Shown here: in pieces, positions 1-64,000 of the stretch
Position numbering within the stretch: position 1 is the first letter of the stretch
Layout: each line of letters opens with the position of its first letter
Assembly (NCBI RefSeq): GCF_963921235.1
Contig: NC_086097.1
Span: 155,746,001 to 155,810,000 of the forward strand
Length of the DNA stretch: 64,000 nucleotides
Direction of reading: 5' to 3'
Origin: Mobula hypostoma
Lineage: Eukaryota
The notes under the pieces: generated by a model
The model's input: only the letters and a program-made list of their open reading frames with translations
The model's database searches: none
Told to the model about the DNA's origin: nothing
Made by a program: the position numbers and the translations under genes

Positions 1-3000
1 TAACGGTTGAGAAGGGCCCAACACTAACATTGCAAGCTTTGACATTGTAAGAATGCATGGATTATTAATGATTGTGCAACTTGAACCAGTGAGCACCATA
101 AAGCATCTTTTGATTCTTCAATCTATGCTCCTGTTATGTCAGATGCCTGGCTCGAAGCTTCACCCTACAAAGCTAATTACAGATTGAAGATGAACAGGTC
201 ACAGGAGCTGACAGACTTGTGTGTACTGAGGTCAAAAGGACTGAATAACTCTCAGGGTAAAGATAAACTTTTGAGGCATAAAGAATCTTGAGGCTTTAAA
301 ATTATTTACATTGGTATCTTTCAAACAATACGCATTTTATTTCTATCTCCACCCCCACCCCCCTATTTTTACCAAGTTTCAAATGTAACTCTGGTTCATT
401 AGTTCTCATTCCATTGAATTTACGTCTCATGTCACCAGTTCTGGTTTGATTAGTTCTTGCTTAAGGCCCCACTGGAAGTCAGATTTCCCATCCCTTAAAA
501 CAGAAGGGTTTTGAAGCTTGGGTTTATGTAACAAAATACTTGAAGCTGCTAGCAAACAAAATATATAACAGTGACACAGAAAAGGTAACCATTGCCTTTG
601 TAATAGGGATATGATTTATGGAGCATCTTAAAGGAAGAGATTAAGATGGATGTCAGGAGTTTCAGGAGAGAATTGCAGACCTTACAGGAACAAACTGCTG
701 GAAGAACTCTTTAGATTAAGCAATATCTGCGACAGGAAAGGAATTGTCAATGTTTTGATCTTGATTCTGCATTTTGATCAGACATGTTGACAATCCACTT
801 CCAACCCCCACCTTGACGGATACTGCTGAACTTGCTGAATTCCTCCAGTCGGTGTAAAATCCTGTAGGCATGTAGTACTACTAGGCTCAAGTACAGCTTC
901 TATTCTGAAGTAATAAGCTTACTAATGGTACCATGGTATTATAAATTGGACTCTTAACCTCTCAATCTATCTAATGATGTTTACCTGACTGTCCTGAACG
1001 TGTTTAGTTTGAGTGCCCAGATAAGTACAATTTTATGATAAATACAACATCCCATACAGATTTCTTATGGAGCAATAATTTTTTTCTAGTTGAATATGGG
1101 ACATGGACAAAGCCCTCTTTGCTTCGAACATCCCTTCTGCTTCTCTCTTTTTCTCCCCCAGCTGGGAAGATTACAATTAAATTTTCACTTTGTTTTTGAT
1201 GTCCGTAGTGATCACTGGCTTGAAATTGACCCATGTAGATTGGGTGATTGTGCAGAGAAATAATGTGAGCTGTAAGACAGCCCACGTAAGAAACTAATTT
1301 TCCATTTAAATATTACATTCCATTCAATTGCTGGCAACTTTGCAAGGCAATGATTTTGTCTGCAGCAAGTTCTCACAGATTGATCAGTAATAGATAATCT
1401 TTTTCAAAGAAGTGTTGATGAGGAATATGTATTTTACAGACCCCAGCTAACATTCAGAATCTTTATCTTTACAATGTTAGATTGGATCATATATTCACCT
1501 GTAGGGGGAGATGGAGACTTACTTTAATGTCTCTTCTGAAGGACGTGTAATGAGAAGGTTAAAAACAGATATTTTTACTCAAAATGGAGTTGTCAGTGCA
1601 CTGTCTCCACAATGAGCAGGTATTTTAATCAGGAAGATAAGTGAAACAAGTAGCCTTGATTCATGGGGTCCTTGAGACCTGGAAGCATGCAAACGTGAGA
1701 CATTAGGACTGTGAAATGATGTTTTTTTTCTCTTGGAGATGAGCAAGACTGGTTCAGCTGACAATGTAAAATTTGTTAAGATATAATTAGGTTTAGAATT
1801 GCATCTGACTGGAATGTATAGATTAGAAACAAATAGAGGGTTTTCTTGATTATATAAGTGTGAGTAGTAAGCAAGCTCATTGGACTCTCGGACCGGAATC
1901 ATGATCAGTTCCAGGGATCTTCGAGGTTGTCCAAACCAGTCATGTAAATTGGAGTACGTGACAGGCAAAAAGGTATGAAACTTGTTCTTTCATCGATCAT
2001 TCTACACTGAAGCAATTCTTCAAAATCTGATTATTTCCAGTTACAAGAAAGCAATATCAACAGTGCAAGAAACCCTCAGGGCTACACAACAGTGTCCTGA
2101 ATGAAGTTGTGCTGCAGTACTGTAAAACTATAGCAGATGCCTTCCTATATTGGGGGGCGGGTGTGGGGGGGGGATAAGTCAACCATTCGGACTTGAGAAC
2201 AACATATCAGAATATTTGCTACATAGTGTAAAGCTAGAGCGGAGAAAGTAATTTAAGGCTGCAAGTAGAGAAATCATTCAAGGTAATCCAGAAGGAAATA
2301 GATAAAAATTGAAAAGGCTAAATTAATGATGTTTTCCACTCAAGGTGTTGGAATACAAAAGGTAGAAGTTTTGTAACAGTTGACAAGAGCTCTGCTTAGA
2401 ATGACACGACAGTAAGGTTTTGAATGCAGCACAAAGTCCCTCTGCAAGGATAGATTGGTTTTGGGTGAAGTACACCTCATATTCATACTATGAAACCACA
2501 AATAAATGTTTAAATCAAGAGGATAGTTTCATGAATTTCCTGCACATTGAAAATCAAGGGATAAAATCATTGAAAAGTTTAAGATGATTAAATCTCATTA
2601 AATTTGCCTTTCAGTCCCTCAGGATCAAGGACGACTTACTTCAGTTTTCTGTGTTCTGATGCAGCTGATGAAGTCAATGTGTAATTGAAAGATGATACGG
2701 TGTAATCCGGCCTTCTGTGTGCTACTCAGAGTGGCATGAAGGACATCTGTTACAGTAGCCTCATTTTCAAAGAGCTTTGTGCTTTTTCTCGGACATAGAA
2801 CATGAGGAAGAGTCAATGGAGGCAGATTGGGAATGTATCTCGGAGGAGAGAATTCACGAAGGGGTAAAAGGTGGAAGGTCAGTGAAAGCAGAAGAGTTGC
2901 CATGCCCAGATCATGAATAGAAGGATACTCAATGGCAGGGGGTTGTAGAGAGGTTGAGGAGAGAGTAAATATTGGAGCAGGCCTAATGATGTGTTGAGGA

Positions 3001-3039
3001 AAGGAGATTCAGGGACAAAGAGGATTGAGGATCGTGGAG

Positions 3040-3042
<3 letters not shown>

Positions 3043-3083
<41 letters not shown>
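3043..3083. repeat. (AG)n microsatellite, about 20 units
   Basis: Uninterrupted AG run visible in the sequence. Confidence 0.98.
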
Positions 3084-3087
<4 letters not shown>

Positions 3088-3529
3088 AGGAAGAGGAGGA
3101 AGAAGGGGTACGTGTATGTGAATCTAGCCTCATGTGTGCGTGTGAGTGCATGTGTAATGATAGGAGACTCTGTGCACCTGTTTATACATGTGTCCTAACA
3201 CCCATGCCAGATATTCTGTTCTACAGTCCTTGTTGCCATTGGGCCAAGATCCCACCCTGTCAACTCTATTCTTAGCTTGTGCTTAATGAAAATTTGATTA
3301 AAAGAAGTCACATATAGGCGACTTACCCGTGTAGTGTGAAGTTCTTAATCTTGAACATTAGGATCCTCATTAGGATTATCAGCAACATTCAGAAAGGGGT
3401 TGACTGTTGCTTCCTCTTGTACCTCCTGAAGGTCAGACTGAGTGAGAGATGACAGGCAGGAGATGCTCAACCTAATCCTCCAGAGCAGGCATATGTTCTT
3501 GTTGAGTGGCAAATTGGAAGAGGATAATA

Positions 3530-3760
3530 CACATGGCACTATTAAAGCACAAGTGATTTGGGTTCAACTCGCATTTGTCTGTATGGAGTTTATGCATTCG
3601 ACCTGTGACCACGTGTGTTTCCTCTGGGTGATCTGGTTTCCTCATTCCAAAGCTGTATGGGTTAGTAGGTTAATTGGGTCATATGGTTGTAATTGGGTAA
3701 TACAGTTGGGGCAGAAGGGCCTGTTACATGCTGTACCTCTATATAAATATTTAAAAAATT
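3530..3760 (+). mobile_element. Degenerate HE1/V-SINE-like SINE
   Basis: V-domain-like GTCTGTATGGAGTTT...GTGTGTTTCCTCTGGGTG...GGTTTCC and CR1-like tail GGGCAGAAGGGCCTGTT; resembles copies near 37150 and 42435. Confidence 0.6.
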
Positions 3761-5484
3761 TAAAAACCATGGGATTAACTCAGCAGGTCTGGTAGTATTA
3801 ATTAGAGAGAAATGGATAGTTGAAGGTTCAGGATGAAACCCTTCCACTAGACTCCTTCATCTCGTTTGGTGGAGGAATATTTACTTCTTGGGGTAGGTAT
3901 CTCTGTTAAGAGTTAATTAGTCTGCCTCTCCGGGCCCTCAGACTCACTCTCGTGCCAAACCAGCACACTGTGCACATCAGCAACAGCGTCAGTGAGGAAT
4001 TTTTGGAAATCAGTTGCTGGAAGCTATAAACAAGACCTTGTATTTGCACTTGAGAAAAGCTCCAGTCCGCTTCACAGAAGATAAATTGAAAGGGTTTGAC
4101 AGGAAGGAGAGGTTGGGAAAAGGTAACCACATGGAGGATTCCTCCTGACAAAATGGAGTATAATCCTGTTGTCACCTATTTAATCAGGGGACAAACAAAT
4201 AATTATCTTATCCAGATATTGATAGCTATTGGGTTAGATTCTACAAGGATTTGCATGTGACCCACATCATGTCTGGTTCTAGTGACTTTTGAGTTCCAGT
4301 TGCCTCTTTCTTTAATTCTTTATTCCACTCCCTCACACTGACCTATCCTACCTTCATGTTCCACTCCTCATGTCAGCTTGTTGCAAACCAAGGGATTCAA
4401 TATTTAGTTCAAAAATTTTTGATTACCAACTTTCCTGTTTCTGCGAAAACTGGCCAGTTATGATAACAGGATAAATTGATTCAATGTGAATCTGCAAAGT
4501 GTTTGCAGAGTGCTGTTTACTTCAGGTTTTCAGCAACAGCTGTGTTCTGCTTTAGCAGTTCCACTGTAAATCTTTTTAATCTCTACAGCCTCTCATCTCT
4601 CTCTACTTTCACTCTGATCAACCACAATTAACAAGCATTCATTACATTCTTCTAAAAGGCACCAACAACATTTGGATCACCTAGATATTCTTTCACAGAA
4701 ATTCCAAATTTCACGGAAATTCCCATTATTATTTTTACCATTCTGCCTCTCTGCAACTATTCTCACTTGTCCAGTTCTGGCAAAAGTCCTTGATTGGAAA
4801 TATTCACTCTGTTTCTGTCTTCACTGTGGGGGGTAGTGATATTCCCAGGGAATGATATGATCCCTGAGCTTACCTCAGACATTTCTGTCTAAACATTTGC
4901 ACTATTCCAACTGTACCTCTGAAAAGGGCCACTCGGTATGTGCAAGGTGTTGATTAATATACTCTAGTATGCATACTTCTCCATTAATATCACATACATT
5001 ATTTATTCAGTTTGAAGATTCTAATATTGCATCTATCTCCTCATTCATCTTTAATCATCAGTTTTGGTTTTCAGCTACATGGATGTGAATCCTGAATGCT
5101 CACACATTGCAACTTCTGCTCAGTCAGATGTTCTAAATGCAGAGCACAATGAGAAAACTGGACTGTGGAAGTGCTACAGGAAAATCAAAGTATTGTTGCC
5201 ATCGAGAATTTAAAAGATCAAAGATATAACATTCACCTGGAATGTCCATTATCCTGACACAGCAGGAAGAGAGAAACTTTGGAAATACGCATTCAACCAT
5301 GTGTGCCCAACGTGCCATGATGCTACAAAAGTTATCTGCCTCTAAGAGCATGTTAGCCTGAAGACAGTGGAGTTGAACATTCTTCTTCTACTCCTAAAAC
5401 TAGATGACAGTGTAAATCCAGTGGCGAAATTTATCATTGCCTAGTTATATTGCAAGTATATTGCAAGTAGTGCCATAACTTCTA

Positions 5485-6290
5485 GCTCAATGTCAGCAAG
5501 ACCAAGAAACTGATGAGTGATTTCAAGAGAAGGAAACCCGAGGTCCATGAGCCAGTCCTCATTGGAGGATCAGGAGTAGAGAGTGCCAGCAGCTTTAATT
5601 TCCCAGCTGTTATTTTGGAGGATCTGTCCTGGGCCCAGAACAATTACAAGAAGAAAACATGGCAGTGCGTCTACTTCCTTAGGAGTTTGTGGAGATTTGG
5701 CATAACATCTAAAACTTGGACAAGCTTCTATAGATTGAGAGTATATTGACTGGTTGCATCACAGCCTGTAATGGAAACACCAACATCCTTGAACTGAAAA
5801 TCCTACAAAAGGTAATGGATATGTCCCAGTCAATCAGAGGCAAAGCCCTCCTGACCATGAGCACATCTACATAGAGTGTTGTCGCAATAAAGTAGCATCC
5901 ATGATCAAGGACCCCATTATTCAGGCCATGCTCTCTTTTCACTGTTGCCATCTGGAAGAAGGTACAGGAACTTCATGTCTCAGACCACCAGGTTCAGGAA
6001 CAGTTATTACCCCTCAACCATCGGGCTCTTCACTCAACTTCATTTGCACCATCACTGAAATGTTCCCACAGCCTATGGACTCACTTTCAAGGACTCTTCA
6101 TCTCATGTTGATATTTATTGCTTATTTATTATTATTTCTTTCTTTTAGTACTTGCACAGTTTGTTGTCTTTTGCATGCTGGTTCTACACCCAGCTGGTGT
6201 GGTGTTTCATTGACTCTATTATGGTTATTGGATTTATTGAGTATGCCTGCAAGAAAATTAATCTCAGGATTGTATATGGTGACATACATG
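5485..6290 (+). mobile_element. Rex1/Babar-like LINE 3' fragment (RT C-terminus and 3' UTR), degenerate
   Basis: Frames give NVSKTKKLMSDFKRR..EPVLIGGSGVE..DLSWAQ..YFLRSLWRFG..IKDP..LFSLLPSGRRYR, with stops and frameshifts. Confidence 0.8.
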
Positions 6291-6790
6291 AATCAGAATC
6301 AGGTTTACTATCACCAGCATGTGTCGTGAAATTTGTTAACTTAGCAGCAGCAGTTCAATGCAATACATATTATGGAATAAATCAATCAATCAATTACAGT
6401 ATACATATTTTGAATAGATTGAAAATCGTGCAAAAAACAGAAGTAATATATGTTAAAAAAGTGAGGTTGTGTTCAAGAGTTCAATATCCATTTAGGAATC
6501 GGATGGCAGAGGGGAAGAAGCTGTTCCTGAATTGCTGAGTGTGTACCTTCAGGCTTCTGCACCTCCTACCTGATGATAACAGTGAGAAAAGGGCATGCCC
6601 TGGGTGCTGGAGTTTCTTAATAAGAAGGTGTCTTTCTGAGACACCGCTCCTTGAAGTTGTCCTAGGTACTTTATAGACTAGTTGACTAAATTTACAACCC
6701 TCTGCAGCTTCTTCCAGTCCTGTGCAGTAGCCCCTCCACCCCATACCAGACAGTGATGCAGCCTGTCAGAATGCTCTGCATGGTACAACT
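6290..6790 (-). mobile_element. Rex1/Babar-like LINE 3' fragment
   Basis: Minus ORF 6481-6744 contains HPGHALFSLLSSGRRCRSLKVHTQQFRNSFFPSAIRFLN. Confidence 0.8.
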
Positions 6791-6981
6791 ATGGAAGGAG
6801 ATGGATACAAGAAAATTTCTAAGTCACTGAATATCCCTTGGACTACAGCTAATTTGATCATTAAGAAATGAAAAGAATATGGCACAGCTGTAAATCTGCC
6901 TAAAGCAAGCAGTCCTCAAAAACTGGGTGACCGTGAAAGAAGGGGTCTAGTGTGGGAGGCCACCAAAAGACCTATGACAAC

Positions 6982-9539
6982 ACAATAAAAAAGTGTTGGG
7001 CAAACTCAAAAGTCATCTGGGCCAGATGGACTACATCCCAGAGTCCTGAGAGAAGTTGGTGAAGAGATAATAGATGTATTGGTCACGATCTTTCAAGAAT
7101 CTCTGGATTCTGGCATGGTCCTAGAGGACTGGAAGATAGAAAATGACACTCCACTCTTTAAGAACTGAGGAAGGCAAAAGAAAGGAAATTATAGGATTGT
7201 TTGTCTAACCTCAGTGGTTGGGAAAGTGTTGGAATCTATTATTAAGGATGAGGTTTTGAGGTACTTGAAGACTAATGATAAGATAAGTCAAAGTCAGCAT
7301 GGTGCCTGTAAAGGTAAATCTTGCCTGACAAATCTGTTAGAGTTCTTTGAGGAAGTAACAAGCAGCATGGACAAAGGAGAGGCAATGAATGTCATTTACT
7401 TGGATTTTCAAAAGGTGTTTGATAAGCTGCCAACATAAGGCTGCTTAACAAGCTAACATCCTATGGCATTACAGGAAAGATATTGGCATGGATAGCAGAA
7501 TGGCTGACAACCAGGAGGCAGTGAGTGAGAATAGAAGGGGCCTTTTCTGGTTGGCTGCCAGTGAGTAGTGGTGTTCTTCAAGGGTTAGTATTGGGACTGC
7601 TGCTTTTCACATTGTTTGTCAATAATTTAATAATGGAATTGATGGCTATGTGGCAAATTTTGCAGATGGTACGTGGAAGTGAAGGGGTAGGTAGTGCTGA
7701 GGAAGCAATGCGACAGCAGCAGGCCTTAGACAAATTGGAAGAAAGGGTAAAAAAGTGGCAGATGGAATACAGTGTTGGGAAATGTATGATAATGCATTTG
7801 GTAAAAGGAACAATAGTGCAGACTATTATCTAAGTGGGGAAAAAGTTCAAACATCAGCGGTGCAGAGGGACTTGGGTGTCCTTACACAAGACTCCCAGAA
7901 GTTTAGTTTAAAAGTTGAGTCTGTGGTGAAGAAGGAAAATGTAATGTTGTCATTTACTTCAAGATGAATAGAATATAAAAGCAAAGAGATAATGTTGAGC
8001 CTTTGTAAGACACTGGTCAGGCTGCACTTAGAGCATTGTCAACAGTTTTGGGCACCGTATCTCAGAAAGGATATGTTGTCATTGGAGAGAGTCCAGAGGA
8101 GGTTTATGAGAATGACTCCGGGAATGAAGGGGTTAACATATGAGGAGCATTTGGCAGCTGTACTCACTGGAATGTAGAAGAATGCGGGGGTTCTCTTTGA
8201 AACCTACTGAATATTGAAAGCACTAGATAAGGTGGATGAGGAGAAGATGTTTCCTATGGTGGGAATATCCAGAAGTAGACGGCACAGCCTCAAAATTGAG
8301 GGGCGACCTTTTAGTGCGCATGCGCCGGTCGTGCATGCAGCCTATTACAGCCGTTCCAACCACTATTCTTACTTTTTTCTTCTTACTTTTTAACTTACGT
8401 TATTTTTTGTATTTTTTTTTCTTGGTAACATGTTGAAGCTGCACCCCCTCTAACATACTGGTAGAGAGAGTTTTATTTGGGTTTTTAGCGCTGGAAATAG
8501 TTACATTCCGACACGTCTCATTAGCGGGGTAGAAGTATGGTCGCATTGTTTATTCCAGGGACCAGCTGATTGAGCTTATGCTGGCCGGTTTAATGAGCAG
8601 AGCGGCGGACACCCCTGCTGAAATCTGGAGGAAAACACACAGAGGATGCAGAGGGGGTTCACAAAGGTGAGGAAAGAGGACCGGGTCGAGACAACAGAAA
8701 CTTATGGAGAAGAGGAGTTCGGTGGGTAATAAAATGGATGAGTTCACGGCGCTAGCCAGGCGTCAGAGAACATTTCAGGAGTGCAGTGTTATGTGTTTTA
8801 CTGGAACAGGGCTGCACGAGAACATACCCTATCAAAACTTTTCCATGGACGGATGCCAGACCGTTTGGGCTGACCAGAAGTGCACTGAGAGCGGGAAGCT
8901 TAAAGGAGTTGGGTGCTTACTGTTCTGGTTAACAACGGATGGTGCAATCCAGGTCATATTACGATCGAGGAACGTATTTGTAGACCAGATATTGAACTTT
9001 TTGCTGTTGGATTCTGGCCATATTCCACTGAGATACAACACTGGGCATCATGGGAGGTTGTTCCTGCCTGTGGCCATCGAACTTTGTAGCTCCTTCCGTG
9101 GAGGGTCAGACACCCTGAGCCAATAGGCTGGTCCTGGACTTATTTCCATCTGGCATAGTTTGCATTTTGTTGTTTGATTGTTTGTGGTTTTTGTATTGCT
9201 ATATTTATGCTCTATTCTTGGTTGGTGTGGCTGTAACAAAACCCAATTTCCCTCGGGATCAATAAAGTATATCTATCTATCTATCTAAGGAGGAAATTTT
9301 ATAGTCAGAGAGTTGTAAATCTGTGGAATGCTCTGCCACAAATTGTGGTGGAGGCCAAGTCCATGCGCATATTGAAGGCGGAAGTTGATTGTTTCCTGTT
9401 CAGTCATGGTATCAAAGGATATGGCGAGATGGCAGGTGTATGGGGTTGAGTTGGATCCGGGATCAGCAATGATGGAATGGCAAAGCAGACTCGATGGGCT
9501 GAATGGCTTATTTCTGCTCCTATGTCTTATGGTCTTGTC
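6982..9539 (+). mobile_element. 5'-truncated CR1 LINE (ORF2 RT region and 3' UTR), inserted in Tc1
   Basis: GPDGLHPRVLRE, SCLTNLLEFFEEVT, IYLDFQKVFDK, SGVLQG, LVRLHLEHCQQFWAPYLRKD; tail TATGTCTTATGGTCTT; CAAC duplicated at 6978-6981 and 9540-9543. Confidence 0.92.
8315..9286 (+). mobile_element. Internally deleted Rex1/Babar-like LINE (5' UTR and endonuclease N-terminus fused to 3' end), nested in CR1
   Basis: ORF 8704 SVGNKMDE..RTFQECSVMCFT resembles an APE N-terminus; jumps near 9025 to PLRYNT..RLFLPVAIEL (ORF C-terminus); AATAAA plus (ATCT)n tail; CR1 resumes after it. Confidence 0.8.
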
Positions 9540-10504
9540 CAACTCTAGAGGAGTTATGAGATTCAGTGGCTGAGATGGGAGAGACTGCGCACATAACAGC
9601 TTTTGCCTGGGTGCTTCACCAGTCATAGCTTGATGTTGAAAAAATCTCACATGAAATATTGGCTAGAGTTTGCCAGAAGGCATGTGAGAAACTCTGAAGT
9701 TAGCTGGAAAAAATGTTCTCTGGCTTGACAAAACAAAAATTGAGCTCCTTGGCCACGTGTCTAAACGCTATGTTTGGTGTAAGCCAAATACCGCACAGAA
9801 TCAAAAACACACTATCCCTACCGTGAAACATGGTGGTGACTGCATCACGCTATGAGGATGCTTCACTGCAGCAGGCCCTGGATAGCTTGTGAAGATAGAG
9901 AGTAAAATGAATGTAGCAAAATACAGGGAAATACTGGAGGAAAACCTGATGCAGTCTGCATGAGAACTGTGATTTAGGTTCCACCAAGACAATGAGTCTA
10001 AGCATAAAGCCATAGATACACTGCAATAGCTTAAAACATCAAAGTCGATGTCCTGGAGTGGCCAAGTCAGAATCCAGACCTGATTTCCATTGAGAATTTG
10101 TGGCTGGACTTGAAAGGGGGTGATCACTCATGATCCCTATGCAATCTGACAGAGCTTGAGCAGTTTTATAAAGAAGAATAAGGTAAAATTGCAGTGTCCA
10201 GATGTGCAAAGCTGATAGAGACCTAGCCACACAGACTGAAGACTATAATTGATGCCAAAGTGCATCTACTAAATACAATCTTGAAGTGGGTGAATACTTT
10301 TGCAATCACTTATTTTGTTTCACCTTTGTAATTAATTTAGATCACTTTGTTGAGACCTGTCTTCACTTTGACATGAATGTGTCTTTTTCTGTTGATCAGC
10401 ATCAAAAAAGCCAAATTAAATCCACTGTGATTCAATTTTGTAAATAAAACAATAAAACGTGAAAAATTCCAAGAAGGGTGAATACTTTTTATAGGCACTG
10501 TATT

Positions 10505-11160
10505 AGTGCAAAAGAAGTACTGATGTAGTGCTCATTGGTTCAATATTCATTCAGAAATCAGATGGCAGAGGGGAAGAAATTGTTCCTGAATCATTGAGTG
10601 TGTGCATTCAGGCTCCTGTACCTCCTTCCTGATGGTAGCAATGAGAAGTGGGCATGTCCTGGGTGTGATGGCGGCCCTTAATGATGGATGGCACCTTTCT
10701 GAGGCACCGCTCCTCAAGATGTCCTGAATGCTATGGAGGCTAGTGCCCATGATGGAGATGACCGAGTTCACAACTTTCTGCAGCTTCTTTTGGCAAAAGC
10801 CCCCCCCCCCCCGCCCACTATACAAGATGGTGATGTAGCCAGTTAGAATGCTAACCATGGTACATCTGTAGATATTTACTAATGTCTTTGGTCACATACC
10901 AAATCTCCTCAAACTTCTAATGAAATTTGGCCACTGTTTTGTCTTCTTTACAACTGCATCAATATGTTGGGCCCAGGGTAGATCCTCAGAGACCTTGACA
11001 CCCAGAAACTTGAAATTGTTCACCCTTTCCGATTCTGATCCCTCCACGGACTGGTGTGTGTTCCTCATCTTAACCTGTCTGAAATCCACATTCAGTTCTT
11101 TGGTCTCACCGATGTTGAGTGGAAGGTTGTTGCTGCCACACTGCTCAACTAGCTGATAGT
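10505..11160 (-). mobile_element. Rex1/Babar-like LINE 3' fragment
   Basis: Minus ORF MDFRQVK..ERVNNFKFLGVKVSEDLPWAQHIDAVVKKTKQWPNFIRSLRRFGM. Confidence 0.85.
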
Positions 11161-11994
11161 ACTTTAATAATAAATTTACCTTAAACCCTGAATTTTTGAA
11201 CTTTCAATTTTATTCCCTCCTCTCTCTGCAATGCCTGTTAGATCTATTGAGTTATCAAAATGTCTGATATATATAAAAAAATAAAATGTTCAGAATGCAG
11301 GTGAATTGGAAAATATTCATTTTGATGCTCCAAGGAAATAACAGGATCTCTTCCTTTACACATGGCAATTTAAGTCAATGATTTCCTTCAGTGATCATGC
11401 TGAACAGCAGCTGATCATAACATAGCTGCAGTAATGAGCCTCTAGAATTTTAAATATACTAACATGGTCTAACAATCTGAATTCAGGGACGATGCTTATG
11501 TATGAGGGAAATCTAGAATCAAACTTTGGATACAACACTCAGAATGGAAGTGAGAATTGTCCTCACGTGGAAAGTGCTGAACATGTGAAATTCTCTGACA
11601 TATATATTCAATGATTCAGCTGTGGAGGTAAGTCTTTGAATATATTGAAGAAAGAGCTTAAAAATATTCTTCACACAGAAGACACCAAGGGGCATGGGCA
11701 GGAATGGGAATATGATCATTCATATTCATTTGGATAGAAGATCAGGCATCTGATCTATGTTGAATTGCAGTGCAGAATTAATACTGCTCTTATCTTTCTG
11801 TCTATGGAGAAGTTATTGAGATATTCAAATCAGCATAATGCCAAATAATTTGACTGTGCACCTGTGGAATGCTAGGCAGGTTCATTATTGAGCAATTCCT
11901 CATACATTTTCATAAAACTAAAAATAATCCTTGGAAAGGAAATATCAGTCAATGGTTTGGCCTGAGACCCTTCATCAGGGTTGGAAAGGAAGGG

Positions 11995-12355
11995 GGAAAT
12001 TTGGTAATGTACCAAATCTACTCAAGCCCCTTATTAAGTAGAGCTGCTGGCATGCTTTCTTCATTATTGCCTCAGTGTGTTGGGACCAGGAGAAATCCTC
12101 AGATTTTAACGTCCAGGAATTTAAACTGCTCATCATTTTCCCTGTTGAACCCTTAATGATGACTGGTGCATGCTCTCCCAACATCCCCTCCCTGAAATCC
12201 ACAAATAATTCCTTGGTCTTACTGACATTGTGTGCAATGTTGTTGTTGTAGCACCACTCAACAAGCTGATCTATCTCATTCCTCTACACTTCCTTGTTAT
12301 CATCTGAGATTTTACCAGCAGCAGTTGTGTTATCAGTGAATATATAGAGGGCATT
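11995..12355 (-). mobile_element. Rex1/Babar-like LINE RT fragment
   Basis: Minus ORF 11975-12202 MDFREG..HAPVII..EDFSWSQHTEAIMKKACQQLYLIRGLSRFG. Confidence 0.75.
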
Positions 12356-12400
12356 TGAGCTTTATACATGTCTATGGTTTAACAACAATAAACTTGAATT

Positions 12401-13318
12401 TTAACATCAACTTGAACACTCCCACTATCAATGGCATTTTCAAGGACCCTCACCATCTGGGATACACCCTCTTCTTGCTTACTGCTATCAGTGAGGAGGT
12501 ACAGGAGCCTAAAGACCCACACTCAATAGTTCAGGAACAGCTTCTTCCCTTCCACCATCAGATAGCTGAAAAGGCCATGAACATTACATCATTATCACTT
12601 TTTCACATCATTTTTTTATTTAGTTGTAATTTATAGTAAATTTATGTTTTTGCCATAGTACTAATGCTGTGAAACAACAAATTTCATGTCACATAAGGCA
12701 GTGATAATAATCCTGATCCTAATTTTAAAATGATGCAAACTAATGCAAACTTCCCAAGCAAGATACTTCAAGGTTAAAGCTTCAAGTTCACCATATACTG
12801 ATCTGAGATTCATTTCCTTATGGGTATTCTTAGTAAACACAAAGAAGCACAACAATAAAAAAACTACACAAAAAAAAGATGGAAAGACAAAAGATAAAGA
12901 CAAAATTTTGTGCAAATTATAAAAGGAAAATAAAATAATAATAAAAATAAGTAAATAGGTAATAAATAATATTGAGAACATGAGTTGTAAAGTCCTTGAA
13001 AATGCATCTATTGGATATGGAATCAGTTCAGTGTTGGGGTGAATGACATTATCTACTCTGGTTCAGGATACTGATGGTTGAAGGGTGATAACCTTCAACT
13101 TGAAGGTTAACATCAGCTTGAACACTCCCACTATCAATGGCATTTTCAAGGACCCTCACCATCTGGGATACACCCTCTTCTTGCTTACTGCTATCAGTGA
13201 GGAGGTACAGGAGCCTAAAGACCCACACTCAATAGTTCAGGAACAGCTTCTTCCCTTCCACCATCAGATAGCTGAAAAGGCCATGAACATTACATCATTA
13301 TCACTTTTTCACATCATT
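12401..13318 (+). repeat. Direct duplication of about 212 bp (12401-12612 and 13107-13318) of a decayed Rex1 3' fragment
   Basis: By-eye alignment shows one mismatch; the ORF track gives identical peptides LNTPTINGIFKDPHHLGYTLFLL...LFHII. Confidence 0.95.
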
Positions 13319-13349
13319 GTTATCTAAGGTTCAATGGTTTATATGTTAT

Positions 13350-14330
13350 GTATGTTATCTAAGGTTCAATGGTTTATTTTATTATCAAAGTATGCATGTG
13401 CAATACAACTCTGATATTTGTCTTCTCCAGATAGCCATGAAATACAGAAAAATAAAAACCATGGGGTTTGTTGAAAGAAAATATATCAACCCCACTATCC
13501 ACATGATGAAGAAAGAGAAACAAACCTTGGAAACCCCAAACTCCCCTAACCCCTCCCTCATACAAAACTACAGTCTACCCACCCAGAAAACGACAGCTAG
13601 AACACCAAATCCCAAAACCCCAACTCCTTGCCTTGCACAAAAACTAACATATTGCCCATCCTGAAAACAGCAGCTAGAATATCAAAAAACCCTAAACTGC
13701 TCCCTCACAGAAAAGAACAACGACAAAGACATCTAATACCCAATCCTCTCTCTCACACACAAGAAGTAACAGATCACCCATGCAGAAAATTATCAACAAG
13801 AACACCAAACCCCAAGTCCTTAACCCTTCACTCACACAAAAAGTAACATGTCACCTACCTGCTAATTGGCAACAAGAAATCAAACAGAGAAAACTGAAAG
13901 AGACCAATATAAACAACAGTATAATAATCACATAAATCTCAGAATTTCAAAAACATCCTCCTGTCAGCATCAAGGAGAGCAGCTGCATGAATTTAGTCCT
14001 TCCATGAAGAGCGACTGCCACGCCTGGTTTGGACACTGAGCTGGCATTCATCTTGGTGCTTCAATTTTCCTCAACGCTTCAAAATGGAGTCAATAATGGC
14101 TCCGCACCCCATCTCTGGCCTTCTCCATGAAGTAGCTCTCTAAGGACAGCAGAGGACTAGATCATTGAATCGAATTCCAAACTGCATGTCACAGGCTTCA
14201 GCAATTTCTGAAACTCAATCGAGACAAAAAGGATAAGCAGAAGATGTAGAGAAAGTAAAATAATTGAAGAGATTGGCCATCTGAAAGATGTTGTCCGAGG
14301 AATCATTCGCTAGCACCATCTTGCCCCAAT
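13350..14330 (-). mobile_element. Non-autonomous retroelement with Rex/L2-like tail and internal CCCAAAACCC-type repeats
   Basis: Minus 5' end begins GGCAAGATGGTGC; 3' end resembles other Rex tails in the window (..TACTTTGATAATAAA..). Confidence 0.5.
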
Positions 14331-14775
14331 CCTCCATATTGGAAAGAGAAAGAAGGCTTGCTTGTTTGCTTGTTGGACAGCCAGGCATCATCACTGAAGG
14401 TTTCTCTGAAATGGTTGGCCTATTTGGAACATGCTACCCTGGTGGAAACCTCATCAATATTCCTCTTTCATATAATAGTTGATGGAAGTTCAAAACTATG
14501 TGTAAAGATATTGAAGCACCAGATCTGTGAAGGAGGATAAACTTGCAATCAAAACTTTCAAAGCTGATTTCCCTCATTACCCTAAAGAAAGAAAATTAGT
14601 GATCTATAAATTAGAATTGCAGGACTCTATATCTCATGGAATTCTATTACTTTAGAAACTAAATGACTCATTAGCAGCAACATCCAGATAATATTGATCT
14701 GTTCCTGTTTCCATAATGGCTTACATATTGTCATTTTGATTTGAGCTGCACTGCACGTCATCTGCTGCTGAGTTC

Positions 14776-15712
14776 TATGACGAAAGAGGGTTACAAAAAG
14801 TACACATAGACTAAGACGTTAACTGTCCTGTGCTGGCACCAGCGGGATCAACAGTTGATCTGCCACCTGTCTTCAGGAGAAAGAGAGATAAGGAAGACAA
14901 TGAAGCAGCATTTGGAAATGTTAATGAAGAGACGAGAGAGTTTAACGGAAGGAGACACCCGTCTGAGAACTGTCAAGATCGGCTCCTTTTTGAACCCTGA
15001 ACTGTTTGAAGTATGATGGACAGGCGATACCTCAGCAGGGGGATAAAAAGGGACAGATTCGCTAAGGCAGGACACACACGACACCATGAGGTAACGAGAC
15101 TCTGGAAGCGGTGCGCCTCCCACAAGTCAGTGGGAGTTTTTGGAGGGCTTGTCGCGGGACCAAGCCATAGACGCACAGGGTGGAAAGGTACGATCGGCGG
15201 GAACCTGGTGTGTGTCCGCCCTTGCCTGGGTGCCAGGTTCACTGCAGAGGAACGATCGTATCTGAAACGGAGGGGTCACAGTCGGTGACCTCAGAAGACA
15301 TTACCAAGGGCTCGCCCGAAAGCTGACTGCGAGGAATATCAAAGGTCTGTGTGGAAGCCGTTTTGAATATTCATTCGCTTTTGCCCTCTCTATTCTTCCC
15401 CCCACCCCCCCCCCGTCCACCGGCACGGCAGTGATTACTGTGAACTGAACTGAACTCAATTGAACTGAACTTTGCGTCACTTTGAAACTGGTCATTTACC
15501 CCTAGACAACGATAGAGCTTGATTGATCCTATTATCCTAGTTCTGTGTACATGTGTGTTTATCATTGCTGAACTGTTGTATTTATTATCCTTTTGATTAG
15601 AGTACTGTGTTGCTTATTTCTTTATTAAAACTTTCTTAGTTCCAGGAATCCAGACTCCAACTGAGTGATCCATTTCTGCTGGTTTGGCAACCCAGTTACG
15701 GGGTACGTAACA
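14776..15712 (+). mobile_element. Solo LTR (Gypsy-type), 937 bp
   Basis: Inverted termini TATGACG (TG mutated)..CGTAACA; 4-bp TSD GTTC at 14772-14775 and 15713-15716; CpG-rich with ATTAAA near the 3' end. Confidence 0.9.
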
Positions 15713-16494
15713 GTTCCATCATAGCAATTAACAAGGTCTAAAATTTCTCTCATAACGAAACGCACAGATTGATTTACCTTTACAGGGTTCACCTTGATGG
15801 GAGAGGTTCCTTCAAGAGGTGTTATGAATTGAGTGATAACAGTTCGTGTTGATGGTTGTATACCACATAACAGAATAGAGTTTTACACAAAGAACCATAG
15901 AGTGTTTTGGTTTTGCTGAATTTTGCATGCACTGAACATGGTATCAATGTGAATCTTTTGATAAGGAATTCCAATTGGACAATCAATGCAGAACAAGAGT
16001 GTTTTGGCCTGGCCAATCATTCTGATGTTCCCTATCAGTTCCACTCACTCCTCTCCCACTTCAGCTGATCTCTCTACTCTGTCTTTACCTTATCCCCTTA
16101 TTTAACCAGATTCGTGTTTGCTATGCATCTGTGGGGGGGGGGGGTGCCTTTAATATATAACTGCAGTCTGTTCATGACTGCTAGCAGGTACATCATCTCA
16201 GGAATTCTTACAGTACCTCAGAAAAAAAGAAGCGCAGTGCCATGGCAGCTGTGTGAAATGTTTGATCACATAATGTCAGCAGCAAGCACTTGAGTTCAAT
16301 GTGTTTCTTGCTCCTGTGAAAGGGAATAACAAAAACATTTAAGAGCACACTTGCAATATTATGCCATTTGATTTGGGGCATGTTCAGGGCAGCTAAACTT
16401 ATACTGGTTTACAATTATCAGTGATCTTTTGGCAGTAATGGATAGAGAGTATTAATTAAAATATGAAACAGTTTTCAGGAAATACGTAGTGACG

Positions 16495-17000
16495 GCAGGT
16501 GCTGAAATCTGGAGAAACACACAAGATGCTGGAGAAACTCAAAGGCTCAGACATCTTCTGCTGAAGAGCCTCGGCCCCAAATGTCAAATGTTTATTCCTT
16601 TCCATAGACGCTGCCTGACCTGCTGAGTTCCTCTAGCATTTTGTGTGTGTATCTATGGAGGAAAATGGATTGTGAGTTGAACTCATCCTGACTATCTATT
16701 TCCCGAAGGTCTGACACCCTTCAGGAAATACCTGTAAATTTCCACTGACACTTTAAGGCATTCAAATCCGGAGCTGGTGGTTGGACATTCTGATTTGTTC
16801 ATTGTAACTACACAGGGAAAAACAATACATGGATGTTTATAGACACAAGAGATTCTGCAGATGCTGGAAATCCTGAGAAACACAAACAAAATGCCAAAGG
16901 AACTCAGCAGGTCAGCCAGGATCTATGGAGGAAAATAAACAGTTAATGTTTTGGAGTGAGAGCCTTCAGCAAGACTGGAAAAGAAGGGGCAGAAGCCAGA
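16495..17000. mobile_element. Old Penelope terminal-repeat relics, partly inverted
   Basis: GATGCTGGA..ACTCAGCAGGTCAG motifs in both orientations; decayed hammerhead-like CTGAAGAGCCTCGGCCCCAAATGTC. Confidence 0.65.
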
Positions 17001-17264
17001 ACCTGTTGTTCATGTCAATTGGTATTTATTGAAACCTCGTGATGTGATTAGGTGGAAGCTATTAAATGTCAGCTCCTGTATTAGTGCACTTAGGACACAG
17101 TTCAGCACAAATCTGTTTTGTAACTTACCTTCTAGCTGTTACTATATTCATAAAACCATCCCTTGATACTGTAAGCAGTGAGATATACGGTATTTTGGGT
17201 GTCAGGAGTTTGTTCCCTGAAGTTCTCAAACCAATCACCTTCATTTACAGCCATGTGGGCCAGA

Positions 17265-17488
17265 TGTTTTACACAGTTTCCCTCACCATTAGACTAATGT
17301 TACGTATGCAAATGTGACTGAGGGGGACAGGTGCATTGGAGGTTGTTGGGGTTGATGGTGATATTCCAATCACTTGCTGGTCAAAACATGCATGGAATGT
17401 ATTAGGCTCATCTGGAAGGGAGGTGTTGCTGTTGGCAATGCTGCTTGACTTCATCTGGTAGCCTGTTATAGCGTGTGAAGCTCTGGAT
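17265..17488 (-). mobile_element. Rex1-like LINE internal fragment
   Basis: HAITGYQMKSSSIANSNTSLPDEPNTFHACFDQ. Confidence 0.65.
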
Positions 17489-18361
17489 GGGATTGGCTGA
17501 GACAACTACAACTTGATTGGAAATCATCCACCATTTGCATGCTACATCTCCTGTAATAAAGCCAATTGAAAGTGAATTAGAAAAGGTACTGGAAGATGCC
17601 AAAGCAGTGTTCAAGGATGGCACTGGAAATCTCAAACATATCATGGGTCAAATAGTGTTAAATGAAAATATCACACCTAGGTTTTACACAGCTCGTCCTT
17701 TTCCTTATATCATCTGTGATAAATTAATCAGTGAGCTAGATTGTATGGAAGCTGAAGGAATTCTTTTCAAGGTTGAGTGGAGCCCACGGGAACACTAGTA
17801 GTCCCAGTAGCCTACAAGAATGTGTCTATCAAGATCTGTGACGATTATAAGGTCACCATCAACCCAGTACTGAAAGTGAATCAACACCCTCTGCCCAGGA
17901 TAGAAGGTATCTGTGCAAATCTTTCTGGAGGGAAACACTTCAGCAATGTCAGCGTAGCTGAGGCCTGCATACAGATAGAGATGGAAGAAGAGTCCAAAAT
18001 GTTTCTCACATAACTACTCCCGAAGGGTTTTATTGCTATAATAGGCTTATTTTTGGAGTAGCATCTGCACCTGCACTCTGGCAGAAAGCCAAGGACCAGG
18101 TGCTGCAAGGCTGCCCGGGCACTCGGTATTACTGGGATGATACCATTGTTACCAGTAAGGATGACAAGGAATATTTCCAAACCAATGTTAAAAATATTGG
18201 AAGATGATGGGTTTAGAACATGACAAGCATCTTTAAAACAAGCATCATTTACTTAGTTACACCATTGATGCACAAGAGTGTTAAGAAAATTTAAGCAGTG
18301 ATGGATACCCCAAGACCAAAGGACATGTCACAGTTGCAGTCTTTTTTTTTAGGAATTTGTT

Positions 18362-20382
18362 CTCACAAAATGTTCCTGAGTGTGTTATTTCTTTAGACGC
18401 CGAGAAAGCTTTTGATAGAGTAGAATGGCCTTATTTATTTAAGGTGCTTGAAATGTTTAATTTTAGCTTGAAATTTATATCCTGGATTAAACTGTTATAT
18501 CATTCCCCTGTAGCCTCGGTCCGTACTAACTCTTTAAACTCACCTTTTTTCCCTCTTTTTCGAGGTACTCGACAAGGCTGTCCTCTTAGTCCCCTATTAT
18601 TTGATATTGCATTAGAACCTCTTGCAATTGCCATTCCAGAATCTTCAAATATTACTGGGATAACTCGGGGATTAAAGTCCCATAAATTATCACTCTATGC
18701 TGATGATTTACTTTTATATATTTCTAATCCTGAGAAATCCATTCCTGCTGTTTTAGAATTATTAGCACAATTTGGTTTTTTTTCAGGTTATAAATTAAAT
18801 CTTAGTAAGAGTGAACTCTTTCCGATTAATAAACATCTTCCCTTATATTATAAATTTCCATTTAAATTGATTGATAACTATTTTTCTTATCTTGGGATTA
18901 AAATTACTTGTAAATATAAAGATTTATTTAAGATTAACTTTTTACCATTAATAGACCATATTACTCAACTTTCATCTAAATGGTTTCCTTTATATTTAAC
19001 TTTGATTGGTCGTATTAATGCAGTTAAGATGTTTTTTTTTGCCAAAATTTTTATATGTGTTTCAGGCATTACCAATTCTTGTTCCAAAATCTTTCTTTGA
19101 TAAAGTTGACTCTAAAATTTCTTCATTTATTTGGCAGAATAAAAATCCGAGACTGGGTAAAATACATTTACAGAAAGCTAAGAGAGATGGAGGTTTAGCA
19201 TTACCTAACTTTAGATTCTATTATTGGGCAATTAATATTCGACATATGAAATTTTGGTTACTTGACCAGGATATACTATCTATTCCTAAATGGGTAGCGT
19301 TGGAACTACAATCTGTTCAGGGCTATACACTTGGCTCTATTTTAGGTTCCTCTCTCCCTTTTGATTCGAAACGCCTTAAGCAGGTGTCTAACCCGATAGT
19401 TAAATATGCTTTGCGTATTTGGTTTCAATTCAGAAAATTTTTTGATCTTAATCAATTCGGGTTAGCGATTCCTATTTTAGGTAACATATTTTTTCCTCCC
19501 TCTTTTACGGATCGCGCTTTTCAAACTTGGAAGACTAAGGGTATTTTACGGTTTTTGGATTTATTTTTAGATGGTTCCCTTATGTCTTTTGAACAATTAT
19601 CTAATAAATATAACTTATCAAGAATACATTTTTTTAGATATTTACAAGTTAGAAATTTCCTAAGTACTATACTTTCTTCCTTTCCAATGCTTCCTCCTAC
19701 ATATATTTTAGATTCGATAATTAACCTTAATCCATGTCAGAAAGGTGCATCGGCTATGATTTATAATATTATTATGAAACTTAGGAAAGCTCCATTTGAT
19801 AAGATTAGGGTAGATTGGGAACAGGAATTGGGGCTTACCATTTCTGTGGATGATTGGGGGCAGATTTTACAATTAGTTAATACTTCCTCTATTTGTGCTA
19901 AACATTCCCTAATTCAATTTAAAGTTGTTCATAGAGCACATATGTCCAAAGATAAGTTAGCGCGTTTTTACTTGCATATTAATCCTTTTTGTGATAGATG
20001 TTCGGGGCAGATAGCCTCTTTAACTCATATGTTTTGGTCTTGCCCTACTTTGGAAACTTTTTGGAGAGACATTTTTAATATTATTTCTAAGGTATTAAAT
20101 ATAGATATCTCTCCTCACCCTATCACTGCTATCTTTGGACTACCTAAAATTTCTAGTAATCTTTCCCCTTCAGCCCGTAGAATGATTGCATTTCTTACTT
20201 TAATGGCGAAAAGATGTATTTTACAACATTGGAAAGAGCTTAATGCTCCAACTACCTTTTTTTGGTTCTCTCAGACGATATTATGTTTGAATCTGGAGAA
20301 AATTAGAAGTAACCTTTATGATTCTTCATTTAAATTTGAACAGACTTGGGGATCTTTTATTCGATATTTTCATTTAATGTAA
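18362..20382 (+). pseudogene. L1 ORF2 C-terminal part (RT and CCHC knuckle) with a single +1 frameshift
   Basis: SLDAEKAFDRVEW, RGTRQGCPLSPLLF, LYADDLLLY, GGLALPNF, CDRC..THMFWSC; frameshift in the T9 run at 19032-19040. Confidence 0.93.
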
Positions 20383-20734
20383 TATATACCCTTCTTGTTT
20401 TTTTTTCACTGTTTTTAATGGAGGTCGGGATTGAGGACGTGATTTTAAGTTTAACTCTGTTTGGTTTCAAGTTAGCCCATTGCTTTGCTTTGCTTTTAGT
20501 TAGTTGCACGGTGGGTTTTTTTGGGGGGGTTTTTTTTTCTTTTTTTCTATTGATATATATATAAAATTTAGTATACTATTATGTTATCTTGGTTTCTTAT
20601 GTTTAAATTACATTGTTTGTAGTTTTTTTTTGGTATTGATACCTTCTGTAATTTTACTATATTTTAACATTGTATTAATGTTTATATGGCTTACCTTTTT
20701 GTATACTTATTCAATAAAAAGATTTAAAAAGAAA
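18362..20734 (+). mobile_element. Young 5'-truncated L1-clade LINE
   Basis: 11-bp TSD AGGAATTTGTT at 18351-18361 and 20735-20745; AATAAA at 20713 and A-rich tail; T-rich 3' UTR. Confidence 0.95.
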
Positions 20735-23638
20735 AGGAATTTGTTAATTACTATTATAGGTTCCTGCCAAACCTGGCTACTGTGCTCCACCCCTTGAACT
20801 CATTATTACAGATCAGGAAGAAATGACAATAGACAAAGCAGTGTGAGGTGGCTTTCCAAAAGGTAAAGGAAATGGTGATGTCAGACATTGTACTCAAATT
20901 ATGATCCACATTACCCAGTGAAGCTTGCCATACACTGTTCAGGATGCCAACAAATCTAGAAGAAGGTGTCCCGAGCTTCAGAACCACTTTCTGCTGTCCC
21001 AAACTCAATTCCTACAACCACCACAAAGGAGTCCTTAGAACCTGAGTTTTTTCACAGCCACAAGTCTCTCCTGCCAAGCAGAGTGGCCCCCATTCCCACC
21101 CCTTGTCAGGAAAGACACATCCCACAAAAGTAGGAAATCATCCACATCAATTATATCTTTAGGTCCGAATGGGAGAATTTAAAATTCACTATGCTGTGTA
21201 TGTCCACATAGTAGTTGTCTTATATAGTATACTGTGTATATAGTTGAGATGCATTATATATTGAGTTGGAGTTTTCAGCTAAACAGGCACAAGGACTGTG
21301 TATTTAATATTTCAGTAATATTTTGGTAATATTGTAAATACATTGTTTGATTAAGCATTCTTGTTCTTTTGAATACTTCATTATGGGTTATATGTAAAAG
21401 CACATGGATGGCATATGTCATCATGCCACCACGTTGTACGTGCATATCTCACTTCAAGTACCAGCGAACATACATGAGCTATCTCCTGGCTCCTTTCTTT
21501 TCCTTTCAATTTGTTTTTGTCTTTTGAAGTTACAAAATATTACAGGGCACAGAACAAACAGTGTCTTGTTGGAGTGAACAGATAGAGGAGTGGTGAGATC
21601 TTTTTCTTTCAGACAGAAGATGTCTTGAACTGTGAATTTCTGTGCATTCTGGGGCAGGAATGGAGTCTTATATATGATCCTCTGACTGTGTCCCTCCACA
21701 GCGGCGATTGTGCGACTTGATGGAAATGGTGGGTGGGTAGTAGGGAATGTTGCCTACTTGTTGCATTCCTTGTGAATGGTCACTGAGTGCTCCAATAACA
21801 GATTTGAGGTGCTCAGTACCTTCTTGGACAAACTTACGCCATTTTCAACACTTACTGTCTGTGCAATCACAAATTATTAAGCATATAATATGTATTCAAG
21901 AACAGTCAGGTGAGTTTTCTCTGTTCTTCAAGACTTCTCTTTCCCTACAAACTCACGATAGGATGATTTTTGGGGGGATTTTGGTGTCAGATTTCAGACA
22001 AGTCCACTTGGTGTTGATAGAGTAGGAGTAAAACCATCGTGTTGTGGGTTTTGGCCTGGAAGGGAATGTATAATTTGATCTGTCTATTCTGACAATTAAA
22101 ACGTGCAGAATTTTGCAGAGACAATGTTATTATTATGCCAGTGTTTTGAGGTGTTTGCTATGGGTTGTTTACACAATTTGACATTAATTCTGAGGTTTCA
22201 ATCCCTGAATAATTTTTCTTCTCAGTTGGTCATGCTCGTGCACCGAAGGCAATGGTTTGTCATCAATGTTTGACTTCATTGAGTGTTGGATCCCAAGATA
22301 CAGAAGGTAATCTACCTTTTCCAAGGTCCGTAAGTTACCCAATGATAAATTGGTGACAAGGGAATCAGGAAAGAGTTAATGGACACTTTGGTCTAACTCT
22401 GCCAGAGCAGCTTTCTGGCTTCACACCTGGCCCCTTCTCTGTAGCCTTTCAATTTATTTTCCTCACTGTATATTGATCTATTTTCTTTTTGAATACAGAT
22501 TCCTACCACATGCTAAGTAAAATATAAGGTTTTACCTCCTCTGCAACTTTCCTGTTGCAAATCTTACCAAGATCTGGAATAATTTCAGAGTTGCAAACCT
22601 CAGCATATGCCCTCATCATTTTTCTGTTCCTCAGTAACTGGATTCAACCTAGTTGCAAATTGTTATGTAGTCTGCATGTTAAAATGCCAAGGAATTGGTT
22701 ACATTCTAAGATTCCTAAGAGACATCACTGATAATGTCATGGAACATCTGCTCTGATCATTGAAATTAGAACAACAATGAACTTATACCTCTAGTTCCAT
22801 TTTGGGGATTCAATAAAATTTATATTCATGGTAAATTAGGCTAACAGTTTCAGACATCATCTGAATCATTAAATTGTATTATTCTTTGACATGTTACTAC
22901 TCATTTATTACCTCACAATACTTGTTGCCTCAGGAACATAAAACATCGTTTTTGCTCATATCAATAAGGCTAGCTGGCTGCCATCTTTTATACAAAAGTC
23001 ACATGATTTGCTCCTGATATTTCTGAAAATGAAATGCTATGTGATCAATATATCTTATTGTCTTGAAATGTTTTCAAACCAGGACAGGCAAACCCCATAA
23101 ACAAGAAAACAATTTCTCTTGGTGTTTATCAGAATAAGCAAGGCTGACATTGGGTAAGAAGATCAACCTGATGGATGTGGGCCCTCACAGAGGCCCAGAG
23201 CTAATACATGAATTCATACATTGCTGTAATGAAATGGTAAGATATTTTGAAACATTTTATTCAGCAAAGTACATTTGAAGTAATATCAGTAATTACTTTG
23301 TGAACAAATATTCTGAAACAGAGACATTCCATAAATCCTTACAACTAGTTAATCCCTCTCCAGTAGTATTATTTGAAGGAAGAAAGTTGTGTATGGTAAT
23401 GTGACAACTTCCTACTCTTCTTCGAGCAGCATTCATTTGTTCCAAGTGATAGGTTGGAAAACTCCAATAAATAAGTGTTTGCATCTCAATTAGAAAGGAA
23501 ACTTAGCAATTTAGAGGGTTAAAGATAAACATAGACTTTACTCAAAAATGCACGACTGTCATTAAAAGAATGATAATTATTGATTATTTTTGACCAAAAA
23601 GAATCCATCTGACATTTAAGAGATAGGTACATGGATGT

Positions 23639-24199
23639 CTGGAGTGTATGGGGTGTCAGGGTAGCATCTCTGGTGGGGAAACATGTCACGTTCTTTTCAA
23701 GGTGGTTAGTCCACCTTTGGTCCCCACCTGGAACTCAACTCTCACCTGTGGCTCCTCGTAGCTGTTTGCATACGATAGCGGCCACACCCCTGGCAATGGC
23801 TTCGACAAGCCGGCTAAACCAGATGAGGATAGCCGATAGGTCTCAAACCCTCGGTGAGATAGGGAGATGTCTATCCCAGCATGTGAAGACAGACTCTGGT
23901 GGTTTGAGCAGACAAGACCTATGGAAGGCCCGACTGTCAAGAAGGAGGTCTCTGCAAGTGTCGTGGAACGTGTAGAGCACGGCAAGACACAGAAGACATC
24001 CTGGTCATCCACTGCACCTAGTCCCATCTCCAGCCATCGCAACTCTGTCTTGCCACTGGATCCAGATGGGAATTGGGAAGAAAGAGCGTTAGGCTGACGC
24101 TATGCAACTCTCCCTCACTTAAATCCAAATCATGCACTAATCTCAACACCATCAATGGTGTCGAGGTCTTCATCAACAACAACGATGGACGAAAAATAT
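23639..24199 (+). mobile_element. RTE-type short non-autonomous element inserted in a CR1 tail
   Basis: 9-bp TSD CATGGATGT at 23630-23638 and 24200-24208; structured 5' end; flanks rejoin as a CR1 3' fragment. RTE assignment is by resemblance. Confidence 0.75.
23650..23827 (+). ncRNA. Predicted HDV-like self-cleaving ribozyme (slightly decayed, hairpin inserted after L3)
   Basis: P1 GGGGTGT/ACACCCC; P2 CTCACCTG/CAGATGAG; P3 GGC/GCC; L3 TCCTCG; GGCAA; P4 TGGCTT-CGAC-AAGCCG; J4/2 GCTAA. Confidence 0.65.
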
Positions 24200-24373
24200 C
24201 ATGGATGTAAGAAAAATGGCTCATGGGCTGTACAGGAGGGATGGATTAGATTGATAGTAGAGTAGGCTTATACTGGTTGGCACAGCTTTGTGGGCCAAAG
24301 GACCCATACAAGCTGTACTATTCTATCTTAACAAAGAATTAATCCTCCCCAATGAGCTATACACGCTCCTGTA

Positions 24374-24917
24374 CATTCAGTGACCACTTTATTAGGTACA
24401 CCTGTACACCCGCTCGTTAATCCAAATATCTAATCAGTCAATCATGTGACAGCAACTCAATGCATAAGAGCATGCAAATACTGTCAAGAGATTCAGTTGT
24501 TGTTCAGAACAAATATCAGAATGGGGAAAATATGTGATCTGAGTGACTGTGACCAATGACTGATTGTTGGTTCCAGACAGGGAGGTTTGACTATCTCAGA
24601 AACTGCCAATCTCTTGGGATTTTTATGCTCAGCAGTCTCTAGAGTTTACAGAGGATGGTGCAAAAAGCAAAAATTGAAAATCATCCAGTGAGTGCAGTTC
24701 TGTGGGCAAAAACGCCTTGTTAATGAGAGAGGTCAAAGAAAATGGCCAGACTCATTCAAGCCGACAGGAAGGAGGCAGTAACTCAGATAACCACACACTA
24801 CAACAGTGATATGGAGAAGAACATTTCTGAGTGCACGTCAAACCTTGAAGTGGATGAGCTACAACAGCAGAAGATGACAAACATACCTCATGTACCTAAT
24901 AAAGTGGCCATTGTGTG
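24374..24917 (+). mobile_element. Non-autonomous Tc1-like element
   Basis: TIRs CATTCAGTGACCACTTTATTAGGTACA / TGTACCTAATAAAGTGGCCATTGTGTG; remnant peptide MARLIQADRKEAVTQITTHYN; second copy at 50371. Confidence 0.85.
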
Positions 24918-27900
24918 GATATCTTGTAAGTTGAGTTGTTATTGGCATTTCCTTTACTATATTCTATTTAAAACAGCTGTTTACCACCCCTGTTGGTTCA
25001 TGCTGTTCGGGAATTCTGTTGTTCAGAATTCAGGAATAATGTTCAACCATTCCTGCTGTGCAGGAAGCGCCCCTGTGTGTTTTGATTGAAATCTAGTGCC
25101 TGAAGGTGCACCATCAAAGCAAACTAGACCTCTCTCTGTGCATGGGAAGAAACTGCTGCTACAAACTTCTGCAATGATTTTGAAAGAGACCTGTGCAATG
25201 AAATGATGTTCATCGTTTATTGTCAAGGTTGAATGTTCCATTCAATTAAGAGCAGAATGAATTTGGATAGTTTTGCTACTGAGGCAGAATGTGCATCATT
25301 TTCAATTTATTGAAGTAGCTATTTGGCAAAAGACTTTGAATAATGGGACTGTGAAAAAGAGGTTAAAGCAAAGAACTTATTATTGATTGTCTACAAATAT
25401 AATGGGGTGAATCACATTATCTGTAGACTTTTACTGAATTATTAAATTCCCATGTGATTGTGGATTCAGCAGGTAAATGTTAAAAGTAGGCATCCAATTA
25501 GGGGCACCCTGATGAGGTATTATTAACTTGAAGTAACAGTACCCAAGAGCAATTTGAAAGAAATTGTAATATGATCCTGGGGAGAACAAAGCAAAGCTGA
25601 ACATAACATTTACAATACAGTGCAGAACCAGTCTCTGAAATTGCAGAGATTGCATGAGAGCTCTTCGGTATCTTTATCACTTATTACTTAAATCATAAAA
25701 TTAAGGATTATTGTTGTAATATTAATAGTCATGAAACTTACAAAATTCATTATGATTAAGTTTTCAAAATATACATCCCTTGCATCTTGCAATAAATGAT
25801 AACGGATATTTCTAAACTGGTTATCACAGAGCAGGATTGGAGTGTTCTTGTAGCCTAGCAATTACAGAGCTAGCTTCCCACACATTGGATGAAGAATGGG
25901 TGTATATCTCTGTCACTTAAAGATTTTTGTTTCTTAGGTGTCTTGCCTTGGACTGTAAAGTTTGAATTCCGTAAAAAAGATTACATGGATAAGAGTTTAT
26001 CACATTTCTGTAAACAGATTCCTGTTTTTGGCTTTCTGCATCGATTCCTCATTTGCCTTTTCCATCTGGTTATGGGATCCTATTCTTTCTCAGTTCTTTG
26101 CCTGTGACTCACTGTTATCTTCCAACAGAGTTGTTCTAAATAACACCCTTCACTTCTTGTTTTTGACTAAGTCTAACTTTCCCCACAAGTTTCTAGCTGG
26201 CACTTTAATTAAGAAGGCTAGCATTTTAAGGGATAGCTTTCAGTCAATGTGGGTAGCCAATGGGGACATGGAAATATTCTCCAAAAGGTATTAAAGGTCT
26301 GGAGACTATTTTGTCAACAGGGCCCGACAAATAGTTTGAGAAAATTCCCCGTCCTAAAGTAATACGCAGAGACGGCCCATCCAGAATCAAGGTTATGTTA
26401 TTTGGGAATGATGGGAGAGATTAGCAAAGACCTGCAGAGACAGAGGATTGAATCAGCAGTATCCCATTTTGTGGGACCTGAATTTCATAATGTCAGTGTT
26501 CTAAAGTAGGAACTTTGTCTACTTTGGAACTAATGTGACTTCAATTCTCATCGATATCAACAAACCCGATTCAGTTTAAGTTTAAAATGGAAAACCAACT
26601 GTAATGAATGGATCATTTTAACAGCCTTGCTTCTGTATTCCACCACACTGTCAGAATCCCTCCTCTACATTTTAACCTTTTACTTAAAGGTTCTTTTAAT
26701 TAATTATCCTGAGTAAATTTATAGCACAATTATTACAGAAATCTAAACCAAGATTGACTATGTATTGTGTTTAAAAATGATAATACTCTATAATTAGCAT
26801 TTTAATCTCATGCAAGTGAGTGTTAGAAAAAGTCTAATTGCCTGGAAGTAAAACTTACATATACTCATAACTCCTCCCTAAACAACAGGCTTGTTCACAT
26901 TTCTAATGAAGTTGGGCAGTCCACTAGGTTGTGTAAGGACAAACATGGATGTCACTCTTGCTCATCTAGAACAGGTGTCAGTCACTTACTTGTACGAAAA
27001 GTAACCAAAACCCAGCTTTCGATTGCCTTGCAACCTTAAGGAATCAACTTGCATGGCGGTGGTGGATTGTGATGTGAGATAAAGAGAGTGGCAGTCTAAA
27101 TGTCCTGCATCATATGTTGTTGATATGAAGGAGGTTAGGAATGTTTTTTTAGCTGGTTTCTTTCATTCTTTTTTGCCTTTTCAAACACAGATCGTTTTTA
27201 ATGTTCCCTTCTCTGTAGATGGCTAACCAGCTGAGCTTTCATAGCATTTTATTTATTTTAGAATTTCAGCAGCCCCAATGTTTTGTAGCTCTCTGTTCCT
27301 GCAATTTTAAACTTTATTTGTGTGTACTCTTTCTTTGCTTGTCATTCTATTTATAATCCATCCAGCCAGATTAGTGTCATTTACAACCCTCCTTTACCCT
27401 CTCAGTCAACATTGATCATTGTCATCTATTCTCTCTTGGATCTCTAATTATCATACCACATTCGTTTTGTTCATCCTGACCACTTGCCTTCTCTGCAACT
27501 TAAAAATTTCACGTTTTCCAAGTTTTTAAAATCTAATGCAAGGTCGCTGTCAAAAGTCAATGATCCTAAATAATCCCCAAGGAGCTGATGAACTATATCC
27601 TTGAAATGGTTCCTGAGGTTTGGGGGTGAAAAAGAAAACAAGAAACTATAGTGATGATCATGTATTCTTAGGAGGAAGGAATCTATACTGCAACTTGCGG
27701 TGCAGAACTTTGGCCACTGGGATTGATCAAGGCAATAACCTTCCCTATGGCAGACACAGGAGGAGCCTTCCATGATTACAACATGATATTTCTCCTTTGC
27801 TGAAGAGTGTCACAATTATGAACATCTCTGAGTTTTCCTGGCTTGTCCTCCTCTTCACTGTGTGGGAGAGAAGCTGTGACAACGTGACTGAAATTCCTTT

Positions 27901-28514
27901 CAGCAAGGTTTTAGGAATTTAGCAGAGATAGATCTGCTTCTGACAGCTCAGTTTTTCTTGGTTAGCAAATAGGCTTTTTGATTTTTTAAACATGAAAGAT
28001 CCTGCAGATGCTTGAAATCCAGAGCAACACATACAAAATGCTGGAGAAATTCTGTCAATGTTTCAGACAAAGACCCCTCATCAGGATTGAGAAAGGGTGG
28101 GAAGAAGCCAGAATAAGGTGGGGAGAGAACACTCCATATCTTTTCAATATAAGCATGAAAAAACAAGTGGCACAATGATAAACTCTAACATAATACTTCC
28201 TTCAAAATTGATCAACCAAACGTTTACCAATATTACTGAAAACCCAAGACTCACAGGTGTTGTTGTTTCAAGAGTAAATAATGAGTGGATGGAGATGAAT
28301 GTCTTTCCACTGACTGAATAAAAACTAACTCCGCAGGAAATGGCATAAAAACCAGCTTGCATATAGGAAGCGATGCTCATACAAAATGAACTGCACCTCT
28401 AGAGGCCAGAATGCTTCCTGCCTGGCATCCTTGTGATGTCAAACTTAACTACTGAATCTAATGGTTAAATAATCATTTCATTAAGTCTTTGGAAAAAGAA
28501 ACATAGTGTCAGAG

Positions 28515-29056
28515 TCAGTCAGTCAGTCAGCAGGTGCCGTCCTGAATCTGGGGATGGTGGCTATGTGCCTCCATCTTCTTCGATCTTGCAACAGCACCGA
28601 GTACAGCCTCTCCTCCAGTTTCTTCTCGTTGGCCGCCTTGGCACCACCCTCCGAACTGGAGCCTGAGGCTGTGTCGGCCACCAGCCGCGGCCGCTTCTTC
28701 GAGCTCGGCCCTTCCTTAGGTGGAGGCCTTGGGCAGGTCCAGGCACACAGTGCAGTGCCCAAGTTCATCATGTCTCTTCTAACTAAGTGTATAGCATATG
28801 ATGCATAGATATGTGGCGAGGCTTTAATCTCTTCCACGGAAGATGGCCGTTGGCTCACAAGGAGCTCATCCACCCTTTGTCAGGTCTTGCATTTTTTTAG
28901 TCCTGCTGGGTGTCCTCACACCCTCCTCACCAGACTAAGTCTGGTGGGGGAGCCAGCCCAAGTCGCCGACCACTCCACCATGGCCCCTGGCCAAGCACCG
29001 GGCACCCGCCCCCCCGCTGAATCTCTCCGAGCGTCCGGCGCCCGACCGAAAACCAC
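28515..29056 (-). mobile_element. RTE-type non-autonomous retroelement carrying host-gene cargo, inserted in BEL
   Basis: 9-bp TSD GTGTCAGAG at 28506-28514 and 29057-29065; (CTGA)4 tail; RTE-like C-terminus LVRRD...LLQDRRRWRHIA. Confidence 0.85.
28591..28755 (-). pseudogene. ZFTRAF1: Circularly permuted fragment of the N-terminal coding region of ZFTRAF1/CYHR1
   Basis: 28754-28722 encodes [11 protein letters not shown]; 28721-28591 encodes PKEGPSSKKRPRL...[11 protein letters not shown]. The vertebrate CYHR1 sequence as I recall it reads [25 protein letters not shown], so the two halves are swapped. Confidence 0.85.
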
Positions 29057-30246
29057 GTGTCAGAGACTGATCTTAAAAACAGTCTTACTGGACTGTCTTT
29101 AACTGTTCTCACTTCAAAAATGCTGGTCTTGATGACATACTTGCTTGTGGTATTTTCTAATGAGCAGTAAGGTGACATGCTGTTTACCCAGAATGACAAT
29201 TGTGCAACAAGTTATCTCAGAAGTGAGTCATGCCTTCGTAATCCACCCTTTAACTTGCAGTAGTCTCTCAGAGTCAAGAAAGGGAAAGAGTTTACTCAGT
29301 GTTCTTTGTTCTGGGGGAGATTCCTGATTTGTGATGCATTGCATTTCCTCTGCATAAATCTGTCTTTGAATAACAAGAAGGATTTTAACCATTGCCTAAT
29401 TTAGTTGCTATATGCTGAGAGGTTGTTTATAAATATGCCAACCATTGCAAAGGCTGTCTTTGGCCAATCTTGTACAGGAATTACCTCTTTTACAGTCTGC
29501 CATCTCAACTACTAAAACTGCAGCACCTAGTTCAAGCTTTGGTATGGTGAGATCTGGTTCAGCAGCAAGTTTTGCTTTGCCCAGGATGAATTCAACCTCT
29601 GTGACCTTCTGGTATGCTCAGCAGGCAATAGCTTTAGTTGACGCATCACAGGAGATGCAAACCTCTTCCTTTTGGACTGCAGATAATGGAATAAATGTGT
29701 AGATTCTTGGAATTTTCAAGCCTTTAAGATCCTGAAGAGAAAAAGCCCACTGCTTCCAATGCCATGGTTCTCGTTAGGAGGTGGGGTATCCCATCTACAA
29801 GTGACTGAGGTCAACTCTCTTAGCATGAAACATCCCTGGATACTGACCAGAGCAGCAGTTCTGAGATGGTCAAATACACCGTTGATAGTTAATAGCACGC
29901 CACAACATGAAAAGAGTTTTTCAGTATCAGTGACCTGGAATGCACTGTATAGGAGGGAGGTTCTGTTCAAGATCAAGGTTCTCTGGACCTTTGGCCACAT
30001 CTTTGGATGGGAAACATTGCATGATCGAAGTACTGCTGTATGTGATCTTATGCAGTCTGAGGTTAGACTGTACCAACATGTCTTGTGCTGCTTTCGGCAC
30101 GCTGAATTCTTCTTCTGCATTACAGAATGATTTAAGACCATCATGTACATAAAATGTCTTTTATGCTCCAGACCTGAATTTCTTCTCTCCCTTGATAGCC
30201 GTCCTCTTATGACAATAGTTGGTGAGGGACATTTATCAAATACCCA

Positions 30247-30356
30247 AAACGTCAACTGTACCTCTTCCTAGAGATGCTGCCTGGCCTGCTGCATTCACCA
30301 GCAACTTTGATGTGTGTTGCTTGAATTTCCAGCATCTGCAGAATTCCTCGTGTTTT
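30247..30356 (+). mobile_element. Penelope terminal fragment
   Basis: Near-identical to 53457-53565 and 57111-57218. Confidence 0.85.
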
Positions 30357-31890
30357 CATATTTGTGCAGGTTTTTTTGTGCAACTTAACCTGCAAGTTAA
30401 CCTTTAAGGAATGCTGCCCGAGAACTTTCAAGCTCCCTTGCACTTCTGATTTTTGAATTTTCTTCCTGTTAGAAAATAGTCTACCTGTTAGAAAGTTGCA
30501 GTTGCAAATCTGCTGTCCTCCAGAACCATTCTGGAAACTGGCGATTCTTGAAAGTTCATTAGTAATGCCTCCACAATCATTTTTGGCTACCTCTTTCAGA
30601 ACTGTGGATTGTAGTTCATCTGGTCCAGGTGACTTATCTACTTCCAAATGTGTCAGCTTCACAAGCATATTCTTCTTTGTAATAGCAACGAGACTCACTT
30701 CTACCCCCTGACATTCTCGAATTTCTGGCATTCTGCTAGTGTTTTCCATAGTGAAGACCAGTGCAAAATACTTACTAAGTTCATCTGCCATTTCTTTATT
30801 CCCCATTACTACCTTTCCAGCATCATTTTTCATTGGTGTGATATCCAGTCTCACCTCTCTTTTACTTTTTATACATCTGGAAAAAAAACTTTTCCTGTCC
30901 TCTTTTATGGTATTGGCTAAGCTACCTTCATATTTTATTGGTTCTTTCCTTACAGCTTTTTAGTTGGTTTTTAAAAGCTTCCTAATACTTTAAATTCCTA
31001 CTAATTATTGCAATATTATATGATCCCTCTTTTTCCATGTTGTCTTTTTCAGTCACAGTTGCCTCATCCTTCCTTCAGAATACTGCTTCATCTGTGGGAT
31101 ATATACATTTTTCACCATCCAAACTGCCCCAGAACCTCCAGCCATTGCTGTTCTGCTGTCATCATTGGTAGTGTCCCCTTCTAATCAACTTTGCTGGTTC
31201 CTCTCTCATCCCTCTGTAATTCCCTTTACTCCACTGTAATTATACATCTGACTTTATCTTCCACCTCTCAAACTGCAGGGTGAATTCTATCATATTATGA
31301 TGACTGCCTCCTAAAGGTTTCTTTGCCTTAAGTTTCCTAATCAAATCTGGTTCAATGCTCAACACCCACTCCAGAATTGCCTTTCTCCTACTGGGCTCAA
31401 CCACAAGTTGCTCTGAGAAGCCATCTCATAGGCATTCTACAAATTCCCTCTCTTGAGATCCAGCACCAACCTGATTTTTCCAATCTCCCCAAATATTGAA
31501 ATCTCCCATCACATTCGTAACATTGCCCTCTTTATATGCCATTTCTATCTCTCTTTGTAATTACTATCCCACATACTAGCTACAATTTGGAGGCCTGTTA
31601 TGAACTCCCATCAGGGTCTTTTGACCTTTGCAGTTTCTGAACTCTTTACACATGAATTCTACATCTTCTGATTCTATGTCACCTCTTTCTAATGATATAA
31701 TTTCAATTTATACCAGCAGAGTCACCCCCACTAACTCCACCTACATGCCTGTCCTTTTCTTACAATGTGCATTTTCGTATGTTAAGCTCATAACTATGAT
31801 CTTCTTTCAGCCATGACTCAGTGATGGCCACAATGTCATAGCTGCCAATCTCTAACTGCACAACAAGATCATCTGCCTTGTTCCACATTG
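30357..31890 (-). mobile_element. CR1 LINE ORF2 relic with internal deletion
   Basis: MGNKEMADELSKYFALVFT..DKSPGPDELQSTVLKEVA; endonuclease-region motifs near 31400-31880. Confidence 0.85.
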
Positions 31891-32224
31891 TGCATGAAGA
31901 GTCTTGTATTCATCACCCTTTTCAAGTTTGCTCCAATGTTACACTTCAACTCATCCCACTGACTGGAATTGTCAAAGTTCAAAGCAAATTTATCAAAGTA
32001 CCCACTGTATATTTCATCATATACAACCCTGGATTTATTTTCTTGTGAGCCATCACAGTAAGTCCAAGAAACACAATAGAATCAATAAAAGTCTGCATCC
32101 AAAAGGACAGACAAAAAAAACAATGTACAAAAAAAACAGCAAGCTGCAAATGTATAAAGAAAAAGAAAAAAAAAGAAAAAAAAATGATAATTATAATTAT
32201 AATAAGATAAAAATATCTCTTACT

Positions 32225-34000
32225 TAAAGAAGAAATCACAAAAGATGCATCAAAATGTCTTCATATTACTTGTTTACAAACTATATAAAAATTGTAACAT
32301 CCTGCATCTCACAGCTAAATACCACTCACACCAATATCCATAATATAGTTACAGAAGAGCAGAAAGGATGCCATAAGCCCACTATGTCTCTGTCTAGCTT
32401 TAAACTCACTCTCTAATTTACTGAATTGGATGAAAACAGGTTATCAAATTAGAGAAACAAAATATATCTCAAAATGTATCTTCTATACATTGACAATTTG
32501 AAATTATATGCTCCTTCATCATTAAAGCTCAAGCAATTAATTCAAATTGTAGAATTACTTTCTAAAGATGTAAACATGAACTTTGGACTAGATGAGTACA
32601 GAACACTAAACATAAAGAAAGATGCAACAGAGCTGGTAGAATATAAAAAGAGCAGCAGGATACAATATAACCAATGGATGAATATGAAACATATAAATAT
32701 CTCGGATATCAATAAGTAAAGAAAATAGATCATAGTTCACTAAAGGAAAAACTTTTGACAGAATTTACTTCAAAGTTTAAGAAAATCTGCCAAACAGAGC
32801 TCAATAGTAAAAATATAACAAAGGCAATAAATATTTTCACTGTACCCAAATTAACATATTAGTTTTGCATAGTATCTTGGTCCTTAACTGATCTGGAAAA
32901 TATACAAAGAAAAATAAGAACTAAAATTCTAAAAGCCACTATGTACACTCGAACATACTTAGTTGAACACTACCAAGGAAAAGATATATTATCATCAACG
33001 AAAAGAGGATTCAGCACACCATGTGAACATTAGCAATCCTGATAAGAAATATATACCACTAAACTTAAATGAAAGCACGATCCAGAAAAATGAAGAAATT
33101 CTCTCTACAGAAGATAAAGTTAAGCAATGGAGGAGCAGGACCCTTCATGGAAGGCATCCCATGATCAGAGCAGACCGGCTGTTGACTATAAAGCGTTGAA
33201 TGCCTGGCTCAGAATTCAGAACCTCTTCTTAGAAATAGGGGGGTCCCTTGAGGCAATACTTAGCATTCAAAGTGATCAAAAAATATCAAAAATACATGAT
33301 AAAATACCAACAAATTCAAGACGATAAATGCAGAAAATGTCAAGAGAAACCAGAAATAATCCAACATACTACCAGATCCTGTAGCTGTTTAACTCATGAT
33401 GATTACTTACACAAGCACAATCAAGTGACAAACATCATTCACCAAAATCTTGATTTAAAATAAAGACTCATAAAGGACACCATACTTTAATATAAATACA
33501 AGCCTGATCCAGCTTTAGAGAGTTTTCTAAATTATATTACAACCGTTCAATTTTTACAGATAAGACAATCCATGATGTCTGTTTGGATATAAGATTACAG
33601 GATAAACGAGCAAGAACAACTTACTTAATAGATATAGCCATTCCATAACCTCAGTACATACAGAAATCAATAAATGAAAAACACCATAAATATACTGAGT
33701 TACAAGAGGAAATTGAAAGACTATGGAATATGAACAGGGTAAACATCCCAGAAGTAATATCTACAACTGGTATCATCCCAAGGTCACTACACAATAGCAT
33801 TAAACAATTGGCCTACACAGCAATATTTCTGTAAATCTTCAGAAAACCATAGCACTAAACACCACTAGTCCAACAGTTCCTAGCAATTGAGAAACAAGTT
33901 TGCTTGGCTATGCCCGTACCTCAGGTTTTACAGCTTGAGCCGAGTAAAGTAAAAATATAATAATAAATAAATAAATAAATAAATAAATAAACAAACAAAC
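32225..34000 (+). mobile_element. R4-clade (Dong-like) non-LTR element relic with restriction-like endonuclease, nested in a Rex 3' fragment
   Basis: EEQKGC, LLYIDNLKLYA, DKCRKCQEKPE..QH..SC..YLHKHNQV (CCHC), LIDIAIP, EK..KY; (TAAA)n tail at 33958-33990; host Rex fragment at 31970-32220 resumes near 34000. Confidence 0.82.
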
Positions 34001-34340
34001 AATATTTCTCAGGAATGTGAGGTGAAGAGTTCTTGAAAGTGAGTTCATATTTTCTGGTAATAGATCTGTGATGGAAGTTATCCCCTCTGGTTTAAGAGCC
34101 TGATAGCTGAGGGGTAATAACTGTTCCTGAACCTATGTTTTTGGATCTGATGCTCCTTTACCTTCTTCCTGATGGCAACAGAGAGAAGAAATGATATTGT
34201 GGATTGTGTCTGACCTTGATGATGTATGCTTTGCTGCAACAGCACTCCATATAGATCTGCTCATTGGTGGGGAGTGCTTTAACTGTGATGAACTGGCCCT
34301 ATCCACTACTTATGGTAATCTTTCCATACAAGGGCATTGA

Positions 34341-35105
34341 GGAGGTTAGGAGGATTAATGGCACCAGTGGCGACTCTTTTGTTTGCATCTTTGGAAACAG
34401 TTCTATTCCCATCTTTAATATCTCTATTTTTCCCTTTCAGCATTCTTTTGAAGATCCTGACCAGGAGTTGAACGCTGACTACAGTCCTTTGCGGGAATGG
34501 GACGCGCTCTCTGGATTTCACAATTGGCCATTGTTCGACATGCCTAAGATCCTTTGAAGGACTGAGATTTTGTAGCTCTGGAGACAGGGGAATTGGAGGT
34601 CAGTGCCTCTGCAGATATCAGTGTGTTGTTGGAGACAGAAGATCTTTGGCTGTGTGCCTAGAGACCTGAGATCTTTGGGCACAGAGCTTAGAAAAAAAAA
34701 CACAACAGACTTTTAACATCGTACACCAGTGAGTTGATTGTTATGTCTCCCCTCTCATTGTGAAGCAGAGACACCTCTTTCTCTCTTATTAGGGAGATAG
34801 AGAGCCTGTGGTATGTTGAATACCAGGTGAACAAGTAGTCTTTGGGGTACTTCAAGTCTGTGTCTTTGCTGTTGCTTTGTTCACACTGGAGTGCTCGGTG
34901 GCGGGTGCTGATGCTTTTTTTTTGCTGGTGTGGGGAGCGGGGATTGTTGCTTGTTGCTGCTTACACGTTGGGGAGCTTTGGGGTTCTAACATTTAACTGT
35001 CATTCATTCTTTGGCGGCACTCCTCTGTTTTCGTAGACGGTTGCAAAGTAAAAACATTTCAGGATGTATATTGTATACATTTCCCTGATATTAAATGTAC
35101 CTTTG
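34341..35105 (+). mobile_element. Non-autonomous retroelement inserted in a Rex fragment
   Basis: Interrupts minus-strand Rex sequence (..AGGGCATTG|..TCCATACCAGGC); tail ..ATTAAATGTACCTTTGA. Confidence 0.55.
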
Positions 35106-35119
35106 ATGTGTCCATACCA

Positions 35120-35850
35120 GGCTGTGACATGCTCTATTCTTGCTGTTTCCATCAAGAAGAAGGCACAGGAGGCAAAGAAGCCTCAGGGCTCACATGACCA
35201 AGTTCAGGAACAGTTATTACACTTCAACTATCTGGCTCTTGAACCAAAGTGGATAACTTCATTCAGCTTCACCTGCCCTGACACTGAGCTGCTCCAGCAA
35301 CCTATGGATTCACTTTAAAGGACTCCTCATCTCATGTCTTGATATTTATTGTTTATTTATTTGTTATTATTATTTCCTTCTTTTTGTTTTTGCACAGTTT
35401 GTTATCTTTTTCACATTGGTTGGTGTGGTCTTTCAATGATTCTCTTATGGTTATTATTCTATGGATTTATTGAGTATGCACATTGTATATGGTGACCTAT
35501 ATGTACTTTGATAATAAATTTACTTTGAAGTTTGAACTTTGAAATATCATCTACACCAGACATTTTTTCCCCAGGGCGTAAATGGCTAATATGAGGGGAT
35601 ATAACTTTAAGGTGTTCAGAGAAACTTACAGAGAGTGGTGCATGTGTAGAGCACACTGCTAAGAGTGGTGGTATTTGCAGATACATTTAGGACATCTAAG
35701 GAATTCTTAGACAGACACATGGATGATAGAAAAAAATGAAGGACTTTGTATGAGGGGAAGTTTACATTGATTTCAGAGTAGCTAAAAATGTTTGGGACAA
35801 CATCATAGGCCTCAGGGCTTGTACTGTGCTGTAATGTTCTATGTTCTATG
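35120..35850 (+). mobile_element. Rex1 3' fragment followed by CR1 3' fragment
   Basis: Similar to 5930-6290; CR1-like tail GTACTGTGCTGTAATGTTCTATGTTCTATG. Confidence 0.7.
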
Positions 35851-37149
35851 TACTTAATCCATCAGTCTGCCTCTATCTTTCTGAACTTTCTTCCTAACTC
35901 TGTTTGGTACAATTCTGAGTTTCTTGCAACCTGTGTTCTTTGAAATTGTTTCCCTCATATCCTGGTTGTAACACAATGCAAAAACACAATGTTCTTGAAA
36001 CTTTTAGAAGTGTACTCATTCCTCAATCTGCTGAATGTTACTATCTGCTCTTTGTCCCGTAGCTAATTTAGAATTCATATTATCATCTTTTCCTTTAATC
36101 TGATGGGTTTAATTTTGCAAATAGCCTTTTGTGAATTCATCCATAAGACATTAGAAAAGCTTAATAAACATTGCATTAAATCATTTAAAACTTGAAGCCA
36201 GCTCCAGAAACACTGGGTGCAAGACCCAGCAATTAGACAGAGCATTTGTGACTGATGAGGTAATTGATGTGCACTCACCTTCCACTTTTAAATGCCTTTA
36301 AGTGTTAAGGACTTATTTTTTAATCATTTATGGCCATTGTACTGAGGTCAGCATTAATTGCCCTTGAACCGAGTGACTTACTGGGCTATTTAAAAAGATA
36401 GTTTAAAGTCTACCATGTTAACCATGGAACCATGGAACTGAGGTCATACTCAGTCAAAACACAGAAAGTATATTAGATTGTTTAATGGTCTTAGTGAATC
36501 ACTTGGGCTTTTACAATAATTTAGTCCCTCTTGGTCATCATCACTATCATAAACTTTTAACCTTAATTTAGTTTATCTATTGAATTAAATGGCCCAGCTG
36601 CAATAATAGATTTGATCACATGTGTAGTGAATATACTCAAGTGCCATAGATTGCTAGTTCAGTAAATTAACTACCGGTGCTAAGTGTTATCATCGAATTA
36701 ACATATCTTAACAGTGGCTTATTACATATGATTCAAATAAAATTATTTATCTTTCTTTTCCAGCTGATCACTAATATAACTTTATAATTTTATTTGCATT
36801 GGTTATGAAATGTATTACTATCTCACTGAGTAGAAGCATTAATATACATTTTTTCATCATTAAAGACTTTCTGCTTTGAATAATTCAAACAAAATGTCTT
36901 ACCAATTTATTTTCACCCTTTACTCTTATTCTGTATCTTGTGGTTATCTAGTTGACAGGAAGGTACCTAACTGATTCTGTATGTGGTTTTGTGCAAAAAG
37001 CTTTGTACTGTTTTTGTGTACAATTATGGGGATAAACCATTTTGTTAGTGGGTCCATTAAGAATCATATTAGGTAAACTAGATGTGTTCTTAAGAGTTGT
37101 AATAAACATCCCTGTATCCGATAACTGCAATTTTCAGCAGCATATATTT

Positions 37150-37430
37150 ACGGTAGTTAAGCAGTTAGCGCAATGCTATTATAGCCTGGGCATCAGAGAT
37201 TGGGGTTCAATTCCGGCATCCTCTGTCAAAAGGCTTTTCCTGTGTGTGCGTGAACTTTTGTCTAGGTGCTCCAACTCCCCCCACCATCCAAAGACATACT
37301 CGTTAGTAGGTTAATTGGTCATTTTAAATCGTCCTGTGATCAGGCTAGTGTCAATTAGATGGGTTGCTGGGCAGTGTAGCTCACTGAGCAGGAAGGGCCT
37401 ATTCTGTGCTGCATCTCTAAATAAAATAAA
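37150..37430 (+). mobile_element. HE1/V-SINE-like SINE
   Basis: tRNA-like head with B-box GGTTCAATTCC, central domain, tail GAAGGGCCTATTCTGTGCTGCATCTCTAAATAAAATAAA. Confidence 0.7.
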
Positions 37431-37719
37431 CTTTTCTAAGGACATGTCACAGGCTTTATATTACGCCTTTACCTTCTCCTCAGGATTAAAGGGTAGTTGA
37501 CTACCTGGAATTACTATAGGGAAATAACTGGCAATTCTAGTGCTCTAAAAAGCTGTAAAGTTTTCATGCCTTTCATGGGATAGGTAAAAAACATTTCACA
37601 AATAAAGATTTGAAGAGGCATTGTATTCTCAGATCTGCAGTTTATGTCCTTATGCAGTCTAGCATTTAAAGTAATTTTTACAGTGGGCAGATTATTCCAA
37701 ACAGTTATCATCTAACAGA

Positions 37720-38212
37720 TGTGTGAGGTCTCCATCAGACAGGGTTGACCATGGATTTTGCGTCCTGTCTGTCCAGATATGCAGGCCTGGGCAGTATGAT
37801 ATGGAGAGCAAGCTGCTGCCCGTATGGCAAATTACCCCTCCACACATCTGATAAACCCAGCAGAGAATGATACAGCTTGGCACCAGCAGCTCTGCAGGAA
37901 TTGCCAATCAGTGTTGAACTCAACATAGGACTCCAGCTCCAAATTTTTCCCTTGGTGTTTGAGATCAGAGTTTTCATTCTCGTCGATGAGCTGCCAACCA
38001 CGGCTGACGAGCCCCCTCTGCCTGAAGCAACTGGTTTTAAGGTGCTTGTAACACGCCTCTGTCCATCTCCTGTTCCACCAAACTTAGTAGCTATGGCACA
38101 CTTAAAGGCCAGGAGCTGGACCTGGTTGTCAGAGGCTATTTGAGGTGTACACCATTGGGAGCATTTAATAGGTAGTGGGGCTTGACCCCAGTTATAACAA
38201 CCTTAAGGAGCT
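37720..38212 (-). mobile_element. RTE-type short element, same family as 51778-52373
   Basis: Shared CCCACTACCTATTAAATG..CTCAAATAGCCT..GCTCCTGGCCTT; ACAGAT on both flanks. Confidence 0.75.
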
Positions 38213-38854
38213 TACAGATAACATCTGCTAAAAGGATGTTTATGCATTTTGTACACTGGCTTACTTTGAACTAAAGTAGTATTTAACTTTGCTGTATTAC
38301 AACGGCAATGATCACATTCCTTCTTCTCCAGCCGTTCACCTTTCCCACCAACCTGGCTTCACCTATCACCTTCTAGCTAGTTCTCTTTCTCCTCTCTCCA
38401 CCCTTTTTATTCTAGCGTCTTCCCCCTTCCTTTCCGGTCTCGAAGAAGGCTCTCAGCTTGAAACATCAACTGTTTATTCATTTTCAGAGTTACTACTTGA
38501 CCTGCTGAGTTTCACCAGCATTACGTGTGTGTTGCTCTGGATTTCCAGCATCTGCAGAATCTCTTGTGTTTAGTGTTTGACTACAACTGGTCAAAGTGCT
38601 AAAGGAATATAAGCTTTTAGCTTAAGGGTATTGGCAACCATAATAAGAATTAAATTATTCTTCAAACTGTTCTGTCCCTGCCTGTGTGCAGTGAATTGAG
38701 AAATTCAATAAGGATTTCATAGCTCTTGATAGAGGAGTATGGAGAAAGCATTTCCACCAAAGTAAAGCAAATTATTCTGTAAGTACTCAGTACTCAGGGA
38801 AATGTCTAGAAAGGTGAAAATAGATTAATGTTTCAGGTCAATGATGTTTCTTTA

Positions 38855-39210
38855 TGTAATGCCCTGGTTAAGATTTCTACTGCTATGCTGAGGTATTTTT
38901 TTTTAGCTTTAGCAGTTTCCTGAACAACCGGTGTGTACTGCTGGTTAGAGTATTTTGGCTTTGGCTAAAGGTAAGGAGCCATGTCGCCATGTCGTTCAAC
39001 TTAGGAATGTTGCGTCAGCCTATCAGGGACAGTAGTCTGGTTTGGGGGCTTTTGGCGGGAGCAGGTAACAATGGAGGATGCCTGCAGAACGCTGCCTGAA
39101 GGAGAGACCCCGTTGTAAGAAGTGTTTTGTGCAGATAAATGATTCCAAGGAGGAAGTGACAATACTCCTGAGTTAGCCAGTTCATTTGAGATGATCTTCG
39201 AGTGAAAATT
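38855..39210 (+). mobile_element. Partial LTR-like sequence
   Basis: Begins TGTAATG with GC-richer LTR-like content; no matching end found. Confidence 0.35.
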
Positions 39211-40424
39211 GGTAAATATACTTTCTTGACAATTGTAGATGATCTGTTATTTCTTGATGACTGATAATTGTGTCTGAGCAATACGTACACAGCATTCGCT
39301 CCAATCAATGTTCTTTAATCAGAGCAACACAACTTTCTGTTTGGTTGAACCCCAAATCATACTGGCCCTAGACGTATATTGTTTATGAAAGGTGGCCTTC
39401 TCACTGCTGAGTCATATGGCTGTTAGCAGAGTTAGCTAACAAGCAAGTTCATATTCAAGCCCCAGTGAGGGAAATTAGTTACTTAAACTGTAAAAGAATG
39501 CAGTTTTCAGTTTCAGATTCAACATATCATGTAAGATCATAAAATCTACTTAGCTACTTCAATGAATCTGAAGATTACTGAATGACGCTGTGCGTGAGGT
39601 TCATATATGTATTCATATCAAATTCTCCTCTCTGTTGGAGCATTTGGAATTAGGCATGCTAATGGTAATATTAAATTGGAACACATGAGATACTGCAGGT
39701 GCTGGAAATCCAGAACAACACACTCAAAATGCTGGAGCAACTCAGCAGGTCAGGCAGCATCTATAGAGATGAATACACAGTTGACGTTTCGGGCCAAGAC
39801 CCTCTGGCACTTACTGGTAAATCATAAGGCAAGAGAATCGACCAAAAGCATTACTTATAACATTTTTCATGAAGCAGTTGGTGGTGAACTATAACAACAG
39901 ACAGTGAGGAGGTAGGCAGAGGCAAGGCTGGTCACGGGATGGGCTATGCTGGGGTATCACGAGGCAAAACATGGTCGAGCTGCCAGGTTCACACACGGAT
40001 TTCATATCACTACCGGAGATGGAGTGAACGATTTGGAGAGGAGTCGATGTGGAAGAGTTTCAATGCCCGTCCACCTAACCCAGCTGCGAGCTTGAATTGC
40101 TCCAAGTGCCAAGCCGATTTGGTGAAATCGTCAATGGCTTTGGCAGGGTAACCCAGGCCTATCGGGGTGCCAGGATCCAGGTCCTAGAAGGTAGCACTAC
40201 TCAGTGCTTGGACAATTTAAACGCCAGCCCAGGTTGTTTTCATTATGGTTTCAAAGATACCAGACTTCATTTCTACAAACTGTGTGCTTTCCTTCATGTT
40301 TGAAACTAAGCTATTACTTTGTCACACCTTTCAAATGAATGATGTTCTGCATACATTTTTAAGGAGCTGCACATTATATGAGCACAGCAATCTGCAAATA
40401 CAAGGACACGGCATGGCCTCAGGA

Positions 40425-40920
40425 CCTTTTCAAATCTTTCTCTTCTCACCTTAAACATCTGCCCACTAGATTTAGACTCCACTGCAGTGGGGAAAATTTG
40501 TGACCATCCACCTTACTTATGCCTCAGTGGTTTTATAAACTGGAATATAGTAAGTTATCAGCCTCCTAAGCTACCGGGAAAAAGTCGCAGCCTATCTAGT
40601 TTCTCCCTATAACTATGACGTTTTGCACCAGTGTCATCCTGATGAATCTTTTCTGCCCCTTTTCCAGCTTAATGGCAACTTTCCTGTTGTTGAGTGACCA
40701 AAACGGTGCACAATACTTAAATGTGGTCTCAACAATGACCTGTACAGTTGTGACATATCATAACAATTCCAGCAGTCAGTGCCCTGACCAATGAACCTTC
40801 AACACTACTATGTCTACCCATGTCACCACTTTTAAGGATATAGGTATTAATACCCTTCAGTCTTTCAGATCTGTAATCCTCAGCGGTGCTCAACCATTTA
40901 CTCTGTAAGCCCCGCCCTTT
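40425..40920 (-). mobile_element. Degenerate CR1 3' fragment
   Basis: Reverse complement of the YCAPFWSL..AIKLE..RFIRM-like region. Confidence 0.65.
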
Positions 40921-42434
40921 GTTTTCTTATTTTTCCATTAGATGATGCTGTTACCACTTTTATCCAAAGTAGATTATCCTTCAACTAAATTTAAAAGCAC
41001 TCTTTTTCTCACAAAGTTCCAAAGTAGAATTCTCCCAAATAATAAAAAAATTAAGGACATATCATGAAAGAGAGGCAAAAGAAACCTGGAAATAGAGGGT
41101 TTAAACAGAGACAGGGTTTTGAACTTGGTGACCATTTGAAGAGCAAAATGGGCTTGGAGAACTGAATGATTTACTCATATTCCTATTTTCTCTGCTTCTA
41201 AGTTTAATGTTATAATTTATCTTGTCTAACTGTTATCCCTTAAACATACAATCAATAAACAGATTACTTGATGAGTGACGTCATTGCTCAATGTAGAGTA
41301 TTGTTACTATGGATTTTAACTGCATTTAGTCTAAAGGGAATTTACTGTGTGAAGCTTTATAATAGTAGAACAAATTCACAGTAGAACTAGATTAAGCTGC
41401 TCAGATCTGCTCTATTCAATATGATTGTGACTGAGCTCATTTCCACTTCCCCTGCCTGATCTGCATATCATATTAATTCATGTAGCATCGAAAAGCTATT
41501 TCTCTTGGTCATCTACCCATGAGACATGGTGTCCTGTTAATGCTATATAAATGCAAGTATTCTGTAAGTCACTGCAACTTGAAGCTGATTTGAATATTGA
41601 GGATGATCAATGACTTGAATTGTGCTTAAACAGGAAATGCATTGGCAATACTGAAAATAGTTTGATGAATAGCATTGTCTACAACTATTCATATCAATAA
41701 ACACAGTAATTAGTTCTGGAATATTACTGATTTTATGCCGGAGTTTAGTATCATTAATAATGTATGTAATGTGAATTTGGAGGAGCTGTTGAGTTTTCTT
41801 TTCATTTCTGCTACATTTAACTATTTTCCTTAGTTGGTTTAAATAAAGTTTCTTTCCACCCTGAAAACTTGTTTTCTGACTTTTATTGATTATTAAAAAA
41901 ATTCCCTCCTCAAATCCAAGGTTGCATATCCACCATCAACTAATATCACTCTTCAGTGATTATATCTTCATTTAGATACATACTGTCATAAGTTCTGGTT
42001 AGTTTTAGATTTTTCTTGTTCATAATTTTCTAGAGTCCTTCAAATTACAACATTCATCAGACCAAGAAATTATGATGCATGTTTTTTCCGTATCTCACAT
42101 GATCTGTCAAACAAGAAATACTTAGCTGTTGTAAGACTACTGAATGGTTCTCCAGTGCAATCAACCTCACAATTTACCTCATCGTGGTCTTGCACCTTAT
42201 TGTCTGCCCACACTGCACTTTCTCTGTATCAACTTATTCTGCATTTTGTTATTGTTTTTCTTTTTACAATCTGAATGTACTGATGTGATGAAATGATCTG
42301 TTTGGGTGGCACGTAAAACCATGTTTCTCATTGTAACTTGGCACATGTGACAATAATAAGCAATTTACTAAAAAACAAAAAATTTTGCAAATGTTGACAT
42401 CACAACAATAATAAAGGTAGCCGTGATCTGTTTT

Positions 42435-42725
42435 TAATTAGCGATACAGCAGAGAGTAGGCTCTCTGGCCCTTCGAGCAGCACTGCCACAGCAGCCCTGA
42501 CAACTGCGATTTAACCCTAATCTGATCATTGGGCAATTTACAACGATCAATTAACCTACCTGGTACGTCTCTGGATTGTGGGTGGAACATGGAGTATCTG
42601 AGGAAAGCCATGCATCCCACAGGGAAGATGGGCAGACTCCCTGCACAGGACACCAAGATTGAGCTGCAGACTCTGATGCTCTGAGCTGTGATAGTGCTGT
42701 GCTAAATGCTTCACTGCTGTGGCAT
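42435..42725 (-). mobile_element. HE1/V-SINE-like SINE
   Basis: Reverse complement of the 37150-type element. Confidence 0.7.
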
Positions 42726-43299
42726 CTATTATAATCCTGGTGTAACTATTATCTTTTTTGTGATGTGAATAATTATTTACAATGCCATGATCAGGATTTG
42801 TAAATAAATCCAATCAGCTAACCCAGAAAAGGTAAGAGGTCCCTGAATTGCTCGGTTACAAGTATATACGGTATTTGGTTGTCAGTACAATGATTACCCA
42901 TTGTGCCAATTATCTACCAGAATTTTGACAGTACTGCCTCTCTTGTTATTTGAATAGCTTATATTTTTTGTGTGATATAAAAGAAAAGATTTCTTTATTT
43001 CAGCATTAATAATGGCTGAAGCTTCAATTACACTGGACAATTTTTTTTCGAAAGTGTTGCTTCCTCAGAACTTATATTTGTTTATGATAGACTACTTGAA
43101 GCTGAACACAAATATAATTTCAGTCTAATTGTATCACATAGAGAAACAAGAAATTAACTTTTATTGAATATAATATGTTTAATTGCATAGCGGTGCTGAC
43201 ACTCTGCAATAGTTGGACTAAGCTAAAAATGTTATATTGATGATTTTCATTTGTACTAAGTGTCTGAGGCTTCTTGTTTAAGTATCCAACAATAATGAG

Positions 43300-43814
43300 T
43301 CAGCACTGATGGATTCCAGTTGCCCTGATAGCATGTCTCTATGACCGCAAGGTCCTGGTGAAGCCATTCATTTTGTTCATCACTGACAGCGCCAAGATTT
43401 GCAGGGAAGAAGTCTAATTGGGAATGCAGAAAATTAATCTTAGTGGCATGTTGCTCTTCATGGTTTTGTATGCTTGAAACATGTTGTTAACCAGCTGCAT
43501 GTAGTTTGGTGTTCTGTAGTTGCCAAGAAAATTTTCAGCATCCTTGAATGCCTTCCGTGTGAGTTTCTTCAGTCCCACGAGTAGTTCTTTGAATTGTCTG
43601 TCATTAATGACCTGATTGATTTATGGACCAGCAAAAATGACAGAATAACAGAACTGGTTATTCTGTCTTGAGTTATGAACTAAAATAACAGACATAAGCA
43701 ATTAAAAAAAAACTGTATGATAGGAACATTTCATGGTGATTTTCATGATCAGTAGCCCCAATCCATAAGATACACTCCAAAGTATTCAGGAAGCAAAATC
43801 TTTGTTGCCTAGTG
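43300..43814 (-). mobile_element. Chapaev3 (CMC) DNA transposon relic
   Basis: Minus frame gives NMPLR..FLHSQLDFFPANLGAVSDEQNEWLHQDLAVIE.CYQGNW; terminus CACTAGGCAACAAAG at 43814 next to TTA. Confidence 0.7.
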
Positions 43815-44967
43815 TTATATATCCTATCCATCACAAGAATTGCTTTCTTCCATCTTAGCTGGCTCTGAGCTGTCTTGGTCTATTTGCTACAGAAATTTAC
43901 TTTTCCCTTCCAAACTTAACAATGCTAATGTTCTCATAGCAAATCACCATCTTCTGTTAACCTTTGAACATTCAAAACTTTGTTTTTCTTCTGCCTTGTA
44001 ACACCAGGTCTGCCTCTCTTATTTACGCTGCCTCTTGAGTTAGACATGTATAGGCTTGTCTTGCGCCTCCTACTGCCACTCTCCAGTAATGCTGTGAAAA
44101 TTGCAAATCCTTTGACCTAAAGCATTAACTTGTTTTTATATCCACAGATGCTGCTTAACTGGCTTAGTTCTTCCAGCATTTTTATGTTTGTTTCAGATTC
44201 TAGCATGTGCAGTAATTTTTCCACATTATCACCAAATGTATTTCAGACTCATTAAAACATTAGGCCATCTATCACTGTCGTCTAAGTTAGACCTGCAGCC
44301 CTATCCTAAGCTGATTCTATTGCTGGTTCATTGTTTGATGTAGCTTTGCATATCGGGTCTCCACCTTCTGGAGTTCCCCGTGATGTGTCTTTGCATCTTT
44401 CTTCCCACTTGCAACTTAAGACTCCATTTCAGTAAACGTTTTTCACATGCTTAGTAGTTGATTCTTGTCCTGATATTGCCTCTATCATGCCTTGGCACAA
44501 TTCTATGTTATAGTATATGTATTATATATAGTGCAGTTAGTATTTATGCTTTGCTTTTAATCCATTCTTAAAAGGTATAATCATTCCTGAACTTGTCCAC
44601 TATTAATAGAATGCAGCTGATCAGCCAATTTCCAGAATTCATAAAGCTTATTATAGAAAGTATTGATGTGTATATGACACTTAAAATTGAAATTAATGTT
44701 TGTAAAAAAAAAACTTAAATTCTAAACCAGGAAACTGTATAAAGACAAATAGCCAGCCTTCTCCCCAATGAGATGTGAATTTGATAAAATAGACATGAAA
44801 GATCCAAAAGTTACAAATGCTGCAGACAAAGGTTAGTTAAGGTATTCTTCCTAATGAATGTGGGGATACTTGAGAGAATTCCTGCAGTTTACCATTATGT
44901 TCGGTCTATAGGTCATCATATTTAGGTAGGATCTTAAGTTTGGTGGAAATCTGTGCATTTGATATGC

Positions 44968-45590
44968 TGAAGATGGCAGCACAATGCAGCACGCACGGCC
45001 ATTCCAAATGATATCGTATCTGTGAAGTAGGATGCCGTGCACAATGCTGATTTGATAGAGACAGACGTGAAGGAGCACGGAGGAACATCTGAAATGCCCA
45101 CTTCGCTGCCGCTGCTACTGCGCGACCGAGAATCTCCAGAGGGAAGGCCCCGAATCCTCGGCCTTGCCTATTGCCTGTTGCCGAGCTGGGGTCGAAGTGC
45201 TCGGTGGATCGGTGTCAGAGAGCTGGTTGGAGGCTCGGAGTTTTCGGAAGGACTCGGAGTCAGACTGTGGTTGGATGCTTCCGGGATGCTGCATCAGCAA
45301 GTTTGCGGCGCTGGAGGTTTACCGTCTGCGTGAGATGATGGGACTTTCGAGAGATTTTGAGACTTTACCATGCCCATTGTCGGTCCTTATCAAATTACGG
45401 TATTGCTTTGCACTGTTGTAACTATATGTTATAATTATGTGGTTTTTGTCAGTTTTTCAGTCTTGGTTTGTCATGTGTTTCTGTGATATCATTCTGGAAA
45501 AACATTGTATCATTTCTTAATGCATGCATTACTAAATGACAATAAAAGAGGACTGCGTGTCCTCATAATCTAATCTAATCTAATCTAATT
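44968..45590 (+). mobile_element. Non-autonomous retroelement with (AATCT)n tail
   Basis: AAGATGGC start; AATAAAAGAGGACTG..(TAATC)4 tail; second copy at 55181-57375. Confidence 0.8.
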
Positions 45591-47119
45591 TTCTTCAGAT
45601 GTTGTAAAATCCTGGGAAAGGATATAAGCATTTTTCTCCATATATAGCACTTGGGTCATCTTCCTCCTTTACACGCATGATCAAACAACTTCCTGTCAAA
45701 TGACTTCTTATCACACAATATATAACAATAGCAACCACCTTTAAGTTGTTCACCACATTCTTGACATGTTAAGCTTACCATATCAATGTTTTATTTAACA
45801 GAGTTAGCTGCACATGTCACAATATTTGGATTAACTAAGTAGAATGTATAATATCACTGCTTTAAGCTGAATACAAAGTTCTAGCTGTCTGCTGTATCAT
45901 ATTACAAACAAACAAAGAACAATGTCACCAGAATGGAAATAACTGTAATTTCCAGTGTGGTAACATATTTTAAGAATTTGCTGAAATGTGGACAATGATT
46001 TCAGTTTACCACTGATTGTAGTTGTTATCTGGCCATCTGCTTTAAGAAATAGTTCCATCTTCTGCTCTTAAAAGCCTTGGCTAAATTGAAAGCTGAGTCT
46101 CAAGAGAAAAGGAGGGATTCCAATACACTGCACTACTCAATAACTACTGTATTCCCACCTAGGATTCTCAAATGGGTTCTTCAAACTGAGAGTGAGTCTT
46201 TACAAATGCTAACTTATTTATACTTCATTTAAAAAAAACTGAGAATGAGGTAAGTTAAGTTGATTTATGAAATTCAATATCCATAACTTTCCAATTAGAG
46301 TATTGAAATGAAACTTCTATTGTTATTATTTTGACTACCTGGCCTGATAAATTATTACAAGCATTTAGTACTCTTTGAACAATGGTTACATAACTAATAT
46401 CATTCACATTGAGATTCTACGCATCAGATTTGCTTTAGAATGATATTATAATCACAAACACAATATAGAAATATGTTTATATTTTACATTTCTTGAAGAC
46501 AAACATTTTAATAGTTATTAACACATTTTCAACTAGGGCCAGGTAATGTAACTGACATACATAGATTAGATTGGCACTATTTGTCACACATGCATCGAAA
46601 CATACAGAGAAAGGAGTCATTTGCATCACCAACCAACGCAGTTTAAGAATGTGTTCGGGCAGCATGCAAGTGTTGCTATCATGCCTCCGGCACCAGCATA
46701 GCATGTCACCCTATTACTTAACTAACTTAGGTGAAGTTCACACAGAACATGTAAGGTAACCTGTTATAGCCTTCTGACGCAGAAATAAATATAGAGCATT
46801 GCTGCTACATCTCCATCCTGGCACCAAAGCATTAATGAATAAGCACAGTGATTCATTCAGCCACAGATACTCTTAATTATCAAAAGTTTTGATGAAAGTT
46901 TATCCACCTAAACAGTTAAGGATTTTTCTCTCGCTACATATTCTGATGAAGCTGTCCAGCAATATTTTTTTTATAAATTTTATTTCTCAGATATCACCTT
47001 ATTAATACATCAGGTCATTATATAGTTAGCTGATAAGATAAGCTTTAAGGTAGATAAGGGAGAGCCCACCTTTCTGATATTTATTCATTTGCTCAGATCC
47101 TGCTGTTCTGACTAGCAAA

Positions 47120-48990
47120 GCATATAGATTAGCAGAGCATAGGAACAGGTTATCTGGCCCAAATGTCTGTGCCCACCACGATGCTACTTTGGACCAAAAG
47201 GAAAAGGAGTAGAATCTGGCCATTTGGCCCATCAAATCTTCGCTTATTAACAGCACATCTGTTCGAATAGTCTATCTCCTTCCATCCCTTGTCCATCTAC
47301 TTAGCTCTTTAAACTTTGCTACCATACTGTATCTGTTTCCATTGCTTCACCTGGCATTGTGTTCCAGGCACTTGCCCTCTATGCAAAAAAAAATTGCCTC
47401 ATAAATCTCCTTTAAACTTGCTCTCTCTTAACTTAAATCTATGACCTCCAGTTATCATTTCCATGCTAGGATAAAGGGCACTTTCCTCTGCAATGTTTTG
47501 ACCTGAAACCTTGACAATTCCTTTCCTCCCGCCAATGCTGCTCGACCTGCTGAGTTCCTCCAGCAGATTGTGTGTTCTTCCAATGGATTGTGTGTTGCTC
47601 CATGTTCCAGCATCTATAGTCTTTTGTGTCTTTGCTGTCTTCCTTATGTCTCTTACAAGTTTATATACTCCTACCAGGTCAGCCATCTGCCTCCAACGCT
47701 GTAGAGAAAACAACCCGTGTTAGTCCAGCCTCACCTTGTAGGCAATAATCTCTAATCCCAGCACTACCCAGGTGAATCTCTTCTGCACCCAAAATCTCCT
47801 CATCCTTCCTGTAGTGTGGTAGTATAGAACTGCACAAAAGTCTCCATACGTGGTCTAACCAATGTTCTATACACATGCAACATGATATCCTGACCTTCTT
47901 TCAACATTCAAACTGAAGAGAGCTGGAATACCATATGTACAGTACCCTTTATCACCCTGTCCACTTGTATTGGCACTCTCAAAGAGCTGTGCATTTGTGC
48001 TCCAAGATTCAGCAGTGCTCTTAAAGGTTCTGCTACCTACTGAATTCTTCGCTACTTTTCTCTATTATTTCACCTCGAGAGAAAAAAAAATAGGAACGTC
48101 TGCAGTGCTTTTGAAGTGCTCACCTCTCGAAGCGTGACATCTCATATTTGTCTGAATTAAACTTCATCCGCCATTTCTCTACTCATATTTCCAATTGGTC
48201 TATATAGAATATTGAACATAGAACAGTACAGCACAGGAACAGGCCCTTTGGCCTACAATGTTGTGCTGAACCATTAGTAATTAAATGGTTAACTAAACTA
48301 ATCTCTCCTGCCTACACACTGTCCATTTCCTTCCATTGCCATCACATTCATGTGCCTATCTAAATGTCTCTTAAAAGTCTCTAATATTTCTGCCTCTACC
48401 ACCACCCCAGGCAGTGCATTCCAGGCACCAACTAATCTCAAATCTCCTTTGAAATTACCCCCCTCACCTTAAATGCATGCCCTCCGATATCAGACACTTC
48501 AAACCTAGGGAAAAGGTATTGTCTGACTACTTTATCTATTCCACTCATAATCTTATAAACCTCTATCAGATCTCCCCACAGCTTCCAGCACTCCACAGAA
48601 GACAACCCAAATTTGTCCAAACTCTCGTTATAACTCTCATCCTAATTCAGACAACATCCTGGTAAAACTCTTCTGCACCCTCTCCAAAACCTCAACATCC
48701 TTCCTATAGTGGGGTGACCAGAACTGTATGCAATAGTCAAGATGCAGCCTAATTAGTGTTTTATAAAGCTGCAAAATAAGTATATCTTGTTGAATCCATT
48801 AATAATCCTCCTCACTATCCACAACTCCATCCAATTTGTGTCATCTGTAAAATTACAAATCAGCTCATTTACATTTTGTCCAAATCGTCTGTAAATGTCA
48901 TAAACAACAGAGGTCCCAACACTAGTTCTTGGTGAATAATAATGGGACACAGACCACCAGTCAAATAAAACACACTTCTGCCACTGCTAA
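47120..48990 (-). mobile_element. Stacked degenerate CR1 3' fragments with Penelope relics
   Basis: KLWGDLIEVYKIMSGIDKV, PHYRKD motifs; ATAGAACAGTACAGCACAG tails. Confidence 0.75.
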
Positions 48991-49480
48991 CAAACAAGAG
49001 AAAATCTGCAGAAATCCAAGCCACACACACTAACTGCAGGAGGAACTTCAGTTTGTTGAGAGGTGTTAAGTGGAAGAGCTAATGGGCTGAAGAAGAAAGA
49101 ATTTTATAAGAGAAGACAGTGGATCATGAGAGAAAGTGAAGGAGGAGGGAGAGCTTCTCCTCTTCTTTCTTTGTTAATTTCTCATTCTGGCTCTCCGTTA
49201 CTCCTTCGTTTCTCCTATCAGATTCTTCTTCAGTCCTTTACCTCTTCCATCTCTCACCTTCCTACTTCATCACTCCTCCTCCACCATTCAACTTTCTCCA
49301 TACCTGGTTTCACCTATCACCTGCCAGATTGATCTCCATCCCCTCCCCCACCTTCTTCTTCTAACTTCATTCCCAGTCCTGATGAAAGGTCTCAGCCTAA
49401 AACATCGACTACTCGTTCATCTCCATAAGATGCTTCCTGACCTGCTGAGTTCCTCCAGCATTTTGTATGTATTGCTCTGG
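48990..49480. mobile_element. Old inverted Penelope relic with decayed hammerhead
   Basis: CAGTCCTGATGAAAGGTCTCAGCCTAAAACATCGACT at about 49374-49410. Confidence 0.65.
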
Positions 49481-50370
49481 TGATTTCGAGTGAAGATACA
49501 TTCCACAGTGCTGTTGTGCAAGCAGGTCCATTACTAGTAAGAAGTGATGAAAAATGATGATATTAGACTTTGAGAACAACCTGCATGTGATGTTGTTCCC
49601 ACACACTTTCTACTTTTATCCTTTGTTGCTGAGGTCATGGGTTTGACAGAAGCTGCTGGAGTAGCCTGAGTTAGTTATGAATTTTGCAATTGGAACACAT
49701 GCAATTATTGTGCCACAGGAGGGAATGAATATTTATGGTGCTGAATGAGATGCCAAACAAGTCGCTGCTTTATCATGCAAAGAATTAAGCTTCTTGAGAA
49801 TCATTGGAGCTTTATTCATGCAAGTGGGTGGAAAGTATGTCATTTCATTTGTGCCTTTGGATAATGGAAAGGCAAAAAGTGTTAGGAGTTGGGTGGCCTG
49901 CTGTAAGATCCCCAGCCTTTGATCTGCTTTGTAGCAGTTGTATTTATCTGAATGGTGCAGTTGAGTTTCTGATCAATAAAGGCCTGGAAGTTAACATTGG
50001 GAATATGGTAATCAAAATGCCACTGAGTTACAGTTAGCTTCAGTCTGATCTTATATACATGGGACCTCTTGGCTCTCTCCATTGCATGCTGATTTTGTTG
50101 CTTAGCATGCATCTAGCCCTGTGTTGCAGTTTCATTTTTTGGTGCCTTCTCATTGAATTGGGGTTGATCCCCTGCATTCATAGTAATGGTAGAGGGAGGG
50201 ATATGTCAGTCCTTGAAGTTACAGGCTCTGGTGGTGTAAATTAGTTACTACAAATAATAAATAACATTTCATGAATGCAGTGTTGCACAGAATTGTAGTG
50301 AAGATGGAACTTTGTCTATAGAGGGGCTGTGAGACAGTTACTTCTGCTGATGCTAAATTTGATAGATATA

Positions 50371-50911
50371 CACTCAGTGGCCACTTCATTAGGTGCCTCC
50401 TGTGGCAAATAAAGTGGCCACTTACTGTACGTTCGTGGTCTTTTGCTGCTGTAGCCCAGCAACTTCAAGATTCAACACATTGTGCATTCAGAGATATTCC
50501 TCTGCACGCCACTGTTGTAGCACATGGTTATTTGCATTACTATTACCTGCCTGTTAGCATGAACAAGTCTGGCCATTCTCCTCTGATCTCTTATCATTAA
50601 CAAGCCATCTTCACCCATAGAACTACCACTCACTCTTGGTTTTTTTGTTTGCTTTTTGCACCATTCTCTAAACTCTAGAGGCTGTTGTGCATGAAAACTT
50701 CTGTAAATCAACAGTCTCTGAGATTTCTGAGATACTCTAACCACCTTGACTGGCACAAACAATCATCTCCCAATCACACTTCTTCCCCATTTTAACCTCT
50801 TAACCATGTCTGCAAGCTTTGATGCGTTGAGTTGCTGCCATGCGATTGGCTGATTATATATTTGTATTAACAAGTAGGTGTACAGGTGGACCTAATAAAG
50901 TGCTATTAAAT
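50371..50911 (-). mobile_element. Non-autonomous Tc1-like element (family of 24374)
   Basis: TA then CACTCAGTGGCCACTTCATTAGG; MARLVHANRQVIVMQITMCYNSG on minus. Confidence 0.8.
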
Positions 50912-51777
50912 ATACCTACCTTGGTGAGGATGATGTCAAGTAAGTTTCTCCCTTGTGTTGTTTCACTCACTTCCAGCCACAGACATGATGTGACACCTCT
51001 GTCTTTCAGCACATAGAATTTCAGCCTTTAACATTTCATTCAAGAAATAAGTGAAATGAAACAGAAAGTAGAGGGAAGGGACATTATACTGAATTGAGCT
51101 GCCTTCACAGTTACCTGGCTGAATGAGCTGCCTGTCTATTCCAGACATACATACTTACACTGTTGCTCCAGGTGGATGTATTTTTGGAACTTGCTGATCC
51201 TACAGCCCATAATAATAGGAAGCAAGAGTGGGAATGGTGTTTGCCTCGCTCTCAAAGCCTGTCAGAGTTTAGCAAGTTTTTAAAAATCCATATTATTCAG
51301 AGAAATTTAAAAATATATATTTTTAACAAATTAACAAATAAAATTATCTTCTGCAACCTGTTCTTAAGAGAACATGGCACAATACTAATAATTTAGTTGT
51401 AGTTACAGGGCATGATACTGTTTTTAAATGTGTGTAATATAAATGATAACAATGCAATCAAAATCCTGTTTCCTTCTTTGGGTTGAAGGAAAAGTGGATG
51501 AACTCCTTACTCCTTGAGATTAGACTTTGTGCCTGTACTAATTTGGAAGTGAGTGTCAAAATGTGAAGTTTAACAGCAGCCTAGAATAGCCCTCAAGCTG
51601 TGAATGATCTTGATATTTCTCCTACAAGCTAGATTCATTCCTTTAGATTCAAGTCAGTGTTTGAGATTGTAGGAGGTCAAAGATCATTCCTTACTAATGT
51701 TGTTTCTCCATTTTCTTTTTCCTGTCCTGTCTAAGTGTTGAGTAACTTGGAATATTTAATTGTTGCCATACATATTT

Positions 51778-51933
51778 GGTTCCCTATGGATTGTAGTGGG
51801 GACAAACACCCACTACCTATTAAATGTTTCCAATGATTGCATCTCAAATAGCCTTTGACAACCACGTCCTGCTCCTGGCCTTCATGTGTGGCTTAGCTAT
51901 TAAGCCTGGAGGAATTATTTCTACTGACAGGAG
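51778..51933 (+). ncRNA. Predicted CPEB3/HDV-like ribozyme, CpG-decayed copy
   Basis: P1 GGTTCC/GGAATT; P2 CTCCTG/CAGGAG; P3 GCC/GGA; L3 TTCATGT; J4/2 CTGA; predicted G1 is the first base after the TSD. Confidence 0.55.
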
Positions 51934-52373
51934 AAAGGGTAAAGGCGGGTTACTGGCACCTGAAAACCATTCGCTTCAGGCAGATGGGCTCATCAGGCAT
52001 GGATGGCAGCTCATCTATGAGAAGGAAAACTCTGGTCTCAAACCTCTGCTGTCTTCCGGCTATACCCACTCATGGGGAAGGTTTCAGGAGTAAACTATGA
52101 GGGAAAGATCTGCAGCTGGAGTCCATAAGGCAGTCCAATATTGAGTTCAGTGCTGGACTAGCACCTCCTGCCTTGCCGCTGGGGCCAAACTGTATGGGTC
52201 TCTACCATTCATTTCGATTCATCAGCTGTGTGGAGAGGGGGAGCCTGCAGCATTGGCAACAGCTTGGTCTCCATATCATACCGCCCTGGCTTGTGGGCTG
52301 GCTGGCGAATCACTCAGACAGCTAGGACACAATATCCGTTGCCGACCCTGACTAACAGAGATCCTCACAATAT
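51778..52373 (+). mobile_element. RTE-type short element
   Basis: TSD CATACATATTT / CATACATGTTT (51767-51777, 52374-52384); RTE-like UTR motifs GGCAGATGGGCTC. Confidence 0.78.
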
Positions 52374-53378
52374 CATACATGTTTGAATATATAATTTATC
52401 TCAGGCCAGAGAGACTTAAATAAATGAGTTGTATATATTGAACTGATGATCAAATGAATTTCAACTAAATATAGCTTTCTTCTTTGAAAATTACTTCTGT
52501 AAATGTCTCTATATAATAAATCTGAGCCTTCAGGAGAATTGTTAGGTATCACTTATTCCTTTTCTTCTAGATGTCCCTCAGTTTTCATTTCTGGTTATTA
52601 GAGCGTACATTTGAATTAAGAGTCGCCGTTACAGCAATTTCAATTGCAACCACATAGAAAAATTGAGATCATGCTGTGGATCTGCTGTTTCTGGGTTATT
52701 GTTAACTGAGCCTACCAGCCTGTTCATTATTCCTCTCAATTCTTTTTTGATATACAGTATTTCCAATTCCTCCAGTCCTTCAGTAGCCATCCTTTTTAAT
52801 TGATTACTGACACCTTGTGAAGATATCCATGATTATTAGCAAATACTGAGTGAAGCAGCTGTCAGCCAAGTTTGACTCATTACCATCTGCTTACATTAGT
52901 GAAAGGAGACTCAGCCATCTGCACCAATAAAGCTGTTACCTACCCTGCTCCTGTTTCCTCTCCTTACTCCAGCTCAGTAATGTCCAAGGTCTTGTGGTAC
53001 AAAGAAAATCCTTCCGGTTTCTTACTTTTTAAAAATTCTGTGGTTTCTTTGAGTATATTGGCTTTAATCAGCTTCATTTAATGCCATAAATCATTCTATT
53101 AACTTCTCTGACAGTATACTCTATTTCAGTGTGAAGTCGTCTAATTTTATAGATCATAGAGCATTAAACATAGAACAGTACAGCTCAGTACATGCCCTTC
53201 ACCCCACTATTTTCTTAGGAAATATCTTACTTTGGATTCAAAATAGCTGACATCAATTTTGTTCCTTGCTGGATATCTTCTTCAGATAATAATAAGCCAA
53301 CACTAATCATTTCCCGCAACACACATCAAAGTTGCTGGTGAATGCAGCAGGCCAAGCAGCATCTGTAGGAAGAGGTGC

Positions 53379-53414
53379 AGTCGACGTTTCAGGCCGAGAC
53401 CCTTCGTCAGGACT
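53379..53414 (-). ncRNA. Minimal type I hammerhead ribozyme motif
   Basis: AGUC-CUGACGA-AGG(GUCUCGG)CCU-GAAA-CG-UC^GACU. Confidence 0.8.
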
Positions 53415-53431
53415 AACTGAAGGAAGCAGTT

Positions 53432-53467
53432 AGTCCTGACGAAGGGTCTCGGCCTGAAACGTCAACT
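53432..53467 (+). ncRNA. Minimal hammerhead motif with a stem I mismatch
   Basis: AGUC-CUGACGA-..-GAAACGUC^AACU. Confidence 0.7.
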
Positions 53468-56016
53468 GCACCTCTTCCTACAGATGCTGCTTGGCCTGCT
53501 GCGTTCACCAGCAACTTTGATGTGTGTTGCTTGAATTTCCAGCATCTGCAGAATTCCTGTTGTTTACTAATTATTTCCCTTCTAGTTCCTAGTTGTATTT
53601 TCATTTAGCAAGAATTTAGAAAAGTTATTGGTCCTAAAAGTTAGTGTAATTCAGAGCCAAAATAGTGGTAGTCCATCAAATTATATAAACCCATAAGCAA
53701 ATTTTACGCACAATTTGAGTATATTAACCATTCAGTTACAGCAATTACTTGGTCTGAATAGTGCAATTTTACATCATGGAATGCATTGACCTATTGAGCC
53801 ATCCTGAGAATCAAATAACATTTCATTTGTAGTTCTTTTCTAAGGTAAAGTTTTACAAAATTGAGGGACAAATAACCAATGTGTGATAAACCTGTTAATG
53901 TTAAAGGGCAGGATATCGAATGGTAAACTTCATGCTACTGTCAGAAAGGGTGATGTATTCCCAACGGTATGTAAAAAGATAAAGCCAATTAAGGAAGATC
54001 AAGATGCCAAACTGAATGAAAGGGAAAGCAGAATGTTGATAAGTCCGAAGTTAGTACTGGAGAAACAAATTAAGCAAGTGAAGGACAGTGCAGAACCTTT
54101 TTGCGATATATCATAAACAATGTAAAAAAATAGTGAATCTTATATAAAAAAAATTACAACCTGAGCTTGGTCAGGTATTTGGAGGACTAGAGAGCAATCA
54201 TCACTTTGTACTCTCACCTGATAGTTTCTGCCTTTATGACTTCCATTATCAGGAGACATTTCATGCTTTACATCAAAAGCAACATCTTTAAGAAGTTCTT
54301 TATCAAAGCCTGCTCCTGGCTCCTGGCACCTGCTCCCTGCTCAGTACTGCATACTCTGAGCACTTCTTCTGTTTCTCATATTGAGTTTAGCACTGCAGGT
54401 GTTTCATACTCCTCGATGGATCCTATTCTTCATCAAATTCATCCTCCAGGCATTATAAAGGATTTTCCACAGCTGTTGATTTAGGATAATGATTTGTCTT
54501 TAGGATGAAAAATATGTGCAACCATGATATGCTCACAATCTAAATATGTATATTTTACTCTATTGACAAAGTGGACTGAATAGTGAAAACATAGAAAAAG
54601 TATTTTAACCATGAAATACTTTTACTTAGAGATTTTAAAAAGAGAGAAAAAAAACATCATACACTCTGAACAGATCAAAGTTTGGTGACATGAAAGAATC
54701 CAGGGATTTAAAAGTTTGTATTTACAGGATATTAAAATAGATAGATTAAAAGCTATGGCCACAAAAATGAAATAATTGTTTGTATTTTAAGAAATGGAAA
54801 ACAGAAAAATGAAGATGTCATGGTGAACCTATTTAAAATGTTAGAATGTTTCAACATGGGTTTTGTTCAATAGGAAAGGCATTAAACAGTAGAAAGGAGA
54901 CTATTTAAATAGGATGCTGTCTAACTTGAGGAAATGGACATGAAAATACTTAAAACATTTGAATATTTCAATAAATTTCAAAGATAGTTAAAGGAAAAGG
55001 ATAAAATTTACTGGTGATTTTTGAAAATAGTTGACAGGGAACTGATCAACTGAGGAAAGAAGAATTATGTTAAGAAACTGGTGAAAATCAAAGTCAACAT
55101 CAAGATATTTGTCATCTGCACAAATATATGCAAGCACAATTGAAATTAAAAACTTACTTGCAGAAGCATCACATTAAGATACAAAATGATATTGTATCTG
55201 TTAAATAGGGGCTGTGGACAATTCTGATTTGATGAAGACAGACGTGAAAAGCAAAGGAACATCTGGAGAAATTTCTGAAATGCCTGGTTCACTGCTGTTG
55301 TTACTGTGCGATCGAGAATCTCCGGAGGGTAGGCCCCAAAATACCTGGCTTTGCCTGCTGCTGGTGACCGAGGCTGAGGTCGAAGTGTTCGGATAGAGAT
55401 GGTGCTCGGTACTCGGTGTCGGAGCGCTGATCAGAGCTCGAAGTTTTTGGACGGGTCAGAGTCGGACTGTGGTTGGGCATGGCAGGGAGAGTTTTCTTCC
55501 TTCTCCCGTCTGTGTGAGATGTGGGGACTTTCGAGAAACTTTGAACTATTTTACTGTGCCATGGACTGTTCTTCATCAAGTTATGGTATTGTTGCACTGT
55601 TGTAACTATATGTTACAATTAACACACATTAAAGTTGCTGGTGAACACAACAGGCCAGGCAGCATCTCTAGGAGGAGGTACAGTCGACGTTTCAGGCCGT
55701 GACCCTTCGTCAAGACTAACTGAAGGAAGAGTTAGTAAGAGATTTGAAAGTGAGAGGGGGAGGGGGAGATCCAAAATGATAGGAGAAGACAGGAGGGGGA
55801 GGGATGGAGCCAGGAGCTGGACAGGTGATTGGCAAAAGGGATATGAGAGGATCATGGGACAGGAGGTCCGGGGAGAAAGACAAAGTGGGGGGGGGGGTGG
55901 ACCAGAGGATGGGCAAGGGGTATAGTCAGAGGGACAGAGGGAGAAAAAGGAGAGTGAGAGAAAGAATGTGTGTATAAAAATAAATAACGGATGGGGTACG
56001 AGGGGGAGGCGGGGAA

Positions 56017-56740
56017 TTAGCGGAAGTTAGAGAAGTCAATGTTCATGCCATCAGGTTGGAGGCTACCCAGACAGTATATAAGGTGTTGTTCCTCCAACCT
56101 GAGTGTGGCTTCATCTTTACAGTCGAAGAGGCCGTGGATAGACATATCAGAATGGGACTGGGATGTGGAATTAAAATGTGTGGCCACTGGAAGATCCTGC
56201 TTTCTCTGGCGGACAGAGCGTAGGTGTTCAGCAAAGCGGTCTCCCAGTCTGCGATGGGTCTCGCCAATATATAGAAGGCCACGTCGGGAGCACCGGACTC
56301 AGTATATCACCCCAGCCGACTCACAAGTGAAGTGTCGCCTCACCTGGAAGGACTGTTTGGGGCCCTGAATGGTGGTAAGGGATGAAGTGTAAGGGCATGT
56401 GTAGCACTTGTTCCGCTTACAAGGATAAGTGCCAGAAGGGAGATCAGTGGGGAGGGATGGGGGGGGGGCGAATGGACAAAAGGGTCGCGTAGGGAGCGAT
56501 CCCTGCGGAAAGCAGAGAGGGGGGAGGGGAGGAGGGAAAGATGTGCTTAGTGGTGGGATCCCATTGGAGGTGGTGGAAGTTACGGAGAATAATATGTTGG
56601 ACCCGGAGGCTGTTGGGGTGGTAGGTGAGGACCAGGGAAACCCTATTCCTAGTGGGGTGGCGGGAGGATGGAGTGAGAGCAGATGTACGTGAAATGGGGG
56701 AGATGCGTTTGAGAGCAAAGTTGATAGTGGAGGAAGGGAA
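56017..56740 (-). pseudogene. Penelope ORF C-terminus with GIY-YIG endonuclease (premature stop, frameshifts)
   Basis: GTYPCKRNKCYTC..HFTCESAGVIY*VRCSR.GLLYIGETHRRLGDRFAEHLRSV..PVATHFN..LQPDGMNIDFSNFR*. Confidence 0.9.
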
Positions 56741-57085
56741 GAGCAGAGTTGATAGTGGAGGAACATCGACTTCTCTAACTTCCGCTAATGCCCCACCTCC
56801 CCCTCGTACCCCATCCGTTATTTATTTTTATACACACATTCTTTCTCTCACTCTCCTTTTTCTCCCTCTGTCCCTCTGACTATACTCCTTGCCCATCCTC
56901 TGGTTCCCCCCCCCCACCTTGTCTTTCTCCCCGGACCTCCTGTCCCATGATCCTCTCATATCCCCTTTTGCCTATCACCTGTCCAGCTCTTGGCTCCATC
57001 CCTCCCCCTCCTGTCTTCTCCTATCATTTTGGATCTCCCCCTCCCCCTCCCACTTTCAAATCTCTTACTCACTCTTCCTTCAGTT

Positions 57086-57121
57086 AGTCCTGACGAAGGG
57101 TCTCGGCCTGAAACGTTGACT
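57086..57121 (+). ncRNA. Minimal hammerhead ribozyme motif
   Basis: AGUC-CUGACGA-AGG..CCU-GAAA-CG-UU^GACU. Confidence 0.78.
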
Positions 57122-58062
57122 GTACCTCTTCCTACAGGTGCTGCCTGGCCTGCTGCATTCACCAGCAACTTTGATGTGTGTTGCTTGAATTTCCAGCATC
57201 TGCAGAATTCCTGTTGTTTATGTTATAATTATGTGGTTTTGTTAGTTTTTCAGTCTTGGTCTGTCCTGTGTTCTTGTGATATCACACCGGAGGAATATTG
57301 TATCATTTCTTAATGCATGCATTACTAAATGACAATAAAAGAGGACTGTGTGTCCTCATAATCTAATCTAATCTAAATATATAAAAGAAAAACATGTTAA
57401 GCATAAAATTACACACAAGTTTTAAAAAAACGAACACAATAGGAGCAAAAAATAAATGAAGTCTGTGGTAGTGCAAAGTGGTCAAATTAACCATAATGTT
57501 TGGATACAGTGGCAGTGATTAGAGTTGTAAAAGTTGGTTGAAGAGACATTTAGTTGAAGGAAAGTAATTGTTTTTGATGGGAGAAGATGTCATTATTCTA
57601 GATGTATGACTGAAAATAAGGAACTGGGGTTAAAGATATCAGTAAGTAATGAGGATTGAATAATGAATGAGAGCCTGGCCAATAATGCCTATTACTAAAT
57701 AAATGAAAATAAACTTAGGAACAGGACTATTCCCCACATGAAAAATAAACGCTGGTTCATACATTCCTATTTTCTTTTGGACAAAAGCCATTTAAAAGTT
57801 ATTCATCCATCTAACGCTGTTGAGCCAAAGGAATCTGTCCCTGAAATAACAAATTTGTAGCAAGGGAAGAGGATTATTTTGATTTGTTTGATTATGATAG
57901 CCTCAACCTAATTCTGCAGAATTTATGAAACACTGTTTATACATTAACCAACAATGGCACCTATGACTAGTCCATAAACAACTTAAAGCCTGCTTTGTTT
58001 TCATTGCAAAAATAATTCACACGACTTCAGTTATTCAGAAAGGAGGTATCTATTTTAGTGGT

Positions 58063-58196
58063 GAACAACAGGAATTCTGCAGATGCTGGAAATTCAAGCA
58101 ACACACATCAAAGTTGCTGGTGAACGCAGCAGGCCAGGCAGCATCTATAGGAAGAGGCGCAGTCAACGTTTCAGGCCGAGACCCTTCGTCAGGACT
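58063..58196 (-). mobile_element. Penelope terminal fragment with intact hammerhead motif (58161-58196)
   Basis: Matches 53432-53565 on the opposite strand; followed by TTTA/TTTATTTAC repeats at 58196-58243. Confidence 0.88.
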
Positions 58197-58244
58197 TTAT
58201 TTATTTATTTACTTTATTTACTTTATTTACTTTATTTATTTAAA

Positions 58245-58770
58245 TATTTATAAGGCGTTGGTAAGCCTGCACTTGGAGTATTGTGAGCAGATTTGGGTCC
58301 CTTCTCTAAGAAAAGATGTGCTGGCATTGGAGACAGTCCAGAGAAGGTTCACGCAATTGATTCCAGGATTGAAGGGGTTAACACATGAGGGGTATTTGAT
58401 GGCTCTGGGCCTGTACTCTCTTGAGTTTAGAAAAATGAGGGGGAATGTTATTGAAACCCATTGAATATTAGAAGGTCTGGATGGAGTGGATGAGGGGAGC
58501 ATCTTTCCTGTTGTGGGTGAGTCTCGGTCTAGGGGGCATAGGCTGGAATAGAGGAACGTCCACTTAGAATGAAAATGAAGAGGGAATTCTTTAGCCAAAT
58601 GGTAGTGAATCTGTGGAATTTATTGCCACAGATGACTGTGGAGGCCAAGTTATCGAGTATGGAAGAAGCATGAGAATGGAGTTGAGGGGGATAATAAATT
58701 GGCCATGATGGAGCACATTCAATAGGTCAAATAGCCTAACTGTGTTCCTACATCTTACGGTCTTATATTT
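58245..58770 (+). mobile_element. CR1 3' fragment
   Basis: YKALVSLHLEYCEQIWVPSLRKDVLALETVQRRFTQLIPG; tail TCTTACGGTCTTA. Confidence 0.88.
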
Positions 58771-59114
58771 ATATTGTGAAATGATATGTGTGGATAGCAT
58801 GTAAAACAATAGTTTTCACTGTATCTCAGTACATTTAACGACAACAATAAACCAATTAATCTTGAGTATGTAACCTAGACATTAATTTTTTTAAAAATAC
58901 CACAAAACTAGGAAAAGGAGATCACTGTTCAGGGTCTTGAATTGTTTCACTAAATAAAATACCTTCAGAACAATCAAAATAGGAATGCGTGCAAACTACA
59001 AGTGTGAGGGCATATTAGTAACTGCAATTACTAATTCAAGCTACTTTGAGAAGATCTCCCAAATTTGGAACCTCTTCTGTCCAAGAACAGGTTATGAATT
59101 TAAGAGGCATGATT

Positions 59115-59489
59115 AGATTGCCAGGATAATCAAGGACACAACCCACCCAACCAACACACTTTTCATCCCTCTTCCCTCCGGGAGAAGATTAGGAGCTTGA
59201 AGACTCCTACGGCCAGATTTGGGAACAGCTTCTTTCCAACTGTGATAAGACTGCTGAACGGATCCTGACCCGGATCTGGGCCGTACCCTCCAAATATCCG
59301 GACCTGCCTCTCGGTTTTTTTGCACTACCTTACTTTCCCTTTTCTATTTTCTATTTATGATATATCATTTAAATTTTCAATATTTGCTATCAATTTGTAC
59401 TCCAGGGAGCACAAAGAGCAGAATCAAATATCACTGGGATGATTGTACGCTCTGGTATCAATTGTTTGGCGACAATAAAGTATAAAGTA
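59115..59489 (+). mobile_element. Rex1-like LINE 3' end
   Basis: IIKDTTHPTNTLFIPLPSGR..RFGNSFFPTVIRLLN; tail CAATAAAGTATAAAGTA. Confidence 0.8.
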
Positions 59490-60260
59490 GTGGGTCTGCA
59501 GATAACACAAAACACTTAGTTAGGGTTGTTAGTAGTGAGGAGGTTAATCTTATGCTCCAGGACAAATAGAGGGAACTTGTTATACATTTCCCGGGATCTC
59601 TGAAAGTGGAAAAAGAGGCAAATAAATTGGTGAAGAAGATATCTGGGTTATTTGTCTTCAACAGCTGGATATCAAGGTGTAAGGAGGTTATGCTACAACT
59701 TAATACAACATTTGTTTGGCCACAGCTGGAGTATTGTGTATAGTTCTGCTGATGCTTCCAGAAGAACATGATTGTTCTGAAGACGTCAAAGAAGAGATTC
59801 ACTATGATGTTGCCTTGGTGGACCATTTCATTGCATCTTGTGAAGAGAGACTGGATAGGCTGGTATTCCTTTTCTTAAACTGGACAAGGCTGGGAGGGAC
59901 TTCAATGAGGCATAGAAAATTATGAGAGGCAAAGAGTAGGCTTATGAGAGGCCAAGGTAAAGAGTAGGAAACATTTTCCAATAGTAGAGGAACACAGATT
60001 AAATCTGAGTGAAAACTGGAATCTGAGGAAGATTTTATTTTCAGTGAGAGGACAGTTGAGATCTAGAAAACTTTGTTTGAATAGATAGTGGAGGCAGGTA
60101 CAGAGGTGCCACTTAAGATGTATCTTGTTGAACACTTTAATCACTAAAGTATAGAAGGCTATTGACCAAATGCTGATAAAGAGGATTATTATAGAAAGAC
60201 ATTTAATGGTTGGCATTGACATAGTGGACTGAATGGCCTGTTTCTGCACAGAATGAACAG
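59490..60260 (+). mobile_element. Degenerate CR1 3' region
   Basis: ADNTK, WPQLEYCV motifs; CR1-like 3' UTR GGACTGAATGGCCTGTTTCTG. Confidence 0.7.
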
Positions 60261-60741
60261 ATTCTTCAAGAAGCTCACTTCTAATGGACAATTAGTGATG
60301 GGCAGTAGCTGATGACTTTGTCTATGATATTTGCACCCAGCAAAAAAATCTAAACTTATTTGTACAGAAAGAGTTTTGAATGCTATCATAAACTATTATA
60401 TTCCCTCTCTTTTGGTTTTATGCTGACTTTGACTTCCCTTATCAGCTACAGTTACCACATCCTCCTTTTAGAATTCTTCTTTGGGATGTCTCTACCCTGT
60501 GCCTTCTGAATTGTTCCAGAAAATCCAACCATCATCCCTGATAGTATCCTCTTCCAATCAACTTAGGCCAGCTCCTCGCTTATGCCTCTGTTGTTCCTTT
60601 TTACTCCACTGATACTGTTACATCTGACTTTAGCTTCTCCCTCCCAAACTGCAGGGTGAATTCTATCAAAGGGTTCCTTTACCATTAGTTCCCTATTCTC
60701 ACTAAGCTTAGTGGAACACGGAATGAAATCACCACTAAAAT

Positions 60742-60838
60742 ACACATCAAAGTTGCTGGTGAACGCAGCAGGCCAGGCAGCATCTATAGGAAGAGGCGCA
60801 GTCGACGTTTCAGGCCGAGACCCTTCGTCAGGACTAAC
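60742..60838 (-). mobile_element. Penelope terminal fragment with intact hammerhead motif (60800-60835), amid CR1 relics
   Basis: Reverse complement of AGTCCTGACGAAGGGTCTCGGCCTGAAACGTCGACT. Confidence 0.85.
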
Positions 60839-61426
60839 TCAACCTTTAAGTTAACCTTTAGGGAATCCTGCCAAAGACTCAAAAGTACTTATGCGTCTCT
60901 GATTTTCGAATATTTTCTCCATTTAGAAAATAGTCTATGCCTTTATTCCTTTTACCTAACTGCATGACCATATACTTCCCTACACTATAATAGAAAGGAA
61001 AAAAAACAGAAAGAGAATGCAGAGCGTAGTGTTACAGTTACAGTGATAGCGCAGTGCAGGTAGACAATATGATGCAAGGCCATGAGGAGGAAGATTGTGA
61101 GATCATCTTTATTATACAAAAGAGGTTTGCTCAATTGCTATCCTATTCTAATCTTATAACAGCAGGACAGAGAATGTCTTGAGACTGGTAGTGTGTTTAC
61201 CAGCTCTTGCATCTTTTGTCTGAGGGGAGAAGAGAAAACATCCAGGGTGTGAGGGGTATATCAGCTGCTTTCCTGAAGTTTCAAGAAGTATAAACAGTCC
61301 ATGGAGGAGTGGGGCTTTGTTTTTTGATATAGACACCAAGCTGTTTCCACAAATAAGCTACTGGTAATGTTTACATCTTAGAAACAAAATCTCTTAATGA
61401 TCTCTATGCATCACCTTTGACACTTA

Positions 61427-62653
61427 GGCTACATCCACACTAGACCGGATAAATCCGTAACCGAAGCTTTTTCTCTTCGCTTTGACCCTCCGTCCACACT
61501 GAAACGGCGTTTTCCTCCCCCAAAAACGGAGCTTTTCTAAAACGCTCTCCAGAGTGTTTAAATCTGAAAATGCTGGTTGGACGTTGTAATGTATACGGGG
61601 TAACTGGCTAATTTTAAAAACACTGTCATGACGTGCCGGAGCAAATAGTGGCGGCAGCGCGGTATTTCATTGTTTTCTTGAACGCAATCTCCAACACCAC
61701 AACAACAATATCTGACAGTAGATGTGTAACAGCCTAATGTAATATTGTATGGAAATACAAGATAACACTGATGCAGACATGTTTTATACATTTAACAAGG
61801 TGCTCTCAGGAAATGGGCCTCAATCTCCTCATTTAATTTCCAATCATTCCCAGGTTCCACTAACTACACACATCTGGTTTCCATCAGAAAATACAGGATA
61901 AAGACCCAGTGATCACAACAAGGAGCTGCCAGTTTGTTGGTTGACTCTGGTGTGAGTAACCTTGTTTCATGGTTCTTAGGACTGTTAGTTCTAAGTCTAG
62001 CATCGCTCCTGGAATTTCTCCAAACCCAAGACTTCGGGTAAAGACTCTCCTGGAAACAGATTCCACACTCACTATGGCGATAACGCCTCCCAACTCTGCC
62101 TCGGCGCCTGTGTTCTGCACTTGAGTCTGTCCACTGTCATGCTTGTGTAACATTATTAATGTATTGCTTGTGCAAACATTCAATAGATGCAATTGTCACT
62201 TTTGCCCAGTAACTTGTTTTATTGCACATGTTAAATATAGCAAAATAATACACAAAGACATGGCAAAAGTAAAGGCAAACAAATGAGGTAACAGCAAATT
62301 TCACTTTTGCCCAGTAACAAGCCTTATTGCATTTAGTTGTAGCTGTCGCCCCTTTCACCGGTGAAGAGACTGTGGCTGTAGGAGATGTTTCTGACGAACA
62401 CGCATCAAGTCTTTTGTTTGGCAATTTCCTTTTAAGTTTTTCTAATCTGCAACTGGACAAACGTGCACCAAGTATATCGTTTCCTCTTCACTTGTTTTCT
62501 GTGTGTCCTGTGCATGCCCAGTAGGAGGAGATTCGCCCAAATATTCGTACTAATGTGGACGGAGGTATTTTGAAAAACGCCTGGTGTAGACGCCTATCAT
62601 TTTTACGCAAAACCGGCATTTTCAGAATTATCCGGTCTAGTGAGGACATAGCC
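61427..62653. mobile_element. Non-autonomous Harbinger/PIF DNA transposon
   Basis: TIRs GGCTACATCCACACTAGACCGGATAA / TTATCCGGTCTAGTGAGGACATAGCC; flanks TTA and TTG. Confidence 0.85.
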
Positions 62654-63464
62654 TTGGAGGGATGTATGCTCCACCCTGTTTCCTGAAATCAATTAAGAGC
62701 TGCCAAATTCAATACCAGTCTCAAAGAGCACTCTTCACACAATTCCATGTATATTGACCAAAGCAGGACTCATATCCAACTTTCACATGCTCTTCTCCAG
62801 CTTGCTCACAAGACATTGCATTCACAGATCCTTTCCTTCCTCTATATACAACAGAGTGGACCATAATCAGAGGCCACAGGAGATAAATGGAAGATCTTAC
62901 AACCAGAAGCACCAACAGATACCTAGAGTGGAAAACTGATGTTTATTGCTTTTCAATTTTTGAGCATGGGTTGCGGTTATTGTTACTAACATGATTGTTG
63001 CTGAAACCATGGACAGTAGCTGTCTCATACCATCCCAATATGAATAGTTTAAAACTCAATCCATTTTCTTTCTCCTAAATGACATACTCTAGACTTGCTC
63101 CTCTGACATATCCCTCTCCATTCCATTGACCTCAACTTTATCTTCATGAAAAATAAATTACTGCAGAAATCTGTAATAAAACAATAAATTGCTGGAAATG
63201 TTCAGCATGTCTGGCATCATCTACAGAGAGAGAGAACTGAGGTTCAGGCCAGAGGTCCTTCATTAAAGCTTGCCTGGTGTCTTTATTGGATTTACAATTC
63301 AGAAACTTACTGTCAGGCACACTGAAACCAATATTGATGGAGGAGTTTGTTATGGTACTAATGAAGGAGGTTTTATCTTTATCATGAACGGTCTATGGTG
63401 CTGCATTCAAGTCACAGTCTCCCTTGGAAGCATGGGTCCATTCTCACTCCTGATAGTTAAGATG

Positions 63465-63800
63465 TACAAAGGGAAATGAAAACAGGTTTTTTCCGCTGAG
63501 GCTCGGTGAGACTCGAACTTGAGTTCATAGGTTAAGAATGAAAGATGAAATATTTAAGAGGCACCTGAGGGGCAACTCCTTCACTCAGAGGGTGATGTGA
63601 ATGTGGGACAAGCTGCTCGAAGAAGTGGTAGATATGGGTTCTGTTTCAACACTTAAAGTACGTTTGGATAAGTACATGGAAAGGAGAGGAATGGGGGAGC
63701 TATTCTAGGTGCAGATCAATGGGACTAGGCAGAATAACAGTTGGCCATGCACTAGATGAGCTGAAGGGTCTGTTTCTATGCTGTAGTGTTGTATGACATC
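63465..63800 (+). mobile_element. CR1 3' fragment
   Basis: FTQRVM.MWDKL-like motif and tail GAAGGGTCTGTTTCTATGCTGTAG. Confidence 0.75.
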
Positions 63801-64000
63801 TATAAACTAGAAGACTTCAAACGACTTCATTTTAGAGTCTAGTGATAAAATAAGAGCTATCACTTTACTGAGGTACACAACAAACAGTCAAACAAAGAAA
63901 AGGAAAGGAGTGAATCATAAAGTTCCTGGTTGCATGCTATTTCCACTTCCCATTCCCCTGCTGATCTGTCTGCTCTTGCTCTTCTCCACTGCCAGGATCA

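Follow-up and report, generated by a model that had tools for sequence, protein, structure and literature searches.

This locus raises the question of whether a short, decayed retroelement copy opens with an HDV-like ribozyme that carries a hairpin within its L3 loop and, if it does, what that hairpin is for. The copy lies in a 64-kb stretch of DNA, referred to here as the window, and the features that bear on the question are listed with their window positions.

23630-23638, no strand assigned: left target-site duplication, 9 bp; the same 9-mer recurs at 24200-24208.
24200-24208, no strand assigned: right target-site duplication, the same 9-mer as at 23630-38.
23641-24199, plus strand: bipartite non-autonomous RTE copy of family A, 9.0% from the family majority.
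23641, plus strand: G23641, predicted cleavage site and first base of the element.
23641-23647, plus strand: family P1 5′ strand, from covariation and the 5′ boundary; G23643A breaks one pair here.
23648-23738, plus strand: J1/2 domain, from folds and alignments; the window copy has a 5-nt deletion after 23658.
23739-23749, plus strand: P2 5′ strand, from the covariation alignment.
23750-23759, plus strand: P3 5′ strand (23750-52), then the seven canonical L3 positions U20-U26 (23753-59).
23760-23780, plus strand: 21-nt insertion comprising A, a 6-bp stem (23761-66/23774-79) enclosing a 7-nt loop (23767-73), and G; absent from family D and L197.
23772, plus strand: G23772A in the hairpin loop of the window copy.
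23781-23796, plus strand: P3 3′ strand, P1 3′ strand (23784-90), P1.1 3′ strand (23791-92) and J1.1/4.
23791-23792, plus strand: P1.1 3′ strand, GG in the family and UG in the window copy, from alignment.
23797-23812, plus strand: P4 hairpin, with both sides changed in 4/6 pairs.
23813-23829, plus strand: J4/2 (GCUAA) with the predicted catalytic C23814, then the P2 3′ strand with one bulged C.
23823 and 23829, plus strand: G23823A and G23829A in the P2 3′ strand region of the window copy, from alignment.
23879-23888, plus strand: predicted partner of the hairpin loop (23879-84), then a conserved GAAG, from complementarity and covariation.
24142-24166, plus strand: junction at 24154 between the 5′-UTR part and the 3′ tail, with mutually complementary sequence on either side.

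Taken together, the analysis makes it probable that the locus holds the 5′ end of a decayed RTE copy with a predicted HDV-like cut before G23641, and that the loop of the L3 hairpin would pair ∼100 nt downstream as part of a scaffold of the 5′ UTR.

The window copy is 560 bp long (23641-24199) and its divergence from the family majority, 9.0%, compares with 1.4-6.1% for 29 other copies. Alignment to the family identifies the mutations G23643A, a 5-nt deletion in J1/2, G23772A, G23791U and G23823A. Because these changes fall in P1, P1.1, P1.2, P2 and the hairpin loop, the predicted ribozyme of this copy is probably inactive. Moreover, the ribozyme pattern in the window copy alone is not clearly beyond chance, and support comes instead from its relatives. 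A descriptor with free L3 length gave four matches in the window, compared with 5.1 for 64 kb of shuffled sequence; with a 7/7 P1 it gave one match, compared with 0.7 after shuffling. The folding z-score of the window copy RNA was -1.45, and its minimum-energy fold was a rod with an extended P3, in which the pseudoknot was not obtained. Rfam searches of window positions 20000-30000 and of L010, L263 and L197 gave no ribozyme family match; this result is not specific to the hairpin, since two relatives with a normal L3 were missed too.

Elsewhere in the window, positions 18285-20382 hold part of a different LINE, seen as a pair of overlapping frames that match RVT_1 and zf-RVT. At 24385-24836 and 50482-50902 there are two inverted matches (99-109 nt) in sequence that resembles a Tc1-type remnant, and a cluster of near-identical direct and inverted repeats of 100-225 nt, with 90-97% identity, spans 53311-60959.

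The 3.5-Gb source genome was searched with window positions 23630-24210, giving 5,238 candidates; scoring covered 40 of these, and the sequences of 30 were retrieved. With the first 221 nt of a near-majority copy as query, at least 2,592 5′-end candidates of the family, termed family A, were found. A further 29 copies were selected by their 3′ end; 15 of them extend to the 5′ end, and the remaining 14 are 5′-truncated. Family A displays the joined 5′ and 3′ ends of an autonomous single-ORF endonuclease-RT element, a target-site duplication and a short-repeat tail. A 3′-end search recovered only short copies (30/30), a pattern combining the ORF end with the tail had no matches, and a pattern for a sister 5′ UTR had four, every one of them family A. 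Two 4-kb LINEs in the same genome, L257 and L258, carry a 5′ UTR that matches 23641-24154 and, ∼3.5 kb further on, a 3′ end that matches the window from 24154 onward, with broken endonuclease- and RT-type frames in between. Furthermore, the 3′ half of the family A 5′ UTR matches the Repbase entries RTE-11_PSi (370-519), RTE-2_CPB and MAR4_MD, as judged by eye from the supplement of PMC5786205. The match to RTE-11_PSi 370-519 lies at a similar offset and, again by eye, differs at ∼11 of 150 letters. The matches to both ends of L257/L258, together with those to Repbase RTE entries, therefore suggest that family A is a bipartite non-autonomous RTE, and on the sequence evidence its partner is a LINE of the L257/L258 type in the same genome. 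The RTE assignment is based on the 5′-UTR match to Repbase RTE entries and on similarity to ∼1,050-residue endonuclease-RT proteins, the tree described below being built without named references. That a ribozyme can set the 5′ end of an RTE, and that RTEs can be bipartite, is already known.

Related families are present in the same genome: family B, with 136 pattern matches; families C and E, within 160 pattern matches; family F, with 419 matches; and family D. A full-length family B copy, L095, has a Pfam RVT_1 match above the cut-off and an endonuclease match below it. Family A itself was found in seven organisms at half or more of the sampled words. Eight runs, RNA-type runs among them, were examined as contigs, which can reveal presence and sequence variants but neither transcription nor 5′ ends and sites of cutting; the two environmental RNA runs, with a small share each, carry no information on habitat. 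No relative turned up among viral contigs. Of 80 public contigs encoding the endonuclease, ten were matched by the descriptor, many of the other 70 being without a 5′ end. Three of the ten carry the L3 hairpin (L177, L194 and L195) and five have a 7-nt L3 (L188, L197, L203, L247 and L250). Long-loop readings of L214 and L225 were spurious, as both are imperfect 7-nt forms. A profile search added L226, L235 (loop kept, stem unpaired) and L207 (a hairpin with no recognisable L3). In L207 the hairpin and its target lie at ∼350-620, the ribozyme core around them could not be drawn, and the locus is possibly a further rearrangement.

Several composite copies were also observed. Most family B copies among L065-L094 join the same ribozyme head to a 3′ tail unlike that of their own LINE, which suggests a tail swap, and a minority keep the cognate tail or continue into the ORF. 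In family D, many copies (L158, L160, L161, L166, L175 and L267-L277) have no ribozyme and show a GC-rich common leader fused to the remaining 5′ UTR. Template-jump-like fusions to an internal position involve the first 25-35 nt of the element in L032, L040 and L092, and the first 220 nt in L044. Separately, the last bases of the 5′-UTR part and the first bases of the 3′ tail complement each other, in sequences that differ among families A, B and F (window 24142-24166; L095 5′ UTR near 4810-4800 and 3′ end near 1345-1325 on a minus-strand ruler; the family F tail). In full-length elements these segments lie ∼3.5 kb apart, and their complementarity may explain the placement of internal deletions.

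Where would such a ribozyme cut? The element opens with two G-runs, an outer one at 23641 and an inner one at 23650, and the initial annotation had taken the inner run (23650-56) as the P1 5′ strand and G23650 as the cleavage site. Indeed, the inner run makes a perfect 7-bp match in the window copy and in families A, B and F, and one of 24 duplication-defined starts lies at +8. The inner run is 75.7% paired with the P1 3′ strand and has no covarying pair (500/500 shuffles), and in both folds it is paired elsewhere: in intact copies it closes J1/2 by pairing with a stretch at 23728-23737, as a P1.2-type helix. The outer run is 95.7% paired with the same strand and covaries in 3/7 pairs (0/500 shuffles). 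The resulting P1 is of 7 bp, with G-C or A-U at position 1 and hence a purine at the predicted cut site, and has a single mismatch in the window copy. The starts of genomic copies point the same way. Processing of 35 copies gave 24 with a duplication, 15 of which start within 2 nt of the outer G. Among the 29 copies picked by their 3′ end, 15 begin at query positions 11-16 and none at 17-53. Conservation sets in at the outer G in 32/43 family A copies (30 of them chosen by a query that includes that end) and in 18/26 family B copies, which were anchored elsewhere. Cleavage before G23650 is thus very improbable, and both the P1 strand and the predicted cleavage site are reassigned to the outer run, 23641-47.

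This reassignment also disposes of two caveats attached to the original proposal. One, that the first G lay 11 nt inside the element, arose from the wrong P1 register, as the outer G is the first base. The other, a U between P1 and the P1.1 GG, reflects a private mutation of this decayed copy: position 23791 is G in 25, A in four and T in one of 30 family A copies.

A T at position -1 (window 23640) precedes the first G in 26/43 family A copies, as against 8/26 family B copies. The genomic HDV ribozyme is fastest with U at -1 (PMC1874588), but target preference could explain the T.

The fold itself was assessed in an alignment of nine sequences: the window copy, one copy each of families A, B, C and E, and four public loci. 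In this alignment 94.4% of cells pair and both sides have changed in 10/34 pairs, compared with 2.5 in shuffles, a count that is no probability because the lineages are related; a control in which partners were slid gave at most two pairs with double changes. By helix, double changes affect 4/6 pairs in P4, 4/6 between the hairpin loop and its target, 1/6 in the hairpin and 1/11 in P2, and P3 and P1.1 show no covariation in the nine sequences. The elements follow the order P1-P2-P3-L3-P3′-P1′-P1.1′-P4-J4/2-P2′, and U20, C21, G25 and C75 are identical in all nine rows of the hairpin alignment. J4/2 reads CNRA with the predicted catalytic C in all nine sequences and in 29/29 family A copies. The GG of P1.1 follows P1 in 25/29 family A copies and in other families, without covariation, and is broken in the window copy by U23791. 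All six core checks were passed by 16/29 family A copies. Given that P1, P2 and P4 covary and that U20, C21, G25 and C75 are kept across related RTE lineages, an HDV-like fold at the 5′ end of family A and its RTE relatives is well supported as a prediction. Together with the match to the LINE partner, this bears out the earlier placement of such a fold at an RTE-type 5′ end.

All of the segments originally named were found at their coordinates, among them the complementarity of 23650-56 to 23784-90, P3 (GGC/GCC), the UCCUCG start of L3, P4, and GCUAA with C23814. For P2 the single mismatch, A23823, was confirmed, and the extent proved wider, at 23739-49/23818-29 with one bulged C, such that J4/2 becomes the canonical GCUAA. 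An AAGGUGG/CCACCUU stem proposed within J1/2 does not belong to the family fold: at this place another hairpin is conserved, both in the family majority and in family B.

The hairpin between L3 and the P3 3′ strand, first noted in the initial annotation, is real: its stem (23761-66/23774-79) is conserved in relatives. Alignment with family D and L197 shows the insertion as a clean block of 19-21 nt immediately 3′ of the seventh L3 base. Eight lineages keep the hairpin, which sister ribozymes lack. A, C, E, F and L194 have a 6-bp stem and B, L177 and L195 a 5-bp stem, in each case around a loop of 7 nt. The difference, seen in 4/9 rows, is a paired indel that adds or removes one base on each strand; family E replaces the first G-C with A-U, and four pairs vary on one side only. 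The 3′ base of the family E change is a CpG site, which reads T in 11/12 readable E copies, compared with 7/30 in the old family F. Published descriptors require an L3 of the form TYYHCG(N)Y, with 7-8 nt, and allow J1/2 no more than 51 nt (PMC4870747). All seven hairpin sequences tested have an L3 of 26-28 nt in place of the 7-8 nt that fit TYYHCG(N)Y, with U20 and G25 retained and C24 retained in three of the seven, and J1/2 is 90-106 nt; they consequently escape these descriptors, as had been expected of this topology. With an L3 of this length, the hairpin families constitute a variant of the HDV-like fold and not a standard member.

The HDV ribozyme tolerates change at the insertion point. 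Two observations weigh against the predicted ribozyme: C24, which the published descriptors also fix (PMC4870747), is kept in only 3/9 hairpin lineages (A, C and L177), and among R2 ribozymes one whose L3 carries C-to-A and G-to-A changes does not cleave (PMC3774820). It is conceivable that the insertion killed or crippled catalysis and that the fold was kept only as a structural 5′ cap or a protein-binding platform. The loss of C24 in most hairpin lineages fits this reading, L235 and L207 look degenerate, and simulations place U27 near the cleavage-site leader (PMC1874588), where a bulky insert could interfere. However, the 9/9 retention of C75, U20, C21 and G25, the continuing covariation of P1 and the insertions that start at G1 make a loss of catalysis unlikely.

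What, then, might the hairpin do? Six bases of its loop complement six bases immediately 5′ of the conserved GAAG, and in seven L3-type lineages the distance from the stem to this target is 95-118 nt. When the loop was compared with 314 downstream 6-mers, its cognate site ranked first on its own in 7/9 lineages, tied in L207 and came fifth in L194. Reassigning loops to targets gave an equally good result in 960 of 362,880 arrangements, the lineages not being independent. Four of six pairs show double changes, all four from L194, which itself pairs 5/6 and ranks behind four better sites. Families B and D have C-G where other lineages have U-A: in family B the loop C is present in 28/30 copies and the matching GCGUGU target in 20/30, and in family D the matching target is present in 20/24 matches, a count in which one locus appears twice. 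On loop and target alike the B/D change is of CpG type, and the loop-target covariation rests on few independent events. L235 keeps the loop and target, its stem being unpaired, and local folds often bury the target. A regex search for such pairs matched four of the 80 public loci, picking another hairpin in L194 and a poor one in the 5′-truncated L240. These data suggest that the hairpin loop likely pairs with the site ∼100 nt downstream.

The loop sequence invites a different explanation, in which it is a self-complementary signal for dimerisation of two element RNAs and the downstream match a by-product of a repeated near-palindrome. GCAUGC does occur in the loops of A, C, L177 and L207, and UGCA in that of L194. 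In B and D, however, the loop lacks self-complementarity and still matches its own target, and loop and target differ in sequence; dimerisation is accordingly improbable.

In family D the L3 is of 7 nt, and the family B loop is found instead on a hairpin outside the ribozyme, 40 nt before the target (5/5 copies shown). As close homologues keep the core without the hairpin, and as family D keeps the loop-target pair outside the ribozyme, the hairpin appears to belong to a scaffold and not to the chemistry. The main rival is a model of control, in which docking of the loop on its target, made ∼100 nt after the core, would stabilise or shut off the active site as transcription proceeds. L3 forms this site and bears the hairpin directly, and C24, relaxed in 6/9 hairpin lineages, is always C in the hairpin-free loops examined (D, L170, L179, L182, L188, L197, L200, L203, L214, L225, L226 and L247), which suggests a remodelled loop. 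Moreover, a peripheral J1/2 domain can shift the rates of HDV-like ribozymes by orders of magnitude (PMC4908430). The family D pair, on the other hand, is not linked to L3, and we regard such control as possible but doubtful. In its general form the model would have a widespread RTE branch whose L3 docking hairpin, pseudoknotted with a later site, remodels L3, frees C24 and times or locks cleavage, a proposal put forward only tentatively.

A tree of 31 endonuclease-region sequences, built from decayed copies and rooted at the midpoint, does not group the hairpin forms: B, C and L177 fall together, A lies with the normal-L3 forms L226, L197 and D, and L194 stands apart. This tree is compatible with repeated loss of the hairpin, with its movement and with an exchange of 5′ UTRs. 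Exchange is hinted at by the nearly identical cores that A and C carry on distant ORFs.

On the favoured reading, a contact that scaffolds the 5′ UTR, a host read-through transcript would be cut by the HDV-like fold just before G1, by analogy with R2 and L1Tc (PMC3774820, PMC6765202), with C75 the presumed general acid as in known HDV-like ribozymes. The cut would free the element RNA, such that full-length insertions begin at G1, and the protein of the partner LINE would copy this RNA from its 3′ tail. The hairpin and its target would provide an RTE 5′-UTR scaffold contact that rides on or beside L3 and takes no part in the chemistry.

The HDV active site is taken to include an L3 of invariant length, 7-8 nt, and a natural insert of 19-21 nt would widen the fold. 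A hairpin family would add thousands of missed copies per genome, the insertion site would mark where modules could be grafted onto the HDV ribozyme, and the loop-target pair constitutes a testable structure within RTE 5′ UTRs. If the docking model were true, the HDV core would have a built-in, naturally occurring form of long-range tertiary control, in ribozymes of a class invisible to current descriptors. An opossum RTE with empirically optimised UTRs is under development as a gene-insertion tool (PMC13708176). No description of an L3 hairpin was found in the literature searched; the supplements of Ruminski 2011, Webb 2009 and two reviews may bear on the point.

HDV-like ribozymes are known at the 5′ ends of RTE, R1, R2, R4, Ingi/L1Tc and LOA elements (PMC5786205, PMC6765202). 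Family A resembles these ribozymes in its nested double pseudoknot at the first base of the element, its U-C-C..G loop start and its CNRA motif, and differs from them in a hairpin-bearing L3 of 26-28 nt instead of 7-8, in a loop predicted to pair outside the ribozyme and in the frequent replacement of C24 by A. In its bipartite form, an RTE 5′ UTR joined to a 3′ tail, it is like the bipartite non-autonomous RTEs RTESINE2, WALLSI3 and MAR4_MD, and it is also close to the turtle elements RTE-11_PSi and RTE-2_CPB (PMC5786205). With the R2 ribozymes it shares a long J1/2; in that group P1.1, P3 and L3 are most conserved and a C-to-U change abolishes cleavage, and the variation described in the available part of the source concerns J1/2, P4 and the cleavage position, L3 showing point changes only (PMC3774820). 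There is a parallel in architecture to drz-Agam-2-1, which likewise has a large, base-paired J1/2 (P1.2) and an extended P2 of ∼11-12 bp (PMC4908430). The peripheral domains described for drz-Agam-2-1 in the accessible text lie in J1/2 only, with distal ends that make no tertiary contacts, and that text does not mention an insertion in L3 (PMC4908430); in family A, by comparison, a hairpin sits within L3 and its loop is predicted to reach a partner downstream.

Follow-up and report, generated by a model that had tools for sequence, protein, structure and literature searches.

Introduction

Bov-A, RTESINE1/2 and WALLSI3 are bipartite RTE LINEs without an ORF (Kojima 2018, PMC5786205). In the available portion of that source, they are described as the 5′ part of an autonomous RTE-type LINE joined to its extreme 3′ end, with a microsatellite tail and in many copies. 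The element analyzed here, which lies in a 64,000-nucleotide stretch of the Mobula hypostoma genome (the window), has the same organization. It differs from Bov-A-type elements, as these are set out there, in that its deletion is filled by a permuted piece of a host coding exon, hereafter the cargo, and in having as its head a fold-back hairpin in which A>G changes are fixed.

Related arrangements of host sequence are found in other systems. The mouse circRFWD2 circRNA pseudogenes (33 copies; Dong et al. 2016, PMC4897178) carry host exon sequence in non-colinear order and have likewise been multiplied with a retroelement; here, by contrast, a LINE derivative serves as carrier, the copies number several hundred to a thousand, and the junction falls inside one exon without coinciding with a splice junction. 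The eccDNA-mediated duplications (Takahashi and Innan 2020, PMC7188851) share the permuted order in the same direction, but in the sections available these were sought among segmental duplications of >1 kb outside mobile elements, whereas here a DNA intermediate is only a candidate. The size, GC content and 5′-exon origin of the cargo fit the ~180-bp germline eccDNA described in the accessible part of Hu et al. 2023 (PMC10581685). Chimeras formed by LINE template switching, namely U6/L1 (PMC2104539) and the tripartite WEIRD/Mg-SINE/MGL (PMC13174262), resemble the present element, as far as the excerpts of these papers go, in that a sense copy of a foreign RNA is joined to a LINE 3′ end with target duplications around the whole. 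In the present case, by contrast, the piece that was captured is permuted, a whole family descends from the chimera, and the reverse transcriptase would have gone back to the 5′ part of the same LINE. Neither "circular" nor "permut" occurs in the available text of PMC13174262.

There is a precedent for each ingredient of the element, in bipartite RTE derivatives, circRNA pseudogenes, eccDNA duplications and template-switch chimeras. A search of the openly accessible literature returned no account of the family, of its combination of features, or of ADAR edits fixed in the master of a retroposon, which is not proof of novelty.

Structure and copy number of the element

The element occupies positions 28515–29056 of the window on the minus strand, and is a non-autonomous unit of ~550 bp flanked by a 9-bp target duplication, the 5′ copy of which (29057–29065, minus strand) is identical to the 9-mer beyond the tail (28506–28514, minus strand). 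Read in its own direction on the minus strand, it begins with the inverted left arm of a fold-back head (29029–29056), which is 5′-truncated in the window copy. A blastn search of the full head against 22 LINE 5′ ends, together with alignments, identifies this arm as the reverse complement of LINE 5′UTR segments b and c, its inner edge being approximate. The hairpin loop and the sense right arm follow (28953–29028, edges approximate), and consist of LINE 5′UTR segments a-b-c with ~100 nt deleted and with 12 A>G changes that are fixed family-wide. The remaining LINE 5′ part (28757–28952) extends as far as the start of the long ORF region; it has deletions of 7 bp and 10 bp relative to most LINE copies and carries the LINE's commonest letter in 189 of 194 columns. 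The cargo is formed by piece B (28717–28756, 40 bp), the native downstream half of a stretch of ZFTRAF1 exon 1, and piece A (28591–28716), the native upstream half, which measures 126 bp here, as against the 138 bp of the parent and of full-length copies. The element ends with the LINE's last ~76 bases and a (CTGA)n tail (28515–28590), a segment in which 0 of 64 columns differ between 46 family tails and the commonest letter of 27 LINE tails. The earlier note on this sequence had recognized both pieces but placed their circle-closing junction at 28722/28721 instead of 28717/28716.

The ZFTRAF1-derived stretch is a repeat, as 923 nucleotide candidates for a 165-bp stretch of it were found in the animal's own genome (3.48 Gb, 200 contigs) and a protein search of the same genome returned 1095. 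When the best 40 of the 923 candidates were scored, all 40 matched over nearly the full length, with 86–100% identity. In an alignment with 19 other loci, the extent common to these and the window is ~28515–29056. An exact 19-place junction pattern has 464 matches over many contigs, against 0 for the control, and is matched by 16 of 28 copies chosen on their left flank alone. Corrected for this fraction, the 464 matches correspond to ~800 copies, a figure that is probably low, as the 28 are the copies closest to that of the window; the family is put at about 800–1000 copies. The cargo is present in 27 of the 28 left-flank-chosen copies and in 50 of 51 distinct copies examined. One copy (L054) lacks the cargo body; it ends a few bases into B (1790–1810) and has neither A nor the tail. 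A repeat of 7–17 bp stands directly after the tail and again upstream in 24 of 45 rows, and is internal to the element in one of the 24.

The permuted piece is thus a fixed part of a multi-copy element and not a private or recent insertion. The window site is an ordinary family member; the capture predates the entire family and took place elsewhere than at the window locus. A single recent event at this locus, as previously proposed, is not confirmed, given at least 464 copies. Rfam returned no ribozyme, no small-RNA head and no near-threshold match for the element. Classification as a SINE in the strict sense (a tRNA, 7SL or 5S head with a Pol III promoter) was rejected, given the absence of an Rfam match and a head made of LINE 5′UTR sequence.

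The parent exon and the permutation of the cargo

On the minus strand of the window, two ZFTRAF1-like coding pieces in different frames are arranged with B ahead of A. A gapped pattern search found the native A-B order at a single locus of the genome (C5, 228.09 Mb; L031), where both pieces belong to a first exon that lies in a CpG island and whose reading frame is open between an ATG and the GT donor. The parent gene is identified as ZFTRAF1/CYHR1 by its exon 2, an 80-codon exon located ~91 kb downstream that is 99% identical to skate and sawfish ZFTRAF1/CYHR1. In batoid ZFTRAF1 proteins, A precedes B, and the match to them points to a batoid host. ZFTRAF1 intron 1 spans ~91 kb (C5 227999891–228091000). 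Protein searches with the exon-1 pieces returned nothing, as did Pfam, and Atlas gave weak RING-finger leads only. The gene assignment and the swapped order put forward in the earlier note are borne out by this genome search for the parental exon.

In the parent, A (138 bp) and B (40 bp) are contiguous and form a unit of 178 bp (L031, 1476–1653) with 71% GC, inside the CpG island. At the A/B opening point no base has been lost or repeated, and the two pieces have neither gap nor overlap in the parent. This exact abutment implies a 178-base unit whose two ends were joined, or at least kept next to each other, and which was then opened a single time. The unit occurs in a single copy within the ~170 kb fetched from the parent gene, with no second A or B, so that a tandem duplication in the parent, the alternative raised in the earlier note, does not explain the B-A order. 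The cargo runs in the sense direction, lies entirely inside exon 1 and ends 4 nt ahead of the splice donor.

The window cargo measures 166 bp and lacks 12 bp of a GGC-rich stretch in A; the full-length 178-bp unit is found in 14 of the 28 left-flank-chosen copies. The circle of 166 bp proposed earlier therefore describes the cargo in the window but not the founder unit, and the accompanying argument from nucleosome size is strengthened, as 178 bp falls in the 175–185 bp class of germline eccDNA in the available part of PMC10581685. Between the family's commonest letter and the present-day gene there are differences in 3 of 178 columns, and one of these lies 3 nt away from the closing junction. 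In a sample biased to close copies, divergence from the commonest letter is 2.4–3.4% at non-CpG columns and 15–16% at CpG columns. The count of about ten surviving CpGs was correct (10 in the window cargo), but the recent date drawn from it does not stand, since the parent unit has 20.

Copies vary in the length of the GGC-rich part of A through the 12-bp deletion and others. Many of those nearest to the window copy share the 12-bp loss, a form that may mark a subfamily. For the parent stretch, a run listing contained 14 sequencing-run rows with at least half of the words, from two organisms.

The carrier LINE and its junctions

A tail pattern that excludes the cargo had 176 matches, and of the 30 retrieved, 27 came from a different element; the others were a bare tail and 2 worn copies of the family. 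Five of the tail matches were extended and yielded two near-full LINE copies of ~3.2 kb with endonuclease and reverse transcriptase (L093 and L096); the domains found in the LINE are PF03372 and, in L097, PF00078. The 5′ part of the near-full copies matches the left flank of the family, and the genome contains 36 candidates for the LINE 5′ ORF region. The stretch of the LINE that is absent from the family, 2873–2910 bp long (~2.9 kb), lies between the 5′ part and the last ~76 bases, exactly where the cargo is placed, and capture of the cargo and internal deletion of the LINE thus coincide. The partner LINE is presumably an RTE, a label that we take from its architecture and motifs. Judged from sequence, the carrier appears to be RTE-like, and the family has the composition of a bipartite non-autonomous LINE derivative.

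At the right junction the LINE reads AAAGAG/CGCAAG, without homology to the end of A, and at the left junction it reads GGGC/CCCTTG in most of 30 copies; the variant seen in 2 of the 30 would have 2 nt in common with the start of B. The junctions are blunt, and the CT and CTGT microhomologies proposed in the earlier note are wrong because they were derived from a guessed empty site. Likewise, the proposed empty site in an RTE coding remnant was not confirmed, as the cargo replaces the LINE interior. The closing junction is also blunt as read, with 0 nt of microhomology, and a 3-nt direct repeat is present at the start of A and 2 nt past the end of B. Pattern searches of the animal's own genome for an empty site joining the left and right flanks gave no match, because the flanks are ~2.9 kb apart in the LINE. 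The cargo-free members with which a comparison had been envisaged were not encountered: no two-part form without cargo was found, and the 4 matches to a pattern for a left part of the family type lacking cargo were all worn cargo-bearing copies. A left flank running straight into the endonuclease start motif was rejected as a candidate, with one chance match; the LINE has ~70 further codons before the motif.

Two of the 30 LINE copies, L124 and L128, have the 7-bp deletion of the family, and L128 additionally has its C>T change near the left junction; these two represent a candidate donor sublineage. Another LINE copy (L094, 2677–3191) has a 5′ inversion, as expected from twin priming.

The fold-back head and its A>G changes

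Full copies begin with two LINE 5′UTR segments in reverse complement (~55 nt); beyond a short loop both segments recur in sense, and the same ~100 nt are absent from the two arms. A long hairpin is predicted for four copies, with energies of −81 to −86 kcal/mol computed without a shuffle control. Where the LINE has A, the family has G in 12 of 18 columns of the loop and sense arm and, within the inverted arm, in 3 of 5, a total of 15 of 23. Elsewhere in the 5′ part this change affects 0 of 55 A columns (Fisher p 1e-10), and the tail shows it at 0 of 18. None of the three cargo differences is an A>G change (28 As in the cargo). The reciprocal T>C change is found in 0 of 21 columns of the hairpin and loop (p 2e-6 for the comparison with A>G), on which ground GC-biased conversion was rejected as the cause. 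At 13 of the 15 edited sites the opposite arm keeps the LINE's base, the other 2 lying outside its coverage, and the A>G polarity is therefore independent of an outgroup.

The anchor motifs of the main count include some edited sites, and the samples per segment were 26, 28, 40 and 17 of 51 family copies, and 9 and 21 of 30 LINE copies. An anchor-free check on all 51 copies gave G at frequencies of 0.88–0.98 in a run of four edited columns and, with its cruder alignment, A>G at 10 of 19 columns. A>G changes on one strand that are limited to a duplex correspond to ADAR action, and ADAR edits become heritable only via reverse transcription of the edited RNA. The clustered, strand-specific changes in the head likely represent a fixed ADAR-type signature that stems from RNA editing. 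These marks show that the master passed through RNA, as does any retroposon; they neither date nor explain the capture. A pattern for an unedited head precursor gave 2 matches, both of them family copies. The left arm of L150 (~1480–1520) has A at 2 of 3 edited sites, one of them non-CpG, and may be a less edited form or the result of back-mutation.

Origin of the permuted cargo

We favor, at about even odds, a model in which the 178-base permuted piece of ZFTRAF1 exon 1 replaced the LINE interior once, in the founder, by jumping of the LINE reverse transcriptase between templates, and was then copied to hundreds of sites. The enzyme would start at the 3′ end of the LINE RNA, depart after ~76 nt and jump to the free 3′ end of a once-cut exon-1 RNA fragment, which could be circular with a nick, or linear and folded in such a way that its ends were kept together. 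After copying A and then B, it would arrive at the other side of the cut and jump back to the 5′ part of the LINE RNA. With both LINE ends retained in the product, the LINE machinery would go on mobilizing the element. At some step the 5′ end would have folded back to form the ~55-bp hairpin, the RNA of which was likely hyper-edited by ADAR, with the edits written into the master copy. Searches for a cargo-free left part and for an unedited head provided no intermediate that orders these events.

Several observations argue for template jumping, namely that the unit has one parent locus, in native order and with exact abutment of its halves, that the capture coincides with the LINE's loss of its interior, that no cargo-free form was found, that the cargo is sense and exonic and ends 4 nt from the donor, that the junctions are free of microhomology, and that the lineage bears other marks at the level of RNA and reverse transcription, the fold-back head and the A>G cluster. 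Blunt jumps suit non-LTR reverse transcriptases. In the predicted fold of the unit, computed without a shuffle control, B pairs with A and the ends are brought together; a covalent circle may not be needed, because this pairing would hold a nicked RNA together. Double template jumps of LINEs are described in the available part of PMC2104539, and reversed junctions can arise when a reverse transcriptase crosses structured RNAs whose ends are close (Dong et al., PMC4897178). The length of 178 bp counts against template jumping, as germline eccDNA has a mononucleosome size class into which it falls, an agreement not predicted by an RNA model, and the sense orientation would be a 50% coincidence under a DNA model.

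That size is what a DNA circle would explain. A mononucleosome-sized microDNA from the CpG-island exon of ZFTRAF1 may have been opened once and ligated as filler in a LINE-deleting break, or captured in the repair of a LINE insertion, the result happening to be a mobile two-ended element; we hold this to be a serious possibility, though short of an even chance. The unit is permuted by a single opening, ~180 bp long, GC-rich (71%) and derived from a 5′ exon in a CpG island, and according to PMC10581685 the germline eccDNAs are most abundant at ~180 bp and over-represented in gene-rich regions, above all in 5′UTRs. One cut in a covalent circle gives the exact abutment for free, and permuted duplications via eccDNA are described for human in the accessible sections of PMC7188851. 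The blunt ends do not discriminate between the RNA and DNA routes, because about two-thirds of such eccDNA circles have no perfect microhomology (PMC10581685, available part). However, the DNA route requires a clean cut that trimmed neither end, together with the loss of 2.9 kb from a LINE of which full-length copies are few (the genome today has 36 candidates for the 5′ ORF region), and leaves unaccounted for both the sense orientation and the end 4 nt from the donor. The 3-nt direct repeat would give a circle of 180 bp, given later loss of two bases, at the cost of an extra 2-nt deletion common to 46 of 51 copies. The earlier note's microDNA is thus a possible source, but its precedence over template jumping is not retained. 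The wider claim, that the body of a new retroposon amplified ~thousandfold began as a nucleosome-sized DNA circle, released from a CpG-island exon and re-integrated in the germline, and that the hairpin of its master also carries inherited, reverse-transcribed ADAR edits, appears rather unlikely.

Closure at the RNA level by back-splicing, from the exon-1 donor to a cryptic AG in the same exon (180 nt) with retro-copying and loss of two junction bases, is improbable. It fits a B that stops 4 nt ahead of the donor and an A that starts with AG, and mouse circRFWD2 gave rise to 33 permuted pseudogenes flanked by LTR sequence (PMC4897178). The family junction nevertheless lacks two exon bases that splicing would retain, and the AG has no pyrimidine tract, whereas a better-looking CAG stands behind CTAAC ~25 nt upstream (judged by eye against the consensus). 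The unit starts mid-exon and ends short of the donor, so that no exact donor-acceptor back-splice is present, in agreement with the previous rejection of a plain back-spliced circRNA on the ground that the ends are not splice sites. Back-splicing of first exons is also rare. Formation without any circle, whether by tandem duplication in the parent, by capture of A and B in separate events or as an artefact of assembly, is most improbable of all and already largely refuted by the single unit copy in the parent region, by an abutment too exact to be likely with two independent captures, and by the 464 exact junction matches over many contigs against 0 for the control; no point in its support was found. 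The weights given here to template jumping, the DNA circle and back-splicing are a matter of judgement.

A sub-exonic, non-splice circular permutation is the expected trace of small circles re-entering the germline and is seldom caught; here, hundreds of copies pin the founder junctions to the base. The family illustrates that host coding sequence can form the body of an internally deleted LINE from its birth, which offers one route by which SINE-like elements acquire their unexplained middle parts, and its two-arm hairpin provides an internally controlled example of A-to-G editing fixed in a master retroposon. If the DNA-circle and editing reading were true, one 550-bp element would preserve, as a dated fossil, both the re-integration of a microDNA and RNA editing written into a vertebrate genome. 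The cargo is most likely a neutral passenger; hypothetically, ~800 dispersed sense copies of ZFTRAF1 exon sequence could affect ZFTRAF1 via small RNAs or methylation.

Genomic surroundings of individual copies

Two copies on C12 (L131 and L132) are identical over 360 printed bases including flank, and lie 100 kb apart in opposite orientation, pointing to a segmental duplication. In the window, a broken remnant of a Pao/BEL LTR retrotransposon (PF05380, E 7.7e-7) is located at 29492–29647 on the minus strand, ~440 bp upstream of the element, which may have inserted into or beside it.
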